This document shows positions 1-64,000 of a stretch of 64,000 bases of DNA, piece by piece (within the stretch, counting starts at the first letter, position 1; the number at the start of each line of letters is the position of its first letter). The translations under genes were made by a program, and so were the position numbers. This stretch comes from Planctomycetota bacterium (GTDB taxonomy: Bacteria > Planctomycetota > UBA1135 > UBA2386), in NCBI GenBank assembly GCA_046290465.1, contig JBKAGP010000001.1:3840001-3904000 (forward strand), read 5' to 3'. Below the pieces are notes generated by a model that worked only from the letters and a program-made list of their open reading frames with translations, was not told the DNA's origin and did no database searches.

Positions 1-69
1 CGATGCCGCTCCCCTCGCCCGACCCGCACGGGTCGCGGTCGCACCCCCTACTTCCAGGTATCCACAACT

Positions 70-1749
70 ATGCTCAGCACTACTCTGCTCAACGTTCTCG
101 CCTTCCTGCCCCAGGGCGGCCAGGGCGCCTCGACGGCCCCGGTCGTCATCAACGAGTTCAGCTACGACGATTCGAGCGGCGACGACTTCGAGTTCGTCGA
201 GCTCTACAACCGCAGCGCCGCGCCGGTCGATCTCAGCAACTGGTCGCTGGTCGGCGACGACTCGAACGGCGTCAACTTCACCGAGGTCCTGCCGGCCGGC
301 ACGATCCTGAACCCGGGCGACTACCTCGTCATCGGCGACGCCAACGTCCCGAACGTCGACATCGTGCGCGCGTCGGGCTTCCTGCAGAACAGCGACGAGT
401 CGATCACCCTGTTCGACGACTCGCAGAACCTCATCGACACGCTGATCTACGAGTCGAACAAGAGCGTCTTCAACGCCACTCTGGTCGAAGGCGAAGGCCT
501 GTGGGGCAACTTCATGCTGGTCGAGGGCAACGAGACCACCTGGTCGCGCTTCCGTGACGGCTTCGACTCGAACGACAACGGCAACGACTTCCGTCTGCAG
601 CCGTGGTCGCCGGGCACGAGCAACAACCTCCCCTACCAGCCGCAGGTCGTCGAGGCCTTCGACGGCCTGACGGTCGGCGCCGACGTGCCCGGCTGGGGCA
701 GCTCGTTCGTCAACCCGCGCGTCATCGACCCGACGCTGATCGACGGCAACAACCCCAACGCCATCCCGGTGTCGCCGCAGGGCGCCAACGCCGGCATCCT
801 CTGGGATCCGTCGGGCGGCGGCGACCACGGCATGCTGATCGCCGATCCGGGCAAGAACGGCAGCTTCGAGGCCTACGTCTACATCGCCTCGGCGCAGCTC
901 CCGGTCACCGAACTGGAGATGTGGTCGGTCGGCTTCGGCACGTCCGGCACCTTCTACAACTTCCCCGACCCGACCGCCGCGCTCGGCTTCACCGCCAACG
1001 GCAACACCGGCGTCACCTGGACGTTCGTCCGTGACGAGTTCGGCGCCAACATCTACCTGATCGACCACAACAACGGCGGCCTCGGCGGCAACGCGATCAG
1101 CAACGCCACCGTCATCGGCACCGTGGCGATCGCCTCGGGCGTCAACGACGGCTGGCAGCGCCTGCGCCTCGAGATCAACGGCGGCAACGTCACGGCCCGC
1201 TTCGGCGGCACCTATGGCGTCGCCGACGGCACGGTGTTCACGACCACGGTCGACGACATCGACCGCGGCCTCTACGCCAGCTACCGCGAAGGCCTGACGG
1301 TCAACGCCGACGCCCGCCCGTTCACGTGGGACCTGATGACGTTCACGAGCGAAGGCTCGGCGCGCGCCACCGCCTACGGCGTCGGCTGCGACAACCTGAC
1401 CCTGACGACGACCGGCGCCCCGACGATCGGCAACAACACGTTCTCGCTCGAGGTCAACAACGTCGGTGCGGTCCCGATCGCGCTGGTCGGCTTCGGCACG
1501 ACGGCCGTCAACCCGGGCCTCGACCTGACCGCCGTCGGCATGGCCGGCTGCTTCGGCTACACGTCGCTCGACATCGGCCTGTTCCAGACCTCGCCGGTCG
1601 TCGCCGGCACCGGCTCGCTGCCGCTGCCGATCCCGAACTCGGCCACGTTCATCGGCTCGACGTTCTCGGCGCAAGGCGTCGCCTTCTCGCCGACCACGTC
1701 GCTCGGCCTGTCGTCGTCGAACGGCATCGACATGTTCTTCGGCCTCTAG
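70..1749 (+). CDS. Secreted lamin-tail-domain (LTD) protein with conserved C-terminal tail domain
   Basis: 559-aa ORF with strong GC3 bias. N-terminal VVINEFSYD...FEFVELYN...VDLSNWSL...LQNSDESITL is typical of LTD. The C-terminal domain is shared with the ELWxxDGT protein at 14710-17754. Confidence 0.8.
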   Translation: MLSTTLLNVLAFLPQGGQGASTAPVVINEFSYDDSSGDDFEFVELYNRSAAPVDLSNWSLVGDDSNGVNFTEVLPAGTILNPGDYLVIGDANVPNVDIVRASGFLQNSDESITLFDDSQNLIDTLIYESNKSVFNATLVEGEGLWGNFMLVEGNETTWSRFRDGFDSNDNGNDFRLQPWSPGTSNNLPYQPQVVEAFDGLTVGADVPGWGSSFVNPRVIDPTLIDGNNPNAIPVSPQGANAGILWDPSGGGDHGMLIADPGKNGSFEAYVYIASAQLPVTELEMWSVGFGTSGTFYNFPDPTAALGFTANGNTGVTWTFVRDEFGANIYLIDHNNGGLGGNAISNATVIGTVAIASGVNDGWQRLRLEINGGNVTARFGGTYGVADGTVFTTTVDDIDRGLYASYREGLTVNADARPFTWDLMTFTSEGSARATAYGVGCDNLTLTTTGAPTIGNNTFSLEVNNVGAVPIALVGFGTTAVNPGLDLTAVGMAGCFGYTSLDIGLFQTSPVVAGTGSLPLPIPNSATFIGSTFSAQGVAFSPTTSLGLSSSNGIDMFFGL

Positions 1750-1766
1750 GCCGGAGAACGTTCGGG

Positions 1767-1949
1767 CGCGGCCCTAGAGGCCGCGTTTTGGCGCCAGGGC
1801 GTCCGACGCGGCCCTCAAGGCCGCGTTTTGGCGCCAGGGCGTCCGACGCGGCCCTAAAGGCCGCGTTTTGGCGCCAGGGCGTCCGACGCGGCCCTCAAGG
1901 CCGCGTTTTGGCGCCAGGGCGTCCGACGCGGCCTGAAGGCCGCGTTTTG
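1767..1949. repeat. Tandem array of a 40-bp palindromic unit (4 full copies + 1 partial), REP/BIME-like
   Basis: Unit CGCGGCC-ctnna-GGCCGCG-TTTTGGCGCCAGGGCGTCCGA starts at 1767, 1807, 1847 and 1887, with a partial copy at 1927. Each unit has a 7-bp stem followed by TTTT. Confidence 0.95.
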
Positions 1950-3012
1950 TCACCAAGTACACCGCGAAGCTGCCGAGCCAATGCCCGCCTTCGTAGTGCT
2001 CCCCGGTGACCGCCGCGAGCCCGGCGTCGCGGTGCGCGCGCGCCGCGCGTAGCACCGCCGCAGTGCGCGGGTCGTCCTTGCCGAGCCCCTGCGCGATGCC
2101 TTCGAGCATCCACGCGCGCGCGAGATTGAGGCCGTCGAGGTGCGCGAGCTTGCCGTCGGACTTGTCGGTCACGACCGCCGGCGCCATCGCAAACCTCTGG
2201 TCGAGACCCGGCAGGAAGCCGCCGAGCCACTCGGCGAACGCACCGCGCACAAGCACCCGTCGCATCAGGTCCGCCTCGGCGAGCCCCGGCGACAGGAAGT
2301 CCTGGCCACCGGGCTCGAACGACAGGTTCCAGCCGCGGTCGCCGCCGTAGAACGCCTTGGCCCGCGCGACCAGCAGCTGCTCGAACTCGCGGTCGCCGAC
2401 GGCGCGCGCCCAGTCGAGCATCAACCCCATCGCAAACGCCGTCTGGCTGTGCTCGCCGGTGCGGATCGGATGGCTCAGCTTGGGAAACCACGCGACCAGC
2501 CGTTGGCGTGCGGCGCGACTCAACGGCGCCAGCGCCGCGGCCCAGCCGCGCGCCTCGTCGTCGTCCCAACCACGCAGCTCGGCGTCGAGCTGCAGCAGCC
2601 ACGCGAGTCCGTAGGGACGTTCGAACGAGGCCCGGCCCGCGCCTTCGAGGTAGGCGACTTCGGCGGCGAGGTTCTGCTCGGTCAGCGAACGCCGCAGCGC
2701 CGCGCGCGCCCGCGCGGCGAACGGCGCGTCCGGATACGTGCGCGCGAGCCGCGCCAGCAGCCAGTGCCCGTGCACCGACGAGTGCCAGTCGTAGCAGCCG
2801 TAGAACGCCGGCGTCAGCTCGTGCGGCTCGGCGACGTCGTCGGGCGAACGCAGCACGTGGCTGATCTTGTTGGGATACTCGCGATGCACGCAGTCGAGCG
2901 CGAGTGCGGCGAAGCGCGCCGCGGCGGCAGCCGGAAACGGCCGGGGCGCCTGGGCGCACGCCGACGCCAGCAGGGCCAGCGCACCGAGCGCAGGGGAGGT
3001 GGCTAGTCGCAT
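1774..3012 (-). CDS. DUF2891 family protein (probable lipoprotein)
   Basis: Motifs EYPNK, PAFYGCYDWHSSVHGHW, FERPYGLAW, GEHSQTAF, EPGGQDFLSP, HLDGLN, YEGGHWL. LLASAC lipobox. ATG at 3012 overlaps the upstream stop. The C-terminus runs through the 40-bp repeat. Confidence 0.85.
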   Translation of the reverse strand: MRLATSPALGALALLASACAQAPRPFPAAAAARFAALALDCVHREYPNKISHVLRSPDDVAEPHELTPAFYGCYDWHSSVHGHWLLARLARTYPDAPFAARARAALRRSLTEQNLAAEVAYLEGAGRASFERPYGLAWLLQLDAELRGWDDDEARGWAAALAPLSRAARQRLVAWFPKLSHPIRTGEHSQTAFAMGLMLDWARAVGDREFEQLLVARAKAFYGGDRGWNLSFEPGGQDFLSPGLAEADLMRRVLVRGAFAEWLGGFLPGLDQRFAMAPAVVTDKSDGKLAHLDGLNLARAWMLEGIAQGLGKDDPRTAAVLRAARAHRDAGLAAVTGEHYEGGHWLGSFAVYLVTKRGLQAASDALAPKRGLEGRVGRPGAKTRPLGPRRTPWRQNAALRAASDALAPKRGL

Positions 3013-4097
3013 GGTTGCTTCTGCTTGTCGCGCAGCCGCAGCTGGCCGCACGCGGCGTCGGCATCGGAGCCGGCCGAGTCGCGGATCTTGGCGAGGATCC
3101 CGAGCGCGTTGACGCGCTGCACGATCTCGACGATGCGCGCCCGCGGTGGCGACACGAACGGCACGCCGTCGACCGCGTTGTACTTGATGAAGTTGACGTA
3201 GCCGCGCACGCCGCGCAGCAGGTCGACCAGCAGGTCGACGTCGTCGTCGCCGTCGTTGACGCCTTCGAGCAGCGTGTACTCGAACTGGATCGGCGTGCCG
3301 ACTGCGCGACTGTAGCGATCAGCGGCCGCGACGATGTCCTCGAGGCGGTCCTTGTGCGCGCGCGGTAGCAGCTCGCGGCGCACGTCTTCCTTCGGCGTGT
3401 GGATCGACAGCGCCAGGCACGGCCGCGCATCCGCCGCCAGCATGCGTTCGATCGCGTGCACGCCACCGACCGTCGACAGCGTCTGCCGCTTGGCGGACAT
3501 ACCGAGTTCGTCGCGCAGCCGCGCAACCGCCGTGAGCACGTTGTCGAGGTTGTGCGACGGCTCGCCCATGCCCATGTAGACGACGCGGCCGATCCGCATC
3601 TCCGCGCGCGCATGCACGACCTGTTCGACGATCTCGTCGGGCGTCAGGTGGCGCTCGACCCCGAACATGCCGGACGCGCAGAAGCGGCAGCCGACCGCGC
3701 AGCCGACCTGCGTCGAGACGCAGCACGCGCCGACGGGCATCGCGACGCTCTCGACGCGCCGGCCGTCCTGCAGCTGGACCAGCAGCTTGACGGTGCCGTC
3801 GGTCGAACGGGTGCGCTCGACGACCGAGGTGACCAGGCCGTGGTCCAGCCACTGCTGCACGAGGTCCCACTCGCGCTGCGACAGCCGCAGGCCGCGCCGG
3901 TCGAACTCGTGCTCGGTGACCCGTTCGCCGAGCGCGACCAGCCGGCGTGCCAGCAGGGTCTTCTCGCGCGACAGGACCTGGCCGAGACCGGACAGGCCGG
4001 AGCCAACCAGACTGGAGCCGACCAGATCGGAGCCCACCAGGGTGGAGCCGACCAGGTTGGGGGTCGCAGCGGACTGGTCGGGAGAACTGGAGGTCAT
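3003..4097 (-). CDS. RlmN/Cfr-family radical SAM RNA methyltransferase
   Basis: CVSTQVGCAVGCRFC (CxxxCxxC), MGMGEP, LSIH, EYTLLEGVND, AACGQL. Start uncertain. Confidence 0.9.
   Translation of the reverse strand: MTSSSPDQSAATPNLVGSTLVGSDLVGSSLVGSGLSGLGQVLSREKTLLARRLVALGERVTEHEFDRRGLRLSQREWDLVQQWLDHGLVTSVVERTRSTDGTVKLLVQLQDGRRVESVAMPVGACCVSTQVGCAVGCRFCASGMFGVERHLTPDEIVEQVVHARAEMRIGRVVYMGMGEPSHNLDNVLTAVARLRDELGMSAKRQTLSTVGGVHAIERMLAADARPCLALSIHTPKEDVRRELLPRAHKDRLEDIVAAADRYSRAVGTPIQFEYTLLEGVNDGDDDVDLLVDLLRGVRGYVNFIKYNAVDGVPFVSPPRARIVEIVQRVNALGILAKIRDSAGSDADAACGQLRLRDKQKQPCD
3999..4058. repeat. 4 x 15-bp imperfect tandem repeat encoding LVGS(T/D/S/G)
   Basis: ggagccaaccagact / ggagccgaccagatc / ggagcccaccagggt / ggagccgaccaggtt. 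Confidence 0.85.
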
Positions 4098-4216
4098 GGG
4101 CGGCGGGATCGCGGCGGCACAGGGTGCCAGGGTGCGGCGGGCCGCGCAATCGGGCGGCCCCACCGCCGTCGGGACGCACCGCCGCTGCTTCGCCAGAAAA
4201 GTCCCAGCGTCAATAC

Positions 4217-4245
4217 TTGACTAGTCATGCTTATCGGCCGATACT
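4217..4245 (+). promoter_or_regulatory. Sigma70-type promoter for marR overlapped by a palindromic operator
   Basis: TTGACT (4217-4222), 17-bp spacer, GATACT (4240-4245), then 6 nt to the GTG start. Palindrome TGACTAGTCA overlaps the -35 box. Confidence 0.7.
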
Positions 4246-4251
4246 GCCCGC

Positions 4252-4764
4252 GTGGCCCGTGACCCCGAACAACCGCAGAGCGTCCAGGAGGCGATCCAGC
4301 AGACCCAGCCGTTCCGCAGCCGGCGGCACGAAGCGATGATCGGGCTGCTGCTGACCGCCCAGGAGCTGATGCGGCCGATGCAGGAGCTGCTCGCCGAGCA
4401 CGACGGGCTCACCCACCAGCAGTACAACGTGCTTCGTATCCTTCGTGGCAGCAAGGACATCGGCTTGCCGACCCTCGAGATCGCCGAACGCATGATCGAG
4501 CGCACCCCGGGCGTGACCCGGCTGATCGACCGCCTCGAGAAGAAGGGCCTGGTCCGCCGCGAGCGCTCCAGCCAGGACCGCCGCCAGGTGTTCTGCCACC
4601 TGACCCAGGCCGGCGACGAGCTGCTCGCCCGACTCGACGGCCCCGTCGATGCGCTCGACGACGTGCTACTGCGCGGCCTCGACGACCAGGAGGTGCAGAC
4701 GCTGATCGCGACGCTCGATCGCCTGCGCCACGACGCCCGAACCCGCGGCCCCGTGCCGCAGTGA
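4252..4764 (+). CDS. MarR family transcriptional regulator
   Basis: LTHQQYNVLRILRG...EIAERMIERTPGVTRLIDRLEKKGLVRR...DRRQV...LT wHTH pattern. Confidence 0.92.
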   Translation: MARDPEQPQSVQEAIQQTQPFRSRRHEAMIGLLLTAQELMRPMQELLAEHDGLTHQQYNVLRILRGSKDIGLPTLEIAERMIERTPGVTRLIDRLEKKGLVRRERSSQDRRQVFCHLTQAGDELLARLDGPVDALDDVLLRGLDDQEVQTLIATLDRLRHDARTRGPVPQ

Positions 4765-4807
4765 CCCTTCCCCTTTCGAATCGACCGACCCGAACCACGG
4801 AGATATC

Positions 4808-4820
4808 CATGACTAGTCAA
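4808..4820. promoter_or_regulatory. Second copy of the putative MarR operator, over the doxX start codon
   Basis: CATGACTAGTCAA is the exact reverse complement of TTGACTAGTCATG at 4217-4229. Confidence 0.65.
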
Positions 4821-5303
4821 TCGTTGCCCGTTGAAGCTTCCGCCGGCCAGACCGGCCTGCTCGCCCGCCTGCTCGCCAGCCGCCCGACCCTCGCGCCGGT
4901 CGCGCTGCGCACCACGCTCGCCGTCGTGATGTTCCCGCACGGCGCGCAGAAGGTGCTCGGCTGGTTCGGCGGCTACGGCTGGAGCGGCACGATGGGCTTC
5001 TTCACCGAGCAGATGGGCATGCCGTCGTTTGCAGCGGCGGGCGTGATCCTGCTCGAGTTCCTCGGGCCGCTGCTGCTGCTCGCCGGCCTCGGCACCCGCG
5101 CCGTCGCGCTCGGCTTCGTCGGCATCATGATCGGCGCCATCGCGACCGTGCACGGCAGCGAAGGCTTCTTCATGAACTGGACCGGCCAGCAGACCGGCGA
5201 GGGCTTCGAGTACCACCTGCTGGTGATCGGCATGTCGCTCGCGCTGGTGTTCGCCGGCGGCGGCCGTTGGTCGCTCGATCGCAGGCTCGCGTCGCGCGGC
5301 TGA
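4809..5303 (+). CDS. DoxX family membrane protein
   Basis: LR...MFPHGAQKVLGWFGG, EFLG...GLGTR, GFFMNW...GEGFEYHL, GGGRWSLD. GGAGA RBS upstream. Confidence 0.92.
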   Translation: MTSQSLPVEASAGQTGLLARLLASRPTLAPVALRTTLAVVMFPHGAQKVLGWFGGYGWSGTMGFFTEQMGMPSFAAAGVILLEFLGPLLLLAGLGTRAVALGFVGIMIGAIATVHGSEGFFMNWTGQQTGEGFEYHLLVIGMSLALVFAGGGRWSLDRRLASRG

Positions 5304-5376
5304 GCTGCCGACGACCGCGTCGGCGTCAGGGCAACTTGCCCCTGTGCGTGCCTGCGCCATCTGCTCTAGTGCTCGC

Positions 5377-6282
5377 ATGAAGAACGCATCGACGAAGGCC
5401 GCGCTCGCGGCCTTGCTCTGCATCGCGACCGCCTGCGGCACCGACACAGACGCCGCTCCGAAGGTGCTGCGCGTCTCCGGCATCCCCGACAGCAAGGGCA
5501 CCGAGATCGATGCGCTCGCCAAGGCCGTCGAGAGCTACCTCGGCAAGGAGCTCGGCATGAAGGTCGAGTACATCAACGCCACCAACTACGACGCGGCGGT
5601 GACGATGATGGGCTCCAACAAGATCGACCTCGGCTGGTTCGGTGGCGTCACCGGCGTCGACGCGGTCGACGCCTGCGAGGGCAAGGCGCGCATGATCGCG
5701 ACGCGCGAGAAGGACCTGAAGTTCAAGACCTACTTCATCGCCAACCGCGCCGTCGTCGACGCCGGCAAGGTCGCCCCGGTCGAGAGCCTCGAGGAGCTGA
5801 AGCCGAAGCTGAAGGACCTGTCGTTCACGTTCGGCAGCCTGCGCTCGACCTCGGGCCACATCATGCCGCGCCACTTCATGGTGGCTGCCGGCATCGACGC
5901 CGACAAGGACCCCAAGGGCGGCGCCAAGAACCAGAAGAACCACGACCTCACGCTCGACATGGTCGCCGACGGCCGCGTCGACGTCGGCGCGCTCAACTAC
6001 ACCAACTACGAGACCGCCAGCGACGAGAAGAAGCAGCAGGCGGTCAAGATCTACGAGACCCCGACCTACGTCGACTACTGCATGGTCGCGCGCGACACGC
6101 TCGGCGACGAGCTGATCGGCAAGATCCAGGCGGCGTTCACCCGGCTCGACCCGAACAATGCGGAGCACAAGGCGATGCTCGACGCGTTCAAGGCCGAGAA
6201 GTTCGTCGCCGCCGAGTCGTCGCAGTGGCAGATGATCCGCGACGTCATGAAGGGGCTGAAGGACAAGGGTCTGCTCAAGTAA
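5377..6282 (+). CDS. phnD: Phosphate/phosphonate-family ABC transporter substrate-binding lipoprotein (PhnD-like; resembles the putative selenate-binding clade)
   Basis: Lipobox IATAC. Motifs IDLGWFGG, FGSLRSTSGHIMP, NHD, DVGALN, TPTYVDY. First gene of a three-gene ABC operon. Confidence 0.8.
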   Translation: MKNASTKAALAALLCIATACGTDTDAAPKVLRVSGIPDSKGTEIDALAKAVESYLGKELGMKVEYINATNYDAAVTMMGSNKIDLGWFGGVTGVDAVDACEGKARMIATREKDLKFKTYFIANRAVVDAGKVAPVESLEELKPKLKDLSFTFGSLRSTSGHIMPRHFMVAAGIDADKDPKGGAKNQKNHDLTLDMVADGRVDVGALNYTNYETASDEKKQQAVKIYETPTYVDYCMVARDTLGDELIGKIQAAFTRLDPNNAEHKAMLDAFKAEKFVAAESSQWQMIRDVMKGLKDKGLLK

Positions 6283-6293
6283 CCTGGGCCGAC

Positions 6294-7106
6294 GTGTCCA
6301 CGCCGGCTCCGACCCCCGCGACCGATCAGGTGACCGCGCTCGAACTGCGCGGCGCCACCGTGCGCGCCGGCGGCCGCGCGATCCTCGACGGCGTCGACCT
6401 CGCGATCTCCGCGGGCGAGAAGGTCGCCCTGATCGGCCCTTCGGGATCCGGCAAGACGACGCTGCTGCGCCTGCTCGGCGCGAGCCTGTGGGCCGATGCC
6501 GGCAGCGTGCACACGCTCGGCCAACGGCCGGACACGCTGCACGGCCGCGCGCTGCGCCACCACCGACGCCGGATCGCGTTCCTGCGGCAACAGGACAACC
6601 TGATCCCGCCGCTGCGCGTAGCCCACAACGTGCTGATGGGGCGCCTGGGCCGATGGTCGCCGCTGCGCGCCGCCTGGAACCTGATCTGGCCCGGAGAGCT
6701 CGACCGCGCCCGCCAGGCGCTGCGACGGGTCGAACTCGAGGACCGGCTGTGGGCGCTGCCCGACGAACTCTCCGGCGGCGAACGGCAGCGCGTCGCGATC
6801 GCGCGCATCGTCGTGCAGGAGCCCGATGCGATCCTCGCCGACGAACCGGTCAGCGCGCTCGACATCCGCCTCGGCCAGCAGGTCGTCGACCTGCTGATGG
6901 CGCTCGCGGACGAACGCGCGGCGACGCTGCTGGTCAGCCTGCACAGCCTCGACCTGCTGCACCGCGGCTTCGACCGCGTCGTCGCCCTGCGCGCCGGTCG
7001 CCTGCACTGGCAGGGCACCCCGGCCGAGCTCGACGAGGCAACGCTGCGCGACGTCTACGGCGCGGAGTTCCAGCGCCTGGACCTGGCCGGGGTCCGCGAA
7101 GCTTGA
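6294..7106 (+). CDS. phnC: ABC transporter ATP-binding protein (PhnC-like)
   Basis: Walker A GPSGSGKT, NVLMGRLG, LSGGERQRVAIAR, ILADEPVSALD, VSLH. GTG start at 6294 inferred. Confidence 0.88.
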   Translation: MSTPAPTPATDQVTALELRGATVRAGGRAILDGVDLAISAGEKVALIGPSGSGKTTLLRLLGASLWADAGSVHTLGQRPDTLHGRALRHHRRRIAFLRQQDNLIPPLRVAHNVLMGRLGRWSPLRAAWNLIWPGELDRARQALRRVELEDRLWALPDELSGGERQRVAIARIVVQEPDAILADEPVSALDIRLGQQVVDLLMALADERAATLLVSLHSLDLLHRGFDRVVALRAGRLHWQGTPAELDEATLRDVYGAEFQRLDLAGVREA

Positions 7107-8782
7107 GCCGCTCGCCGTCGCTCCGCCCGCTGCGGCCGTACCGGGTCTGGTTCGCGCTCGTCGTCGCCGCCGCGCTGAGCGTCGCCGTGCTGCCGTGGGA
7201 CCTGAGCCATCTGGCGACCGCCGAGGGCTGGACGTCCGCGTGGGCGCGCGTCGACACGTTCGTCGAGGGCTTCGCGCCGCCGGACCTGTCGCGGAGCACG
7301 CTCACGCTCGCGACCGACCTCGCGCTCGAGACGCTCGCCATCGCCGTGCTCGGCGTCGGTCTCGGCCTGCTGCTCGCCTACCCGCTGGCAGTGCTCGCGA
7401 GCGCAGCGACCCTCGACGACGGCAGCCGCCCGGTCGGCTGGCGCGCGGCGCTCCGCGCCACCGTGCGCGAGTCGTTCCGCTTCGTGCTCGACGCGCTGCG
7501 CGGCGTCCCGGACTTCGCCTGGGCGCTGGTGCTGCTGACGATCTTCGGCCCGACCGCGGTCACCGCGGTGCTCGCGATCGCCGTGCACGTCGCCGGCATC
7601 CTCGGCAAGATCCTCAGCGAGCTGTGGGATGGCGTGCCGCGCATCCACGGCGAAGTGCTGCGCGGCACCGGCGCCACGCGCCTGCAGGTCCTGCTGTACG
7701 GCAGCCAGCCGCTGGCCGGCCGCGGCATGCTGTCGTTCTTGTTGATGCGGTTCGAATGCGCCGTCCGCAACGCGTCGGTGATCGGCGCCGTCTGCGGCGG
7801 CGGGCTCGGGGGCGCGATCATGCAGGAGCTCAGCTTCGGCAACAAACAGCGCGCCGTCACCCTGCTGCTCGCCGCGCTGGTCGTGACCGTCAGCGCCGAC
7901 TTCGCGAGCAACACGCTGCGCCGGCTGCTGCGCCAGGAACGCAGCAGCTCGCTGCAGCAGGCGCGCCGCCGTCGCCAGCTCGCCGGCCTGGCGATCGCGA
8001 CCGCCATCGCGCTCAGCCTGTTCGCGATCCGCGCGCCGATCCTCGACCTCGGGCAGGAGCTCGCCCGCCTCGACCTGCGCTACCTGCGCCAGCACTACGG
8101 CCAGCTGCTGCTGCCGGATCTGAGCGCCGAGACCCTCGGCGACGCGCTGCGCGGATTGGTCGTGCCGCTCGCCCTCGGCGTGCTCGCGACCATCGCCGCA
8201 TCGGCGATCGCAGCGGCGATGGCGTGGTGGGGCTCGGCTTCATTCCAGCTGCACTCGCAGCGGTTCGCTCCCGAACGGCGCTCGCTGCCCGTGCGCGCCT
8301 GGCGCACCGCGCTGGTGCTGGCGATGCGGGTCGGCTCCGCCGTGCTGCGCGGCATCCCCGAGGTCGCGTGGGTCTGGATCCTGGCGCTGTTCTTCCTGAC
8401 CGGGGTCGAGGCGGCGCTCGGCGCGCTGGTGCTGCACAGCGCCGGCCTGCTGGCACGCGTGTTCACCGAGACCGTCGACAACATCCCGTATCGCCGCCTC
8501 GAGGACGTCAGCGCGCCGGGCCGCGGCACGGCGTTCGTCTACGGCGCGCTGCCGTTGAGCCGCTCCGACTGGCGCACCTACGCGCTGTTCCAGTTCGAGT
8601 CCAACGTGCGCACCGGCGTCGTGCTCGGCATCGTCGGGATCGGCGGCATCGGCTACCTGTTCCGTGCGTCGCTCGCGCATGGCGCGATGAACCGGGCGTC
8701 GACGTTCCTGCTGGCCACCGTGCTGTTGACGGTGGCTATCGACCGGATCTCGCGCCGGATCCAGCGCGGTCCGCGCTGCTAG
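7103..8782 (+). CDS. phnE: Fused double PhnE/PtxC-type ABC permease
   Basis: Two permease repeats: LRGVPD...RFECAVRNASVIGAVCGGGLG and LRGIPE...QFESNVRTGVVLGIVGIGGIG. TTG start overlapping the phnC stop is inferred. Confidence 0.85.
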   Translation: MSRSPSLRPLRPYRVWFALVVAAALSVAVLPWDLSHLATAEGWTSAWARVDTFVEGFAPPDLSRSTLTLATDLALETLAIAVLGVGLGLLLAYPLAVLASAATLDDGSRPVGWRAALRATVRESFRFVLDALRGVPDFAWALVLLTIFGPTAVTAVLAIAVHVAGILGKILSELWDGVPRIHGEVLRGTGATRLQVLLYGSQPLAGRGMLSFLLMRFECAVRNASVIGAVCGGGLGGAIMQELSFGNKQRAVTLLLAALVVTVSADFASNTLRRLLRQERSSSLQQARRRRQLAGLAIATAIALSLFAIRAPILDLGQELARLDLRYLRQHYGQLLLPDLSAETLGDALRGLVVPLALGVLATIAASAIAAAMAWWGSASFQLHSQRFAPERRSLPVRAWRTALVLAMRVGSAVLRGIPEVAWVWILALFFLTGVEAALGALVLHSAGLLARVFTETVDNIPYRRLEDVSAPGRGTAFVYGALPLSRSDWRTYALFQFESNVRTGVVLGIVGIGGIGYLFRASLAHGAMNRASTFLLATVLLTVAIDRISRRIQRGPRC

Positions 8783-8788
8783 GAGCGC

Positions 8789-10117
8789 CTACCAGTAGGT
8801 GCGGTAGGCGACGAACGCACTCCAGCCGCGGAAGATGTCCATCCCGTCGCTGCTCAGCGTGTCGTACTCGACGCCGAACATGACCTTGTGCTGGTGGCCG
8901 CACAGCAGCTTGTTGAGGCCCGCGTAGAACGTCAGCTGCTCGTCACCGCGGCCATTCGCGAACGCCGGCAGGTTGTCCTTCACGCCGGCTCGCCGCACGT
9001 AGCGCGAATTGAGGCGGATGCCCTGCGACTCCTCGGAGCCCTGGTACTGGAACTGGAACACCGCCTCGAGGCTGTTGTCGAGGATCCAGTACGACGGCAT
9101 CACCGTGAAGCCCCAGAAGTCGCCCTCGCGGTTCGGGTTCGATCGATCCCCGTTGTTGCCGGCGATGCCCTCGACGGCGAACTCCCACGGGCCTTCCTTG
9201 TGCACCAACGCCACTGCCGTGGCCCAGTCGAGGCCGTTGGCGAGCACCTCGTCGCCGACGCTGCGCTCCTGATGGAACGCCGTCCAGCGCAGGTCGGTGT
9301 CGGCGCCGTCCGGGCCGTCGTGCAGGTCCCACTTGAGGTTGCTGTAGTACAGTTCGCCATCGTCGAACGGCGCCAGCCAGTCGTCCTGGGTCGTGCTGAA
9401 CACACCGACGGTCCAGTCGATCGGGTCGAGGCCGACCTGCACCCACGCGCCGGTCGGGTTGGCGAACTCGGAGTTGAACGCCCAGATCTTGTTGGCGATC
9501 GCCGAGCGCTCGACGGTCTTGATGCGCTTCGACGACGTCACCCACTCGTACGACATGTTGATCTCGCGCGAGCCGATGCCAACCTTGAGTGCATCGAGCT
9601 CGTCGATGCCGAACGCCTTCTTGGCGTCGAAGTGCAGCTTGAGCTGCCACATGTGCTGGAAGCGAATGTCAAAGTCGCCGCCGCGCGGACGACGGTCCTG
9701 GCCGATCTCCGCCTCGGCATACAGGTCGAAGTGGTCGAGGAACTTCGAACCGATGCCGGTCCGGAAGCGACGGATCTGGTCGGCGTGGTAGTTGAACTCG
9801 TTGCCCGAGCCCTCGCCGTCGACGATGCCGTACTGGTAGTGCAGACGGCCGAAGACTTTGAACTCCTGCACGTAGGGGTTCTCCGGGTCCTTGTAGAGCG
9901 TGCCGAGGTTCTTCCACCACTTGCAGAAGCTCGGCGGCAGCGAGGCCTCGGGCCCATCCGGCTTGGGCGGGGCGCCGCCGTCCTGGGCGGCGGCGAGCGG
10001 TGCCAGCGCGGCGAGGGTGAGCAGGGCGGCAAGGCGAACGCCGCCGCGAGAACGGACAGAGGTGCGGACTGGCTGCGCGAACGCGGTGCGAGGATGCGAG
10101 GGAATCGGAGAGGTCAT
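8789..10117 (-). CDS. Outer-membrane porin (OprO/OprP-like)
   Basis: Signal-like segment, FGRLHYQY, IRRFRTG, TSSKRIKTVERSAIAN, alternating beta strands, C-terminal aromatic residue (YRTYW). Confidence 0.75.
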   Translation of the reverse strand: MTSPIPSHPRTAFAQPVRTSVRSRGGVRLAALLTLAALAPLAAAQDGGAPPKPDGPEASLPPSFCKWWKNLGTLYKDPENPYVQEFKVFGRLHYQYGIVDGEGSGNEFNYHADQIRRFRTGIGSKFLDHFDLYAEAEIGQDRRPRGGDFDIRFQHMWQLKLHFDAKKAFGIDELDALKVGIGSREINMSYEWVTSSKRIKTVERSAIANKIWAFNSEFANPTGAWVQVGLDPIDWTVGVFSTTQDDWLAPFDDGELYYSNLKWDLHDGPDGADTDLRWTAFHQERSVGDEVLANGLDWATAVALVHKEGPWEFAVEGIAGNNGDRSNPNREGDFWGFTVMPSYWILDNSLEAVFQFQYQGSEESQGIRLNSRYVRRAGVKDNLPAFANGRGDEQLTFYAGLNKLLCGHQHKVMFGVEYDTLSSDGMDIFRGWSAFVAYRTYW

Positions 10118-10285
10118 GTCGGGGAATGGCGAACGCACGCCTCCCCGACACACGTCAGGTTGGACGGCCTTCGCAGGTTCTGGGCAGGCGCCCGGCCACG
10201 CCGGGCTCAGGGATTGCTCAAATGACGTTGGTCATCGGGTTGGTGCGCTGTGTCGCGCAGGCTCGTTGTCTTACCTCGGTCGACG

Positions 10286-10330
10286 GCAGCATCCAAGGCA
10301 GCAGCATCCGGGGCCGCAGTATCCGGAACC
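10286..10330. repeat. 3 x 15-bp direct repeat (GCAGYATCC core) in a divergent intergenic region
   Basis: gcagcatccaaggca / gcagcatccggggcc / gcagtatccggaacc. Confidence 0.6.
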
Positions 10331-10419
10331 CTCCCCCGGTCGCGCGTCGCACGAGGGCGATCACCTCGAACCGCGACGGTCCCGGCCCACGGTGCTGACG
10401 AAGCGGGTAGAACGTCAGC

Positions 10420-11268
10420 ATGCGCTCGTCCCACAAGGCGCCCGTCGTCCCGACCGTGCTGGCCACGCTGGCTCTCGCCGTCGCCGTCACCGCCGTGCTG
10501 CGCACGCCGGCCGCAGCGCTGCCGAATGCCGACACGGACCCGGAGCTGGCCACCGCCGTGCGTGACCTGCAGGCACGGGTCACCCGCCTCGAGGGCCAGC
10601 CCGCCGCGACCAGCGCCCGGCCGCAGCCCGACGACCGACCGTCGGAACCGACCACCGCGTCGACACCGATCGAGCGGAGCGCCGTCGACGTCGCCCTCCG
10701 GCAGCAACTCGCCGAGCTGACGACCCGGCTGCACAACCTCGAGCAGGCCGCGGCGCGCGACACGCAGCAGCGACGCAGCCTGGCCGAGCCCGACTCGATC
10801 CCCGCGGCGCTGGCGGTGCTGCTGGCCTCGCGCGGCGTCGTCACCAAGGTCGGCGACATCGAGGCGATCCAGCAGAACCTCGGCGTGCTCGCGGCGATCG
10901 CCGCGGACCCGACGTGCGGCGACTGGGACCGGATCGAGGCCTTTCGCGGCATGCTGACGTTCGGCTTCGACGAGCCCGAGACGTGCGCCGCCGCAGCTCC
11001 CGGCCTGGCCTCGCTGCTGCTGACGTCGACCGACGCCAAGGCTCGGCGCAGCGCCGCGGCGATGCTCCTGAACTACGCCGATCCGGCGATCAGCAACACC
11101 GTGCTCACCGCGTTCAGCCGCGAACCCGATGCGGCGGTGCGCTCTGCGCTGCTGCCGGTCCTGCTGAAGCTCCGCGACGATCCCAGCGTGCTGCAGCTGC
11201 TGCAGCAGGCCGCCGCCAACGATCCCGACCCCGGCCTGCGCACCCGGATCGCGAAGGCGCTGGAGTAG
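10420..11268 (+). CDS. Membrane-anchored coiled-coil / HEAT-repeat hypothetical protein
   Basis: N-terminal hydrophobic segment, short coiled coils, and C-terminal EPDAAVRSA / DPDPGLR HEAT-like motifs. Confidence 0.7.
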   Translation: MRSSHKAPVVPTVLATLALAVAVTAVLRTPAAALPNADTDPELATAVRDLQARVTRLEGQPAATSARPQPDDRPSEPTTASTPIERSAVDVALRQQLAELTTRLHNLEQAAARDTQQRRSLAEPDSIPAALAVLLASRGVVTKVGDIEAIQQNLGVLAAIAADPTCGDWDRIEAFRGMLTFGFDEPETCAAAAPGLASLLLTSTDAKARRSAAAMLLNYADPAISNTVLTAFSREPDAAVRSALLPVLLKLRDDPSVLQLLQQAAANDPDPGLRTRIAKALE

Positions 11269-11271
11269 GCG

Positions 11272-11796
11272 CTACCAGCCCTTCTGCGCGCGCAGCGTGG
11301 TGATGTGCGCGACGTGGTGCGCGCCGTGCCACGCGTAGGTGGCGACGAAGTCGTCGAGCGTGCGCTCGCCGTCGGTGCTGTGCAGCGAACGCTTGCGGAA
11401 CACCTTCTCGGGCTGCGAACGCAGCGCGTCGACGAGGCGCGTATGGATGCCCTGCACGATCAGCAGCGACGCGCCGATCGGCGCCTTGGCGTCGACCATC
11501 TCCGCCCAGAACGCCTCGTCGTAGGCCGGCACCGTGGCCATGTCCTCGCTGATGGTCAGCTTGTGGCGGATGTAGGCGTTGATGTGGCTGTCGGCGATGT
11601 GGTGCACGACCTGACGGAGGGACCAGCCACCCAAGCGATACGGCGTGTCGAGCTGCTCCTCGTCGAGGCCGCGCACGGCGTCGTAGAGGTGCGTCGGCAG
11701 CGCGGCCATCTCGGCGAGGCAGCGCGCGCGCCGCTCCGGCGTCAGGCGGCCCGGCAGCTGCAGCCGTCCGGTCGGGTAGCGGGGATCCTTCGCCAT
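11272..11796 (-). CDS. yfiT: YfiT/DinB-family metal-dependent thiol transferase
   Basis: DPRYPTG, QLDTPYR.GGWS.RQVVHHIADSH, YDE..WA, YAWHGAHHVAHI. Confidence 0.9.
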   Translation of the reverse strand: MAKDPRYPTGRLQLPGRLTPERRARCLAEMAALPTHLYDAVRGLDEEQLDTPYRLGGWSLRQVVHHIADSHINAYIRHKLTISEDMATVPAYDEAFWAEMVDAKAPIGASLLIVQGIHTRLVDALRSQPEKVFRKRSLHSTDGERTLDDFVATYAWHGAHHVAHITTLRAQKGW

Positions 11797-12306
11797 CTAG
11801 CCCTCCTTGGGTTCGACGACGACCAGCGCGTCGCCCTGGTCGACCGTCGCCCCGACCTCGGTCGAGACCGACTGCACCACGCCGGCGACGCCCGCCGACA
11901 GCTTGTGCTCCATCTTCATGGCGGAGACGACGACCAGCGTCTGCTCGGCGTCGACCTCGTCGCCCGGCTTGCACGACACCTCGAGCACGGTGCCGGTCAT
12001 CGGCGCGCGCACGGTGCCGTCGCCGCCACCGCCGCCCGGCCCGCCGCGTCGCGCGGGCGCCTCGAGCGCGTGGGTGCGGCCGTCGACACGCACCATGTAG
12101 GACTGCTGCGAACCGGCGCCGTAGGCGACCCCGCTGCGGCCGTTCTCGCCGAGCAGCTGCAGGCGAACGCCACCGTCGGGCATCGCCCGAGCGTCGTATT
12201 CGTAGGTCTGGTCGCCAACGCGCACGCGGAAGCGGTTGCCTTCGATGCGTTCGACCTGGACGCCGACGGTCTCGCCGTCGCGCACGAACTCGCGGGAGAG
12301 CTTCAT
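11797..12306 (-). CDS. Biotin carboxyl carrier (biotin/lipoyl-domain) protein
   Basis: VRAPMTGTV...SAMKMEH...G..V..G. ATG overlaps the upstream stop (ATGA). Confidence 0.9.
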   Translation of the reverse strand: MKLSREFVRDGETVGVQVERIEGNRFRVRVGDQTYEYDARAMPDGGVRLQLLGENGRSGVAYGAGSQQSYMVRVDGRTHALEAPARRGGPGGGGGDGTVRAPMTGTVLEVSCKPGDEVDAEQTLVVVSAMKMEHKLSAGVAGVVQSVSTEVGATVDQGDALVVVEPKEG

Positions 12307-13841
12307 CGCGTCACCTCGAAGAGTCGGAAGCCGTTCAGATCCTGCCACACCTGCGTCGAGCCGGCGTGCGAGGCGCCGCTCGACCCGCCGCCGCCGCTGC
12401 CGCTGCCCGACCGCTGCAGCGCCTGGCACAGCACCGCCGCGGCCAGCGCGTGGTCGTCGGGTCCGTCCTTGGGCCCTTCGGCCAGCTCCGGACGCTTCGA
12501 CAGCATGTCGGTGCTGATCGCCGCGGTGCGGAACGCCTGGTCGTCGACGATCCGCCGCAGGAAGTCGACGTTGGTCGGGATGCCGAGGTACGCCGTATTC
12601 TCGAGCGCCTTGCTGAGGCGGTCGCACGCGGTCGCGCGGTCCGGCCCCCAGACCACCAGCTTGGCGAGCATCGAGTCGTAGTACGGCGGCACCTCCCAGC
12701 CGGAGTAGACGCCGCTGTCGACGCGGATGCCCGGGCCGGTCGGCTCGTGCACGAGATCCAGCCGACCGGCGGCCGGGATGTAGCCCTGCTCCGGCGACTC
12801 GGCGCAGATCCGCGCCTCGATCGAGTGGCCGCGCGGCGTCAGGTCCTTACCGGCGAGCGCCTCCTCGAGCTTGCCGCCGGCGGCGACGTGCAGCTGCAGG
12901 TGCACGAGGTCGACGCCGGTGACGAACTCGGTGACCGGGTGCTCGACCTGCAGGCGCGTGTTGACCTCGAGGAAGTAGAACTTGCCCGCGTCGTCGACCA
13001 GGAACTCGCAGGTGCCGGCGTTGTCGTAGCCGACGCGCTTGGCGAGCGCGACCGCGGCATCGCCCATCTGCTTGCGCAGGTCTTCGCCGACCACCGCCGA
13101 CGGCGCCTCTTCGAGCACCTTCTGGTGGCGGCGCTGCACCGAGCACTCGCGCTCGTGCAGCGACACCGCGTGGCCGTGCTCGTCGGCGAGGAACTGGATC
13201 TCGATGTGCCGCGCCGGGAACACCGCGCGCTCGACGATCATGCGGTCGTCGCCGAACGACTCCTTGGCCTCGCGGCGGCCCGCCGCAATCGCCTCGGCCA
13301 GGTCCTGTTCGCGCTCGACGCGGCGCATGCCGCGGCCGCCACCGCCGGCGCTCGCCTTGACCATGACCGGCATGCCGATCTCCTTGGCGACCTTGATCAG
13401 CTCCTCGTCGCCAAGGTCCTGCTCGGTGCCCGGGATCACCGGCACACCGGCGGCGATCGCCTCCTCGCGTGCGGCCTTCTTGCCGCCGAGGCGGTCCATC
13501 GCCTCGGCGTTGGGGCCGACGAACACCAGGCCGGCGTCCTTGACGGCGCGCGCGAACGCGCTGTTCTCGCTGAGGAAGCCGTAGCCGGGGTGGATCGCCT
13601 GCGCGCCGGTCGCCTTGGCCGCGGCCAGCACCTTGTCGATGTCGAGGTAGCTCTCGGCCGCGGTGTTGCCTCCGAGCGGCACGACGTGGTCGGCGGCGAG
13701 CACGTGCGCGCAGTTGGCGTCGGCATCGCTGTGGACCGCCACCGACTCGATGCCGAGTTCGCGCAGGCCGCGCATCACGCGCAGGGCGATCTCGCCGCGA
13801 TTGGCGACGAGCACGCGTTGGAAGGGAGGTTGGTCTGCCAT
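12303..13841 (-). CDS. Biotin carboxylase subunit of an acyl-CoA carboxylase
   Basis: VLVANRGEIALR, IHPGYGFLSEN, KASAGGGGRGMR, ERECSVQRRHQK, EVNTRLQVEHPVTE, YYDSMLAKL. Confidence 0.95.
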   Translation of the reverse strand: MADQPPFQRVLVANRGEIALRVMRGLRELGIESVAVHSDADANCAHVLAADHVVPLGGNTAAESYLDIDKVLAAAKATGAQAIHPGYGFLSENSAFARAVKDAGLVFVGPNAEAMDRLGGKKAAREEAIAAGVPVIPGTEQDLGDEELIKVAKEIGMPVMVKASAGGGGRGMRRVEREQDLAEAIAAGRREAKESFGDDRMIVERAVFPARHIEIQFLADEHGHAVSLHERECSVQRRHQKVLEEAPSAVVGEDLRKQMGDAAVALAKRVGYDNAGTCEFLVDDAGKFYFLEVNTRLQVEHPVTEFVTGVDLVHLQLHVAAGGKLEEALAGKDLTPRGHSIEARICAESPEQGYIPAAGRLDLVHEPTGPGIRVDSGVYSGWEVPPYYDSMLAKLVVWGPDRATACDRLSKALENTAYLGIPTNVDFLRRIVDDQAFRTAAISTDMLSKRPELAEGPKDGPDDHALAAAVLCQALQRSGSGSGGGGSSGASHAGSTQVWQDLNGFRLFEVTR

Positions 13842-13881
13842 CGGGGCCGAAGACGATAGCGCGCCAGTCGGCGCGAGCCGA

Positions 13882-14652
13882 CTATTTGTCGACCCGCCGC
13901 ACCGGAACCCCGGCCTTCGCGGCGGCGAAGGCAGCCGCCTCGGCCCAGACCTCGGGCGGGTGGGTGTCCTGCCGGCCGTGCACGGCCTCGACGCCGTCGT
14001 CGAACACGATCGCGAGGTGCGGCCGTTCGACGACCTTGCCGGTCATCGCCTCGAACGTGCGCACGATCTTGACCTCGGACACCTGCGACCACGACCGCTG
14101 CTGCTCCGACGCGAACGGGTGGTTGCACCAGCGCACGCCGTCGTCGTCGAGCCGCAGGAAGAACGAGCCCATCGAGAAGTGCAGCGCCAGCGCGAGGCAG
14201 CCGATGACGACGCCGAGCAGGATCTGCAGCGACCGGAAGTCCTTGTATCCGCCGCGGGCCGAGGCGCGGTAGACGAGCTTGGCCAACGGCCGCGGCGAGA
14301 CGAACCGGTCGGTGAGCCACGGCGCGGTCGCCGCACCGATCGACAGCACCAGGAAGAACGGCCCCAGGTACCACCCGATCCCGCTCGCCGGCGTGAACGT
14401 CCTCGGCTCCGACGTCGGCGGCGCGATCAGGTAGAGCACGCCGACCGCGGCGAGCCCCAGCAGCAGTGCGGTGCCGTGCGCAGCGTGGTAGCGGAACCGG
14501 TCGAAGGCGCGCACGACGATCGAGTCGCCGTCCTGCTCGGGATCGGCCAGCGGCGGGATCAGCCGGCTGCCGCGGCTGCGCGCGATCAGGCCCAGCACCA
14601 GGGTGGCCGCGGCGCCGCCGATGGCCCCGTAGACTGCTGCGTTCGCGATCAT
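13882..14652 (-). CDS. Hypothetical membrane protein
   Basis: 256-aa ORF with about 4 hydrophobic segments and a soluble C-terminus. Fits the gap between its neighbours. Confidence 0.7.
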   Translation of the reverse strand: MIANAAVYGAIGGAAATLVLGLIARSRGSRLIPPLADPEQDGDSIVVRAFDRFRYHAAHGTALLLGLAAVGVLYLIAPPTSEPRTFTPASGIGWYLGPFFLVLSIGAATAPWLTDRFVSPRPLAKLVYRASARGGYKDFRSLQILLGVVIGCLALALHFSMGSFFLRLDDDGVRWCNHPFASEQQRSWSQVSEVKIVRTFEAMTGKVVERPHLAIVFDDGVEAVHGRQDTHPPEVWAEAAAFAAAKAGVPVRRVDK

Positions 14653-14709
14653 GACGGGGGCAGCATGCCGCGCGTGCCGCTCTCGTCAACCGCACCCGCG
14701 CAGGCCGCG

Positions 14710-17700
14710 CTACAGCCCCAGCTGCACCTGCAGGCCGCCGCTGACCACGAAGTCGTTGAGGAACGGACCGTTGCCCGGGTCGAACGCGGCGAACTGGAAG
14801 AACAGGTTGTAGCCGATCAGGTTGGTGTCGTTGGGGATCGGCAGCGGGCTCGCGCCGAGGCCGTTGGCGTCGGTCAGCACCGCCGGCTGCAGCACGTACG
14901 GGATGTCGATGTAGAGGCGGCAACCGCCGCCGATGTTGATGTTGTTGGAGCCCTCCGACACCGCTGGCACGGCGAGCGTCAGCGGCAGCGTGTTGGCGAC
15001 CGTCACCGCGAACGCGCCGTTGCCGATCGTCGGCAGGCTGTTGGAGCCGACCACGGGATCGCCGGCGGTGCCACCGCACGCGTTACCGTAGGGCAGCGTG
15101 AACGCGAGGCCCGCGACCGCCGGGTCGTAGACCCACGGCTCGAGGCCGTTGACGCCCTCGTCCGCGGCGAAGAACACCCGCGCGCCGATCGGCGTGAACT
15201 CCTCCATCGTGACCGCGCCGTAGCCGTTGCCGCCGAAGTTGGTGATCTGGCGCGTGTTCGTCGACGTGCCGTCCGACAGCCACAGCTGCAGGCCGTGCTC
15301 GAGGTCGCTCGCCGCGAACAGCACCTGCGTGCCGCCGAGCGCCGGCACCAGCGTGCCCTCGATCGGCCCCTGCGCCGCACCTGGCGCGATGTCCTTCAGC
15401 AGCACCTCGCCGCCGATCGTGCCGTCGCTGTGCCACAGCTCGAGGCCCGCGCCGTTGCCGTCGTCGTGCAGGAAGAACACGCCGCTGGCCGTCGCCGTCA
15501 GGTCGCGGTACGGGTTGAGCACGCCGCTGACGCTGGCGGTCAGCTGCAGCGTTCCGCCATTGGTGCCGTCGCTGACCCAGACCTGCTCCCCGGCCGCCGA
15601 GCTGCCGGTCGCGGTCATGTAGAGCAGACCGTTGGCGACCTGCAGTTCGCGCAGCGCCGAACCGGCGATGCCCGGCCGGATGTCCTTGACCAGCACGGTG
15701 CCGGCCTGGGTGCCGTCACTCTTCCACAGCTCGGTGCCGGTGCCGGTCTGCGATGCCGAGAAGTAGAGCTCGCCGTTGTAGGCGACCAACTCCGACGGAT
15801 CCGAGCTGCCCGAGCCGGCGCGGATGTCGGCGACCTGGTAGGTGCCGGCGCTGGTGCCGTCGGTCGCCCACAGCTCGCGGCCGGTGACGCTGTCGTTGGC
15901 GGTGAAGAACGCGAGGCCGCCGACCACGGTGAAGTTCTCGCCGAACAGCAGGAACGAACCGCTGGTCGGATGGATGTCCATCAGTTCGAAGGTGCCCGCC
16001 GCGGTGCCGTCGCTGACCCACGGCTCGCGGCCGTTGCCGTCGATCGCCGAGAACAGCGCCAGGTTGCCGAACCCGGTGATCGCCCGCGGCGACAGGCCGT
16101 TGAACGTGACCTGCACGGTGCCCGCCGCGGTGCCGTCGGTGCGGTAGAGGTTGCTGCCGGACGCGTTGGTGTTGGCCTCGAACCAGACCTCGCCGTTGAT
16201 CTCCGCGGCGTCGTCGACGTCGCTGCCGAGCGACGTGCCGTTGATGTCGACGATCAGGGCCGTGCTCGCGACCGTGCCGTCGGTGAGGTGCGGCTCGCGA
16301 CCGACGCTGTCGGCGTTGGCGACGAAGAACACGTCGCTGCCGAGCGCGGTGAACTCGTCCGGGGACGAGTTGGAGACGTTGGGGGCAAGGTCGTCGAGCA
16401 GCACCGTGCCGAGCGCCGTGCCGTCGCTGAAGCACGGCTCGAAGGTGCCTGCGCCGAAGCTGCCGCGGAACAGCAGGCCGTTGCCGAACGCCGTCAGGCC
16501 GATCGCGTTGAGGCCGCCGGTGCCGGGGACGATGTCTTCGAGCAGAAACGTGCCGGCCGCGGTGCCGTCGGTGCGGTAGAGCTCGTTGCCGGTGACGCCG
16601 TCGCTGGCCGTGAACCAGACCTCACCGCCGACCACCGTCAGGTCGTCGACGCCGCCGCTCAGCGAACCCGGCCGGACGTCGACCAGTTCGACGGTGCCGG
16701 CGACGGTGCCGTCGCTGATCCACAGCTCGCGGCCGTTGGGCGAGTCCATCGAGAACAGCACCTGGCCGTTCCACGGCACGAACGCGCGCGGGCCGCTGTT
16801 GGGCGTGCCCGGGTCGAAGTCGCCGAGCATCATCGTGCCGGCCGGCGTGCCGTCGGTGACGTAGAGCTCGCGGCCGGTGCCGGTGACGTCCGCGGTGAAC
16901 AGCGCCAGCGCGCCGAACGCGGTGAAGTCCTCCGGGTTGGAGTCGTCGGTGCCGATCTCGAGGTCGGCCAGCTGGAACGTTCCTGCGGCGGTGCCGTCAC
17001 TGACGTAGGGCTCCCAGCCGTCGGCGACGTCGCACGCGAACAGCAGCTGGTTGCCGAACGGCGCGAACTGCCGGAACGACGAGCCGGCGCTGCCGGGCGT
17101 CAGGTCGGCGACCAGCATCGTGCCGGCCGCGGTGCCATCGCTGACGTAGAGCTCGTTGCCGACGCCCGACACGTTGGCGTTGAAGTAGAGGCTGCCGCCG
17201 ACGACCGTCAGGTTGTCCGGCGACGAACCGCTGATGCCGGGGCGCAGGTCGACGAGAACCTGCGTCCCGGCTTCGGTGCCGTCCGACACCATCAGCTCGA
17301 GACCGACCGCGGGGTCGATCGCGACGAAGTACAGCAACCCGTTGAACGCGGTCAGGTCGCTGATGCTCGAGCTGCTGGTCCCCGGCCGCACGTCCTTGAC
17401 GAGCACGGTGCCCGCGACGGTGCCGTCGGTCTTCCACAGCTCGAAGCCGAGTCCCGGGACGTTGGCCGCGAAGAACACCTCCGAGCCGATCACCGTGAAC
17501 TCCTTCGGGTTGCTGCTACCCGACGGCATCAGATCCTTGAGCAGGAACGTGCCGGCCGGGGTGCCGTCCGTGACGTACGGCTCGCTTCCGAACTGACCGC
17601 CACCGTCGAACACCGCGATGCCGCCGGCGACGTAGAACGGATCGAGTCCGCTCGACGGCTGGCTGCCGCTGCTGGTGCTGAGGTTCCCGACGAGACTCTG

Positions 17701-17754
17701 CGCAGAAGCGAAAGCACAGAGGGCGAGGGTCGTGAGGATGAGGCGGGCGTTCAT
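14710..17754 (-). CDS. Secreted ELWxxDGT-repeat protein with conserved C-terminal tail domain
   Basis: Signal peptide (AFASAQ). About 17 E(L/P)xxxDGT repeats. The C-terminal ~125 aa resemble the tail of the LTD protein. Confidence 0.93.
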   Translation of the reverse strand: MNARLILTTLALCAFASAQSLVGNLSTSSGSQPSSGLDPFYVAGGIAVFDGGGQFGSEPYVTDGTPAGTFLLKDLMPSGSSNPKEFTVIGSEVFFAANVPGLGFELWKTDGTVAGTVLVKDVRPGTSSSSISDLTAFNGLLYFVAIDPAVGLELMVSDGTEAGTQVLVDLRPGISGSSPDNLTVVGGSLYFNANVSGVGNELYVSDGTAAGTMLVADLTPGSAGSSFRQFAPFGNQLLFACDVADGWEPYVSDGTAAGTFQLADLEIGTDDSNPEDFTAFGALALFTADVTGTGRELYVTDGTPAGTMMLGDFDPGTPNSGPRAFVPWNGQVLFSMDSPNGRELWISDGTVAGTVELVDVRPGSLSGGVDDLTVVGGEVWFTASDGVTGNELYRTDGTAAGTFLLEDIVPGTGGLNAIGLTAFGNGLLFRGSFGAGTFEPCFSDGTALGTVLLDDLAPNVSNSSPDEFTALGSDVFFVANADSVGREPHLTDGTVASTALIVDINGTSLGSDVDDAAEINGEVWFEANTNASGSNLYRTDGTAAGTVQVTFNGLSPRAITGFGNLALFSAIDGNGREPWVSDGTAAGTFELMDIHPTSGSFLLFGENFTVVGGLAFFTANDSVTGRELWATDGTSAGTYQVADIRAGSGSSDPSELVAYNGELYFSASQTGTGTELWKSDGTQAGTVLVKDIRPGIAGSALRELQVANGLLYMTATGSSAAGEQVWVSDGTNGGTLQLTASVSGVLNPYRDLTATASGVFFLHDDGNGAGLELWHSDGTIGGEVLLKDIAPGAAQGPIEGTLVPALGGTQVLFAASDLEHGLQLWLSDGTSTNTRQITNFGGNGYGAVTMEEFTPIGARVFFAADEGVNGLEPWVYDPAVAGLAFTLPYGNACGGTAGDPVVGSNSLPTIGNGAFAVTVANTLPLTLAVPAVSEGSNNINIGGGCRLYIDIPYVLQPAVLTDANGLGASPLPIPNDTNLIGYNLFFQFAAFDPGNGPFLNDFVVSGGLQVQLGL

Positions 17755-17850
17755 GTTCGGTCCTGGATGAGGAGCACCTGGGACAGCGATCCGGTGCCCG
17801 GGGCGTTACACGCGTTTCCGATCCGGACCGCGCTCGCCTATACCGGCGCC

Positions 17851-18138
17851 ATGACCGACGCCGCCGACGGCCCCGTTGCGACCGAGATGAGACGCCGCCT
17901 CGAGCAGGCGCTGAGCCCGACGCAGCTGACCCTGCAAAACGACAGCGACCAGCACGCAGGCCACGCCGGCCACGACGGCTCCGGCGAGAGCCACTTCTCG
18001 CTGACGATCGAAAGCACTGCGTTCGAAGGGCTTAACCGCGTGCAGCGACAGCGGCTCGTGTTCCGCGCGCTCGGCGACCTGATGGCCGGCAAGGTGCACG
18101 CGCTGCAGATCCAGGCGACCGCGCCCGGCGATCGCTGA
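17851..18138 (+). CDS. bolA: BolA family protein
   Basis: LSPTQL.LQNDSDQHAGHAG...ESHF.L.I.S..FEGLNRVQRQRLV...L...VHAL. This is the 3' end of the long 13663-18138 shadow ORF. Confidence 0.92.
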   Translation: MTDAADGPVATEMRRRLEQALSPTQLTLQNDSDQHAGHAGHDGSGESHFSLTIESTAFEGLNRVQRQRLVFRALGDLMAGKVHALQIQATAPGDR

Positions 18139-18196
18139 CGGCGGGGAAGGGTCGGGCCTGGGTTTCGTCGGAGGGACGACCCAGCTACCACCCGCG

Positions 18197-19060
18197 ATGA
18201 ACCGAACCGCCCTGACGTTGTCGTTCTTGTTGCTCTGCACCGGCCTGTCCGCCCAGGACCCGGACCAGCAGCAGGCTCCCCAGAAGGCTCCCGCCGAGGA
18301 CCATAAGACTGCCGCCAAGGACCAGCAGGCTCCGCAGAAGGAGCCGCCGTTCGTGTTCGAGGCCGGCACGATCCCGCTGGCAGAGCTGGTCGAGAAGTGC
18401 GGCCGCTACCTGCAGTGGAACGTGCTGATCGACGAGAACGAGTTCGCGGCGGTCGTCACCGGCGGCCGCCCGCGCGGCCGCAAGGCGCCAAAGCCCGAGG
18501 CCGACAACGACCAGCCCACCGGTCCGATCGTCGAACTGCACCTGCCGGTCGTCACCGACAAGCACGGCTGCGAGGAGATGCTCAGCAGCATCCTGTGGCG
18601 GTACGGGTTCGCGCTGATGCCGCTCGACGAACAGAAGGACGCCTACGAGGTGATCCTGCGGCAAGGGCAACGCGGCCGCGAGCTGATGATGCGCAGCCGG
18701 CAGCGCACGCCCGAACAGATCCTCGCGCGGCCGACGCTGCGCCAGTTCGTCACCACCGTCTACATGCTCAAGCACGCCAGCGCGCAGCAGGCCAACAACT
18801 CGCTGCGACCGTTCTTCGCCAGCATGAGCAGCAACTCGTTCGGGCTGGTCATCGGCAACTTCGGCAACAACGCGTCGCTGCTGCTCAGCGGCCCGCAGGA
18901 CCTCGTCGCCAACGCGCTACGGCTGCTGCAGTCGGCGGACCAACCGCCGCAGAACGTCGACCCGGTGACCCGGTCGCGGCTCAAGAAGCTCGAGGACTCC
19001 CACGAGAAGCTGCTCCGCGAACTCGAACGGCTCAAGCAGAAGGTCGACGCCGGGCAGTAG
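18197..19060 (+). CDS. Secreted protein with secretin (GspD-like) N-terminal domains and no secretin barrel
   Basis: Signal peptide. TTVYMLKHASAQQANNSLRPF...NASLLLSGPQDLVANALRLLQSAD resembles a Secretin_N repeat. C-terminal coiled coil. Confidence 0.65.
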   Translation: MNRTALTLSFLLLCTGLSAQDPDQQQAPQKAPAEDHKTAAKDQQAPQKEPPFVFEAGTIPLAELVEKCGRYLQWNVLIDENEFAAVVTGGRPRGRKAPKPEADNDQPTGPIVELHLPVVTDKHGCEEMLSSILWRYGFALMPLDEQKDAYEVILRQGQRGRELMMRSRQRTPEQILARPTLRQFVTTVYMLKHASAQQANNSLRPFFASMSSNSFGLVIGNFGNNASLLLSGPQDLVANALRLLQSADQPPQNVDPVTRSRLKKLEDSHEKLLRELERLKQKVDAGQ

Positions 19061-19108
19061 CGGTGACGACCGCTTCCGACCGGCGCCACCGTGACCTACG
19101 GTAGCCGG

Positions 19109-19567
19109 ATGACCGAGCCGGAAGCCGACGACACCCCCGAGACCCCGCGCGAGCCCGAGATCGAACTGCTCGGCAAGCTCGCGCGCGGCGGTCTGTTCGT
19201 CATCCGGATGGCGCTCCTCGCGGCCGGCGTCGCCGCGCTCGGCTACGGGCTCAAGAAGACGCTGACGATCGGCGACGGCTGGGCCTGGGGGGGGCTCGAG
19301 TTCCGTTCGACGCCGTCCGCCGCCGGCTTCGTCTGGATGACGGTCGGCCTGCCGCTGGCGCTGCCGGCGAACACCCTGCTCAACCGCGGCATGCCGCAAG
19401 CGGCGCTGCTGCTGACCAGCGCCGCCATGTGGTTCGGCCCGATGGCGCTCGCCGACGACAGCGCCTACGGCTGGATCCTGCGCCTGTTCGCGACGCTGGT
19501 GGCGTTCTTGTGCCTGGTGGTCTGGCGCACGCTGTGGCGGCTGACCGAGATGGAGCCCAGGCCGTAG
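19109..19567 (+). CDS. Hypothetical membrane protein (about 4 TM)
   Basis: Hydrophobic ORF with GC3 bias. TACGGT lies 6 nt before the ATG. Confidence 0.7.
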   Translation: MTEPEADDTPETPREPEIELLGKLARGGLFVIRMALLAAGVAALGYGLKKTLTIGDGWAWGGLEFRSTPSAAGFVWMTVGLPLALPANTLLNRGMPQAALLLTSAAMWFGPMALADDSAYGWILRLFATLVAFLCLVVWRTLWRLTEMEPRP

Positions 19568-19653
19568 GCGGCTCGGCGCGGCGGACGCGCCCACGGGGTT
19601 GCTCCGTCCAGCCGCGGCACCGACGATACTTGCCGCCCCTCTCCGCCGCCCAC

Positions 19654-22600
19654 ATGCAGAACCCCATCCGCCCGAGCCTGCGGCCCTTGCTGGCCGCCGC
19701 GCTGTCCGTCTGCGCGCCGTTGACCGCCCAGTGCCCTCCCGGAGCGACGATGCCGCGCGACCTCGCGCTCGAGACGACCCTGCCGGCGACCGGGCCGGCG
19801 ATGACGCGCCGCCAGACCGGCCTCGGCGCGTTGGCCGACGGCAACCTCGCCGAGGCGCGCAAGCACCTGTTCGCGGCGCTGGAGTTCCACCCGTCGTCGG
19901 CCGACCTGCTGCTCGACATCGTCTGCGCGTGCGGCGACGACGCCGACCTGCTGCAGCAGTGGACCGAACGCTACGTGCGGGCGGCGACCGACGAACGCGG
20001 CCGGATGAAGCTCGGCTCGCCGACGCGCAAGCGCCTCGGCGCGGTCGACGGCGCGATGGACGCGATCAAGCCAGCCCAGGCGCTGACGCAGAAGCGGTTC
20101 GCGGCGATCAAGGAACTGGCGCGCTACGTCACCAGGCAGAAGGCGCGCGGCAAGGACCTCGCACCGCGCGCGCTGCTGGTGCGCTGGGCGAGCGAACTGC
20201 TGCTCGAGGTCGGCGAGGGCGCGCCGGCCGCGCTCGGCGGCGTCGCCAAGGACGTCGACGCACACCAGGCGAAGTACCGGCCCGAATACGACCTGATCTA
20301 CGACGCGCTGGCCAAGGTCATGCGCACGCCGCTGCCGGCCGCGGCCGGCGACGACACCGCGCCGACGACCGGCGGCGACCGGGCGATCGACGAGATCAAC
20401 GACCGCCGCATCCGCGCCGCCCGCATCCTGCTCGGGCTGTCGCGCCAGGTGCGCTTCAAGGACCTGCAGGGCGAACGCCCGGACGGCCCCAAAAGCCTCG
20501 GCGACGAAGCGCGCGAACTGCTCGAGTCGGAGCGCAAGGCCGACGTCGAGAGCGGCAAGGTGTGGACGATTGAAGAGCTCGAGAACATGAGCCTCGACGA
20601 GTCGCTGCGCTTCACCGAGCAGCACCGCGACTGGCACAACCCTGGCATCGCGCTGAGCCCGAAGGGTCTCTACCGCGTCGAGACGATCTGCGGGCACGGC
20701 ACGCTGCTCGGCGCCGCCAAGACCATCGAGCTGCACCACCACCGGCTGGTCAACCACTACGGCAAGGATCCGTTCGACGGCCGCCGCGGCATCGCGCGCA
20801 TCGTGCCGGAGGTCGACGACCTCGAGACCGAGGGCGCGCCGTTCTGGTGGGCCGCCGGCTTCCAGTCGGGCGACCGCACCACGGTGCGGTTCTCGTGGGG
20901 CACGATCCCGGGCCTCGGCCGCACGCTGACGCACGAACTGACGCACCGCTTCGACGGCGTGATCCGACCGTTCTTGCCGGCCTGGTACGTCGAGGGGCAC
21001 GCCGACTGGACCGGTGCGCACTACGCCAAGATGGCCGACGAGACGTTCGTCGACGACATGCTCAAGATCGGCACCGCGGCCCACACGTTCTACAAGGGCT
21101 ACGGCGGCAAGCGGAAGTTGAAGCAGCTGCTCGAGGGCGAGGTCGACGACTACCGCGACAACTACTTCGCGGGCTACTCGCTCTACACGTTCTTGCAGAC
21201 CTACCCGCCGAACCAGCCGCGCTACGCCGCGGCGCTGCCGAAGTTCGAGCGCAACGCGCGGGCCGGCCAGCGCGACCCGCTCGGCTACTTCCTGGCGACG
21301 TTCTGCGACGGCAAGGACGGCCGGCCAGCGGACTTCGACGGGCTGCACGAGGACTGGCGCACGTTCGTGCGCGGCTGCTACGACTGGCAGGATCGCAAGC
21401 GCGAGAACAACCGCTGGATCCGCAACTACCGCCATGGCCCCGGCAAGGGCGACAAGGCGCCGATGGTCATGGACGAGCCGACCTGGTCGTGGGGACGCAA
21501 CCGCGCCGAGCCCTACTACGGCCAGGAGCACGCCGCCGCCGCGACGCTGCTGCTCGCCGAGGTCGCCGACCTCGACGCGACGATCTCAGCCGGGGTCTGG
21601 TCGCTGACCGCCGACGGCTGGCGGCCGGAGGTCGCCGCCGCGCTCGGCAAGGCGCTCGGCGCGAGCCGTTCGCAGGAGGCGAGCAAGGCGTTCTCGACGC
21701 TGGCGAACGCGCACTTCCCCGAGATCGCGACGCTCGACGGCACCGAACTGCTGGCCAGGCTGCCCAAGACCAAGGCGCTGCTGGCCGCGCTCGCAGAACG
21801 CGCCGCGACGCTGGCCACGGCCGGCCATCGCGAAGCTTCGGCCGCGACTGCACGCGAACACGCCGCCCTGCGCCACCTGTTCGGGCTGCCGCCGAGCGAG
21901 CACGCCCGGGCCGACGTCACAGCGCGCTTGCCGCGCCACCTCGGCGGCGCCGGCTTCGACGAGAGCGGGTTGACGAGCTACGAGGACCGGCGGCGCAAGG
22001 GCCTGTGGTACGTGACGCCCGAAGGCGACCTGCACGTCGGCCGCGAGAAGCCGCGCGAGGCGACCGGCGTGCTGGACCGGCGCGCGCACCAGCGGCACGC
22101 GTTCGCCCACACCGTCGGCTGGCTCGAGCCGGGCCACTACGTGCTGCGCGGGCGGGTGCACTGGACGACCTCGTACGTGTCGGGCGCGATCGTGTTCGGC
22201 TACACGCGCCGCGACCGCAACCTGCGGCTCGGGTTCTCGGCGGGCGACTTCCAGTACGCGATCGGCAAGAGCGACACCAACGACCGCAAGGGTCGCGTGC
22301 GGCTGTCGCTGGCCGGCCTGTGGGAACGCGACGGCAAGCTGCCCGACAGCCGTCGGCAGAAGACCGTCGAGATCCCCGACGAGCAGAACTGGTTCGAGTA
22401 CGAACTGATCGTTCGCGGCCCGCGCGTCGACGTGCGCATCAACGGCGAGTCGGTGATGAACTACGGCGTGCACGACGGCACGCCGATCGAGGGTCGGGTC
22501 GGCTTCGCGACGTCGACCGGCGCGATCCGCGTGCAGCAGCCGACCGTGCAGCGGCTCGACGACGAACTGACCCCGCCGGTCTTCGGCCTCGACATCGCCG

Positions 22601-23034
22601 TGCAGCCGAAGGGCGCGCTCGACGACTTCGTGCACCTGCAGACCAAGGGCATCCCGGTCGGCCCCGACGGCACGCTCGTGCTGTGGCTGCCGAAGGTCGA
22701 CGAAGGCTCGCCGGCGCAGAAGCTCGGCCGCGCGGTGCGCCCGCTGAGCCGGATCCTGCAGCACCCGCTCGAGTATCCGCAGAAGTGGGTGCTGGCGACG
22801 CCGAAGGGCATGGACCCCGCCGACCGCAAGGCCGTGCTCGAAGACCTGACCGACCTGCGCGAGCAGCCGATGGAGCTGGTCGAACACGACGTCGGCATGC
22901 CGTTCGAAGGCCCCTACTGCTGGGTCGTCTTCCTCGACGCGCAGGGCGTCCTGCGCGCCGCCGCCGAAAGCGTCGACCCCCGCCTCCACAGCAAGGTCCA
23001 GCAGTGGTCACGCCGATTCCGCCACCGCCGCTGA
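19654..23034 (+). CDS. Large secreted protein with a gluzincin-type HExxH motif
   Basis: Signal peptide (PLTAQ). TLTHELTHRF...PAWYVEGHADW gives HExxH plus a downstream E. Beta-rich C-terminal domain. Confidence 0.75.
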   Translation: MQNPIRPSLRPLLAAALSVCAPLTAQCPPGATMPRDLALETTLPATGPAMTRRQTGLGALADGNLAEARKHLFAALEFHPSSADLLLDIVCACGDDADLLQQWTERYVRAATDERGRMKLGSPTRKRLGAVDGAMDAIKPAQALTQKRFAAIKELARYVTRQKARGKDLAPRALLVRWASELLLEVGEGAPAALGGVAKDVDAHQAKYRPEYDLIYDALAKVMRTPLPAAAGDDTAPTTGGDRAIDEINDRRIRAARILLGLSRQVRFKDLQGERPDGPKSLGDEARELLESERKADVESGKVWTIEELENMSLDESLRFTEQHRDWHNPGIALSPKGLYRVETICGHGTLLGAAKTIELHHHRLVNHYGKDPFDGRRGIARIVPEVDDLETEGAPFWWAAGFQSGDRTTVRFSWGTIPGLGRTLTHELTHRFDGVIRPFLPAWYVEGHADWTGAHYAKMADETFVDDMLKIGTAAHTFYKGYGGKRKLKQLLEGEVDDYRDNYFAGYSLYTFLQTYPPNQPRYAAALPKFERNARAGQRDPLGYFLATFCDGKDGRPADFDGLHEDWRTFVRGCYDWQDRKRENNRWIRNYRHGPGKGDKAPMVMDEPTWSWGRNRAEPYYGQEHAAAATLLLAEVADLDATISAGVWSLTADGWRPEVAAALGKALGASRSQEASKAFSTLANAHFPEIATLDGTELLARLPKTKALLAALAERAATLATAGHREASAATAREHAALRHLFGLPPSEHARADVTARLPRHLGGAGFDESGLTSYEDRRRKGLWYVTPEGDLHVGREKPREATGVLDRRAHQRHAFAHTVGWLEPGHYVLRGRVHWTTSYVSGAIVFGYTRRDRNLRLGFSAGDFQYAIGKSDTNDRKGRVRLSLAGLWERDGKLPDSRRQKTVEIPDEQNWFEYELIVRGPRVDVRINGESVMNYGVHDGTPIEGRVGFATSTGAIRVQQPTVQRLDDELTPPVFGLDIAVQPKGALDDFVHLQTKGIPVGPDGTLVLWLPKVDEGSPAQKLGRAVRPLSRILQHPLEYPQKWVLATPKGMDPADRKAVLEDLTDLREQPMELVEHDVGMPFEGPYCWVVFLDAQGVLRAAAESVDPRLHSKVQQWSRRFRHRR

Positions 23035-23124
23035 GTAGCGGTACGGTACGCGGTTCATCCTCCAACTTTCGCGGCGGCAGCGCCGCCGCGAAAGTTGGAG
23101 GATGACCGCGTACCGTACCGCTAC
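23035..23124. repeat. 90-bp near-perfect inverted repeat (GTAG...CTAC), REPIN/MITE-like; probable bidirectional terminator
   Basis: Left arm 23035-23078 matches the reverse complement of right arm 23082-23124 except for one extra T. Loop is AGC. Lies between convergent genes. Confidence 0.92.
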
Positions 23125-24467
23125 TTTGGGCCGCCGGGGGGGATCAGTTGGCTCATGGCGGTGTCGCGCTGCTTGATCAGGAAGGCGAGGCGGCGCTGGG
23201 CGTCGACGGCGGCGAACTGGGGGGTCGGCGCCGGGGCGGTGCGCGCCTCCTGGTAGATCACGGCCAGCGCGTCGACGTGTTCGTCGAGCGTCGGTGAGGC
23301 TGGCGGGATCGCGGCGGCGAGCTGCGGCCACAGGGCCGGCTCGTCGATCATGCGCAGCATCGCGCGCGCGAGGTCGTCGATGTCGCCGGCCTTGGTGGCG
23401 ATCCCGGCCGCGCCGGCGCGCGTCGGCAGCGCGCCGAGGTCGCTGGTGATGCACGGACGCCCGAGCTCGAAGCACTCGTCGAGCACCAGCCCGAACGTCT
23501 CGATGCACGTGCTCGGAAACACCCCGACGTGCGGGCCGACCGCGTGCAGCGCCGCGGCGTCGAACGGACCGTGGAACGTCACCGGCAGACCGTCGGCCAA
23601 CGCCCGCAGTTCGCTTTCGAACGCCTCGCTCTCGAAACCGCCCAGCACGTGCAGAACCGCACGGCCGCTGCGCTGCTGGTGCACGCGACGGAATGCTTGC
23701 AACAGCACGTCGACGCCCTTGTGGCGCCCGATTCCACCCCAGAACGCAAAGCTCAGGGGATCGCCCTCGTGGGGCACCGGAAGCGCCGACATGCTGTTGA
23801 AGCGCTTCTTGTACCCGAGCGGCAGCGTGCGGTAACGGCTGCGGGAAACGCCCGTCGTGCGCGACAGCAGGTCGGCCGTCGAATCGACCGCGACCAGCAC
23901 CGCGCGGGCCAGCGACAGCTCGGCGCGGTAGTGGTCCCGATACAGCGTGATGCCGTCGTCGAGTTCGTGCTGCGGCTCGTAGCCGTACTTGGGCACACAG
24001 GTGCGGCAGCTGTCCGGCGACAGCTCGCGCCGACACGCCTCGTCCCCTTCGCGGCGACGGAACGCGCGCGGGCAACTCGTGTAGTAGTCGTGCAGCGTCA
24101 CCACCGCCGGCACCCCGACCCGTTCGCAGATCTCGACCAGGTTGCAGGTCAACCGCACCCAGTGGTGCACGTGCACGAGCCCCGGCCGGTGCTCGCGCAA
24201 GAACTGCTCGAAGCGCGCCTCGACACCGGGGTGCCACATCTTGACGTGGTGGTCGAAGAACAGATCGTTGCGATGTAGCCGCCACAGCGGCAGTCCCTCG
24301 ACCTCGTCGCGATCCAGCGTTACCTGCTCGGTCGCGTGCATCGTTCCCGTGAACACCGCCACGTCGACGCCGCGCGCCTGCTGCCGCTGCGCCAGGTCGA
24401 ACGTGTAGGACTCCGAACCGCCGCGGTGTTCGGGCAGGAACTGGTGGATCACGTGCAGCACGTCCAT
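23121..24467 (-). CDS. Glycosyltransferase family 4 (GT-B)
   Basis: VLHVIHQFLPEHRGGSESY, LVHVHHW, VVTLHDYY..CPR, HKGVDVL, FPSTCIETFGLVLDE...SDLGAL. Confidence 0.9.
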   Translation of the reverse strand: MDVLHVIHQFLPEHRGGSESYTFDLAQRQQARGVDVAVFTGTMHATEQVTLDRDEVEGLPLWRLHRNDLFFDHHVKMWHPGVEARFEQFLREHRPGLVHVHHWVRLTCNLVEICERVGVPAVVTLHDYYTSCPRAFRRREGDEACRRELSPDSCRTCVPKYGYEPQHELDDGITLYRDHYRAELSLARAVLVAVDSTADLLSRTTGVSRSRYRTLPLGYKKRFNSMSALPVPHEGDPLSFAFWGGIGRHKGVDVLLQAFRRVHQQRSGRAVLHVLGGFESEAFESELRALADGLPVTFHGPFDAAALHAVGPHVGVFPSTCIETFGLVLDECFELGRPCITSDLGALPTRAGAAGIATKAGDIDDLARAMLRMIDEPALWPQLAAAIPPASPTLDEHVDALAVIYQEARTAPAPTPQFAAVDAQRRLAFLIKQRDTAMSQLIPPGGPK

Positions 24468-24515
24468 CGGCGCCGATGCTACGCGCACGGACTCGCCGCG
24501 GATACGCTGCCGGCG

Positions 24516-25289
24516 ATGAACGCGCTCGCCCGCCAGCTCCTCGTGCTCGCGCCCTTCGCCCTCGCCGGCTGCCAGCTGTCGCAGCAGGCGCCGGTGACGC
24601 CGCAGCGCCCGACCGTCTCGTTCGACACCGCCACCACCGCACCCGGCACGTTCGAGCTCGAGACCGGCGTCAACGTCGACCCCGGCGACTTCTTCGACAC
24701 GCCCAACACGCTCAAGTACGGCACCGGCGAACGCACCGAGCTGTTCGTCGGCTGGTCGCCACTGCAGGTCCTGTCGCAACCCGGCGAGGACGCCGACGGC
24801 GCCAGCGACGTCGTGCTCGGTGCGCGGCACCGGCTGTGGGACGCCGACGACGGCACGCCGTCGGGCGCGGTCGTGCTGAGCGGCAAGCTGCCGACGGCCA
24901 GCTCCAACAACGGCCTCGGCTCGGGCGAGGTCGACCTGCGTGTCGGCGGCATCCTCAACCAGTCGTTCGGCGACGTCTCGGCCAACCTGTTCTACCAGTA
25001 TGGCGCGCTCGGCCAGGCCAGCGGCGGCACCACCTCCGAGCACATCGCGACGCTGACGCTCGGCACGCCGCTCGCCGAAGACGTCGGCGGGTTCTTCGAA
25101 CTGGGCGGACAGTTCGTGCCGACCACCGACACCGACGCGCTGTTCGCGATCACCGGCGTCACCTGGTCCTACTCGCCGTCGCTGGTGTTCGACGGCGGCG
25201 TCAACGTCGGGCTGTCCGACGACGCGGCCGACCTGCAGGTGTTCTTCGGCTGCACGTGGAACCTCGGCGGCCCACCGATGCGCCGCTGA
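24516..25289 (+). CDS. Outer-membrane beta-barrel 'transporter' (Phenol_MetA_deg-like), lipoprotein signal
   Basis: LAGC lipobox. PQRPT...T.APG.FELETG, LKYG, KLPTAS...GSG..D, FDGGVNVGL. Confidence 0.7.
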   Translation: MNALARQLLVLAPFALAGCQLSQQAPVTPQRPTVSFDTATTAPGTFELETGVNVDPGDFFDTPNTLKYGTGERTELFVGWSPLQVLSQPGEDADGASDVVLGARHRLWDADDGTPSGAVVLSGKLPTASSNNGLGSGEVDLRVGGILNQSFGDVSANLFYQYGALGQASGGTTSEHIATLTLGTPLAEDVGGFFELGGQFVPTTDTDALFAITGVTWSYSPSLVFDGGVNVGLSDDAADLQVFFGCTWNLGGPPMRR

Positions 25290-25298
25290 GTCCACACG

Positions 25299-26468
25299 TC
25301 ACAGCAGCACTTCGAACCGCAGCGTCAACACCAGCGCGTCGTCGATGCCGCGCTGGCCCGACGGATCGTGCAGCCACTGCACGTCCGGCATCGCGACCAG
25401 CCACGGCGTCGCCTGCAGCCGCCAGAACAGTTCGGTCGCGACCTCGCCGCCGCCGCGCAGGTCGTCGCCGCGCACGTCCCGGAAGCGCGCCCACGCGACG
25501 CCGACCCCGACCATGTCGCGCGGCCGCCAGCGACCGAGACCGGTCCAGGTCGCGCCGGCGCCGATGTAGTGCTCGATGCCGCTGCCGTCGGGGTCGACGT
25601 AGCCGTACTGACCGAACACGCGCAGGCCGCGATCGGGGTCATCGACGCCGCACGGCAGCCGCTGTTCCCAGTTGACGAACGCGCCGGCGAGGCCGTCGCG
25701 AGTGGCTCCGTCGGCGCGCTCGAACGGCCCCGAGTGGTGCCACGCGCCGACCGCGGCGCGCCCCTGCAGCACGTCGCCGCCGTAGCGCCAGCCGGTCTCC
25801 GCGACCGAGAACGCGCCGTCGGGCGAGCCGAACACCGTGCGCGGGCCGCGCGGTCCCGTCGCCGTTCCCGCCTGGGTGGCGCCGTCCATGACCGCAGCGC
25901 GCAGGTAGGCACCCTGCCCATCGCCGACGTCGACGAGCGCACCGAAAGAGGGGTCGGGGTAGCTCGGAAAGCCGGCGATCGTCGGCGTGAAGCCGAACGA
26001 CGAGTGCACGTGCAGCACGCCCGCGTCGACCAGCGCGAACTCGTCGTTGGCGTCGAACTTGCCGACGCGGACCCGGGCCAACCCGCTGCAGAACCGCTGC
26101 TCGACGAACAGCCGCGCCAGCTGCACGCGGTCGGGCCCGTCGATGTTGGAGTAGACCTGCACGTCGCCACTGTCGCGGCTGCCGTCGCGGCCCTGCTGGA
26201 TCTGCAGGCCACCGACGACGCGCAGGCCGTCGATGCCCAACAGGCGCGCGCCGTCGAGCGCCGCCTCGAGATCCACCAGCGCGCGCACCACGCCGCGGCC
26301 TTCGCGCCGGCCGCCGCGCGCCAGCAGCGATGCGTCGGCGATCGCCGAGGCCGAGACCTCGACGCCCGGTGGCTGCCACCACGCGGATGCCCCGTCCTGC
26401 GCGCCCGCGGACGCCGCGACACCGCCGGCCAGCAGCAGCGCCCGCAGTGCGCGCCGGCCCCAGCTCAT
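25299..26468 (-). CDS. Carbohydrate-selective porin, OprB family
   Basis: GDVQVYSNID, RVGKFDANDEF, FPSYP, ELFWRLQATPWL..MPDVQW..DPSG, LRFEVLL. Start overlaps the mgtE stop. Confidence 0.85.
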   Translation of the reverse strand: MSWGRRALRALLLAGGVAASAGAQDGASAWWQPPGVEVSASAIADASLLARGGRREGRGVVRALVDLEAALDGARLLGIDGLRVVGGLQIQQGRDGSRDSGDVQVYSNIDGPDRVQLARLFVEQRFCSGLARVRVGKFDANDEFALVDAGVLHVHSSFGFTPTIAGFPSYPDPSFGALVDVGDGQGAYLRAAVMDGATQAGTATGPRGPRTVFGSPDGAFSVAETGWRYGGDVLQGRAAVGAWHHSGPFERADGATRDGLAGAFVNWEQRLPCGVDDPDRGLRVFGQYGYVDPDGSGIEHYIGAGATWTGLGRWRPRDMVGVGVAWARFRDVRGDDLRGGGEVATELFWRLQATPWLVAMPDVQWLHDPSGQRGIDDALVLTLRFEVLL

Positions 26469-27829
26469 GTCAGGTAGGGCAGCGCCATGCTCGCCATGCC
26501 GAGCACCAGGAAGAAGCCGCAGATGTCGGTGACCGTCGTCAGGATCGGCCCCGACGCCAGCGCCGGATCCTTGCCGAAGCGCTTGATCACGAGCGGCACC
26601 AGGCCGCCGATCGACACCGCGATCAGCGTGTTGAGCATCATCGCGCCGCCGACCACCGCGCCGAGCGCCGGGTTGCCCTTCCAGACCCACGCGACCAGGC
26701 CGACCAGGCAGCCGAGCGCGGTCCCGTTGACGATGCCGACGGCCAGCTCCTTGCTCCAGACGCGCAGCAGCTCGCCCGAACGCACCAGGCCGAGCGACAG
26801 TTCGCGGATGCTGACCGCGACCGCCTGGTTGCCGGAGCAGCCGCTCATGTCGCTGATGATCGGCAGGAACACCGCCAACGCGATCACCGCCTGCAGCGTG
26901 CTCTCGTAGATCGAAATGACGCTGGCGGCGCCGAGATTGAGCACGATGTTGAGCGACAGCCACGCCAGACGGCGCGACGTTCGCGTGCGCAGCGGCATGG
27001 TGCGCAGCTCTTCGCCGCCGACGATGCCCTGCGCGGCCAGGTAGTCGTTGTCGCTGCGCTCGCCGGTCGCGACCTCGAGGTCGCGGCCGTGCACGACGCC
27101 GACCAGCCGGCCCTCGTCGTCGACGACCGGGATGCCGAGGATGTCGTGCTCGTCGAACATCGCCTCGACGTCCTCCAGCGACGCGTGGTGCGTCACCGAC
27201 CACGGGTCCGGGATCATCAGCTCCGACAGCTGCTGGTCCGGCGCCGCCCACAACAGATCGCGCACCCGCAGCACGCCGACCAGGCGGCCGTCGCGTTCGA
27301 CGACGTAGGCGTACTGCACGTCGTAGTCGGCGTATTCCTCGCGGTTCTGCCGCATGTCCTCGATGACCGCGGCGACCTTCGCGCGGCGGCGGAACGCGAG
27401 AAACTCGGTGACCATGATGCCACCGGCCTCGTCGTCCTCGTAGGCAGCGAGCGCGCGCAGGCCGCTGGCCACCTCGGGATCGAGCCTTGCGAGGATCGCC
27501 TCGGCGTCCTCGTCGTCGAGGTCGCCTATGATGTCCGCCTGCTCGTCGCTCGGCAGCTCCTCGAGGATGCGCGCCGCCGTCTCGGGCTCGAGATCCTCGA
27601 CCAGTTCGAGAACGGTCGGCTCCGGCATCTGCTCGACCAGGTCAGCGGCGTCCTCCGGCTGCAGCTGGGAGAACAGCGCCGCGCGTTCGGGCTCGCTGAG
27701 GCGCGAGATCGCGAGCACGGCGTCGTTGCCGCTCAGCTCGGCGAGGTAGTCGGAGGCGTCCGAGCCGGACTGCACGCGGGTGCGCAGTTCGGTGCAGGCG
27801 TCGAGGGCGTCACGGGTGCTCTGGTCCAT
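26465..27829 (-). CDS. mgtE: Magnesium transporter MgtE
   Basis: Acidic N-domain, AGGIMVTEF CBS pair, RRLAWL, FLPIISDMSGCSGNQA, DPALASGPILTTVTDICGF. Confidence 0.95.
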   Translation of the reverse strand: MDQSTRDALDACTELRTRVQSGSDASDYLAELSGNDAVLAISRLSEPERAALFSQLQPEDAADLVEQMPEPTVLELVEDLEPETAARILEELPSDEQADIIGDLDDEDAEAILARLDPEVASGLRALAAYEDDEAGGIMVTEFLAFRRRAKVAAVIEDMRQNREEYADYDVQYAYVVERDGRLVGVLRVRDLLWAAPDQQLSELMIPDPWSVTHHASLEDVEAMFDEHDILGIPVVDDEGRLVGVVHGRDLEVATGERSDNDYLAAQGIVGGEELRTMPLRTRTSRRLAWLSLNIVLNLGAASVISIYESTLQAVIALAVFLPIISDMSGCSGNQAVAVSIRELSLGLVRSGELLRVWSKELAVGIVNGTALGCLVGLVAWVWKGNPALGAVVGGAMMLNTLIAVSIGGLVPLVIKRFGKDPALASGPILTTVTDICGFFLVLGMASMALPYLT

Positions 27830-27952
27830 GTCGAGAAGGGCCACCGACCGCGCCGGCGAATCCGGCTGCGGCCAAGTGCGTAGGGGCGCTCCTCCTATCC
27901 ACCGACGCGATCGACGTCAACGCAAGCCCGGCGGAACTCTGCACGCGATGGC

Positions 27953-29509
27953 TCAGACCTCCTGGTCCTGGCCGTCCTCGCGGAACCGCACGCGATAGAT
28001 GTCGCGTCGCCGGTCGCGCCAGTTCTGCGTCGTGCCGAGGTAGCGGTGACGGCGCAGCAGCTCGATGTCGAGGTCCTTCATGACGATGGTCTCGATGTTC
28101 GGCGTGCACTCGGCGGCGATCGCGTCGGGGCTGAACGGAATGTCCGCCGGCGTGTAGATGCCCGACTGCGCGTAGTGGATGTCGGCGTTCTCGACCTGCG
28201 GCAGGTTGCCGGTGCAGCCGGACAGCACCGTGTAGACGTGGTTCTCGATGCAGCGCGCCATCGCGCAATTGCGCACCCGCAGGTAGCCGTAGCGCTCGTC
28301 CGTGTTGAACGGCACGAAGATCACCTGCGCGCCCTTCTTGGCGGCGATCCGCGCCAGCTCCGGGAACTCGACGTCGTAGCAGATCAGGATCGCGACGCGG
28401 CCGCAGTCGGTGTCGAACACCTCGACCTTGTCGCCGCCGTTGACGCCCCACCACCGCCACTCGGCCGGCGTGATGTGGATCTTGTACTGCTTGCCGATCG
28501 TGCCGTCCCGGCGGAACAGGTACGACACGTTGTAGAGCTTGTCGTTCTCGACGGCGAAGTTGCTGCCGCCGATGATGTTGACGTGGTAGCGGAGCGCGAG
28601 GCCCTGGAACAGCTCCAGGTAGCGCTCGTTGAAGTCGGCCAGCGCGCGCGCGGCCATGCCGGGCCGGACGGCGTCGACCAGCGACAGCAGCTGCGTGGTG
28701 AACAGTTCGGGGAACACGACGAAGTCGCAGCGGTAGTCGCCGGCCGTGTCGACGAAGTGGATGACCTGCTTCTCGAACTGCTCCCACGAGTCGATCGCGC
28801 GCATCATGTACTGCACGGTCGCCAGCCGGACGACCTGCACCGGCCGCATCTCCCGCTTCTGGTGCGGCCGGTAGTCGACGTTGACCCACTCCATGTGGGT
28901 CGCCCAACCGGCGCTGTCCTCGTCGTTGGGCAGGTAGTCGGCGATCAGCTGCTTGAGCTCGAAGCCGTTGGCGAGCTGGGTCGTCAGCACCGGGTCGTAG
29001 AGGGTCTTGTCGGCGACCTTCTTGGCGTACTCGTGCGCCGACATCTCTTCGCTGTGTGGTTGGTAGCCGGGGATCCGGCCGCCGATGACGATCGCCTCGA
29101 GGTTGCGCTCGCGGGCCAGCTTCTTGCGCTCGGTGTAGAGCCGGCGCGCCAGCCGCATGCCGCGGTAGTCGGGATCGACCATGATCTCGATGCCGTAGAG
29201 CACGTCGCCGCCGTCGTCGTGGTTGCGGATGTAGCCGGCGTCGGCGACCGCCTTCCAGTCGTGCCAGTCCGAGCACAGGTCGTAGTCGACGATCAGGCTG
29301 CACGACGACGCGACCAGCTTGCCGTCGTACTCGATGCCGATCTGCCCGTCGGGAAAGTGCTCGATCTGGCTCTCGACGTGCTCGCGCGTCCAGGTCGGCA
29401 TGCCGGGAAAGCACCGCTTCTGCATCGCGACGATCGCTTCGAAGTCGTCCAGGCGGAGGCGGCGGGCGGTTAGCTTCTGCTCGAACTGATCGAGGGGGAT
29501 CGGATCCAT
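27953..29509 (-). CDS. Bifunctional GNAT acetyltransferase / carbon-nitrogen hydrolase
   Basis: N-terminal [43 protein letters not shown]-terminal nitrilase triad motifs: [21 protein letters not shown]. Confidence 0.92.
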
Positions 29510-29538
29510 GCAAGGCATGCTAACCGCTCGTCGTGCGG

Positions 29539-29826
29539 TTACTGGACCACGACCCGGCAGGTGGTGCGGCGATCGCCGCGGCCGATCCAGATGCGCAGCA
29601 CGCTGCCGGAAGGTGCCGCCGGCACCTCGAGCGTCACGCGCCCGTTCGGCGCGACGAGCCGCCAGCGCACGTGGCGGCTGCCTTCGACGGCGTAGCAGAC
29701 GCGCATCGCGCCCGGCCCGACGTCGACGACGATCGCGGCACCGGCCGGGGCGCTCGCCGGCGCGCGGATCTGGGCACCGAGCGAGCCGGCCAGCAGCAGC
29801 GCGACGACAACAGACGCGCACCTCAT
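29539..29826 (-). CDS. Small secreted hypothetical protein
   Basis: [19 protein letters not shown] signal-like start, overlapping the upstream stop (ATGA). About 95 aa. Confidence 0.55.
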
Positions 29827-30914
29827 TGGTGTTCGAGGCGCAGCACGTGCGCGGTGTGGGCCGCAGCGTGACCTTCCGCATCGAGCGGGTGGCCGTAGAC
29901 GGTCGCCATGTCGAGCGACGGCAGCGTCGCGGCGATCACGCCGCGGGTCGCGTTGCTGGCCGCGACCTGCGCGAGGTCGAACCACTGCGCCGACAGCGAC
30001 GCGCCGCACAGGGCGGGATCGTCGGGCACCCACACGTCGAGCCAGGCCTCGCCGCCGAACGGCTGCTCCTCGGGCTCGGGCATCGGCGTGAACACCGCCG
30101 GCAGCACGACGTGCAACGACCCGAGGTGCAGCGCGCAGCCGGGCCCGGCCAGCATCGACGCCGGCAGGCCGAGCGCCGCCAGCGGAACGGGTGCGGCACC
30201 GAGCGTGCCGAACGCGGCCAGCGCGACGCCGCCGGGGGTGCCGTTGGCGAAGAACTGCGTGTGGCCGCCGGCGACGAATCCGACCGCCGCGCTCCACTCC
30301 CCGTTGGCGCCGCCGTAGGCACCGCAACCGCTGCCGACCGACGTCGCGCGGGTCTGGCTCGCCAGGCTCTCGGCGTCGGCCAGCCACCACACCGCCCCGG
30401 TGATCGGCGCGCCGACGACGTCGACGCACAGCGTCCCGCCGGTGTAGACGAACGGCGTCTGCAGGTCGACGCGCACCGTGTTGTCGCTGTCCCACGCGAC
30501 CTGTGGGCCGGGCTCGGCCGGCGATGCGGGCGCGTGCAGCACGCCGGCGAACACCTGCACGGCGTCGGCGCCGACGTGGCTCGCGAACGTCGTCGACGTC
30601 TGCAGCGGCGAACGCGGCGACGTCGACATCGTGACGGTGACCTGGGCCGCGCCGGCCGGATAGGCCTCGCCGTCTGCGCTGCGCCGAAGTTCGAACGCGG
30701 TGATCGCGTGTCCGAGCAGGCTGGCGAGGTGGCTCGGGCCGACCAGCGTCTGCACGCGCATCGGGCCGCCGATGCCGGCCACCGGCAGGTGGCGGACCGC
30801 GTCGAGATCGGAGAAGGCGGCCGGAACGACCGTTTGCTGTTGGGCTTGCGCGGCCGCGGCCATCGCGGCGGCGATCATCGCGGCGGTCGCGCCGCGCGGG
30901 AGAACCAGTTGCAT
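29823..30914 (-). CDS. Secreted hypothetical protein with a divergent copy of the tail domain
   Basis: Signal peptide (AAAQAQ). VGSGC...PGCALH...[16 protein letters not shown]...SNA. Confidence 0.75.
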
Positions 30915-31051
30915 GAGCGTGTTCCTCGTTATCGGGGGAGTGGTCTGGAGGGATCAGCAGTCCCTTCCAGGTGCACCACCGGGGGGCATTCGCCCCATGG
31001 CCCCGGCCGCCGCCATGCCCTAACCTGTTCTCCCCACCCAACGAGACCCCG

Positions 31052-31969
31052 ATGCAAAGCACGCGATTCCTCCCTGTCCTGACCGCGCTCGTCCTCGCCG
31101 CCGCCGCCACGGCGCAGGACAAGAAGCTCGACGCCAACAAGTACGACCACTTCGGCGACGGCATCACCGTCGGCTCCGAGCCGCTGACGCTGCGCGCGGC
31201 CCTGAAGAACGCCAAGGAACTCGACGGCAAGACCGTTCGCGTGCGCGCGCCGATCACCGGTGTCTGCCAGGTGAAGGGCTGCTGGATGAACCTCGGCAAG
31301 CCGGACCAGAAGGGCAACCCGCCGATGTTCGTCAAGTTCAAGGACTACGGCTTCTTCATGCCCAAGGACGCGAGCGGCCGCGTCGCGATCGTCGAGGGCA
31401 CGATGTCGTTCAAGCAGGAGACCGTCGCCGAGACGCGGCACTACCTCGAGGACGCCGGCAAGCACGAGGAGGCCAAGAAGGTCACCGAGGGCCGCAAGGT
31501 GCTGCGCTTCATGGCCAGCGGCGTCGCGATCGAGAAGCCGATCGACCTGACGACCTACCAGCACTTCGGCGCCGGCATCGAGAAGGGCACAGCACCGGTC
31601 ACGCTCGCCGAGGTGATGGAGTCGCCGAAGGACTTCGTCGGCAAGAAGGTGCGCGTGCGCGGCCCGATCACCGGCGTCTGCCAGGTGAAGGGCTGCTGGA
31701 TGAACCTCGGCAAGCCGGACGCGAAGGGCAACCCGCCGATCTTCGTCAAGTTCAAGGACTACGCGTTCTTCGTGCCCAAGGACGCCAGCGGCCGCGACGC
31801 GATCCTCGAGGGCCAGCTGTCGTTCAAGCAGGAGACCGTCGCCGAGACCCGTCACTACCTCGAGGACGCCGGCAAGCACGAGCAGGCCAAGAAGGTCACC
31901 GAGGGCCGCAAGGTGCTGCGCTTCATGGCCGACGGCGTCGCGATCGAGAAGCCGGCGAAGAAGAAGTAG
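31052..31969 (+). CDS. Secreted tandem DUF4920-domain protein
   Basis: Signal peptide. Two copies of VCQVKGCWM...VKFKDY.FF.PKD..GR....EG...HYLEDAGK...F.A.GV.I. Confidence 0.85.
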   Translation: MQSTRFLPVLTALVLAAAATAQDKKLDANKYDHFGDGITVGSEPLTLRAALKNAKELDGKTVRVRAPITGVCQVKGCWMNLGKPDQKGNPPMFVKFKDYGFFMPKDASGRVAIVEGTMSFKQETVAETRHYLEDAGKHEEAKKVTEGRKVLRFMASGVAIEKPIDLTTYQHFGAGIEKGTAPVTLAEVMESPKDFVGKKVRVRGPITGVCQVKGCWMNLGKPDAKGNPPIFVKFKDYAFFVPKDASGRDAILEGQLSFKQETVAETRHYLEDAGKHEQAKKVTEGRKVLRFMADGVAIEKPAKKK

Positions 31970-32044
31970 CCCGCCGCGCCGCAAGACCTGCACCGAATCG
32001 GTCCCGGTTCGGGCAGCCGGGGCTCGCGGCGTAGGATGCGCGCC

Positions 32045-34549
32045 ATGAAGCTGCATGGCGCGATCCTGACGATCACCCTGCTCGGCGCGGCCCCCCGTGC
32101 GGCCGCGCAGCAGGACGGCGCAGCCGCCGTGCTCCAGCGCTACTGCCTGGACTGCCACGGCGCCGACGAGCCCGAGGCCGACGTGCGGCTCGACAACCTC
32201 GCGCAGCTGCCGGTCGCCGAGCGCACCGACCTGATCGAGCGCGTGCGCGAGATGCTGCGCTTCGGCGAGATGCCTCCCGAGGAGGAGCCGCAGCCGACCG
32301 ACGCCGAGCAGAAGCTGCTCGACGCCTGGCTCGACGACCTCAGCGACAGCGCCGCGGTGCGCGAGAAGCTGCGCCACCCGCACTACGGCAACGTCGTTGA
32401 CCACGACCGGCTGTTCGCCGGCGACGCGGACGCGAAGGCGTTCACGCCGGCACGGCGCTGGCTGGTCAGCCCGCAGATTTTCCACGAGCGCGTCATGGAC
32501 GTGTTCAAGCTCGAGGGGCGCGACCGCGACAACAAGCAGCACCGTGGCTTCGTCGGCGTCACCAACCCGTTCGTGCTGCCCGACCGCTCGGGCGTGCGCG
32601 ACTACGACGTCGACGCGCTCGACGGCGGCGACCTGCTGGTGATGCTCGGCAACGCGCGCTGGATCGCCGACCGCCAGATCCTGATGGCGCGCCGGCTCGG
32701 CGGCGAACGCCAGATCGCGTTCGCCGACAAGCGCGACCGCTGGATGCCGCGCCAGATCGCGAAGTCCTACGCCGCGTTCACGACGATCGTGAAGCTCGAG
32801 GGCACCCCCAGCGACGACCAGATCGACGCGGCGGTGCAGGAGCAGTTCGACTGCGTGCTGCGCCGGCCCGCGTCCGCAGACGAGCTCGCGCGCTACCGCA
32901 AGCTCGCCACGGAGTCGATCGCGCTCGGCGGCAACGTCGCGGGACTGCGCCAGATGATGATTGCGGTGCTGCTCGAGTCGGAGTTCGTCTACCGCGTCGA
33001 GTTCGGCGACGGTGAGGTCGACGACCACGGCCGCGCGCGGCTCAGCGGGCGCGAGGCGGCCTACGCAATCTCGTACGCGCTCGGCGACCGCCGCCCCGAC
33101 GCCGCACTGCTCGAGGCCGCGCGCCGCGGCAAGCTGCGCAGCCGCGACGACTACGCCCGCGAGGTCCGCCGGCTGCTCGCCGACGAGAGCTACTACCGCG
33201 GCCAGATCGACCCGTCGCTCAATGGCAAGCACTACCGCTCCAACGTCACCAGCCACCCGAAGGTCGTGCGGTTCTTCCGCGAGTTCTTCGGCTACCCGGG
33301 CGCGACCAAGGTCTTCAAGGACCCGCCGCGCAGCGGCGGCATCTACCAGAACCCGGGCCGCGGCACGGTCGGCACGCCGGGCCGGCTGATCCTCGAGACC
33401 GACCGCATCGTCACGCGCTTCGTCGAGGCCGACCGCGACGTGTTTCGCGAACTGCTGACGTCGGACCGGTTCTTCGTCTACCACGACAAGACCAACGAGC
33501 AGGGCGAGCAGATCCTCGAGGAGTGGCGCTCGGTCTACGAGCGCCTCAAGGACACCGACTGGATCGGACAGCCGCAGAAGGTGCTCGACGACCACCTCGC
33601 GTTCCTGAAGTCCATCAAGTCGATGCGCGTGCGCGACGCGTCCAAGCCGGGCGAGCTGGTCAACTACATGCACTTCTTCACGGAGCACTTCGGACGCGGC
33701 ATCCGCCCGTTCACGACCGTTCCGTGGGCGCACGGCTACACGTTCCACCACGCGCCGCTCTACAACCTGCCGCCGACGCCGCGCATCGGCCGCTACGGCA
33801 GCTGGAAGTCGACCAAGTACACCGGCGACAAGGTCGAGAAGCGCGACTTCTGGGACTACAGCCCGACCCAGCCGATCGCGCTTGAGCACCGCAAGGGTGT
33901 GCTGACGCACCCGTCGTGGTTGATCGCGCATTCGACCAACTTCCACCCGGACGCGATCCGCCGCGGTCGCTGGATCCGCGAGAAGCTGCTCGCCGGCCGC
34001 GTGCCGGACGTGCCGATCACTGTCGACGCACAGGTGCCGGACGATCCGCACCGCACGTTCCGCCAGCGCGTCGAGGACGTGACCGCGCCGCAGGAGTGCA
34101 ACCGCTGCCACCGGCACATGAACCCGCTCGGGCTGCCGTTTGAGGCGTTCGACGACTTCGGCCGGTTCCGCGCGGTCGAGTCGATGGAGCACCCGGACAA
34201 CCTGATCCGTCGCGGCAACGGCAAGACCACGTTCGACGTCTACCCGACCGAGCCGGTGGTGACGACCGGCCGCCTCGACGGCACCGGCGATCCGGCGCTC
34301 GACGGCGACGTCGCCGACCCGTTCGAGCTGATCGACCGGCTGTCGCGCTCGACGCGCGTGCGGCAGTCGATCATCCGCCACGCGTTCCGCTTCTACCTCG
34401 GGCGCAACGAGCAGCTGTCCGATGCCCAGACGCTGGTCGACGCGGACCGCGCCTACGTCGACAATGACGGCAGCTTCCGCGCGGTGATCGTCTCGCTGCT
34501 ATCCTCCGACTCGTTCCGCTTCCGCAAGGATCTCGACGACCAGCAATGA
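32045..34549 (+). CDS. DUF1592/DUF1588-family protein with planctomycete-type cytochrome c
   Basis: YCLDCHG...EMPPEEEPQP, RKGVLTHPSWL, IRRGRWIREKLL, CNRCH..MNPLGLPFE.FD.FGRFR. Confidence 0.88.
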   Translation: MKLHGAILTITLLGAAPRAAAQQDGAAAVLQRYCLDCHGADEPEADVRLDNLAQLPVAERTDLIERVREMLRFGEMPPEEEPQPTDAEQKLLDAWLDDLSDSAAVREKLRHPHYGNVVDHDRLFAGDADAKAFTPARRWLVSPQIFHERVMDVFKLEGRDRDNKQHRGFVGVTNPFVLPDRSGVRDYDVDALDGGDLLVMLGNARWIADRQILMARRLGGERQIAFADKRDRWMPRQIAKSYAAFTTIVKLEGTPSDDQIDAAVQEQFDCVLRRPASADELARYRKLATESIALGGNVAGLRQMMIAVLLESEFVYRVEFGDGEVDDHGRARLSGREAAYAISYALGDRRPDAALLEAARRGKLRSRDDYAREVRRLLADESYYRGQIDPSLNGKHYRSNVTSHPKVVRFFREFFGYPGATKVFKDPPRSGGIYQNPGRGTVGTPGRLILETDRIVTRFVEADRDVFRELLTSDRFFVYHDKTNEQGEQILEEWRSVYERLKDTDWIGQPQKVLDDHLAFLKSIKSMRVRDASKPGELVNYMHFFTEHFGRGIRPFTTVPWAHGYTFHHAPLYNLPPTPRIGRYGSWKSTKYTGDKVEKRDFWDYSPTQPIALEHRKGVLTHPSWLIAHSTNFHPDAIRRGRWIREKLLAGRVPDVPITVDAQVPDDPHRTFRQRVEDVTAPQECNRCHRHMNPLGLPFEAFDDFGRFRAVESMEHPDNLIRRGNGKTTFDVYPTEPVVTTGRLDGTGDPALDGDVADPFELIDRLSRSTRVRQSIIRHAFRFYLGRNEQLSDAQTLVDADRAYVDNDGSFRAVIVSLLSSDSFRFRKDLDDQQ

Positions 34550-35946
34550 ACACCCGCCGCGACTTCCTGAGGAACAGCCTGTTCAGCGCCGGCGCGATGG
34601 CGTGCCTGGACACCAGCCAGCTGTTCGCCCGCCCCGAACGTCCGCCGATGCGGTTCGTGTTCATGCACCGCGGCAACGGCCTGTGGCCCAAGGTCATGGT
34701 GCCGCCGAGCTTCGACAAGAAGCTGCTCGAGAAGGAGCGCCGCAAGGAGGCCTACGAGGTCGACCTCGACGGCCACGAGCTGCCGAAGTGGCTGCAGCCG
34801 GTCGCCGGCCACGTCGACCACCTGACGCTGCTGCAGGGCCTGTCGGGCAAGATGTGCACGACCGGCCACCACTCATGGTGCTCGTCGCTCGGCGCCTACA
34901 AGGCGAACGAACGGCTGAGCTCGATCCGTTGGGCGACCGTCGACTTCGAGCTTGCCAGGCTGTTCCCGTCGCCGGCCGAGCACATCGAGCTGGCGTGCTT
35001 CCCGCTCGGCGGCGGCAACGCCCGCGGCGACCTCGACGGCATCGCGACCGGCTTCTCGGCGCGCGGCCCGCAGCAGCCCAACTACGCGTTCGGCTCGCCC
35101 CGCATCGCACTCGAGCAGCTGTTCAAGTCGGTCTCCGCCGACAAGTCGGCGCAGGCCGAGTACGCGCTCGAGCGGCGCCTGCTGAAGTTCGTCGCCGAGA
35201 ACGAGGGCGAGACCGCCGGCACCCTCGCCGGCATCGAGAAGGCCAAGGTGCAGGGCTACGCCGACTCGCTCGAGGCGATCCGCGAGCGCAACCGCAAGAT
35301 CGACGGCATGGCGGAGCGCATCCGCGAGCACGTGCCGGTGCTCGACGAGAAGCTGCTGGCCGGCGACATCACGACGATCCAGCGCCAGCAGGGCCATGCA
35401 GAGGTGCTGCTCGGCGCGCTGATCAGCGGCCTGACCAACGTCGTCGCGTTCACAGTCGACGAGCTCGGCCACATCTACACCGGCATCGACGGCATCGAGG
35501 GCGAGAAGGTCAACATGCACGACGTCGGCCACAACAAGCCGTTCGGCGGCGTGGCCGCGCCGGAGATCCGCGCGCGGGCGCGTACGCACCACATGCGGCT
35601 GATGGACACGATCGTCAGCCGCCTGAAGGCCGTGCCCGAGGGCGACGGCACGATGTTCGACAACACGATGGTCTGCTACTTCCCCGACGGCGGCGAGACG
35701 CACCACAGCCACGGCACGGAGTTCCCGTTCGTGGTGGTCGCCGGCGACAACGCCAAGGTGCAGCTCGGCCGCCGCTACATCCGCCTGCCGAACTACGGCA
35801 AGCCGGGCCACAAGACACTCGGCAACTGGTACACGACGCTGCTCAACGCCTACGGCAGCCCGATCGAGCACTTCGGCGCGCCCGACACCGGCCTCGACAA
35901 GTTCGGCATCGACCAGCGCGGCCCGATCGCGCAGTTCCTGGCCTAG
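34546..35946 (+). CDS. DUF1552 family protein (Tat signal)
   Basis: TRRDFLR Tat motif, RFVF...NG, L.AVPEGDGTMFDNT, HHSHG...P. Coupled (ATGA) to the DUF1592 gene. Confidence 0.85.
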   Translation: MNTRRDFLRNSLFSAGAMACLDTSQLFARPERPPMRFVFMHRGNGLWPKVMVPPSFDKKLLEKERRKEAYEVDLDGHELPKWLQPVAGHVDHLTLLQGLSGKMCTTGHHSWCSSLGAYKANERLSSIRWATVDFELARLFPSPAEHIELACFPLGGGNARGDLDGIATGFSARGPQQPNYAFGSPRIALEQLFKSVSADKSAQAEYALERRLLKFVAENEGETAGTLAGIEKAKVQGYADSLEAIRERNRKIDGMAERIREHVPVLDEKLLAGDITTIQRQQGHAEVLLGALISGLTNVVAFTVDELGHIYTGIDGIEGEKVNMHDVGHNKPFGGVAAPEIRARARTHHMRLMDTIVSRLKAVPEGDGTMFDNTMVCYFPDGGETHHSHGTEFPFVVVAGDNAKVQLGRRYIRLPNYGKPGHKTLGNWYTTLLNAYGSPIEHFGAPDTGLDKFGIDQRGPIAQFLA

Positions 35947-36995
35947 AGGCCGGCGCGGCGCAGGCGGTCGGCGACCGCCTGCCAGGCCGGGTCGTCCGGC
36001 AGCCGCTCGACGAACGCGACGGCGCAGCCGCTCGCGCCGATCCGGTGCAGCGCCGCGTAGAGCTGCTGCGCGAAGCCCTCGGCGTCGGTCGGCAGCACCT
36101 CGCGTAGCGCGGCCGTCGCGGCGCCGCGGTCGTCGCCGCGCGCGAGCACCGCGAACGGTCCATCGTGCGCCGGCAGCGACAGGTCGCCGGAGGCGTCGCG
36201 GTCGACGGCCACCAGCGGCACGCCCGGCGCGTAGTGCCGTTCGACCCGGCCCGGCGAGCGGCGCGCGGCGCCACCGTCCTCGTCGGCCGACGGCTCGGCC
36301 ACGCGGAAGCCCGCCTGCTCGAGCCGTGCGCGCGAGATCCCGCCGTGGCGCAGCAGCACGACGCGTTCGCCGCCCGCGGGGTCCGGCTCGACCGCGACCA
36401 CCGTCGACTCGATGCCGACCGTCGTCGGCCCGCCATCGACCACCGCATCGATGCGGTCGCCGAGCTGGTCGAGCACGTGCTGCGCGATCGTCGGCGACAC
36501 CTTGGTGAAGGGGTTGGCGCTCGGCGCCGCCAGCGGCACGCCGGCCGCCGCGATCAGCGCGCGCGCCACCGGATGCGCGGGCACCCGCACCCCGACCGTG
36601 TCGAGGCCGCCGGTGACCACGTCGGGGACCACGTCGCGCCGCGGCAGCACCAGCGTCAACGGGCCGGGCCAGAACGCCTCGGCCAGCCGCCGCGCCGTCT
36701 CCGGCATCGCCGCCGCGACCTCACCGACGCGCGCGACGTCGTCGAGGTGCACGATCAGCGGGTTGAACGACGGCCGTCCCTTGGCCGCGAATACCCGCCG
36801 CACCGCGGCGGCGTCGAGCGCGTTGGCGCCGAGGCCGTAGACCGTCTCGGTAGGAAACGCCACCAGCCTGCCCTCGCGCAACCACCGGCCCGGCTCGCGC
36901 AGCGCCTCGTCGAGCGCCGCCGGGTCGCGCGCATCGACGCACACCCGCACGGCCATCGGGCGCGGCTCGGGGTCCTCGTGGTCGTCTGCGGGCAT
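35943..36995 (-). CDS. sua5: L-threonylcarbamoyladenylate synthase (Sua5 type)
   Basis: VAFPTETVYGLGANA, AKGRPSFNPLIVH, FWPGPLTLVL, AAPSAN, GIESTVV, SPG...HYAP, plus the SUA5 C-terminal domain. Confidence 0.95.
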   Translation of the reverse strand: MPADDHEDPEPRPMAVRVCVDARDPAALDEALREPGRWLREGRLVAFPTETVYGLGANALDAAAVRRVFAAKGRPSFNPLIVHLDDVARVGEVAAAMPETARRLAEAFWPGPLTLVLPRRDVVPDVVTGGLDTVGVRVPAHPVARALIAAAGVPLAAPSANPFTKVSPTIAQHVLDQLGDRIDAVVDGGPTTVGIESTVVAVEPDPAGGERVVLLRHGGISRARLEQAGFRVAEPSADEDGGAARRSPGRVERHYAPGVPLVAVDRDASGDLSLPAHDGPFAVLARGDDRGAATAALREVLPTDAEGFAQQLYAALHRIGASGCAVAFVERLPDDPAWQAVADRLRRAGL

Positions 36996-37041
36996 CCGGG
37001 CGATTCTCGGCCCGCGGCCACCGCGAAAACAACCCGGCCGC

Positions 37042-38541
37042 TCACTTCTTCGCGGCGCCCTGCTGCGGCTGGCACCACATCCGATACGGATCGTCCAGCC
37101 GCTCCATCTCCGCCAGCAGCAGCGCCTCCATCTCGGCGCGCTTCTCGGCGTAGCGCGGCTCGTGCGCGAGGTTGACCTGGTCTCGCCGCGGCTCGTTGCC
37201 GGTCAACGCCGCGACCACGTCGACGGCGTGCTGCTCGAGCAGTTCGTTCGGGTTGCTGACCAGGTTGAACAGCTGCGTCTTCCGCACCGACCCGTCGAGC
37301 ACGTCGTACTGGATCAGCTTCCAGTCGCCCTTGCGCACGCAACGCATGCCCGGCTTGGTGCCGCCGGCGTAGACGCCGTAGAGCACGTCACGAACGACCG
37401 ACTGCGACCCCGTCAGCACCGGCTTCATGCTCTTGCCCTCGACGGTGTCCGGCGGCGCGATGCCGGCGAAGTCGCACAGCGTCGGCAGCAGGTCGAGCAG
37501 GTAGACGTTGCCGCGCACGCGCGCCTGCTTCGACACGCCGGGGCCCGAGACGATCATCGGCACGCGCCAGGTGTGCTCGTAGAGGTTCTGCTTGCCCTGC
37601 AGACCGTGGCGGCCGATCGCCATGCCGTGGTCGGCCGTGTAGACGACGATCGTGTCGTCGAGCTCACCCATCTGGCGCAGGCGTTCGAGCACGCGGCCGA
37701 TCTGGATGTCGATGTTCTCGTTGCACGCGAACTGCCGGCCGAGCTCGTTGCGGATCGTGCGCTCGTCGCGGCGCCGCTTGACGCCCTGCACGTTGACCTC
37801 GTCGCGCAGCCCCGGCTGGCCGTGGTGGAACGGGTGCGCCGGCAGCCAGTTGGCCGGCAGCGGCGGCGCGTTCTCGGACGGCTCCCCGAGCGCGCCCTCG
37901 TTCTGGGCGCCGTAGTGCGCGAGCAGCTCCGGCGGAGCCCAGCGCGGATCGTGCGGGTGCGAGAAGCCGAAGTAGATCAAGAACGGGTCCTCGTCGTCCG
38001 TCCGCTCGCGTTCGGCCAGGTAGTCCAGCACCCGCTCGGCGTGCCACGGCGAGCCGTTCTGGGGGTCCGCCTTGCGGCAGGTCTTGTCGTGCACGACCGT
38101 GAACTGCGCGTTGGCCTGCTGGTAGCTGTTGCCGCGCTTGCACGTGCGCATCGTGTCGTAGCCGGCTCGGTTGAACACCGCCGCGAGCGTCTTGCCCGGC
38201 AGGTCGCCCGGACACAGCGGGTTCTGCTTCTCGCCGCGGATGCCGCGCCTGGGCAGGTGCCAGACCGTGCGTCCGCTCATGATCATGTGGCGCGACGGCG
38301 TGCACACCGCACCGGACCAAGAACCCATGTGGTAGGCGCCGTCGACGACCGTGCCGTTCTCGGCGAGCCGGTCGATCACCGGCGTGCGGCACGGCGACTT
38401 CGGGTCGTAGACCGTGAGGTCGAACGGCGACTGGTCGTCGACGACGATCAGCAGGATGTTGGGCCGCTTCTGCGCGAGCAGTGGGCCGACGGCAAACGCG
38501 AACACGCTGACGAGCAGCGAAACAGCGGAGCGGATGTGCAT
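37042..38541 (-). CDS. Sulfatase
   Basis: RPNILLIVVDDQ, CTPSR (CxPxR), YTADHG, GKQNLYE...VPMI..GPG, LLDLLPTL. Confidence 0.92.
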   Translation of the reverse strand: MHIRSAVSLLVSVFAFAVGPLLAQKRPNILLIVVDDQSPFDLTVYDPKSPCRTPVIDRLAENGTVVDGAYHMGSWSGAVCTPSRHMIMSGRTVWHLPRRGIRGEKQNPLCPGDLPGKTLAAVFNRAGYDTMRTCKRGNSYQQANAQFTVVHDKTCRKADPQNGSPWHAERVLDYLAERERTDDEDPFLIYFGFSHPHDPRWAPPELLAHYGAQNEGALGEPSENAPPLPANWLPAHPFHHGQPGLRDEVNVQGVKRRRDERTIRNELGRQFACNENIDIQIGRVLERLRQMGELDDTIVVYTADHGMAIGRHGLQGKQNLYEHTWRVPMIVSGPGVSKQARVRGNVYLLDLLPTLCDFAGIAPPDTVEGKSMKPVLTGSQSVVRDVLYGVYAGGTKPGMRCVRKGDWKLIQYDVLDGSVRKTQLFNLVSNPNELLEQHAVDVVAALTGNEPRRDQVNLAHEPRYAEKRAEMEALLLAEMERLDDPYRMWCQPQQGAAKK

Positions 38542-38594
38542 GGGCGCGGACGTTGCGGGAGACTGGCGGCCCGCATCGTCTCACTGCGCGCCCC

Positions 38595-40298
38595 ATGAAG
38601 CACCTCCTCGTCCTGTTCGTCCTGCTCTCCGCGGCGCTCGCGCAGCGCCCCAACGTCGTGCTGGTGATCACCGACGACCAGGGCTACGGCGATCTCGGCG
38701 TGCACGGCAACACCAAGATCCGCACGCCCAACCTCGATGCCCTCGCCGCAGAATCGGTGCGGCTGACCGACTACCACGTCGATCCGACCTGCTCGCCGAC
38801 GCGCAGCGCGCTGATGAGCGGTCGCTATTCGACGCGCACCGGCGTCTGGCACACGATCATGGGACGGTCGCTGATGTCGACCGACGAGACCACGCTCGCC
38901 GAACGCTTCGCCGCCAACGGCTACCGCACCGGCATGTTCGGCAAGTGGCATCTCGGCGACAACGCGCCGTGCCGGCCGCAGGACCAGGGCTTCGAGCGCG
39001 TCGTCTGGCACCACGGCGGCGGCGTCGGCCAGGGACCGGACCATTGGGGCAACGACTACTTCGACGACACCTACGAGGTCGACGGCGCGTGGCGCAGGTT
39101 CGACGGCTACTGCACCGACGTCTGGTTCGAGCAGGCCACCGAGTTCGTGCAGCGCGAGGACGCGCGGCCGTTCTTCGTCTACCTGTCGACCAATGCGCCG
39201 CACGGGCCGTATCTGGTCGACCCGTCGTACTCCAAGCCCTACGAGCAGGCCGGCGTGCCGGCGACGATGGCGAAGTTCTACGGGATGATCACCAACATCG
39301 ACGAGAACGTCGGCCGGCTGCGCAAGCTGCTCGCGGACACCGGCCTCGCCGACAACACGGTGTTCGTGTTCACCACCGACAACGGCACAGCCGCCGGCAA
39401 TGCGCGGCGCGGCAAGGAGCAGGGCAGCTGGAACGGCTTCAACGCCGGCATGCGCGGCAAGAAGGGCTCGGAGTACGACGGCGGCCACCGCGTGCCGCTG
39501 TTCGTGCACTGGCCGAAGGGCGGCGTCGGCGGCGGTCGCGACATCGCAGCACTGGCGGCGCACGTCGACGTGATGCCGACGCTGACCGAGCTGTGCGGCC
39601 TCGAGGCGAAGCCGGAGACCGACGGCGACGGCGCGTCGTTCGCCGCGGCCCTGCGCGGCACCGGCCCGGCGCCGGAGGGTCGCACGCTGTTCGTGCATTC
39701 GCAGCGCGTCGAGCATCCGCGCAAGTGGCGCAAGTGCGCGGTGATGACCGAGCGCTGGCGACTGGTCAACGGCCAGCAACTGTTCGACATCGAGCGAGAT
39801 CCCGGCCAACAGCACGACGTCGCGGCTCGCCACGCCGACGTCGTCGCCCGCCTGCGCGAAGCCTACGAGGGCTGGTGGCGTTCGCTCGAGCCGACCTTCG
39901 ACGACTACGTGCGCATCGCGCTCGGCGGCCGGCAGAACCCGACCCACCTGATGTCGCACGACTGGCACACCGACGACCAGGGCACGCCGTGGCACCAGAA
40001 CCACGTGCGCAACGGCTACGTCGGCAACGGGCCGTGGGCGGTCGACGTGGCGGTCGCCGGCCGTTACCGCGTCACGCTCTACCGCTGGCCCGCGCAGCTG
40101 GACCGGGCGATGCAGTGCGTGCACGCGTCGATCGCGATCGGGGACGTCGAGGCGCAGCGCGACCTCGCCCCCGACGACGCCTCGGTGGCGTTCGAGGTCG
40201 AGCTGCCGCGCGGGCCGGCGACGTTGCGCACGACCCTGCGTCGCACCGACGGCAAGGAGCACGGCGCCTACTTCGCGACGGTCGAACGGCTCGACTGA
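38595..40298 (+). CDS. Arylsulfatase
   Basis: RPNVVLVITDDQGYGD, CSPTRSALMSGR, GKWHLG, TDNG, GKKGSEYDGGHRVP. Confidence 0.95.
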   Translation: MKHLLVLFVLLSAALAQRPNVVLVITDDQGYGDLGVHGNTKIRTPNLDALAAESVRLTDYHVDPTCSPTRSALMSGRYSTRTGVWHTIMGRSLMSTDETTLAERFAANGYRTGMFGKWHLGDNAPCRPQDQGFERVVWHHGGGVGQGPDHWGNDYFDDTYEVDGAWRRFDGYCTDVWFEQATEFVQREDARPFFVYLSTNAPHGPYLVDPSYSKPYEQAGVPATMAKFYGMITNIDENVGRLRKLLADTGLADNTVFVFTTDNGTAAGNARRGKEQGSWNGFNAGMRGKKGSEYDGGHRVPLFVHWPKGGVGGGRDIAALAAHVDVMPTLTELCGLEAKPETDGDGASFAAALRGTGPAPEGRTLFVHSQRVEHPRKWRKCAVMTERWRLVNGQQLFDIERDPGQQHDVAARHADVVARLREAYEGWWRSLEPTFDDYVRIALGGRQNPTHLMSHDWHTDDQGTPWHQNHVRNGYVGNGPWAVDVAVAGRYRVTLYRWPAQLDRAMQCVHASIAIGDVEAQRDLAPDDASVAFEVELPRGPATLRTTLRRTDGKEHGAYFATVERLD

Positions 40299-40351
40299 TC
40301 CGGTCGCGCGGGAGCATTCTCCGCCCACGATCGTCGGGAGCGTCGCTCCCC

Positions 40352-41953
40352 ATGCGCTCCCTCCTCGCCATCGTGCTCGTCGCCGTGGCCGGCCTATGTG
40401 TCGTCGGCTGGTCCGGCGCCGGCAGCGTCGCGCCGCCGACGCCCGAAGTGACGGGCCGAGCAGCGGATGGGGCTCGCGGCCAGCTCACGGCGGACCAGCT
40501 CACGGCGGACCAGGGCGCGACGGGCCAGGGCCGCCGCGCGCACGGCGAGGCCAGCGAGGCCAGCGCGCAGCCGCCCGAACGCGCCCCCGGCGAGGGCGAA
40601 ACTCCCGGGCTGTTCGGGGTCGTGCTCGACCACGAGGGCCAGCCGCTCGAGGCCGTCACCGTGCGCCTGCTCGCCGACGGCGCGCGCGACCATCAGGCCA
40701 CCTACGCCTGCACCGCGACCGACGGCACCTTCGCGTTCGCCGACGTGCACGGCACGTTCGCCTGCCGCATCTGGAACCACGTGTTCGTCGAGCAGCAGGT
40801 CACGCTCGCGCCCGGCGAACGCCGCGACGTGGTGCTGCAGGTCGACGAGCCGTGCGTGCTGGTGTCGGGCCACGTGCGGGCCGGCCGTCGCGCGATCCAC
40901 GACCGCACCGTCGGCGTGCACGGCTCCGATCGGCACGGCGACGTGCACCACGACGCGCACACCGACGAACACGGCTACTACTGCCACCTGCTGCGACCGG
41001 GCACTTACGAGATATCGGTGGTCGGACCGCCGACGTCGATGTCGTGGAGCATCAAGGGTTCGACGATCTGGGTCGAGGTCGACACCGAGTCGATGGCCAG
41101 GCACACGCTGTCGCTGCGCGCGGCGCCGACCCGCGTCGAACGCGACTTCGACCTGCCGTCGGCGCAGGTCGAGGTGCGCGTGCGCACGCCCGACGATCGG
41201 CCGGTAGGCGATGCATCGGTCACCATCCGACGGGACTCCGGCGGCGGCCGTTCGTGGACACGGCGCACCGACGACGACGGCACGATCACGTTCTCGGAGC
41301 TACCCGCCGGTGACTGGGTCGTGCACGGCACGCACGAGATGCACCTCGAGCCGATGCCGGCGCACGTGCGCACGCGCTTCGGCGACGGCCGCCAGCAGGT
41401 GACGCTGACGATGGCAGACGCCGGCGCTGCGCTCGTCAAGCTGATGCACGAGGGCGAGCTCTACGAACCGCTGAACCCCGCCGACCTGTCGCTGCACGTC
41501 GCCGGCCGCGAGGTGCAGCAGGGCCACCGCGGCGAGGGCCGCATGTGGGTCTACGAGGGCGTGCGCTTCGACGCGGTGCCGGTCGGCACGCACGAGCTGC
41601 GCATCGAGGACCGCAAGCTCGCCGACGGTCGCGTGCGCTTCGCGCCGGTCGACCCACCGCCGCCGACGCCGGTGCACGTCACCCGCGGCAGGCGCGCCGA
41701 CGTCGAGGTGCCGGTGCGTCGCCGACCGCAGCTCGGCATCAGCGTGCTCGGCGGCCCCGAGATGGAGACCAGCATCGAGGTGCGTTGTCCCGCCGGAACG
41801 GTCGTGCCGAGCCATCGCGGCCACGACCACTGGCGCGCCGAAGTGCCGGCCGGGGACTACACCGTCGAGGTCCGCCGCGGCGAACGGCACCGCATCGACC
41901 GGGTCTCGGTCGGCCGTGCCGACGTCGAGCACCGCGTCACGTTCACGCACTGA
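40352..41953 (+). CDS. Membrane-anchored carboxypeptidase-regulatory-like (beta-sandwich repeat) protein
   Basis: N-terminal TM. Repeated G.V.D..G.P...V, TDEHGYY...PGTY.I, and TDDDG.I.F..LPAG.W motifs. Confidence 0.75.
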   Translation: MRSLLAIVLVAVAGLCVVGWSGAGSVAPPTPEVTGRAADGARGQLTADQLTADQGATGQGRRAHGEASEASAQPPERAPGEGETPGLFGVVLDHEGQPLEAVTVRLLADGARDHQATYACTATDGTFAFADVHGTFACRIWNHVFVEQQVTLAPGERRDVVLQVDEPCVLVSGHVRAGRRAIHDRTVGVHGSDRHGDVHHDAHTDEHGYYCHLLRPGTYEISVVGPPTSMSWSIKGSTIWVEVDTESMARHTLSLRAAPTRVERDFDLPSAQVEVRVRTPDDRPVGDASVTIRRDSGGGRSWTRRTDDDGTITFSELPAGDWVVHGTHEMHLEPMPAHVRTRFGDGRQQVTLTMADAGAALVKLMHEGELYEPLNPADLSLHVAGREVQQGHRGEGRMWVYEGVRFDAVPVGTHELRIEDRKLADGRVRFAPVDPPPPTPVHVTRGRRADVEVPVRRRPQLGISVLGGPEMETSIEVRCPAGTVVPSHRGHDHWRAEVPAGDYTVEVRRGERHRIDRVSVGRADVEHRVTFTH

Positions 41954-42013
41954 GCGGCGCGCCACGAGGCCCCTCTGGCGGACGCCCCCGGCAGACACCA
42001 TGATGTCGCCGCC

Positions 42014-42586
42014 ATGACCGACACCCCGTCGCCCTCCCCGCGCACGAACGACACGTCGTCGGAACGCACCGAGAACTACCTCGAGGCCTACTCGGCGATC
42101 GGCGAGTGGATCCGGTTCGCGGACGCCAAGGCCGCGGTCGTGCTGACCGTCGTCGGCGCGCTCGCGAGCGTGCTGATCCCGACGCTGTCCGAGCTGCCGG
42201 ACAAGCCCGATCCGGAGTGGCTCTACTTCACTGCAGTCGGCCTGTTCGGCGTCTGGGCGATCCTGATGACGCTGTCGGGCGCCTATGCCGTCTGGTGCGT
42301 GCTGCCGCTGCGCAAGAAGGGACAGCACCCGTCGCTCGGCCACTGCAAGCACTTCCACCCCGCCGCCATCTCGCAGGCCTACCAGGAGCACGAGGTCGAG
42401 AGGTTCATCGACGACTGCCAGCAGGGTGGGGTCGACCAGTTCGAACGGCAGGTGCTGGCGGGCCTGCTGATCGACAGCCACATCTCGTCGGCGAAGTACG
42501 GCCGGGTGTCGACCTCGATCCGGCTGCTGACGTTCGGGGTGCCGTTCGGCTTCGCCTACCTGCTGGTCACGCAGTTCTTGTCGTGA
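42014..42586 (+). CDS. Pycsar membrane effector-like protein (PycTM / DUF5706)
   Basis: WIRFADAKAAVVL followed by TM1, TM2 ending CVLP, HF..I, and a late S.I...KY..V followed by TM3. This is the layout of the PycTM/DUF5706 family as I recall it. Confidence 0.75.
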   Translation: MTDTPSPSPRTNDTSSERTENYLEAYSAIGEWIRFADAKAAVVLTVVGALASVLIPTLSELPDKPDPEWLYFTAVGLFGVWAILMTLSGAYAVWCVLPLRKKGQHPSLGHCKHFHPAAISQAYQEHEVERFIDDCQQGGVDQFERQVLAGLLIDSHISSAKYGRVSTSIRLLTFGVPFGFAYLLVTQFLS

Positions 42587-43415
42587 CGTCGCAGCGCCCG
42601 CGCCGCGGCGCGTCGAAGCCGTCGACGACCGCGTTGTAGCGCGGACGCACGTCGACCCGCCCATCGCCAGAGCCCTGCGCGAGCAACGCGTCGACGACGT
42701 CGTCGAACACCGGGAACGCGGTCATCAGCCGCCTTCCTGCGGCGGTCGTGCGGTACCAGTAGACGAGCAGCGTCGACGGTGCCCGCCGTTGTCGATCGGG
42801 GAACGCGACCAGCTCCGAGTGCAGCTCGACCAGCCGCCGGTCGGCCAGCCGCACCCGCTCGCTGACGCGGGTGACCGCCAGCCCAGCGTAGTCGTAGTCC
42901 AGCACCGACGCGGCGACGCCGCCACGCTCGCGCGCGAGCCGGCGCAGCTGCCGCGGCTCGTCGCTCCACGCGATGCGCGCCAGGAACCAGGTGACGTTGT
43001 GCAGCAGCGAGCCGTCGCGCGGCATCGGGCGCAGCGCATCGCGCAGGCCGAGTCCGCGTTCGATCGCCGGCCGCACCCAGCGATCGCGTTTGCGCCCGTA
43101 CGGCGTCTCGATCGTGCTCAGCAGGTAGCCGTAGGTGTGCAGCAGACCGGCGTGGCACGCGCGCGTCGGCATCGGTTGCCGCGCCAGCAACGCGATCGCC
43201 CGCAGCACGCCGGGCTCGACGATCCGGCAGCGGGCGTTCTCGTCGAAGTTGCGGCTGATCCCCCACGGCGCCAGCACCCACGGATGTGCCCGGACCGACA
43301 ACAGCCCGTCGGCCAGCGCCGGCAGCTGCGACCGCAGGACCTCGGCGCCGGCCGCGCCCTTCGCCGCGGCGGTGACGCGCGCCGCGAGCGTGTCCCAATC
43401 GATGCCGCCCGTCAT
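42567..43415 (-). CDS. Conserved hypothetical protein (HAGLLHTYGYLLS...TPYG.KRDRW motif)
   Basis: Open ORF with motif-like WG.S.NFDEN and HAG..HTYGY segments. TATCGT lies 7 nt before the ATG at 43415. Confidence 0.7.
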   Translation of the reverse strand: MTGGIDWDTLAARVTAAAKGAAGAEVLRSQLPALADGLLSVRAHPWVLAPWGISRNFDENARCRIVEPGVLRAIALLARQPMPTRACHAGLLHTYGYLLSTIETPYGRKRDRWVRPAIERGLGLRDALRPMPRDGSLLHNVTWFLARIAWSDEPRQLRRLARERGGVAASVLDYDYAGLAVTRVSERVRLADRRLVELHSELVAFPDRQRRAPSTLLVYWYRTTAAGRRLMTAFPVFDDVVDALLAQGSGDGRVDVRPRYNAVVDGFDAPRRGRCDVTTRTA

Positions 43416-43531
43416 CGCGGCGACGATACCCAACGGTCCGAGGTCGCGCGCCGGCTTCTGCCGCCAGAACGCATCGGGGCATCCGGCCGCCGCGCGACCA
43501 GCGGGTCACGCGTGGGGTCGGATGCGCGCCC

Positions 43532-45349
43532 ATGCGTGCCGCTCGCCTGCTCCTGTTCCCCGCGATCGCGTGGTCCGCCATCGCACCGGCGGCGCTGCGT
43601 GCGCAGCTGCCGGAGCTGATCGAGACGCACTGCGCCGACTGCCACAGCGGCGACGATCCGGCCGGCAACGTCGACCTCGACGCGGTGTTCGCGCCCGATG
43701 CCCGTCGCGCCGCGGACTTCGGCCGGCACCTCGAGGCGATGGCGCGCCGCGTGCGCGCCCGCACGATGCCGCCGCCGGCCGACGTCGAGCCGCTCGCCGC
43801 CGACCAGCGACGCGCGCTGGTGACGCTGCTCGCGGACCTGGCGCCGCGCGTGTCCGGAGCGCGCGTCGCGACGATGCGCCGCCTGACCCGCCGCCAGTAC
43901 GAACACACGGTGCAGGCGCTGTTCGGCCTGCGGTGGCAGGCGCGCGACCTGCTGCCCGACGACGCGACCGCGCACGGCTTCGAGGGCATCGGGGACGTGC
44001 AGAACGTGTCGCCGCTGATGTTCGAGAAGTACCTCGATGCGGCCACCGACGTCGCGGCCCGGGTCTGCGGCGACGCCGGCGCGATCGCCGAGCTGTTCGG
44101 GGAACGGGACCTCGAGCACGCGCTGCGCGACCTGCTCGGCCGCGCCTACCGGCGGCCGGCCACCGACGAGGAGGTCGCCGAACTCGCCGCCGACCATCTG
44201 GCGCTGCGCGAACGCGGCAAGGGCGAGGCCGACGCGCGGCAGGCGCTGCTGCGCGCGGTGCTGGCGTCACCGAGCTTCCTGTTCCGCGCCGAGCGTGGCC
44301 GCGACGAGCAGCCCTGGCGGCTGCGTCCGCACGAACTGGCGGTGCGGTTGTCGTACATGCTGGTCTCGGGCCCGCCCGACCGTGAGCTGCGCGCCGCCGC
44401 CGACGACGGCAGCCTGCTGCGCCCCGAGGTGCTGCGCGAGCACGCGCGGCGGCTCGCCCGCAGCGACGACGGGCACGCGCTGGCCGGCGACTTCGCGACC
44501 CAGTGGCTGTCGCTGCGCGACGTGCTCGACGCCAACGCCGACTTCCGGCGCTTTCGCGACATCTGGAACCGTTCGCTGCGGCCGTCGATGCGGGACGAGG
44601 TCGTGCAGGCGTTTGCGTATCTGGTGCGTGAGGACCGCAGCGTGCTCGAGCTGATCGACGCCGACTACACGTTCGTCAACGCGACGCTGGCGAAGCACTA
44701 CGGCATCCCCGACGTCGAGGGTCGCGAGTTCCGCCGCGTAGAGCTGGCCGATCGTCGCCGCGGCGGCGTGCTCGGCGCCGGCGCGATGCTGATGGCGACG
44801 TCGTATCCGCTGCGCACGAGCCCGGTGAAGCGCGGCCAGTGGATCCTGACCCGGCTACTGGACTCGCCACCGCCCCCGCCGCCGCCCGACGCCGGCACGC
44901 TGCCGCGCGACGACAAGAACGCGCGTGGCCGCACGCTCCGCGAACAGCTCGAACACCATCGCCGACGCTCGAGCTGTGCTGCGTGCCACGTCGAGATGGA
45001 CGCGCTCGGGTTTGCGCTCGAGAACTACGATGCGCTGGGACGCTGGCGCGACCAGGACGTCAACGGCAAGCCGATCGACTGCGCGGCCGAACTGCCCGAC
45101 GGCACCCGGCTGGACGGACCGGTCGCGCTGCGCGACGCGCTGCTGGCGCGCGCCGACGACTTCGTGCGGGCGTTCGCCAAGAACCTGCTCGTGCACGGCG
45201 TGGGCCGCGACATGCTGCTGCACGACGAAGCCGAGCTGCAGCGCATCGTCGCGCACACGCGCGCCAACGGCGACCGCTTCTCGGCGCTGCTCGACGCGGT
45301 CGTCACCTCTCCCCTGTTCGTGCTCCGCGACCCCGACCACACCCCATGA
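43532..45349 (+). CDS. DUF1592/DUF1588-family protein with cytochrome c motifs
   Basis: HCADCH, RRLTRRQYEHTV, LASPSFLFR.E, ELAVRLSYML, RTSPVKRGQWIL, CAACH..MD.LGFALENYD. Confidence 0.92.
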   Translation: MRAARLLLFPAIAWSAIAPAALRAQLPELIETHCADCHSGDDPAGNVDLDAVFAPDARRAADFGRHLEAMARRVRARTMPPPADVEPLAADQRRALVTLLADLAPRVSGARVATMRRLTRRQYEHTVQALFGLRWQARDLLPDDATAHGFEGIGDVQNVSPLMFEKYLDAATDVAARVCGDAGAIAELFGERDLEHALRDLLGRAYRRPATDEEVAELAADHLALRERGKGEADARQALLRAVLASPSFLFRAERGRDEQPWRLRPHELAVRLSYMLVSGPPDRELRAAADDGSLLRPEVLREHARRLARSDDGHALAGDFATQWLSLRDVLDANADFRRFRDIWNRSLRPSMRDEVVQAFAYLVREDRSVLELIDADYTFVNATLAKHYGIPDVEGREFRRVELADRRRGGVLGAGAMLMATSYPLRTSPVKRGQWILTRLLDSPPPPPPPDAGTLPRDDKNARGRTLREQLEHHRRRSSCAACHVEMDALGFALENYDALGRWRDQDVNGKPIDCAAELPDGTRLDGPVALRDALLARADDFVRAFAKNLLVHGVGRDMLLHDEAELQRIVAHTRANGDRFSALLDAVVTSPLFVLRDPDHTP

Positions 45350-46656
45350 CCGTTCCGTTCCTCGGCAGGCGCGCGTTCCTTCGCGGCGCCGGCGTCACCG
45401 TTGCGCTGCCGTGGCTCGAGTCGCTGGCGGCCAGGCTGCCCGGGCCGCGCCGCGCGCCGCCACATCGCCTGTGCGTGCTGGTCACGCCCAACGGCATGCT
45501 GCCGTCGGCCTGGCACCCGACGCCGGCCGCCGAAGGCGAGGCGCGCGACGCGTCGCTGCCGGCGTGGATGCCGTCGTTCACGCTGGCGCCGCTGCAGCGC
45601 CACGCGCAGCGGCTCGGAGTCTTCACCAACCTCGCCAACCGCGGCAGCTTCTCCGGCGACGGCCACTACGCGAAGGTCGCGCCGCTGTTGACGGGCAAGA
45701 AGATCCGTCGCACCGGTGGGCGCGATCTGTGGAACGGCGTCTCGGTCGACCAGGTCGCGGCGCAACATCTCGGCGCGGCCACGCTGCTGCCGTCGATGGA
45801 GCTCGGCTGCGATCCGATCTACCCGGTCGAGGACATGGGCTACTCGACGGTCTACGGCGGCCACATCGCGTGGAGCGCGCCGGATCGGCCGGTGTTGAAG
45901 GAGATCGTGCCGCGGCAGGCGTTCGACCGGATGTTCCGCAGCCGACGGCTGGCCGTCGACGACACCCGCGGCAGCGTGCTCGACGCGGTGCGCCGCGACA
46001 GCAAGCGGCTGCGCGCGCAGCTGTCCGGCGCCGACGCGCGCAAGCTCGAAGAATACGAGGACGCGGTCCGTTCGCTCGAGCGGCGCATCGAACACGCGGC
46101 CTCGGTCGCCGACGTCGATGCGCTCGATCGCGCCAAGGCGCCCGAGGCGGGCAGACCGAAGGACTACCCGACGCACGTCGAACTGATGCTCGACCTGATC
46201 GCGCTGGCGTTCCGCAGCGACGCGACGCGGATCGTGACGTTCTTGATGGCCAACGAGGTCTCCGGCCGCCGCTTCGACTGGATCGAAGGCTGCGGCGGCA
46301 ACTTCCACGAGTATTCGCACCACCAGGGCAAGGCCGAGAAGCAGGAGCCCTACCGCAAGATCAACCGTTGGCACGTCGAGCGCTTCGCCGGCCTGCTCGA
46401 CCGGCTGCGCGCGATCGAGGAAGGCGACGGCGACGTTCTCGACAACGCGACGATCGTGCTCGCCGCCGCGATGAGCGACGGCAACGCGCACTCGCCGCAC
46501 GACCTGCCGATCGTCGTCGCCGGCGGCGGCGTGCCCACCGGCCGCATCGTCTCCCCCAAGGACACCCCGCTCTGCCGCCTCTGGCTGACCGCGCTGCGAC
46601 GGCTCGGCCTCGCCACCAAGACGTTCGGCGACGCCACCACCCCCCTGTTCGCCTGA
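45346..46656 (+). CDS. DUF1552 family protein (Tat signal)
   Basis: RRAFLRGAGVTVALPWLESL, SVDQVAA, SVLD, KLEEY..VR.LE, AF.SDATR, DGNAH...DLP. Confidence 0.92.
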   Translation: MTVPFLGRRAFLRGAGVTVALPWLESLAARLPGPRRAPPHRLCVLVTPNGMLPSAWHPTPAAEGEARDASLPAWMPSFTLAPLQRHAQRLGVFTNLANRGSFSGDGHYAKVAPLLTGKKIRRTGGRDLWNGVSVDQVAAQHLGAATLLPSMELGCDPIYPVEDMGYSTVYGGHIAWSAPDRPVLKEIVPRQAFDRMFRSRRLAVDDTRGSVLDAVRRDSKRLRAQLSGADARKLEEYEDAVRSLERRIEHAASVADVDALDRAKAPEAGRPKDYPTHVELMLDLIALAFRSDATRIVTFLMANEVSGRRFDWIEGCGGNFHEYSHHQGKAEKQEPYRKINRWHVERFAGLLDRLRAIEEGDGDVLDNATIVLAAAMSDGNAHSPHDLPIVVAGGGVPTGRIVSPKDTPLCRLWLTALRRLGLATKTFGDATTPLFA

Positions 46657-46755
46657 ACCAGGCGGACCACGACCGTTCGCCCTCCCGTCCGAAAGGTCTG
46701 CTCCCGGAACGGACCTTACGGACCGATCGGAGGGCTGGGGGCTTAGGATCGGGGG

Positions 46756-48282
46756 ATGCGTTGGCAACGGTGTGTCTTGGGGATGATGGTGGCCGGGGCG
46801 GTCGGGGCTCAGCAGGTGGTCGGGGCCAAGCGGGGGGTCGGGTCGCTGCCTCGGGTCGCCGAGAAGGTGCTGGTGGTCGGGAACGGGCAGACGTCCGACG
46901 CGATGCGGACGGCCTTCCTGCACCTGTGCGGTCGCCGCGACGCGCGCATCGTCGTCGTCTGGAGCAAGCGGCGCGCGACGACGAAGCCGTGGCTCGAACT
47001 CGGCGCGCGGGAGGTGGTGGCGGTCGGCGGTCGCAAGCAGGGCGGCCAGCAGCTCACCGACGCGATGCTCGATGCCGACGGGATCTGGCTGGAGGACGCC
47101 GGCCTGCCGCAGAACGACCGCGACCTGTTCACGCGGCTCGTGCACAACGTACTCGCCCGCGGCGGCGCGGTCGGCGGGCCCGGCGTCGAGGCAACGGGGC
47201 CGCTCGGACTGCTGCACCACTGCACGATCGAACGGCTCGGCAAGGCGTCCGCCCGTCCCCGACAACGCCTCGAGCCGGGCAGCGGCGAGGTCCACCTGAC
47301 GATCCCGCCCGACACCGCGCTGGTCGTGCACGACGGTCGCCGCGCCGGCGCGATCGGCACGTCGCCGATCCTGGTGCGGGTCGCGGCCAACGGCGACTGG
47401 CCGGCGCGCGAACGCTCGATCGAGCCGCAGGACGCGTTCACGTTCGGCGGCGACCTGCCGTACGACCTCGACCTGCTCGCCTGGATGCGCTCGGCGCGCG
47501 ATCGCCAGGGCCCCCTCCATCCGTCGGCCAGGCGGGCCACCCCGAAGGTGCGCAAGGGCACACTGGTCCTCAGCGGCGGCGGCGGCGTGCAGTCGCCGAC
47601 CTGGCGTCGCTTCGTCGACGGTGCCGGCGGCAAGGACGCGCGCATCGTCTGCATCCCGAGCGCATCGACCGCGGACGACGAGCCACAGCCGCGCTCCTAC
47701 AGCGCCCGCCAGCTCGCCAACCACGGCTGCACCGACGTCGTCGTGCTGCACACCGACGACCCGCGCCGCGCCGACCACCGCGCGCTGCTGCAGCTGCTCG
47801 ACGGGGCGACCGGCGTCTGGATCGACGGCGGCCGCACCTACCAGCTGATGGACGCGATCGAACACACCGCCGTACACCGCCGGATCCGCGAGATCCTGCA
47901 GCAGGGCGGCGCCGTCGGCGGCAGCTCGGCCGGCTGCCAGGTGCTCGGCGACTTCCTGGTGCGCGGCAACCCACGCACCAACAAGGACCTGGCCTTCGAC
48001 GGCTACACGCGCGCGCTCGGGCTGCTGCCCGGGGTGGTGCTCGACGCGCACTTCCGCGACCGCGACCGCCAGCGCCCGTTCGCCGAACTGGTGCGATCGA
48101 TGCCGCAGCTGCTCGGCATCGGGGTCGACGCGGACACGGCGCTCGTGGTCACCGGCACCACCGCCGAAGTCCTGGGCAAACAAGGGGTCACGTTCGTCGA
48201 CGCAGAAGGCGACGAGCCCGTCGAGGTGCTGGTGGAGGCCGGCGGCCGCTACGACCTGGCGAAGCGGCGCGCGTTGCGCTGA
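46756..48282 (+). CDS. Secreted cyanophycinase-like (peptidase S51) protein with tandem domains
   Basis: C-terminal domain has LVLSGGG, IPSAS, GVWIDGG, GGSSAG (nucleophile), DAHF and GIGVDADTAL. The N-terminal domain is a degenerate copy. Confidence 0.85.
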   Translation: MRWQRCVLGMMVAGAVGAQQVVGAKRGVGSLPRVAEKVLVVGNGQTSDAMRTAFLHLCGRRDARIVVVWSKRRATTKPWLELGAREVVAVGGRKQGGQQLTDAMLDADGIWLEDAGLPQNDRDLFTRLVHNVLARGGAVGGPGVEATGPLGLLHHCTIERLGKASARPRQRLEPGSGEVHLTIPPDTALVVHDGRRAGAIGTSPILVRVAANGDWPARERSIEPQDAFTFGGDLPYDLDLLAWMRSARDRQGPLHPSARRATPKVRKGTLVLSGGGGVQSPTWRRFVDGAGGKDARIVCIPSASTADDEPQPRSYSARQLANHGCTDVVVLHTDDPRRADHRALLQLLDGATGVWIDGGRTYQLMDAIEHTAVHRRIREILQQGGAVGGSSAGCQVLGDFLVRGNPRTNKDLAFDGYTRALGLLPGVVLDAHFRDRDRQRPFAELVRSMPQLLGIGVDADTALVVTGTTAEVLGKQGVTFVDAEGDEPVEVLVEAGGRYDLAKRRALR

Positions 48283-48318
48283 CGCGAACGCCCGCGAAAA
48301 AAGTCGCGCGTTCGTGTC
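48281..48318. terminator. Imperfect stem-loop after the S51 gene
   Basis: GACGCGAACGC..GCGA-AAAAAG-TCGC-GCGTTCGTGTC. No U-tract on the + strand. Confidence 0.35.
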
Positions 48319-48426
48319 CGGAGCGCGCCGCAGATGACGTTCGGGGAGACGTCTCGCCGCCTCGCTAGACGAGTCCGGCTCCCCTCGTTATCTCTCTAGA
48401 CCCGCCGCGCCCCGCGGAGAGTCACC

Positions 48427-48972
48427 TTGGTCTCGGACCGCGATATCCCCTTCGGGGACGGGCCGCACGCAGGCCCGCCGCTCGACCAGCTGTTCCCGCT
48501 CGTGCTCAAGGAGCTCAAGCGGCAGGCGGAGGTGCACATGCGCGCCCAGTCGCCGAGCCACACGCTGCAGCCGACCGCACTGGTCAACGAGGTCTACCTG
48601 CGGCTGGCCAAGCGCGACGCCCGCTGGAACGACCGCCAGCACTTCATGCGCCTCGCCGGCCGCGTCATGCGTCAGGTGGTCATCGACCACGCCCGTCTGC
48701 GACAGGCGCTCAAGCGCCGCACCCCGACCGAGCGCGTGCTGCTCGACGACCTCGTCGATGCCTACGAACGGCGCGCCATCGAGCTGCTGGACCTCGACGC
48801 GGCGCTGCAGGACCTGGCCCACAAGCACCCCCATCTGGTCGACATCGTCGAGATGCGCTTCTTCGCCGGCCGCCCGCTCAACGAGATCGCCGAGCTGCTG
48901 CAGGTCTGCGACAAGACGATCGAACGGCGCTGGAAGGCCACCAAGACCATCCTGCGCGAGCGCCTCGAGTAA
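48427..48972 (+). CDS. ECF sigma factor, planctomycete kinase-associated type
   Basis: LFPLV..EL...A, HTLQPTALVNEVYLRL, HF...A.RVMRQVVIDHAR, LD.AL..L, VEMRFFAG....EIAELL, T.ERRW. Confidence 0.9.
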   Translation: MVSDRDIPFGDGPHAGPPLDQLFPLVLKELKRQAEVHMRAQSPSHTLQPTALVNEVYLRLAKRDARWNDRQHFMRLAGRVMRQVVIDHARLRQALKRRTPTERVLLDDLVDAYERRAIELLDLDAALQDLAHKHPHLVDIVEMRFFAGRPLNEIAELLQVCDKTIERRWKATKTILRERLE

Positions 48973-48975
48973 GCC

Positions 48976-50574
48976 ATGGTCGATCCACGCAAGGAACGCG
49001 CGCAGGACATCTACCTGCAGGCGATCGAGCTCGACGGCGCCGAGCGGGACGCGTTCGTGCGCGATGCGTGCCAGGGCGACGAGGGGCTGCTGGTCGAGGT
49101 GCGGCGCCTGCTCGACGCCGAGGACGACGTCGAAAGCAAGTTCCTCGAGCCGCCGAGCATCCCCGAGAGCACCGAGCCGAAGCCGCCGCCGCGCCTCGGC
49201 GAGTTCGTGCTGATCGCCGAGATCGGCCGCGGCGGCATGGGGGTGGTCTACGAGGCGCGCCAGGTCGGCCTCGATCGGCGCGTCGCGGTCAAGTTGATCT
49301 CGCGCTCGCTGACCACGAGCGAACACGACGTGCTGCGCTTCCACCGCGAGGCGCGCAACATGGCGAAGCTGCAGCACCCCGGCATCGTCCAGGTCTACAC
49401 CGACGGCGCGGCCGAGCAGTTCCACTACTTCGCGATGGAGCTGGTCGACGGCCACGACCTCGCCTACGAACTGCGCCTGCAGCGCTCGAGCCGCGCCGAC
49501 GACGGCGACCTGCTGCTGCCGCCCCGCGACGACGCCACCTTCGTGCCGGCTGCCGCGCGGCTGGTGCGCGACGCCGCGCTGGCGCTGCAGTTCGCCCACC
49601 AGAACGGGATCGTGCATCGCGACATCAAGCCGCACAACGTGCTGATCGGCCGCGACGGTCGCACGCGCGTCGCCGACTTCGGCCTGGCCCGCGACGAGAA
49701 CCTCGGCAGCGCCAGCGTCACCGGGGAAGGGGCCGGCACGCCGCACTACATGAGCCCGGAGCAGACCCGCGCCGCGACCCGCGTCGACTTCCGCACCGAC
49801 GTCTACTCGCTCGGCGTCGTGCTCTACGAACTGCTGACCTTCAAGCGGCCGTTCGACGGCACGACCAGCGCCGACGTGCAGCGCGCGATCCGCGTCGAGG
49901 ATCCGGTGCCGGTGCGCCGCCGCAGCCAGAGCGTGCCGCTCGACCTCGAGACCATCTGCCACCAGGCGATGGCGCGCGAGGCGGGCGACCGCTACCAGAC
50001 CGCGCAGCAACTCGCCGACGACCTCGACCGCTTCCTCGCTCACGAGGCAATCGTGGCACGACCGCCGGGGCTGGCCGCGCGCGCGCAAGGCGCTGCGCCG
50101 GCACCGCGTCGCGGTGATACTGGTCGCGGCGATGCTGGCGACGACGATCGTGGTCTGGACCGCGTTCGCGGCCAACCAGCGCACGCAATGGCTGCGCGAG
50201 CAGCGCGCGCCGATCGAGGCGCTGCTCGAGGCGCCGCCCTGGACGCCCGACCGGATCGAAGAGCTGATCGTCGCGCGACGCCACGCCGCCGCGCTGCGCG
50301 AAGACGGGGACCGGACCAGCCTGGCCCTGCTCCGGCAGTTCGATCCCCGCCTGGCGGCCGCGCACGAAGCGTGGCAGCAGGACGGCAACCGGATGCTGGT
50401 CGAGGCGATGGTTGGCAACCCGGGGGCGAACGCGATCGCCATCGACGACGCCAAGGCAATCCAGGCAATCCTGCTGCTGATCGATCTCGGGCGCCTGTTT
50501 CCCGAGGACCAGAGTCTGCAGGACCGCGACCTGACCCTTGCCTTTTGGCCGCGCGTCGCCGTGCGCGCACGTGA
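48976..50574 (+). CDS. Ser/Thr protein kinase; 5' part of a frameshifted kinase-TM-FGE gene (real coding probably ends near 50086)
   Basis: IGRGGMGVVYEA, VAVK, HRDIKPHNVL, DFGLAR, GTPHYMSPEQ, DVYSLGVVLYELLT, DRY. Sequence becomes non-protein-like after RPPGLAARA. Confidence 0.88.
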   Translation: MVDPRKERAQDIYLQAIELDGAERDAFVRDACQGDEGLLVEVRRLLDAEDDVESKFLEPPSIPESTEPKPPPRLGEFVLIAEIGRGGMGVVYEARQVGLDRRVAVKLISRSLTTSEHDVLRFHREARNMAKLQHPGIVQVYTDGAAEQFHYFAMELVDGHDLAYELRLQRSSRADDGDLLLPPRDDATFVPAAARLVRDAALALQFAHQNGIVHRDIKPHNVLIGRDGRTRVADFGLARDENLGSASVTGEGAGTPHYMSPEQTRAATRVDFRTDVYSLGVVLYELLTFKRPFDGTTSADVQRAIRVEDPVPVRRRSQSVPLDLETICHQAMAREAGDRYQTAQQLADDLDRFLAHEAIVARPPGLAARAQGAAPAPRRGDTGRGDAGDDDRGLDRVRGQPAHAMAARAARADRGAARGAALDARPDRRADRRATPRRRAARRRGPDQPGPAPAVRSPPGGRARSVAAGRQPDAGRGDGWQPGGERDRHRRRQGNPGNPAADRSRAPVSRGPESAGPRPDPCLLAARRRART

Positions 50575-51514
50575 CGAGGCCGGCCGGGCGCAGACCGGCC
50601 ACGCGTGGGCCGACCGGCTCGACGTGATGAGCGGCCAGCCGGTCGGACGCCTCGACCTCGGGCCGCTGCCGGTCTCGGACGCCGTCGTGCCCCCCGCCTA
50701 CTACCGCATCGTCGTCGCGATCGACGGCCACGGCTTTCGCGAGTGCGCGCGCAACCTGCGGCGCGGCAGCGGCACCAACCCGATCGAACTGGTCGTGCGC
50801 GACGGTCAGGGGTCCACCGACGGCATGGTCCAGATCGGCGGCGACACGCTGCGGATCCCGGCCGACGAGCCCTTGTGCACCAACTGCGAACGTCCCGTCG
50901 AGGTCGCCAGCTTCTGGCTCGACGAGTGCGAGGTGTCGATCGGTGAGTATCGGGCATTCCTCGCGGCGCACGACGTCAGCCGGCCGTGGGGTTGGGAGTT
51001 CGTGCCCGACGACGACGAGACCAACAGCAAGCCGGTCGCCTACGTCAGCTGGGAACACGCGCGGATGTATGCCGAGTGGGTCGGCAAACGCCTGCCGACG
51101 CACGCCGAGTGGGAGCTGGCCGCGCGCGGCAGCGCCGGCCGGTTCTTTCCGTGGCCGGGCAGCGAGCATCGCGGCGTCACCCGCGGCGGCATCCACACGG
51201 TGCGCAACGACAAGCAGGCCGACATCGTCTTCTACCTGAACGCGGTGCAGCCGGTCCGCAGCGTGCCGGATGCGCGCTCGGTCGATGGCGTCTACCACCT
51301 GTTCGGCAACGTGTCGGAGTGGACCGAGAGCATGGTCGCCGAGACGGTCGAGGGCGTGCTGAAGGTGCGCGACGATCGCCGCTGGGCGCTCGGCGGCGCG
51401 TGGGACATGGAGGCGCTGGGCGAGGACCTCCGCTGGCACGAGAACAAGGGCATGGACATCCACCACTCGTCCGTGCGCAGAGGATTCCGGTGCGCGCGCA
51501 GTGCGCGGCCTTGA
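50114..51514 (+). CDS. Formylglycine-generating-enzyme (SUMF1/FGE-sulfatase) domain protein; 3' part of the frameshifted kinase gene
   Basis: TM segment, then FWLDECEVS..EY, PV..VSW..A..YA.W.GKRLPT.AEWE.AARG, G.YHL.GNVSEWT, GFRCA. Confidence 0.85.
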   Translation: MILVAAMLATTIVVWTAFAANQRTQWLREQRAPIEALLEAPPWTPDRIEELIVARRHAAALREDGDRTSLALLRQFDPRLAAAHEAWQQDGNRMLVEAMVGNPGANAIAIDDAKAIQAILLLIDLGRLFPEDQSLQDRDLTLAFWPRVAVRARDEAGRAQTGHAWADRLDVMSGQPVGRLDLGPLPVSDAVVPPAYYRIVVAIDGHGFRECARNLRRGSGTNPIELVVRDGQGSTDGMVQIGGDTLRIPADEPLCTNCERPVEVASFWLDECEVSIGEYRAFLAAHDVSRPWGWEFVPDDDETNSKPVAYVSWEHARMYAEWVGKRLPTHAEWELAARGSAGRFFPWPGSEHRGVTRGGIHTVRNDKQADIVFYLNAVQPVRSVPDARSVDGVYHLFGNVSEWTESMVAETVEGVLKVRDDRRWALGGAWDMEALGEDLRWHENKGMDIHHSSVRRGFRCARSARP

Positions 51515-51531
51515 TGGAGAAGGAGACCGAC

Positions 51532-51969
51532 ATGACCGACCTGAAGGACGTCCGCTTCGAGTTCGACATCGCCGTCATCGACGGCAGCCTCGACCAGCAG
51601 GGCGGCGTGACCGTTCCGTTCGAGTTGATCGCCGCGCTGCATGCCGAAGCGACCAACCACCAGGTCGACGATCTCGCCGCACAGGACGCGCCCGGCGAAC
51701 TGCAGCAGGCGCAGCTGTTCGCCGACAAGATCGTCGAGATCTGGAACGCGCTCGGCACGGCGACGGCCGGCTGGCAACTGTCCGACACGTTCGAGCCGAC
51801 CGGTGGTTCGCGACCGCCGTGGAAACGCGGCAGCGGCGCGATGTACTCGCTGCTCGAAGTCTCTCCGACCGACAACTCGACCAACGAACTGCTGCGCTTC
51901 GACAACGCCCCGGCGACGCCGCTGCAGCAGGTCACCGTCAAGTTCCTGCTCAGCCTGCAGTTCGTCTAG
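51532..51969 (+). CDS. Hypothetical protein (145 aa)
   Basis: AAGGAG RBS before the ATG, strong GC3 bias, directly after the FGE ORF. Confidence 0.75.
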   Translation: MTDLKDVRFEFDIAVIDGSLDQQGGVTVPFELIAALHAEATNHQVDDLAAQDAPGELQQAQLFADKIVEIWNALGTATAGWQLSDTFEPTGGSRPPWKRGSGAMYSLLEVSPTDNSTNELLRFDNAPATPLQQVTVKFLLSLQFV

Positions 51970-51971
51970 CC

Positions 51972-53072
51972 ATGCCGACGCCCGATGCCCAGAGGGCGCA
52001 GCGACGGTGGCGATGGACCAGTGCCGAAGTGCCGGCCGACGCGACCGGCCTGACGCTGCGCTTCGCCGTCTCGCGCAACGAGATCGTGCCGGAGCGCATC
52101 ACGACGACGCCCGAGATCCGCTACCTCGCCCGCCACGTGCAGCAGCGCACGGTGACGCTGCGCTGGCGGGCCGAGCACCGACCGAAGGGCCGGCTCGTCG
52201 TCAACCTGCCGTTCGCCGGTGCGCTGCCGAGCCTGGTCACGTCGGCGTGGACGCACGACCACACGACGACCGACGAACCGTCCCCTGCCGAGGTCGTCGC
52301 CGACCGCATCCGCTGGGCCCGTGCGATCCCCTCCGATGATCCGGACCGCGACGCGCACGTGTTCTTCGCCGAACTCGACGCGGCAACCATCCCGCACCTC
52401 GAGTCGAGCGACGAGTTCCCCGAGGTCAACGCGACCCGCCTCGCCCTGGTCGCGCGCGAGACCGAGCACGTGCGCGACAAGCTGCTGCAGCTCGCCGGCC
52501 ACCGGCTCGGTCGCGCCGACGCGCCGACGTGGCACGACCGCATCGACGACATCCGCGCGGTGCGCGCGATCATGGAGCCCCTGCTAGAACGGCACTTCGG
52601 GCGCGCGGTCGAGTTCGACGCCACCGGCCTGGAGCAGGCGTTCTTCCGGTTCGCCAAGGGCAAGCTCGCCGAGGGCCAGCCCGAGCCGCACGTGCGCGCG
52701 CCGGACTCGCCGAACTTCCTCTGCTTCGCCGGCTTCGCCCGCCGCGCCATGAGCATGGACGACGCCCCCGCCTACTGGCGGCCGACGTTCGTCGGGATGG
52801 CGCGCGCCGCCGCGATCTACCTGGCCCACGCCAGCAGGCAACCGGGAGCGTCCTACTGGGACGAGTACAGCGCGCCGTCTTCTGGCAACACCGAGCACGA
52901 CGACGCCCGCCTCGTGGCGCTCGGCGGCATGCACAACGGCGACGTCGGCGACCTGACGCTGCGCCTCGGCGACCTGATCCGCGCCTACATGCCGCGCCAC
53001 GTCGCCCGGCTGTTCCCGCCCGGCACGAACTCCGCGGCAGGCTCCCTGCACGGCGACGCGACCGACGGCTGA
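51972..53072 (+). CDS. Hypothetical protein (~366 aa)
   Basis: ATG 2 nt after the previous stop. GC3 bias. Motif-like C-half: AFFRFAKGKL...PDSPNFLCFAGFA...YW. Confidence 0.7.
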   Translation: MPTPDAQRAQRRWRWTSAEVPADATGLTLRFAVSRNEIVPERITTTPEIRYLARHVQQRTVTLRWRAEHRPKGRLVVNLPFAGALPSLVTSAWTHDHTTTDEPSPAEVVADRIRWARAIPSDDPDRDAHVFFAELDAATIPHLESSDEFPEVNATRLALVARETEHVRDKLLQLAGHRLGRADAPTWHDRIDDIRAVRAIMEPLLERHFGRAVEFDATGLEQAFFRFAKGKLAEGQPEPHVRAPDSPNFLCFAGFARRAMSMDDAPAYWRPTFVGMARAAAIYLAHASRQPGASYWDEYSAPSSGNTEHDDARLVALGGMHNGDVGDLTLRLGDLIRAYMPRHVARLFPPGTNSAAGSLHGDATDG

Positions 53073-53116
53073 GGCCCGGACCGCCTGGGCACATCGATTG
53101 CTGGGCCGGCCGCACG

Positions 53117-54994
53117 ATGTCGATCCAGGCCCGCTTCGCTGCGTTTGTGACCACGATCTGTCTCGCTGCCGGGACAGTGCTCGCCCACGGCGGGCAGTAT
53201 CGCGGCCCGTCGTCCACTCCCGGCGTGCCGAGCCGACCGGTCACGCCGGGCAGCCCGGTCGCCGGCGGTCCGACCACCGGCGGCAACGCCAACCTCGACA
53301 TCAACAGCTGGCAGGTCTGGTGGCAGCTCAACCACCCGCGCTTCGTCGGCATCGCCGGCAACGCCAGCGAAGCCGACCGCCGCGACAAGGCGATGCCGGC
53401 GCTGCAGGCGACGCTGGCCGACCACAAGAACCCCGACGTGCTGTCGGCCACGCTGATCGCGATGGGCAAGGCCACGGTCGCCCACCCGACGATCGACCCG
53501 GTCGCCGCGATCCGCGAGCACCTGCCGGACGGCAACGCCGACGTGCGCGAGGCGGCGATCCTGGCGCTCGGCCTCAGCGGCCGCCCCGAAGCCGTCGACG
53601 ACCTGACCGCGCTGCTGCACGACGAACGTCCCGGACGCAAGCTCGTCGAGCGTTCGAGCGTCGACGAGCGCGCCCGCACCTTCGCGGCCTGTGGCCTCGG
53701 CCTGCTCGCCCAGCGGACCGAATCGCCCGAGCTCGCCACCAAGGCGCTGTCGGCGCTGATCCGCGCGCTCGAGGACAAGGGCCTGCGCGAGCGCGACGTG
53801 CTGACCGGGGTGCTCAACGGCATGCGTCTGGTCGGCGACAGCGGCGTCAAGGGCACGCGCTTCAAGCGACTCCGCTGGCAGGCGCTCGACGCGCTGATCA
53901 CGTTCCAGAAGCGGCGCATGTCGTCGAAGCTCGCGGTCGCCCAGTCGCACGCGATGACGGCGATGGCGATGCTGGCGCGAGGCGGCTCGCAGGCCGATCG
54001 CGAACGCGTGGTCGAGGTCGCCCTCGACGTGCTGACGCGGCGCCGCGACGCCGAGACCGAGAGCTACGTCTCGGCGGTGATCGCGCTCGGCGAACTGCTG
54101 CGGCCGACCGACACCGAAGCGCTCGAGGTGCTCGTCAAGCACGTCAAGCGCCCCAAGGACTCGCTGATCCCGAAGTTCGCGATGATCGCGTTCGGGCAGA
54201 TCGGCGGCCAGGTCGCGTTCGAACAACTGCGGGACGGCTTCGTGCGCGGCAAGCGCGACCTGCAGCCGTGGGCCGCGCTCGGCCTCGGCCTGCACGTGCA
54301 CGAGACCAAGGCCCGCCCGGCGCCGGCCCCGGTCGGCACCACCAGCATCAAGCGCGACTGGAGCGACGAGGTCGAGAGCATGCTCGGCGCTGCGATCAAG
54401 TCCGAGAACCGCGACGAGATGCGCGCGGCGATCGCGCTCGGCCTCGGACTGTCGGGCACCACCAGCGCCGCCGAGACGCTGCGCAAGATGGCGCTCGAGA
54501 CCAAGTCCGAGCTGCACAAGGGGCACCTGGTGGTGGCGCTGTCGATGCTCGAGGACAAGCCCGCGATCATGGTCGCCGAAGAGGGCATGGAGACCGTGCG
54601 CGACGCCGTCTACTTCGGCCACTGCGCGCTGGCGCTCGCCGAGTACGGCCGCCGCGGCAACTCGTCGTGGCCGCTCGCCCGCCTGCAGAACCTGCCGCTG
54701 TCGTTCAACTACGTCACCTGGCTCGCCGCCAGCGCGCAGGCGCTCGGCCACCTCAAGAACGCCGCCGACCTGCCGCAGCTGATCGCGACCCTGCAGGCGC
54801 GCAAGGACCGCAACCGCCGGCGCACGGCCGCCGGCCTCGACAACTTCCGTTCGGCGTTCGCCGCTGCGGCGATCGGATCGGTAGTCGACCGCGACCCGCT
54901 CGGCTTCGGCGCGCGCATCGCGCACGGCATGAACTACACCGTGCGCGAGCAGACCATCAGCAACGGCAAGAACGGCATCCTCGACATCTTCTGA
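53117..54994 (+). CDS. Secreted HEAT-repeat protein
   Basis: Signal peptide, then HGGQYRGP...W..WW..N, then repeated VREAAILALGL / FAACGLGLL / WAALGLGL / AIALGLGL helices. Confidence 0.85.
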   Translation: MSIQARFAAFVTTICLAAGTVLAHGGQYRGPSSTPGVPSRPVTPGSPVAGGPTTGGNANLDINSWQVWWQLNHPRFVGIAGNASEADRRDKAMPALQATLADHKNPDVLSATLIAMGKATVAHPTIDPVAAIREHLPDGNADVREAAILALGLSGRPEAVDDLTALLHDERPGRKLVERSSVDERARTFAACGLGLLAQRTESPELATKALSALIRALEDKGLRERDVLTGVLNGMRLVGDSGVKGTRFKRLRWQALDALITFQKRRMSSKLAVAQSHAMTAMAMLARGGSQADRERVVEVALDVLTRRRDAETESYVSAVIALGELLRPTDTEALEVLVKHVKRPKDSLIPKFAMIAFGQIGGQVAFEQLRDGFVRGKRDLQPWAALGLGLHVHETKARPAPAPVGTTSIKRDWSDEVESMLGAAIKSENRDEMRAAIALGLGLSGTTSAAETLRKMALETKSELHKGHLVVALSMLEDKPAIMVAEEGMETVRDAVYFGHCALALAEYGRRGNSSWPLARLQNLPLSFNYVTWLAASAQALGHLKNAADLPQLIATLQARKDRNRRRTAAGLDNFRSAFAAAAIGSVVDRDPLGFGARIAHGMNYTVREQTISNGKNGILDIF

Positions 54995-55004
54995 GGGCCG
55001 CCGT

Positions 55005-56861
55005 TCAGCGGTCGCGGAAGCGCTCGCGCAGCGCGCGCGCCTCGCCGTTGGTCGGGTCGGCGCGCAACGCGTCGGCGATGCTCTTGCGCGCCGCATCGAC
55101 CTCGCCGGTCTCCAGCTGCGCCCGCCCCATCGCCGCCAGCGCCGGCGCGTAGTTGGGCACCTGCTGCAAGAACGCGCGCAGGTGCGGCTTGGCCTCCCGG
55201 TAGCGGAACTCCTCGACCAGGAACATGCCCATCATCAGCCGCGCATCGCGGCTGTCGGGCTCCAGGCGGACCGCGGCGCGGAAGTAGGCCTCACGTCGCT
55301 GGCGCGCGTCGGGCGGCAGCGCGTTGGCCATCGCGAACATCCGCCCCATCGGGTTCTCGCCGCCCATCTGCCGGGCCTGCGCGAGGTGCCGCCGCGCCTC
55401 CGCCTCCTTGCCCTGCACCATCAGCAGCACACCGAGGTAGCCGTGCGCGGTGACGTGCGAACGGTCCTTGTCGACCCGTTCGAGCGCTTGCCGGTAGCGT
55501 TCGGCCGCAGCGTCGAGGTCGCCGTGCAGGTCGAGCGCGGCGCCATAGTTGAGCTGGGTCGGCCCGAACTCCGGGTTGAGTTCGACCGCGCGCGCGTAGC
55601 GCCGCAGCGCCTCGTCGAGCTTGCGTTCGCGGGTCAGCTCCATCGCGTAGAGCGACTGGCTGAAGAAGTCGTCCGGCGCGATCTCGGCGAGGATCTCGGT
55701 GCGCTGCCGCTCGGAGATCGGCTCGCTGACGCCGAGGATCACCGCCAGCGGCGCGAAGAACAGCAGCCACGCCGCGCCGTGCCGCAGCCCCGGCACGACC
55801 TTGGCGCGCAGGCCTTGGTCGATCCCCAGGTCCTTGCCGAGAGCGCTCTCACGCGCCTTCCAGATGAAGCCGTCGTAGTAGTAGTGCAGCAGCGCGAACG
55901 CCACGAACAGCCCGAGCGCGAGGTTGGCCGCGGTGCCGTCGTCCAGGCTGCGCCGGCGGAACAGGTCGAGGCCACCGAACGCCACCATCAGCGCCACGAA
56001 CAGCGCTGCCGCGGCCCACGTCGGCCGGAACAGCGCCTTCATCCACGCGGCGACGCCCGGTCGACGGCTGCGGCCCTGGCAGGTGATCCAGGTGATCGCG
56101 AAGTACTGGATGTCGTGGAACAGCTCGTAGAGCACGTGCGCGATCAGCACGTTGGGCAGCCACGCGAACGCAAACCAGTAGTAGCCGATCGTCGTCGCGT
56201 GCATGAACTGCTTCTGCCAGCTCCACGGCTGGCCGCGCACGATCGTCGCAGCGAGGTTGGCGAGGTATGCGACCACGACCACCGCGACCAGCACGCCGAT
56301 CACGGTCTGCGCTGCCATGACGGTCGTTGCCGCCGGCAGCGGGATCCCGGCATCCAGCGCCAGCTTGCCGAACGTCGCGACCGCGCCGTCGGTCAGCGTC
56401 GCGGTGCCGACGAAGCCGGCGACCACCAGCGCCTTGTCGAGCAGCGCGGTGCGCGGGTGGAACGAGCCGACCTTGATGTCGTAGATGCGCGCGAAGCCGA
56501 ACGCCTGCGCCAGCCAGTGCCAGAACGCCCACGCGGCCACGACGATCATCAGCTGCGGCCCGTAGCCGGCGCCGAACATCCCGATGCAGGTGGCCGCCAG
56601 CACGATCGGCGCGACGACGAAGCGGGTGCGGAAGCGCGCCAGCAGGTCGAGGTCGCCGTAGGCGCGCACGAACGTCGCAAAGTAGTGGCCGGTCGCCGTC
56701 AGCAGGATCAGCTGCGACATCAGCTCGGGACCCCAGGCGCCGCTGGCTGCGGAGACCAGCGGCCACGTCAGGAACGGCACGCCCAGGATGAGCAGGAAGT
56801 CGAACGACGCGGACCGGAACCACGGCGACGCGGCCGGCGATGGGGCGGAGGCGCTGGTCAT
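55005..56861 (-). CDS. His-rich polytopic membrane protein fused to C-terminal TPR repeats
   Basis: About 9 TM segments with HYFATFVRAY, WHWLAQ.FGF.RIY, FHDIQY, HYYYDGFIWK. TPR-like YARAVELNP and ALRADPTN. Confidence 0.8.
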   Translation of the reverse strand: MTSASAPSPAASPWFRSASFDFLLILGVPFLTWPLVSAASGAWGPELMSQLILLTATGHYFATFVRAYGDLDLLARFRTRFVVAPIVLAATCIGMFGAGYGPQLMIVVAAWAFWHWLAQAFGFARIYDIKVGSFHPRTALLDKALVVAGFVGTATLTDGAVATFGKLALDAGIPLPAATTVMAAQTVIGVLVAVVVVAYLANLAATIVRGQPWSWQKQFMHATTIGYYWFAFAWLPNVLIAHVLYELFHDIQYFAITWITCQGRSRRPGVAAWMKALFRPTWAAAALFVALMVAFGGLDLFRRRSLDDGTAANLALGLFVAFALLHYYYDGFIWKARESALGKDLGIDQGLRAKVVPGLRHGAAWLLFFAPLAVILGVSEPISERQRTEILAEIAPDDFFSQSLYAMELTRERKLDEALRRYARAVELNPEFGPTQLNYGAALDLHGDLDAAAERYRQALERVDKDRSHVTAHGYLGVLLMVQGKEAEARRHLAQARQMGGENPMGRMFAMANALPPDARQRREAYFRAAVRLEPDSRDARLMMGMFLVEEFRYREAKPHLRAFLQQVPNYAPALAAMGRAQLETGEVDAARKSIADALRADPTNGEARALRERFRDR

Positions 56862-57046
56862 GGGACGAGGTCGAGAAGCATAGCCCGCCGGAGCGACCGC
56901 GGCTGCCGCCGTCGGCATCGGACACAGCCTGTCCGACACAGCCGGTCTGCCGCCAGCGGCGTGGGCCCGCCATGCAAAGGCGTGCGATCGCCCTCGCCAT
57001 GCCCACCGGCCATTGCGTCGCCGAGCACCACCCCTAGGGTGCGCAG

Positions 57047-57622
57047 ATGGGCCCGGCCGACCACCACGACCTGCAGCAGGTTCGCGACGCGATCGCGCGC
57101 GAGCCTGCGGCCGTCGCTTGGTTGACCGAGCGGCTGCAGCGCATCCCGCGCTACGTCGCCGGGCTCGCCCGCCGCTTTGGAGCCCTCACCGACGAGGACG
57201 TGCAGGACATGAGCTCCGAGGTCACGACCGCGGTCCTGCGACGCCTCGCCGAGTTTGGCGGGCACTGCGCGTTCGACGCCTGGGTCAACGTGTTCTGCCA
57301 GAACACGCTGCTCGGCTACGCCCGCCGCCGACGGCGGCAGCGGATGCCGTCCCTCGAGGTCGAGCCGGCGACCGCCGACTCGGCTCCGATCGACGAAGCC
57401 GAACGCCGCGAACGTGCCCGGCGCCTGCGCGACTCGATCGACCGGATCGGCGGCGCCGAGGCCGACGTGCTGCGGCAGCGCCACTTCGACGGGCTCGATT
57501 TCGGAAACATCTCGGAGCGCACGGGCACACCCGTGGCGACCCTCCGCACCCGGTACTATCGAGGGCTCCGCAAGCTCAAGGACATGCTGACCGACGAGGA
57601 CGTCGGGGAGGCCCCGGTATGA
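57047..57622 (+). CDS. ECF-type RNA polymerase sigma factor
   Basis: DVQDM..EV...VLRRL.EF...C.F.AW...FCQN (region 2). LRH..GLDF..ISERTG.PVATLRTRYYRGL.KL (region 4). Confidence 0.88.
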   Translation: MGPADHHDLQQVRDAIAREPAAVAWLTERLQRIPRYVAGLARRFGALTDEDVQDMSSEVTTAVLRRLAEFGGHCAFDAWVNVFCQNTLLGYARRRRRQRMPSLEVEPATADSAPIDEAERRERARRLRDSIDRIGGAEADVLRQRHFDGLDFGNISERTGTPVATLRTRYYRGLRKLKDMLTDEDVGEAPV

Positions 57623-58302
57623 ACGAGCCCAACGAGCCCAACGAGCCCAACCAACGCGAACGTCTGCTGGCGCAGTTGCTTGCGGGCGAGATCCGGATCA
57701 CGGACGGCGACGTGCAGCGTGCGATGCGTGACGACCCGGAGTTCGCCGAAGAGGCAGAAGCACTGCTCGCGCTCGGCGACGAGCTGAGCGTCGGTGCACC
57801 GGTCGAGGTCGGCGAAGAAGAGCCGTGGCCCGGCGCCGATCGCGCGGTCGCCGAACTGGTCACGAAGGAACTCGGCGCCGACGGCGTCGCGCCGCATAGC
57901 AGACCCGCCCGCAGCTGGCCGATGTGGGCGGCGATCGCCGCGACCGCGCTGATCGCCGTGCTGATCTGGAAGCCGTGGAACGGGCAAGACGTCGTCGATC
58001 CCGGCCAGACCCTCGGCCTTGCGAAGGGCGAGATGTGGCCGGACGGGGAGGTGACGTTCGACGAGTTCGCCCGTCGGGGCTTCCAGTGGAACCTCGACGT
58101 CCCGGACGACGTCGCCGTGCAGCTCGAGATCGAGGTCGACGACGAGCCGTTCGGTGAGCCGATCCGGGTGACGGGCGTGCAGCAGTTGGCCGTGCCAGAG
58201 GCGCTGCGGGCGCGCAAACCCACCTCGCTGTTCTGGGTCATCTCCTGGCAACCGGCCGGTAGAGGCGCGACGACATGCTCGAGAGACGTCACGTTCCGTT
58301 AG
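57619..58302 (+). CDS. Putative membrane anti-sigma factor
   Basis: ATGA-coupled to the sigma gene. Acidic helical N-terminus, single TM (WAAIAATALIAVLIW), small beta-rich C-terminal domain. NEP x3 micro-repeat at the start. Confidence 0.7.
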   Translation: MNEPNEPNEPNQRERLLAQLLAGEIRITDGDVQRAMRDDPEFAEEAEALLALGDELSVGAPVEVGEEEPWPGADRAVAELVTKELGADGVAPHSRPARSWPMWAAIAATALIAVLIWKPWNGQDVVDPGQTLGLAKGEMWPDGEVTFDEFARRGFQWNLDVPDDVAVQLEIEVDDEPFGEPIRVTGVQQLAVPEALRARKPTSLFWVISWQPAGRGATTCSRDVTFR

Positions 58303-60569
58303 CAGCGCTGTTCGCAGCCACGATCGCGGCACAGCAGATCCCCGACGGGATCGAAGGCCTCGCGCAGCGCGCCGGCGTCACGCCACGGCCCGACGAGCGG
58401 GAACTCTCGATGTTGACGCACGAGGCTCTGGCCCACGCCAGACGCGGCGTCGCCGCAGCCGATCGCGACGCATTCATGGGCTTGCTGAGCAACCTGACCA
58501 AGGCGCTGCAAGCGCTCGCGCAAGACGGTCGGGGCGAGGCGGCCGCGGCGGAACTGCACACCGCGTATCGGCACGCCGACGCCACCGGGCTGCTCGACCA
58601 GGCGGTGCACTTCCGACGCTTCGCGGAGTCGTCTCAGCTGGTCGGCGACCTCGCGACCATGGACAGGGCGGTGCGCCGCGGTCTGCGGGCCAAGGACGTG
58701 GACCTCTACGAGCAGACGCTGCTGCTGACGCTCGCCACGCGCGTGCAGACGCAGCTCGGCCGCCTCGACATCGCCCAACGCTACCTCACCTTCACCATCC
58801 GCAACGCCGCACGGCTTGCAGCCGAAGCCGGATCGGACCCGAAGGTCGAGCCGGCATATACCGCCGCGGTGCGCAACACGGTCATGACCGCCGCCGACCT
58901 CTACCTGATGTGCGGCGACTACGAGAACACCCAGAAGATCGTCGCCGGTGCCCCGATCGGAACAGAGGGCTTCCGCCTGGGCGACCATCTCGGCGACCGC
59001 GGCTGCCGCCTCTACTCACTCGTCGCACGCATGCTCGACGACGACGAGGAGGCGGCCGAAGAGCTGCTGCGGAGCTGCGTCGACGGCGCGATCAGCGCGC
59101 GGTTCCTGTCCGTCATTGCGCCCAAGCTCGTGCGCAAGGCGATCGCCGATGGCGACCTGCCGTTGGCCGCCGAGCGCTTCCGGACGTTGACCGCGGCGTT
59201 CGATCGCTATCCGGACGTCGCCCGCCTGCGACGGCGCCTCGCGTCCCAGGAGATGGAACTCGCGACGCGCGGGGTGCTGAAGGCCGAACGCGACCTCCGG
59301 GATCGGGCCGACGATGCCTTCGGGCACCTCCTCGACAGCTGGCGCAAGAGCCCGCTGCTGGCCGACGGCGTCGGGCTGCTGCACGTCGACGATCGCGCCA
59401 CCCTGTTCGCCAACTACATCCGGTTCTGCGCCATGACCGAACCCGGCCCCGCCGGGGCGCGGATCGCGTTGCAGAAGGTGCTCGACGCGCACGCGGCGTC
59501 ACGCCACCTGGAGCAGGCGCCGACGGTCGAAGCCGTGCTCGACGAACTGCTCACCGCAGAGCACGGCATGCTCGTGCTGCTGCCGGGACGGATCACGTCG
59601 GTCATGCTGGTCGCCGACAAGAGCGGGGTCACCGTCCTCGAACTCGCCGATGCGGTCGAGCTGCGTCCCGCGGCCGAACGGCTGACGATCCGCGCCAGCC
59701 AGTTCGTCGACACACCGGCCAGCAGCGCCGCCCGATGGCAGCGCAGCGCCAGGAAGCTCAGCGGCCTGCTGCTGCCCGACGACGTGCGCACCAGGATCGC
59801 CGGTTGGCGACGCCTGTCCGTCTGCGGCGCCGGCATGCTGCACAACGCACCGTTCGAGCTGTTGCCGATCGAGGTCGACGGCCGGGTCCGGTTCCTCGGG
59901 GAGCACCTGGCGATCGACTACCTCGCCAACCTGACCCGCGCCATCGAGACGCCGAACCGGCGACCGCCACGCTCGGTGCTGATGGTTGCAAGCCTGCAGA
60001 CCAGCCAGGACGGTGCCAAGCCGGTGCGCATGGATCGTGCTGCACTGCGACCGTCGCTGGCGCACTACGGCGCGCAGGCGTCGCTGCTCGACCGGCAGGT
60101 CGTCGATACCGCGATCCTCGAGCGCCTGCCGAACGCCGGCGTCGTGCACTTGATCGGCCACGGCGCCCACGACCCGAACAGCAGGTTCCAGAACGGCATC
60201 CGCTTCGGCGATGGCGAGGGTGGCGCGCTGTGGGGTGAGAAGATCGTCGACCTCGACCTCTCCGGCCTGGTCGCGATCGTCGGCTCCTGCAAGCTCGGCG
60301 CGACGCCGTTCCGCCGGGGCGGCGAACCGATGGCCGCGTCGCTGGCCGGCGCGCTGCTGCAGGCCGACGCGCGCTGTGTCGTCGTTCCGCTCAGCAACCT
60401 GACGTTCGGCAACCACGTCGCCGCGATGGCCATCGTGCACGAGCAGCTCGGCCGCGGAGCACCGCCGGCCGAGGCGCTGTTGGCGGCCCGCCGATCGCTG
60501 TCGAAGGCGGGGCGCGGCGCGGCCTGGGTGGAGCTGATGCTGATGCAACTCCACGGCCGCGGGTTCTGA
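58275..60569 (+). CDS. CHAT-domain (caspase/HetF-like) protein with helical N-terminal region
   Basis: L...LLP...L....GMLHNAPFELL, VVHLIGHG (His), IVGSC (Cys), LA.ALL.A.AR.VV, PAEAL.AAR. Signal-like N-terminus. Confidence 0.85.
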   Translation: MLERRHVPLAALFAATIAAQQIPDGIEGLAQRAGVTPRPDERELSMLTHEALAHARRGVAAADRDAFMGLLSNLTKALQALAQDGRGEAAAAELHTAYRHADATGLLDQAVHFRRFAESSQLVGDLATMDRAVRRGLRAKDVDLYEQTLLLTLATRVQTQLGRLDIAQRYLTFTIRNAARLAAEAGSDPKVEPAYTAAVRNTVMTAADLYLMCGDYENTQKIVAGAPIGTEGFRLGDHLGDRGCRLYSLVARMLDDDEEAAEELLRSCVDGAISARFLSVIAPKLVRKAIADGDLPLAAERFRTLTAAFDRYPDVARLRRRLASQEMELATRGVLKAERDLRDRADDAFGHLLDSWRKSPLLADGVGLLHVDDRATLFANYIRFCAMTEPGPAGARIALQKVLDAHAASRHLEQAPTVEAVLDELLTAEHGMLVLLPGRITSVMLVADKSGVTVLELADAVELRPAAERLTIRASQFVDTPASSAARWQRSARKLSGLLLPDDVRTRIAGWRRLSVCGAGMLHNAPFELLPIEVDGRVRFLGEHLAIDYLANLTRAIETPNRRPPRSVLMVASLQTSQDGAKPVRMDRAALRPSLAHYGAQASLLDRQVVDTAILERLPNAGVVHLIGHGAHDPNSRFQNGIRFGDGEGGALWGEKIVDLDLSGLVAIVGSCKLGATPFRRGGEPMAASLAGALLQADARCVVVPLSNLTFGNHVAAMAIVHEQLGRGAPPAEALLAARRSLSKAGRGAAWVELMLMQLHGRGF

Positions 60570-62354
60570 TCAGAGCAGGATCGACGGGATCTCCAGCGGT
60601 GCCGCCCCGACGGGATCGGTCTGCTGGCCCGTCAGGTCCTCGGTCGGCTCGTAGCCACCCAGGTATCGGCTCGAGTTGCCACTGTTCTGGTTGGGGTGCA
60701 GGATCGTCTCGAGCCCCGCGACCACCAGCTCGCCCCAGTTGGCAACCACGTTGGAGAACGGCTTGATCAGCCAGAGGCTGCCGTTCGCGTCCATCATGTC
60801 GGCGATCAGCACGCTGGCCAGGACCTCCCCGGGGTGGCGCGTGAAGCGGCCGAGCACCGACTTCGACGCAAAGCCGTCGTTGCCGTTGTCGACCAGCGTG
60901 AACTCGAGCAGGCGACCGACGATCGTGCCGTTCTGCTCCAGCGGCACCGGGATCATCATGTCGAAGGTGCCGCCGCTCGCACCCGTCGGCAGGTCGGCGT
61001 AGTAGGTCGTCACCGACGACGTGTCGACGACGTCGCCCTGCATGCCGTACTGGTAGCAGCGGACCTCCATCTGGTCGTTGAGGCCCGTCGGCAGGTCGAA
61101 GCGAACGATCAACGCCGCGTGGTTCTGCGGAAACTGCCACGAGGTCAGGTAGGCGGGGTCGGTGACCAGGCCGCGAATCTCCGGCGAGGACAGCGTCGGC
61201 ACCGGCGCCTTCGCAAACAGCTGACCCGTGTGGTCGTGCATCTGCTCCGCGAAGTCCGCCACCACCACCAGCTGCTCCGAGCCGTCGGCCTGCAGCACCA
61301 GGTCGAGTTCGCCGTCGCGATCGATGTCGTCGAGGACCGACGCCGTGTGCGACGGCGTCGCCGACGGGTCGTGCTTGCGCAGGTAATAGCCGTTCTGCCA
61401 GGTCGGGCCGTTGGCCGTGCCGATCATGACGCGCTCGAGGTGGTCCGTGCACGAGACCACGACATCGCTGTAGGCGTCGTCGGTCAGCTGCGCCGCGACG
61501 ATGCCGTTGGGGATGCTCGGCAGCAGGAACGTCGGCGAGTCCCACGTGGTGGTCGAACCCGCCTGCCAGGTCCGCGCGAACCACTGCCCGCTGCCGGTCG
61601 GGATCACCGCGGTCACCCCCGGCGTGCCGCCCTGGTCGATCGCGCACAGCGAGCCGCGGCCGAACACCGGGAAGGCCTGCGACGCGAGCGCGTTGCCGAG
61701 GAAGTCGAGCACGAAGATGCCGGCAGAGCTCAGCACGACGATCTCAGGCATGCCGCCGGCGACCCAGTCGACCGTCGCGACGTCCCAGACGGTGGTGTTG
61801 GCCGGCGTCGGGATGCGCGGGCCGGGCACGATCGTGTCGTCGGCCATGTGCACGCCGCCCTGCACCCAGGAATCGGTGAACGCGACGAAGTGGTTCTCCG
61901 GGCCGCCCGCCGTGTGGTGCACACCCGAACGGATCTGGACCGCGCCGGCGTAGGCCGCCTCGCCCCCCGCCACCGACACGAACTGGCCGTTGTCGTAGCG
62001 CCAGAGGTCGACGCCGCCCGCCACCACCGCGGCCACCCGGTCGCTGGCCGTGCCGTCGTGGTTGGGCAGCGGGGCCAGCTGCCGCGCGCTCGGCAGCGCC
62101 GTCGCCGCCAGCGCGGCCGGCGTCCCGACCGCGGCGAAGTGGTCGAACTGCAGCGGCTGGAACGACAGGTAGGCCTGGCCTGCGCGCATCAGCAGCACCG
62201 AGCGCCCGACGTGGTCGGGCACGTGCTGGCCAGCCACGAGCGAGGCGCTCACCCCGGTCATCGAGGCGGGCCAGTCACGTTCGGTGCGGTAGAACTGGAG
62301 CTCCTGGGAGACCAGAGGAGCAGCGAGGATCAGGGGCAGCAGGAGCTTCATCAT
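60570..62354 (-). CDS. Secreted protein with degenerate FG-GAP/VCBS-like repeats
   Basis: Signal peptide MKLLLPLILAAPLVSQ. DWVAGGMPEIVV, QLTDDAYSDVVV, DIDRDGELDLVL. Confidence 0.75.
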   Translation of the reverse strand: MMKLLLPLILAAPLVSQELQFYRTERDWPASMTGVSASLVAGQHVPDHVGRSVLLMRAGQAYLSFQPLQFDHFAAVGTPAALAATALPSARQLAPLPNHDGTASDRVAAVVAGGVDLWRYDNGQFVSVAGGEAAYAGAVQIRSGVHHTAGGPENHFVAFTDSWVQGGVHMADDTIVPGPRIPTPANTTVWDVATVDWVAGGMPEIVVLSSAGIFVLDFLGNALASQAFPVFGRGSLCAIDQGGTPGVTAVIPTGSGQWFARTWQAGSTTTWDSPTFLLPSIPNGIVAAQLTDDAYSDVVVSCTDHLERVMIGTANGPTWQNGYYLRKHDPSATPSHTASVLDDIDRDGELDLVLQADGSEQLVVVADFAEQMHDHTGQLFAKAPVPTLSSPEIRGLVTDPAYLTSWQFPQNHAALIVRFDLPTGLNDQMEVRCYQYGMQGDVVDTSSVTTYYADLPTGASGGTFDMMIPVPLEQNGTIVGRLLEFTLVDNGNDGFASKSVLGRFTRHPGEVLASVLIADMMDANGSLWLIKPFSNVVANWGELVVAGLETILHPNQNSGNSSRYLGGYEPTEDLTGQQTDPVGAAPLEIPSILL

Positions 62355-62461
62355 CAGCAGGGTCAGCGAGTTGGGAGGACCGTAGCCGGGCGGGCCGCCC
62401 GACCAAGTGCCGTCCTGCCCGCAGCGTCACTGGGTGTGCCAGCTTTTGGCAAGCCGCGCGA

Positions 62462-62848
62462 TCAGCCGACTGCGTCCCGCACCACCGCCGTGTCGGTGAA
62501 CTGTCGGAAGCGCTTCACCCGGCCGTCGACGACGTCGAACAGGTGCACCGTCGCCGCGCGGAACGACCGACCGGACTCGCGGTGCGTGCCGCGGTAGCTG
62601 CCGACCACGGTCACGTGGGTGCCGGCCTCCAGCATCTCGTCGTCGTCGAAGCCGAAGCCGTCCCAGTGCCGGGCCAGCGTCTCGAACACCCCGGTGACGA
62701 CGTTGGCCGGCCCGACGTGGCGGCCGCCGTAGGGGAAGCCGTCGTTCTGGATCCACTCCAGGTCGTCGTGGCACAGCTCGGCGAAGCGGGCGTGGTCGCC
62801 GGAGCGGAACGACGCGTAGAGCGCCTCGATCAGTTCGATGTTGTTCAT
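62462..62848 (-). CDS. SnoaL-like / NTF2-family protein
   Basis: NIELIEALYASF..GD...L.DDLEW....GFPYGGRH.G...V...VF...W, V.V.G.Y.G, H.F.V.DG.V.RF.QF.DT. Confidence 0.9.
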   Translation of the reverse strand: MNNIELIEALYASFRSGDHARFAELCHDDLEWIQNDGFPYGGRHVGPANVVTGVFETLARHWDGFGFDDDEMLEAGTHVTVVGSYRGTHRESGRSFRAATVHLFDVVDGRVKRFRQFTDTAVVRDAVG

Positions 62849-62905
62849 GGTCGGAGCGCCTGGCGCGGCGGACGAACGGGTCATGTCGGTTGCTTTCGGG
62901 AAATG

Positions 62906-62924
62906 GAGACGACCGGTCGTATTG
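62906..62924. promoter_or_regulatory. Putative TetR operator, copy 1 (upstream of the SnoaL-like gene)
   Basis: GAGACGACCGGTCGTATTG with perfect palindromic core ACGACCGGTCGT. An identical inverted copy lies at 63596-63614. Confidence 0.75.
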
Positions 62925-62990
62925 GAACCGGCCGCACAGGAATTGGATGACCAAGGAGATGGCCAGGAGGGAGATAGGCAGGAAGGCGGG

Positions 62991-63587
62991 TCAGGCGCCG
63001 GCGGCGAGGTAGCCGCCCAACACGTGCCGCAGACAGGCGGCCAGCGGCTCGAGCGAGCGTTCGATCTTCATCCGGATCACGGCGCCCTCCCACGCGTCGA
63101 CGAGCACGCGGGCCAGCTCGACCGCGGCGACGTCCCCGCGAATCAGGCCCTGGCGCTGGGCCGCGGCTACGGCTTCGCAGATGCCGCCGAGGTAGCGGCC
63201 GAACGCCTCGGCCAGCGCCTCGCGCAGGCGCGGCGAGGCTTCGAGTTCGCCACCGAGGTTGGCGACCAGGCAGCCACCGACGAAGCCAGACCGCTCGAAC
63301 TGCGCCATCTCGCCCTCGAAGAACGCGCGCAGCCCGGCCACCGGATCTGCGGCGGCGGCGAGCGCGTCGGCCAGCTTGGCGCCCATGCCGTCGGCGTAGA
63401 ACGAGATGGTCGCCACCCCGAACGCGTCCTTGCTGTCGAAGTAGTTGTAGAACGAGCCCTTGGGGATGCCGACGTCGTCGAGCACGGCCTTCAGGCCGGT
63501 GCCGTGGTAGCCGTTCTCGAGGAACAGGCGGATGCCGGCCTCGAGCAGCCGGCGGCGGGTGTCGATCTTGTCGGCTCGCGCGGCCAT
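62991..63587 (-). CDS. TetR/AcrR family regulator (NemR-like)
   Basis: LLEAGIRLFLENGYHGTGLKAVL..VGIPKGSFYNYFDSK, GCLVANLGGEL, WEGA.IRMK. Confidence 0.93.
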   Translation of the reverse strand: MAARADKIDTRRRLLEAGIRLFLENGYHGTGLKAVLDDVGIPKGSFYNYFDSKDAFGVATISFYADGMGAKLADALAAAADPVAGLRAFFEGEMAQFERSGFVGGCLVANLGGELEASPRLREALAEAFGRYLGGICEAVAAAQRQGLIRGDVAAVELARVLVDAWEGAVIRMKIERSLEPLAACLRHVLGGYLAAGA

Positions 63588-63595
63588 CGCGGCGA

Positions 63596-63614
63596 CAATA
63601 CGACCGGTCGTCTC
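63596..63614. promoter_or_regulatory. Putative TetR operator, copy 2 (overlaps the tetR -10 box)
   Basis: CAATACGACCGGTCGTCTC is the reverse complement of 62906-62924. It overlaps TATTGT (- strand, 63595-63600), 7 nt before the tetR ATG. Confidence 0.75.
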
Positions 63615-63654
63615 GATTCACAAGGGGGCGCTGGCCCGACCTCCAGGCAGCCCG

Positions 63655-64000
63655 CTACTCCGGCACCGCGTGCAGCGTGTACCACGCGTCCCGGTTGGCC
63701 AGCGCCGCGCCGTCCGCTCCGGGCACGTCGACCGTCAGGTGGTAGACGTAGCCGAGCTCGAGCGGCAGCTGCAGGCGCGCAGTCCGCCCGCCCTCGGCGA
63801 GCGCCACCGACGCCACCGCGACCTCGCCGTTGTCGAGCTTGGGCGAGCCGTAGCCGGGATGGTGCCGGTAGCGCCAGCGCTCGACGCGGTAGCGCTGCGG
63901 CTCGACCGCACGCGCCGCGTCGGCCGGCCGCGTGAAGTGCACGTCGAAGCCACCCGCGGTGACCCCGACCCGCAGCAGCTCGAACGGCACCGTGGTGCCG
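63655..64000 (-). CDS. C-terminal fragment of a gene running off the window (probably a large secreted protein)
   Basis: Open frame to the window edge: PFE......GF...FT.P......Y....W.Y.....YGSP...LELGYVY....AWYTL..VP. Confidence 0.7.
   Translation of the reverse strand, partial: GTTVPFELLRVGVTAGGFDVHFTRPADAARAVEPQRYRVERWRYRHHPGYGSPKLDNGEVAVASVALAEGGRTARLQLPLELGYVYHLTVDVPGADGAALANRDAWYTLHAVPE

Follow-up and report, generated by a model that had tools for sequence, protein, structure and literature searches.

A portable Ig-like domain at the ends of many exported planctomycete proteins: a candidate surface anchor

Two genes within a 64,000-nucleotide stretch of a Planctomycetota genome (contig JBKAGP010000001.1; the whole stretch is here called the window) encode exported proteins whose bodies are unrelated but whose last ~125 residues are alike. 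Is this shared tail a sorting signal of a known type, or a part that stays on its carriers and serves them at the cell surface? A third carrier in the window, in which the domain is not at the end, bears on the answer. The features, numbered within the window, are as follows.

70..1749, + strand: 559-aa exported LTD protein, with signal peptide, LTD, an unnamed middle and a C-terminal domain copy
1363..1746, + strand: domain copy 1, in the LTD protein; 128 aa modelled, core from 1375
14710..17754, − strand: 1014-aa exported ELWxxDGT-repeat protein, signal peptide ending ASA/Q (the slash marks the cleavage site), C-terminal domain copy
14713..15102, − strand: domain copy 2, in the ELWxxDGT protein; core to 15090
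29823..30914, − strand: third carrier, a 363-aa exported protein, its domain predicted to lie within a jelly-roll (CBM/PHR-like) domain
29928..30350, − strand: domain copy 3, inserted, at about mature residues 165-305; Ig-like structural matches cover model residues 173-308 only
29826..29909, − strand: C-terminal strands 3′ of copy 3 (AF2 strands 312-317 and 334-338), predicted to complete the N-terminal jelly roll

Both of the first two open reading frames, of 559 and 1014 aa, are as an earlier sequence-only reading gave them. All elements of the motif it quoted are present in both tails, and positions 1375 and 15090 mark the Tyr of YGxxC. When the whole proteins are compared, BLASTP gives one significant segment, the tail, with 36% identity across 94 aa (E=4e-6). 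In the 62-tail alignment described below (A1) copies 1 and 2 are 30% identical, and copy 1 is 63% identical to the tail of another protein of the genome (G000 2423879-2425501; G000 denotes this genome) whose passenger is unrelated. The LTD protein has Pfam LTD at residues 20-127 and a short, atypical signal peptide with no basic n-region and an LP/Q site, the same in four orthologues; its counterpart has 18 ELWxxDGT repeats (TIGR04534). Just before the start of the window, and head to head with the LTD gene, is an 837-aa carrier (G000 3837287-3839800, − strand) that neighbours a short gene resembling a sigma factor and a gene for a kinase-like protein of 1082 aa, both labelled by eye.

The genome is a single contig of 6.59 Mb, 94% complete, whose 5,099 genes were called with our own dicodon model and not with Prodigal; signal peptides, lipoboxes and gene starts were likewise assigned by heuristics of our own in place of SignalP or Prodigal, with some starts called wrongly. 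An iterated profile built from the two tails found 168 proteins among 51,421 six-frame ORFs at iE<1e-4, and its refined form found 230 carriers among the called genes at iE<0.01. Reversed decoys gave no match at either threshold, so the similarity of the tails is not due to chance, and their number lies within the tens to hundreds anticipated for a genome-wide search. The domain's share of G000 is 4.5% of called genes and 6.4% of coding residues. By a simple and noisy heuristic a signal peptide is present in 174 of 221 carriers of at least 150 aa, versus 1,459 of 4,173 other proteins.

One tail alone finds matches in 29 of 31 related genomes. With the 62-tail alignment, 42 of 201 genomes sampled across Planctomycetota are positive (G000, 39 with from 3 to at least 21 matches each, and 2 with a single match) and 159 have none, which agrees with the suggestion of use at the level of lineages. 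The same profile matches 25,247 of 1.84 billion metagenomic cluster representatives (clusters at 50% identity). The ESM Atlas gave clusters that are unnamed and mostly from Planctomycetota. Though portable surface-attachment modules are known as a kind, no earlier description of this domain family was found in the open-access literature, and the word ‘secret’ is absent from the available portion of a preprint on Saltatorellota (10.1101/817700). The shared tail is a real and large domain family that lacks a curated model; such a model would single out the probable surface proteins of lineages that make up about one fifth (42/201) of the sampled Planctomycetota genomes. Frequent recent shuffling was considered and set aside, since only 2 of 48 tail pairs with at least 45% identity have unrelated passengers.

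Neither tail has a sequence match in Pfam, NCBIfam or the PDB, the sole PDB row being a cohesin at a non-significant E=0.54. When 62 members were compared with Pfam and NCBIfam, at most 1-2 matched any one model, at E 0.01-0.1. The AlphaFold2 model of the 128-aa domain (pLDDT 95) is all-beta with ten strands; for copy 1 these form an Ig-like sandwich with a Pro/Leu hairpin-helix flap whose end is the second Cys. Structure searching returned generic Ig folds, with immune-receptor Ig domains at Z 8.2-8.6 (rmsd ~3, 87-93 residues aligned). The T9SS CTD, cohesin and the ML domain are all missing from the VIA top 50, which for a top 50 does not amount to exclusion, and Foldseek has no match at E<=0.001. 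Its top rows are ML-domain proteins, at a level that is not significant (best E 0.007, TM 0.39, rmsd 12.7). The ML-domain lipid binders (GM2 activator, NPC2, MD-1) are, like the present domain, beta-sandwiches with apolar surfaces and disulfides, but the similarity does not reach significance in Foldseek (E>=0.007, TM<=0.40) and they do not figure among the VIA top 50. Two statements of the sequence-only reading hold: no known sorting domain is matched in Pfam, NCBIfam or PDB sequences, the fold being generically Ig-like, and there is no transmembrane segment plus basic cluster, as seen in the C-termini, a domain Lys+Arg (K+R) content of 2.5% and the all-beta model.

The most conserved features of the modelled tail are Gly23, Pro91, Gly98, Gln104 and the PLPxDLxxxGxPGC flap; S-N-G near the domain end is also conserved. 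The two Cys said to be conserved are indeed in both window tails, but both are present in only 105 of the 230 carriers, with one in 36 and neither in 89, and the last figure rules out a universal disulfide. Since the two co-vary (odds ratio 38) yet 89 carriers have neither, the proposed bond is best regarded as implied where the pair occurs and as optional overall. The domain is unusually apolar (GRAVY +0.46, where passengers have −0.01 and the remaining exported proteins −0.37). In the model, strands 13-17 and 28-32 have an alternating polar face, whereas strands 39-45 and 100-108 are apolar on both faces, which suggests either a covered pocket or an exposed greasy face.

Where the domain stands in its carriers is informative. 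In G000, 195 copies are C-terminal, 13 are terminal with an extension of 10-45 aa, 8 N-terminal, 12 standalone and 2 internal; the domain ends within 8 residues of the stop in 206 of 230 carriers. Up to 12 standalone copies (an example is G000 6134578-6134976) is an upper figure: inspection by eye shows a clear signal peptide plus domain in about 7, and the rest may be fragments. There is one copy per protein in all 229 scored G000 proteins and in all 150 of the global top hits. Those best 150 of the 25,247 global matches comprise 146 terminal, 3 N-terminal and 1 extended, and of 20 loci, each from a different further genome and 19 of them from outside the order, 18 are terminal and 2 N-terminal, with one of the 20 proteins having a second, weaker copy. 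In 9 aligned extended carriers, including the third carrier of the window, the passenger's last two strands come after the domain, while in paralogues with a terminal domain they come before it (two further extended carriers in the same alignment are Kelch proteins whose extensions are probably spurious). The inserted architecture is matched in 31 of 40 family genomes. In the AF2 model of the third carrier (pLDDT 95, pTM 0.89) single jelly-roll chains of 130-161 aa align over 1..339 or 26..339 and Ig chains only to residues 173-308, from which the domain is predicted to sit in a jelly-roll loop. Placement at the C-terminus, taken at first to be the rule, is thus not obligate, given the 8 N-terminal, 2 internal, up to 12 standalone and 9 aligned inserted copies.

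This matters for one family of explanations, in which the domain is a C-terminal signal cut off as in T9SS or sortase systems or, with no sorting role at all, a periplasmic stalk or ligand-binding module. The 206 of 230 terminal copies, the S-N-G near the end and the Ig-like fold are what it has in its favour. Removal of the domain is unlikely in the inserted carriers because the cut would take away core strands of the jelly roll, and a cleaved terminal signal cannot be general because N-terminal, internal, standalone and inserted copies exist; nor is there a transmembrane or basic tail. The T9SS CTDs of Bacteroidota (TIGR04183/PF18962) are among the closest in manner of use, being Ig-like, single, mostly C-terminal and attached to many unrelated Sec-exported passengers, and G000 signal peptides share the Bacteroidota-like Gln at +1. 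They are compact 3+4 sandwiches of seven strands and 70-100 aa that rely on their C-terminal end and are as a rule cut off by PorU (PMC11285876). The planctomycete domain differs in having ~125 aa, ten strands and an optional Cys pair, in being also N-terminal, standalone or inserted, and in the lack of a profile match (0 of 62 members match TIGR04183, TIGR04131 or PF18962 at E<=0.1 in the Pfam and NCBIfam searches). PorV (NF033709) has no match in G000, with a positive control in B. thetaiotaomicron; SprA (PF14349) and PorU (PF01364) also have none, but their controls were silent everywhere, and the same limit applies to the absence of a TIGR04183 match in the genome. With the analogy to cleaved T9SS-CTD or sortase-type signals failing as a general account in the inserted and N-terminal copies, and with the passenger composition described next, a cleaved signal or a module without a sorting role is very improbable.

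When the 193 terminal carriers whose passenger is of appreciable size are grouped by BLAST, 78 mutually unrelated components result, which, together with the signal peptide counts, substantiates the claim of diverse secreted passengers. Pfam annotation, applied to 24 proteins chosen from G000 and to 78 of the global top 150, names Kelch, FG-GAP, LVIVD, GSDH, Rax2, BNR, sulfatase, trypsin, PKD, CARDB, di-haem peroxidase and multiheme passengers; further propellers and cytochrome c peroxidase are also among the passengers. What the passengers share is composition: K+R is 4.7% versus 11.9% in other exported proteins, and G+S+T+N 32% versus 22%. K+R is below 6% in 153 of 192 passengers but in only 39 of 519 other exported proteins, and by eye many of the 39 have a domain-like tail themselves. 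Among domain-less non-lipoprotein homologues, 15 of 27 have K+R of 8.9-15.8% in the aligned region against 3.2-7.1% in 9 carrier counterparts, a difference which counts against a cleaved signal or a module without a sorting role; the other 12 are K+R-low as well, several of them being fragments or probable divergent carriers. Farther afield, in comparisons that have no matched control, the depletion is weaker in the best 150 global hits (median 8.1%, 22 of 91 below 6%), and K+R is at most 6% in 12 of 17 distant loci with a recognisable start. PEP-CTERM and LPXTG proteins show the same depletion of basic residues (Haft et al. 2006, PMC1569441). Gln at +1 of the signal peptide (115 of 123 carriers) is no part of a domain signal, as it occurs genome-wide (558 of 1,130 other exported proteins). 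This frequent Gln resembles the Q-rule, termed Bacteroidetes-specific in PMC5837995, the available text of which does not mention planctomycetes. A PF05096-type glutaminyl cyclase was not found in G000.

Besides the carriers, G000 has a second large class of exported proteins poor in Lys/Arg, the domain-less lipoproteins. A lipobox is present in 1 of 227 carriers versus 181 of 1,088 other signal-peptide proteins, and several passengers occur in both carrier and lipoprotein form (5 of 11 lipoprotein homologues of carriers are not K/R-poor). The clearest pair is the protein at G000 96842-98590 (signal peptide, domain, body) and the lipoprotein at 214750-216750, which lacks the domain: they are 49% identical over 429 aa and their N-termini are unrelated. 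From the 54 matches to this family, 30 loci were compared. Eight have an N-terminal domain (K+R 4.8-8.7%), 7 are domain-less lipoproteins (3 by regex and 4 by eye; K+R 4.6-6.7%), and 14 of the remaining 15 are at K+R 9.4-12.6%, two of these with lipobox-like motifs. In a midpoint-rooted tree of 28 rows (2 short rows were excluded) the clade that bears the domain (89/89) has the lipoprotein clade (100/99) as its sister, with joint support of 95/95. As read from these sequences, the tree shows one swap event, in which the domain stands where lipid and stalk stand in the lipoproteins. Lys-poor, Gly-rich lipoproteins of 870-1170 aa with Big_5 are encoded at G000 1763608-1767114, 1998181-2001621, 2521255-2524647 and 1960310-1970092; in a Big_5 relative, G000 6211433-6214564, Kelch and the domain replace the lipoprotein N-terminus.

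Because the domain occurs irrespective of position and once per protein, avoids the lipobox, changes places with a lipid anchor, goes with Lys/Arg-poor passengers, is apolar and occurs with type II secretion (T2SS) genes, it is read here as a retained, lipid-free outer-surface anchor of Sec-exported proteins that probably cross by type II secretion, a proposal with about an even chance of being right. It likely does the job of the N-terminal lipid of related lipoproteins. What the data show is how the domain is distributed and where it stands, that other anchors are excluded, and its composition and the fold predicted for it; the steps that follow are proposed on that basis. After Sec export, signal peptidase I would cut mostly at A/Q, to judge from the motifs seen. 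In the periplasm the domain would fold, with the optional disulfide, to which the co-variation points, pinning the Pro/Leu-rich flap over the apolar sheet; the outer membrane would be crossed probably via T2SS, and the uncleaved domain may then hold on non-covalently, its apolar face or its flap binding either lipid of the outer membrane or some other component of the surface. T2SS is known to localise lipoproteins to the surface (PulA, InvL; PMC12802150). The carriers resemble these T2SS surface lipoproteins in that homologous passengers occur in G000 as Lys/Arg-poor lipoproteins and T2SS genes are present, and differ in having no lipobox and a folded domain in place of lipid and stalk.

Several points tell against an anchor. 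Between 85 and 90% of copies are C-terminal, a bias that a pure anchor does not need, and the ~7 proteins of signal peptide plus domain only have nothing to anchor. The swap is one event in a midpoint-rooted tree whose domain clade is supported at 89/89 only, and both it and the lipobox exclusion fit an export tag equally well if the lipoproteins have a sorting motif of their own, as described for T2SS lipoproteins (PMC12802150). K+R depletion is weaker in the global top hits, and 12 of 27 domain-less homologues are K/R-poor.

The export tag just mentioned, a folded domain recognised for secretion, is the most serious competitor and has to be judged against the machinery. G000 has seven secretins, one of them GspD-like with GspE and GspF; GspF scores above the TIGR02120 cut-off, whereas GspE and GspD, though the best matches, stay below theirs, and GspG-like pseudopilins are encoded elsewhere. 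Besides the presence of these components, a tag would explain the single copy per protein, the strong C-terminal bias and why most of the Lys/Arg-poor non-lipoprotein secretome is marked by the domain. PelI, which we take to be T2SS cargo, is among the generic Ig/FN3 structural matches (Z 7.3). Among the T9SS CTDs, which likewise have an Ig-like fold, some stay uncleaved (PMC11285876). Against a tag, no component tracks the domain. A GspD orthologue is present in 38 of 39 domain-positive but also in 23 of 40 domain-negative genomes, and so is compatible with the domain without being specific to it (here and in the secretin, Big_5 and dockerin contrasts the related genomes are not independent, and the counts are not statistical tests). 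A second secretin operon (G000 3112103-3122083) was rejected as dedicated machinery, with full-length orthologues in 6 of 39 positives. Phylogenetic profiles were made for four candidate envelope proteins, none a protease, and among them no machinery dedicated to the domain was found. No common operon was seen by eye at the seven secretin neighbourhoods or at standalone and N-terminal carriers, and there is no Tat motif in the 230 carriers. Moreover the high apolarity and conserved flap would be unnecessary for a tag, which is rated unlikely, though well short of fanciful.

Exported proteins with the GspD N-terminal domain but no barrel are encoded at 18197-19060 (+) of the window and at G000 4589308-4590078, 4590083-4590820 and, as a lipoprotein, 5380454-5380987. 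Three of the four end in a predicted coiled coil, and they could possibly be periplasmic adaptors or decoys of T2SS. With a query too weak for distant GspDs, relatives turned up in 3 of 79 further genomes, each belonging to the same family as G000; this restricted range is a further point against a tag. AsmA-like GspN is required for T2SS lipoprotein export (PMC12802150); an AsmA-like DUF748 gene at G000 4618613-4621936 is two genes from a GspG-like pseudopilin. Two adjacent GspD-like matches occur in five other Planctomycetota genomes (G075, G080, G122, G187, G037).

A further alternative is docking, in which the domain would bind a scaffold protein or itself, dockerin/cohesin-like or as a lattice, and so build a coat of passengers. 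Copies are single as in dockerins, and standalone copies exist. None of 40 domain-positive genomes has a dockerin expansion (at least 10 matches), and 4 of 40 domain-negative ones do; the contrast is small. Elsewhere in G000 there is one weak dockerin match. The large Big_5 lipoproteins might be scaffolds. A Big_5 query finds them in 23 of 39 positive and 0 of 40 negative genomes, but it missed the other 16 positives and relatedness alone could explain the range. The cohesin sequence match mentioned above is too weak for significance, the top 50 structural matches contain no cohesin, and no tandem-repeat scaffoldin was noticed in G000. Docking is improbable on this balance.

Among other portable modules, those of SLH type are retained and serve anchoring. 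They and dockerin (PF00404) are, like the domain, portable and found at either terminus of diverse exported proteins, and are retained, as the domain likely is; there is no sequence or fold match to either, and PF00404 had no match among the 62 members in the Pfam search. PEP-CTERM, GlyGly-CTERM, MYXO-CTERM and LPXTG are likewise many-to-one tags on basic-poor, Thr/Ser/Asn-rich passengers, but theirs is a short motif, transmembrane segment and basic stretch cut by a dedicated enzyme, in contrast to a folded domain with no transmembrane segment. GlyGly- and MYXO-CTERM proteins are surface-localised by T2SS (10.1101/2023.06.07.544157). G000 has a PEP-CTERM set of its own, separate from the domain (4 matches, 2 exosortases).

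Of the two roles left side by side by the sequence-only reading, export or surface attachment, attachment appears to fit somewhat better. Anchor and export tag are not exclusive, and the sequences separate them weakly, mainly by apolarity and position independence. If anchoring without lipid or sortase is true, it would be a new mode of displaying proteins at the surface of diderm cells, and the domain could serve as a display tag; if a T2SS tag, the domain would be a rare discrete and transplantable T2SS signal with substrate recognition directly testable. A bolder and more tentative statement, to which we give less than even credence, is that the surface proteome of several uncultured lineages of Planctomycetota is built with a membrane anchor made of protein alone, a disulfide-stapled, apolar Ig domain, freely exchangeable with lipid, on ~4.5% of genes, exported folded by T2SS and never sortase-processed.

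Some carriers and their neighbours call for separate mention. The domain is at the end of ORFs that start with Ser/Thr kinase sequence in G000 (3775428-3776765) and in P0089; P0089 has an internal signal-peptide-like segment, and the G000 ORF looks frameshifted. A kinase gene is at most 2 genes away from 23 of 230 carriers versus 229 of 4,803 other genes, that is, twice as often. In the window itself, 60570-62354 (−) encodes a 594-aa Lys/Arg-poor exported protein that has neither a Pfam match nor a scored copy of the domain.
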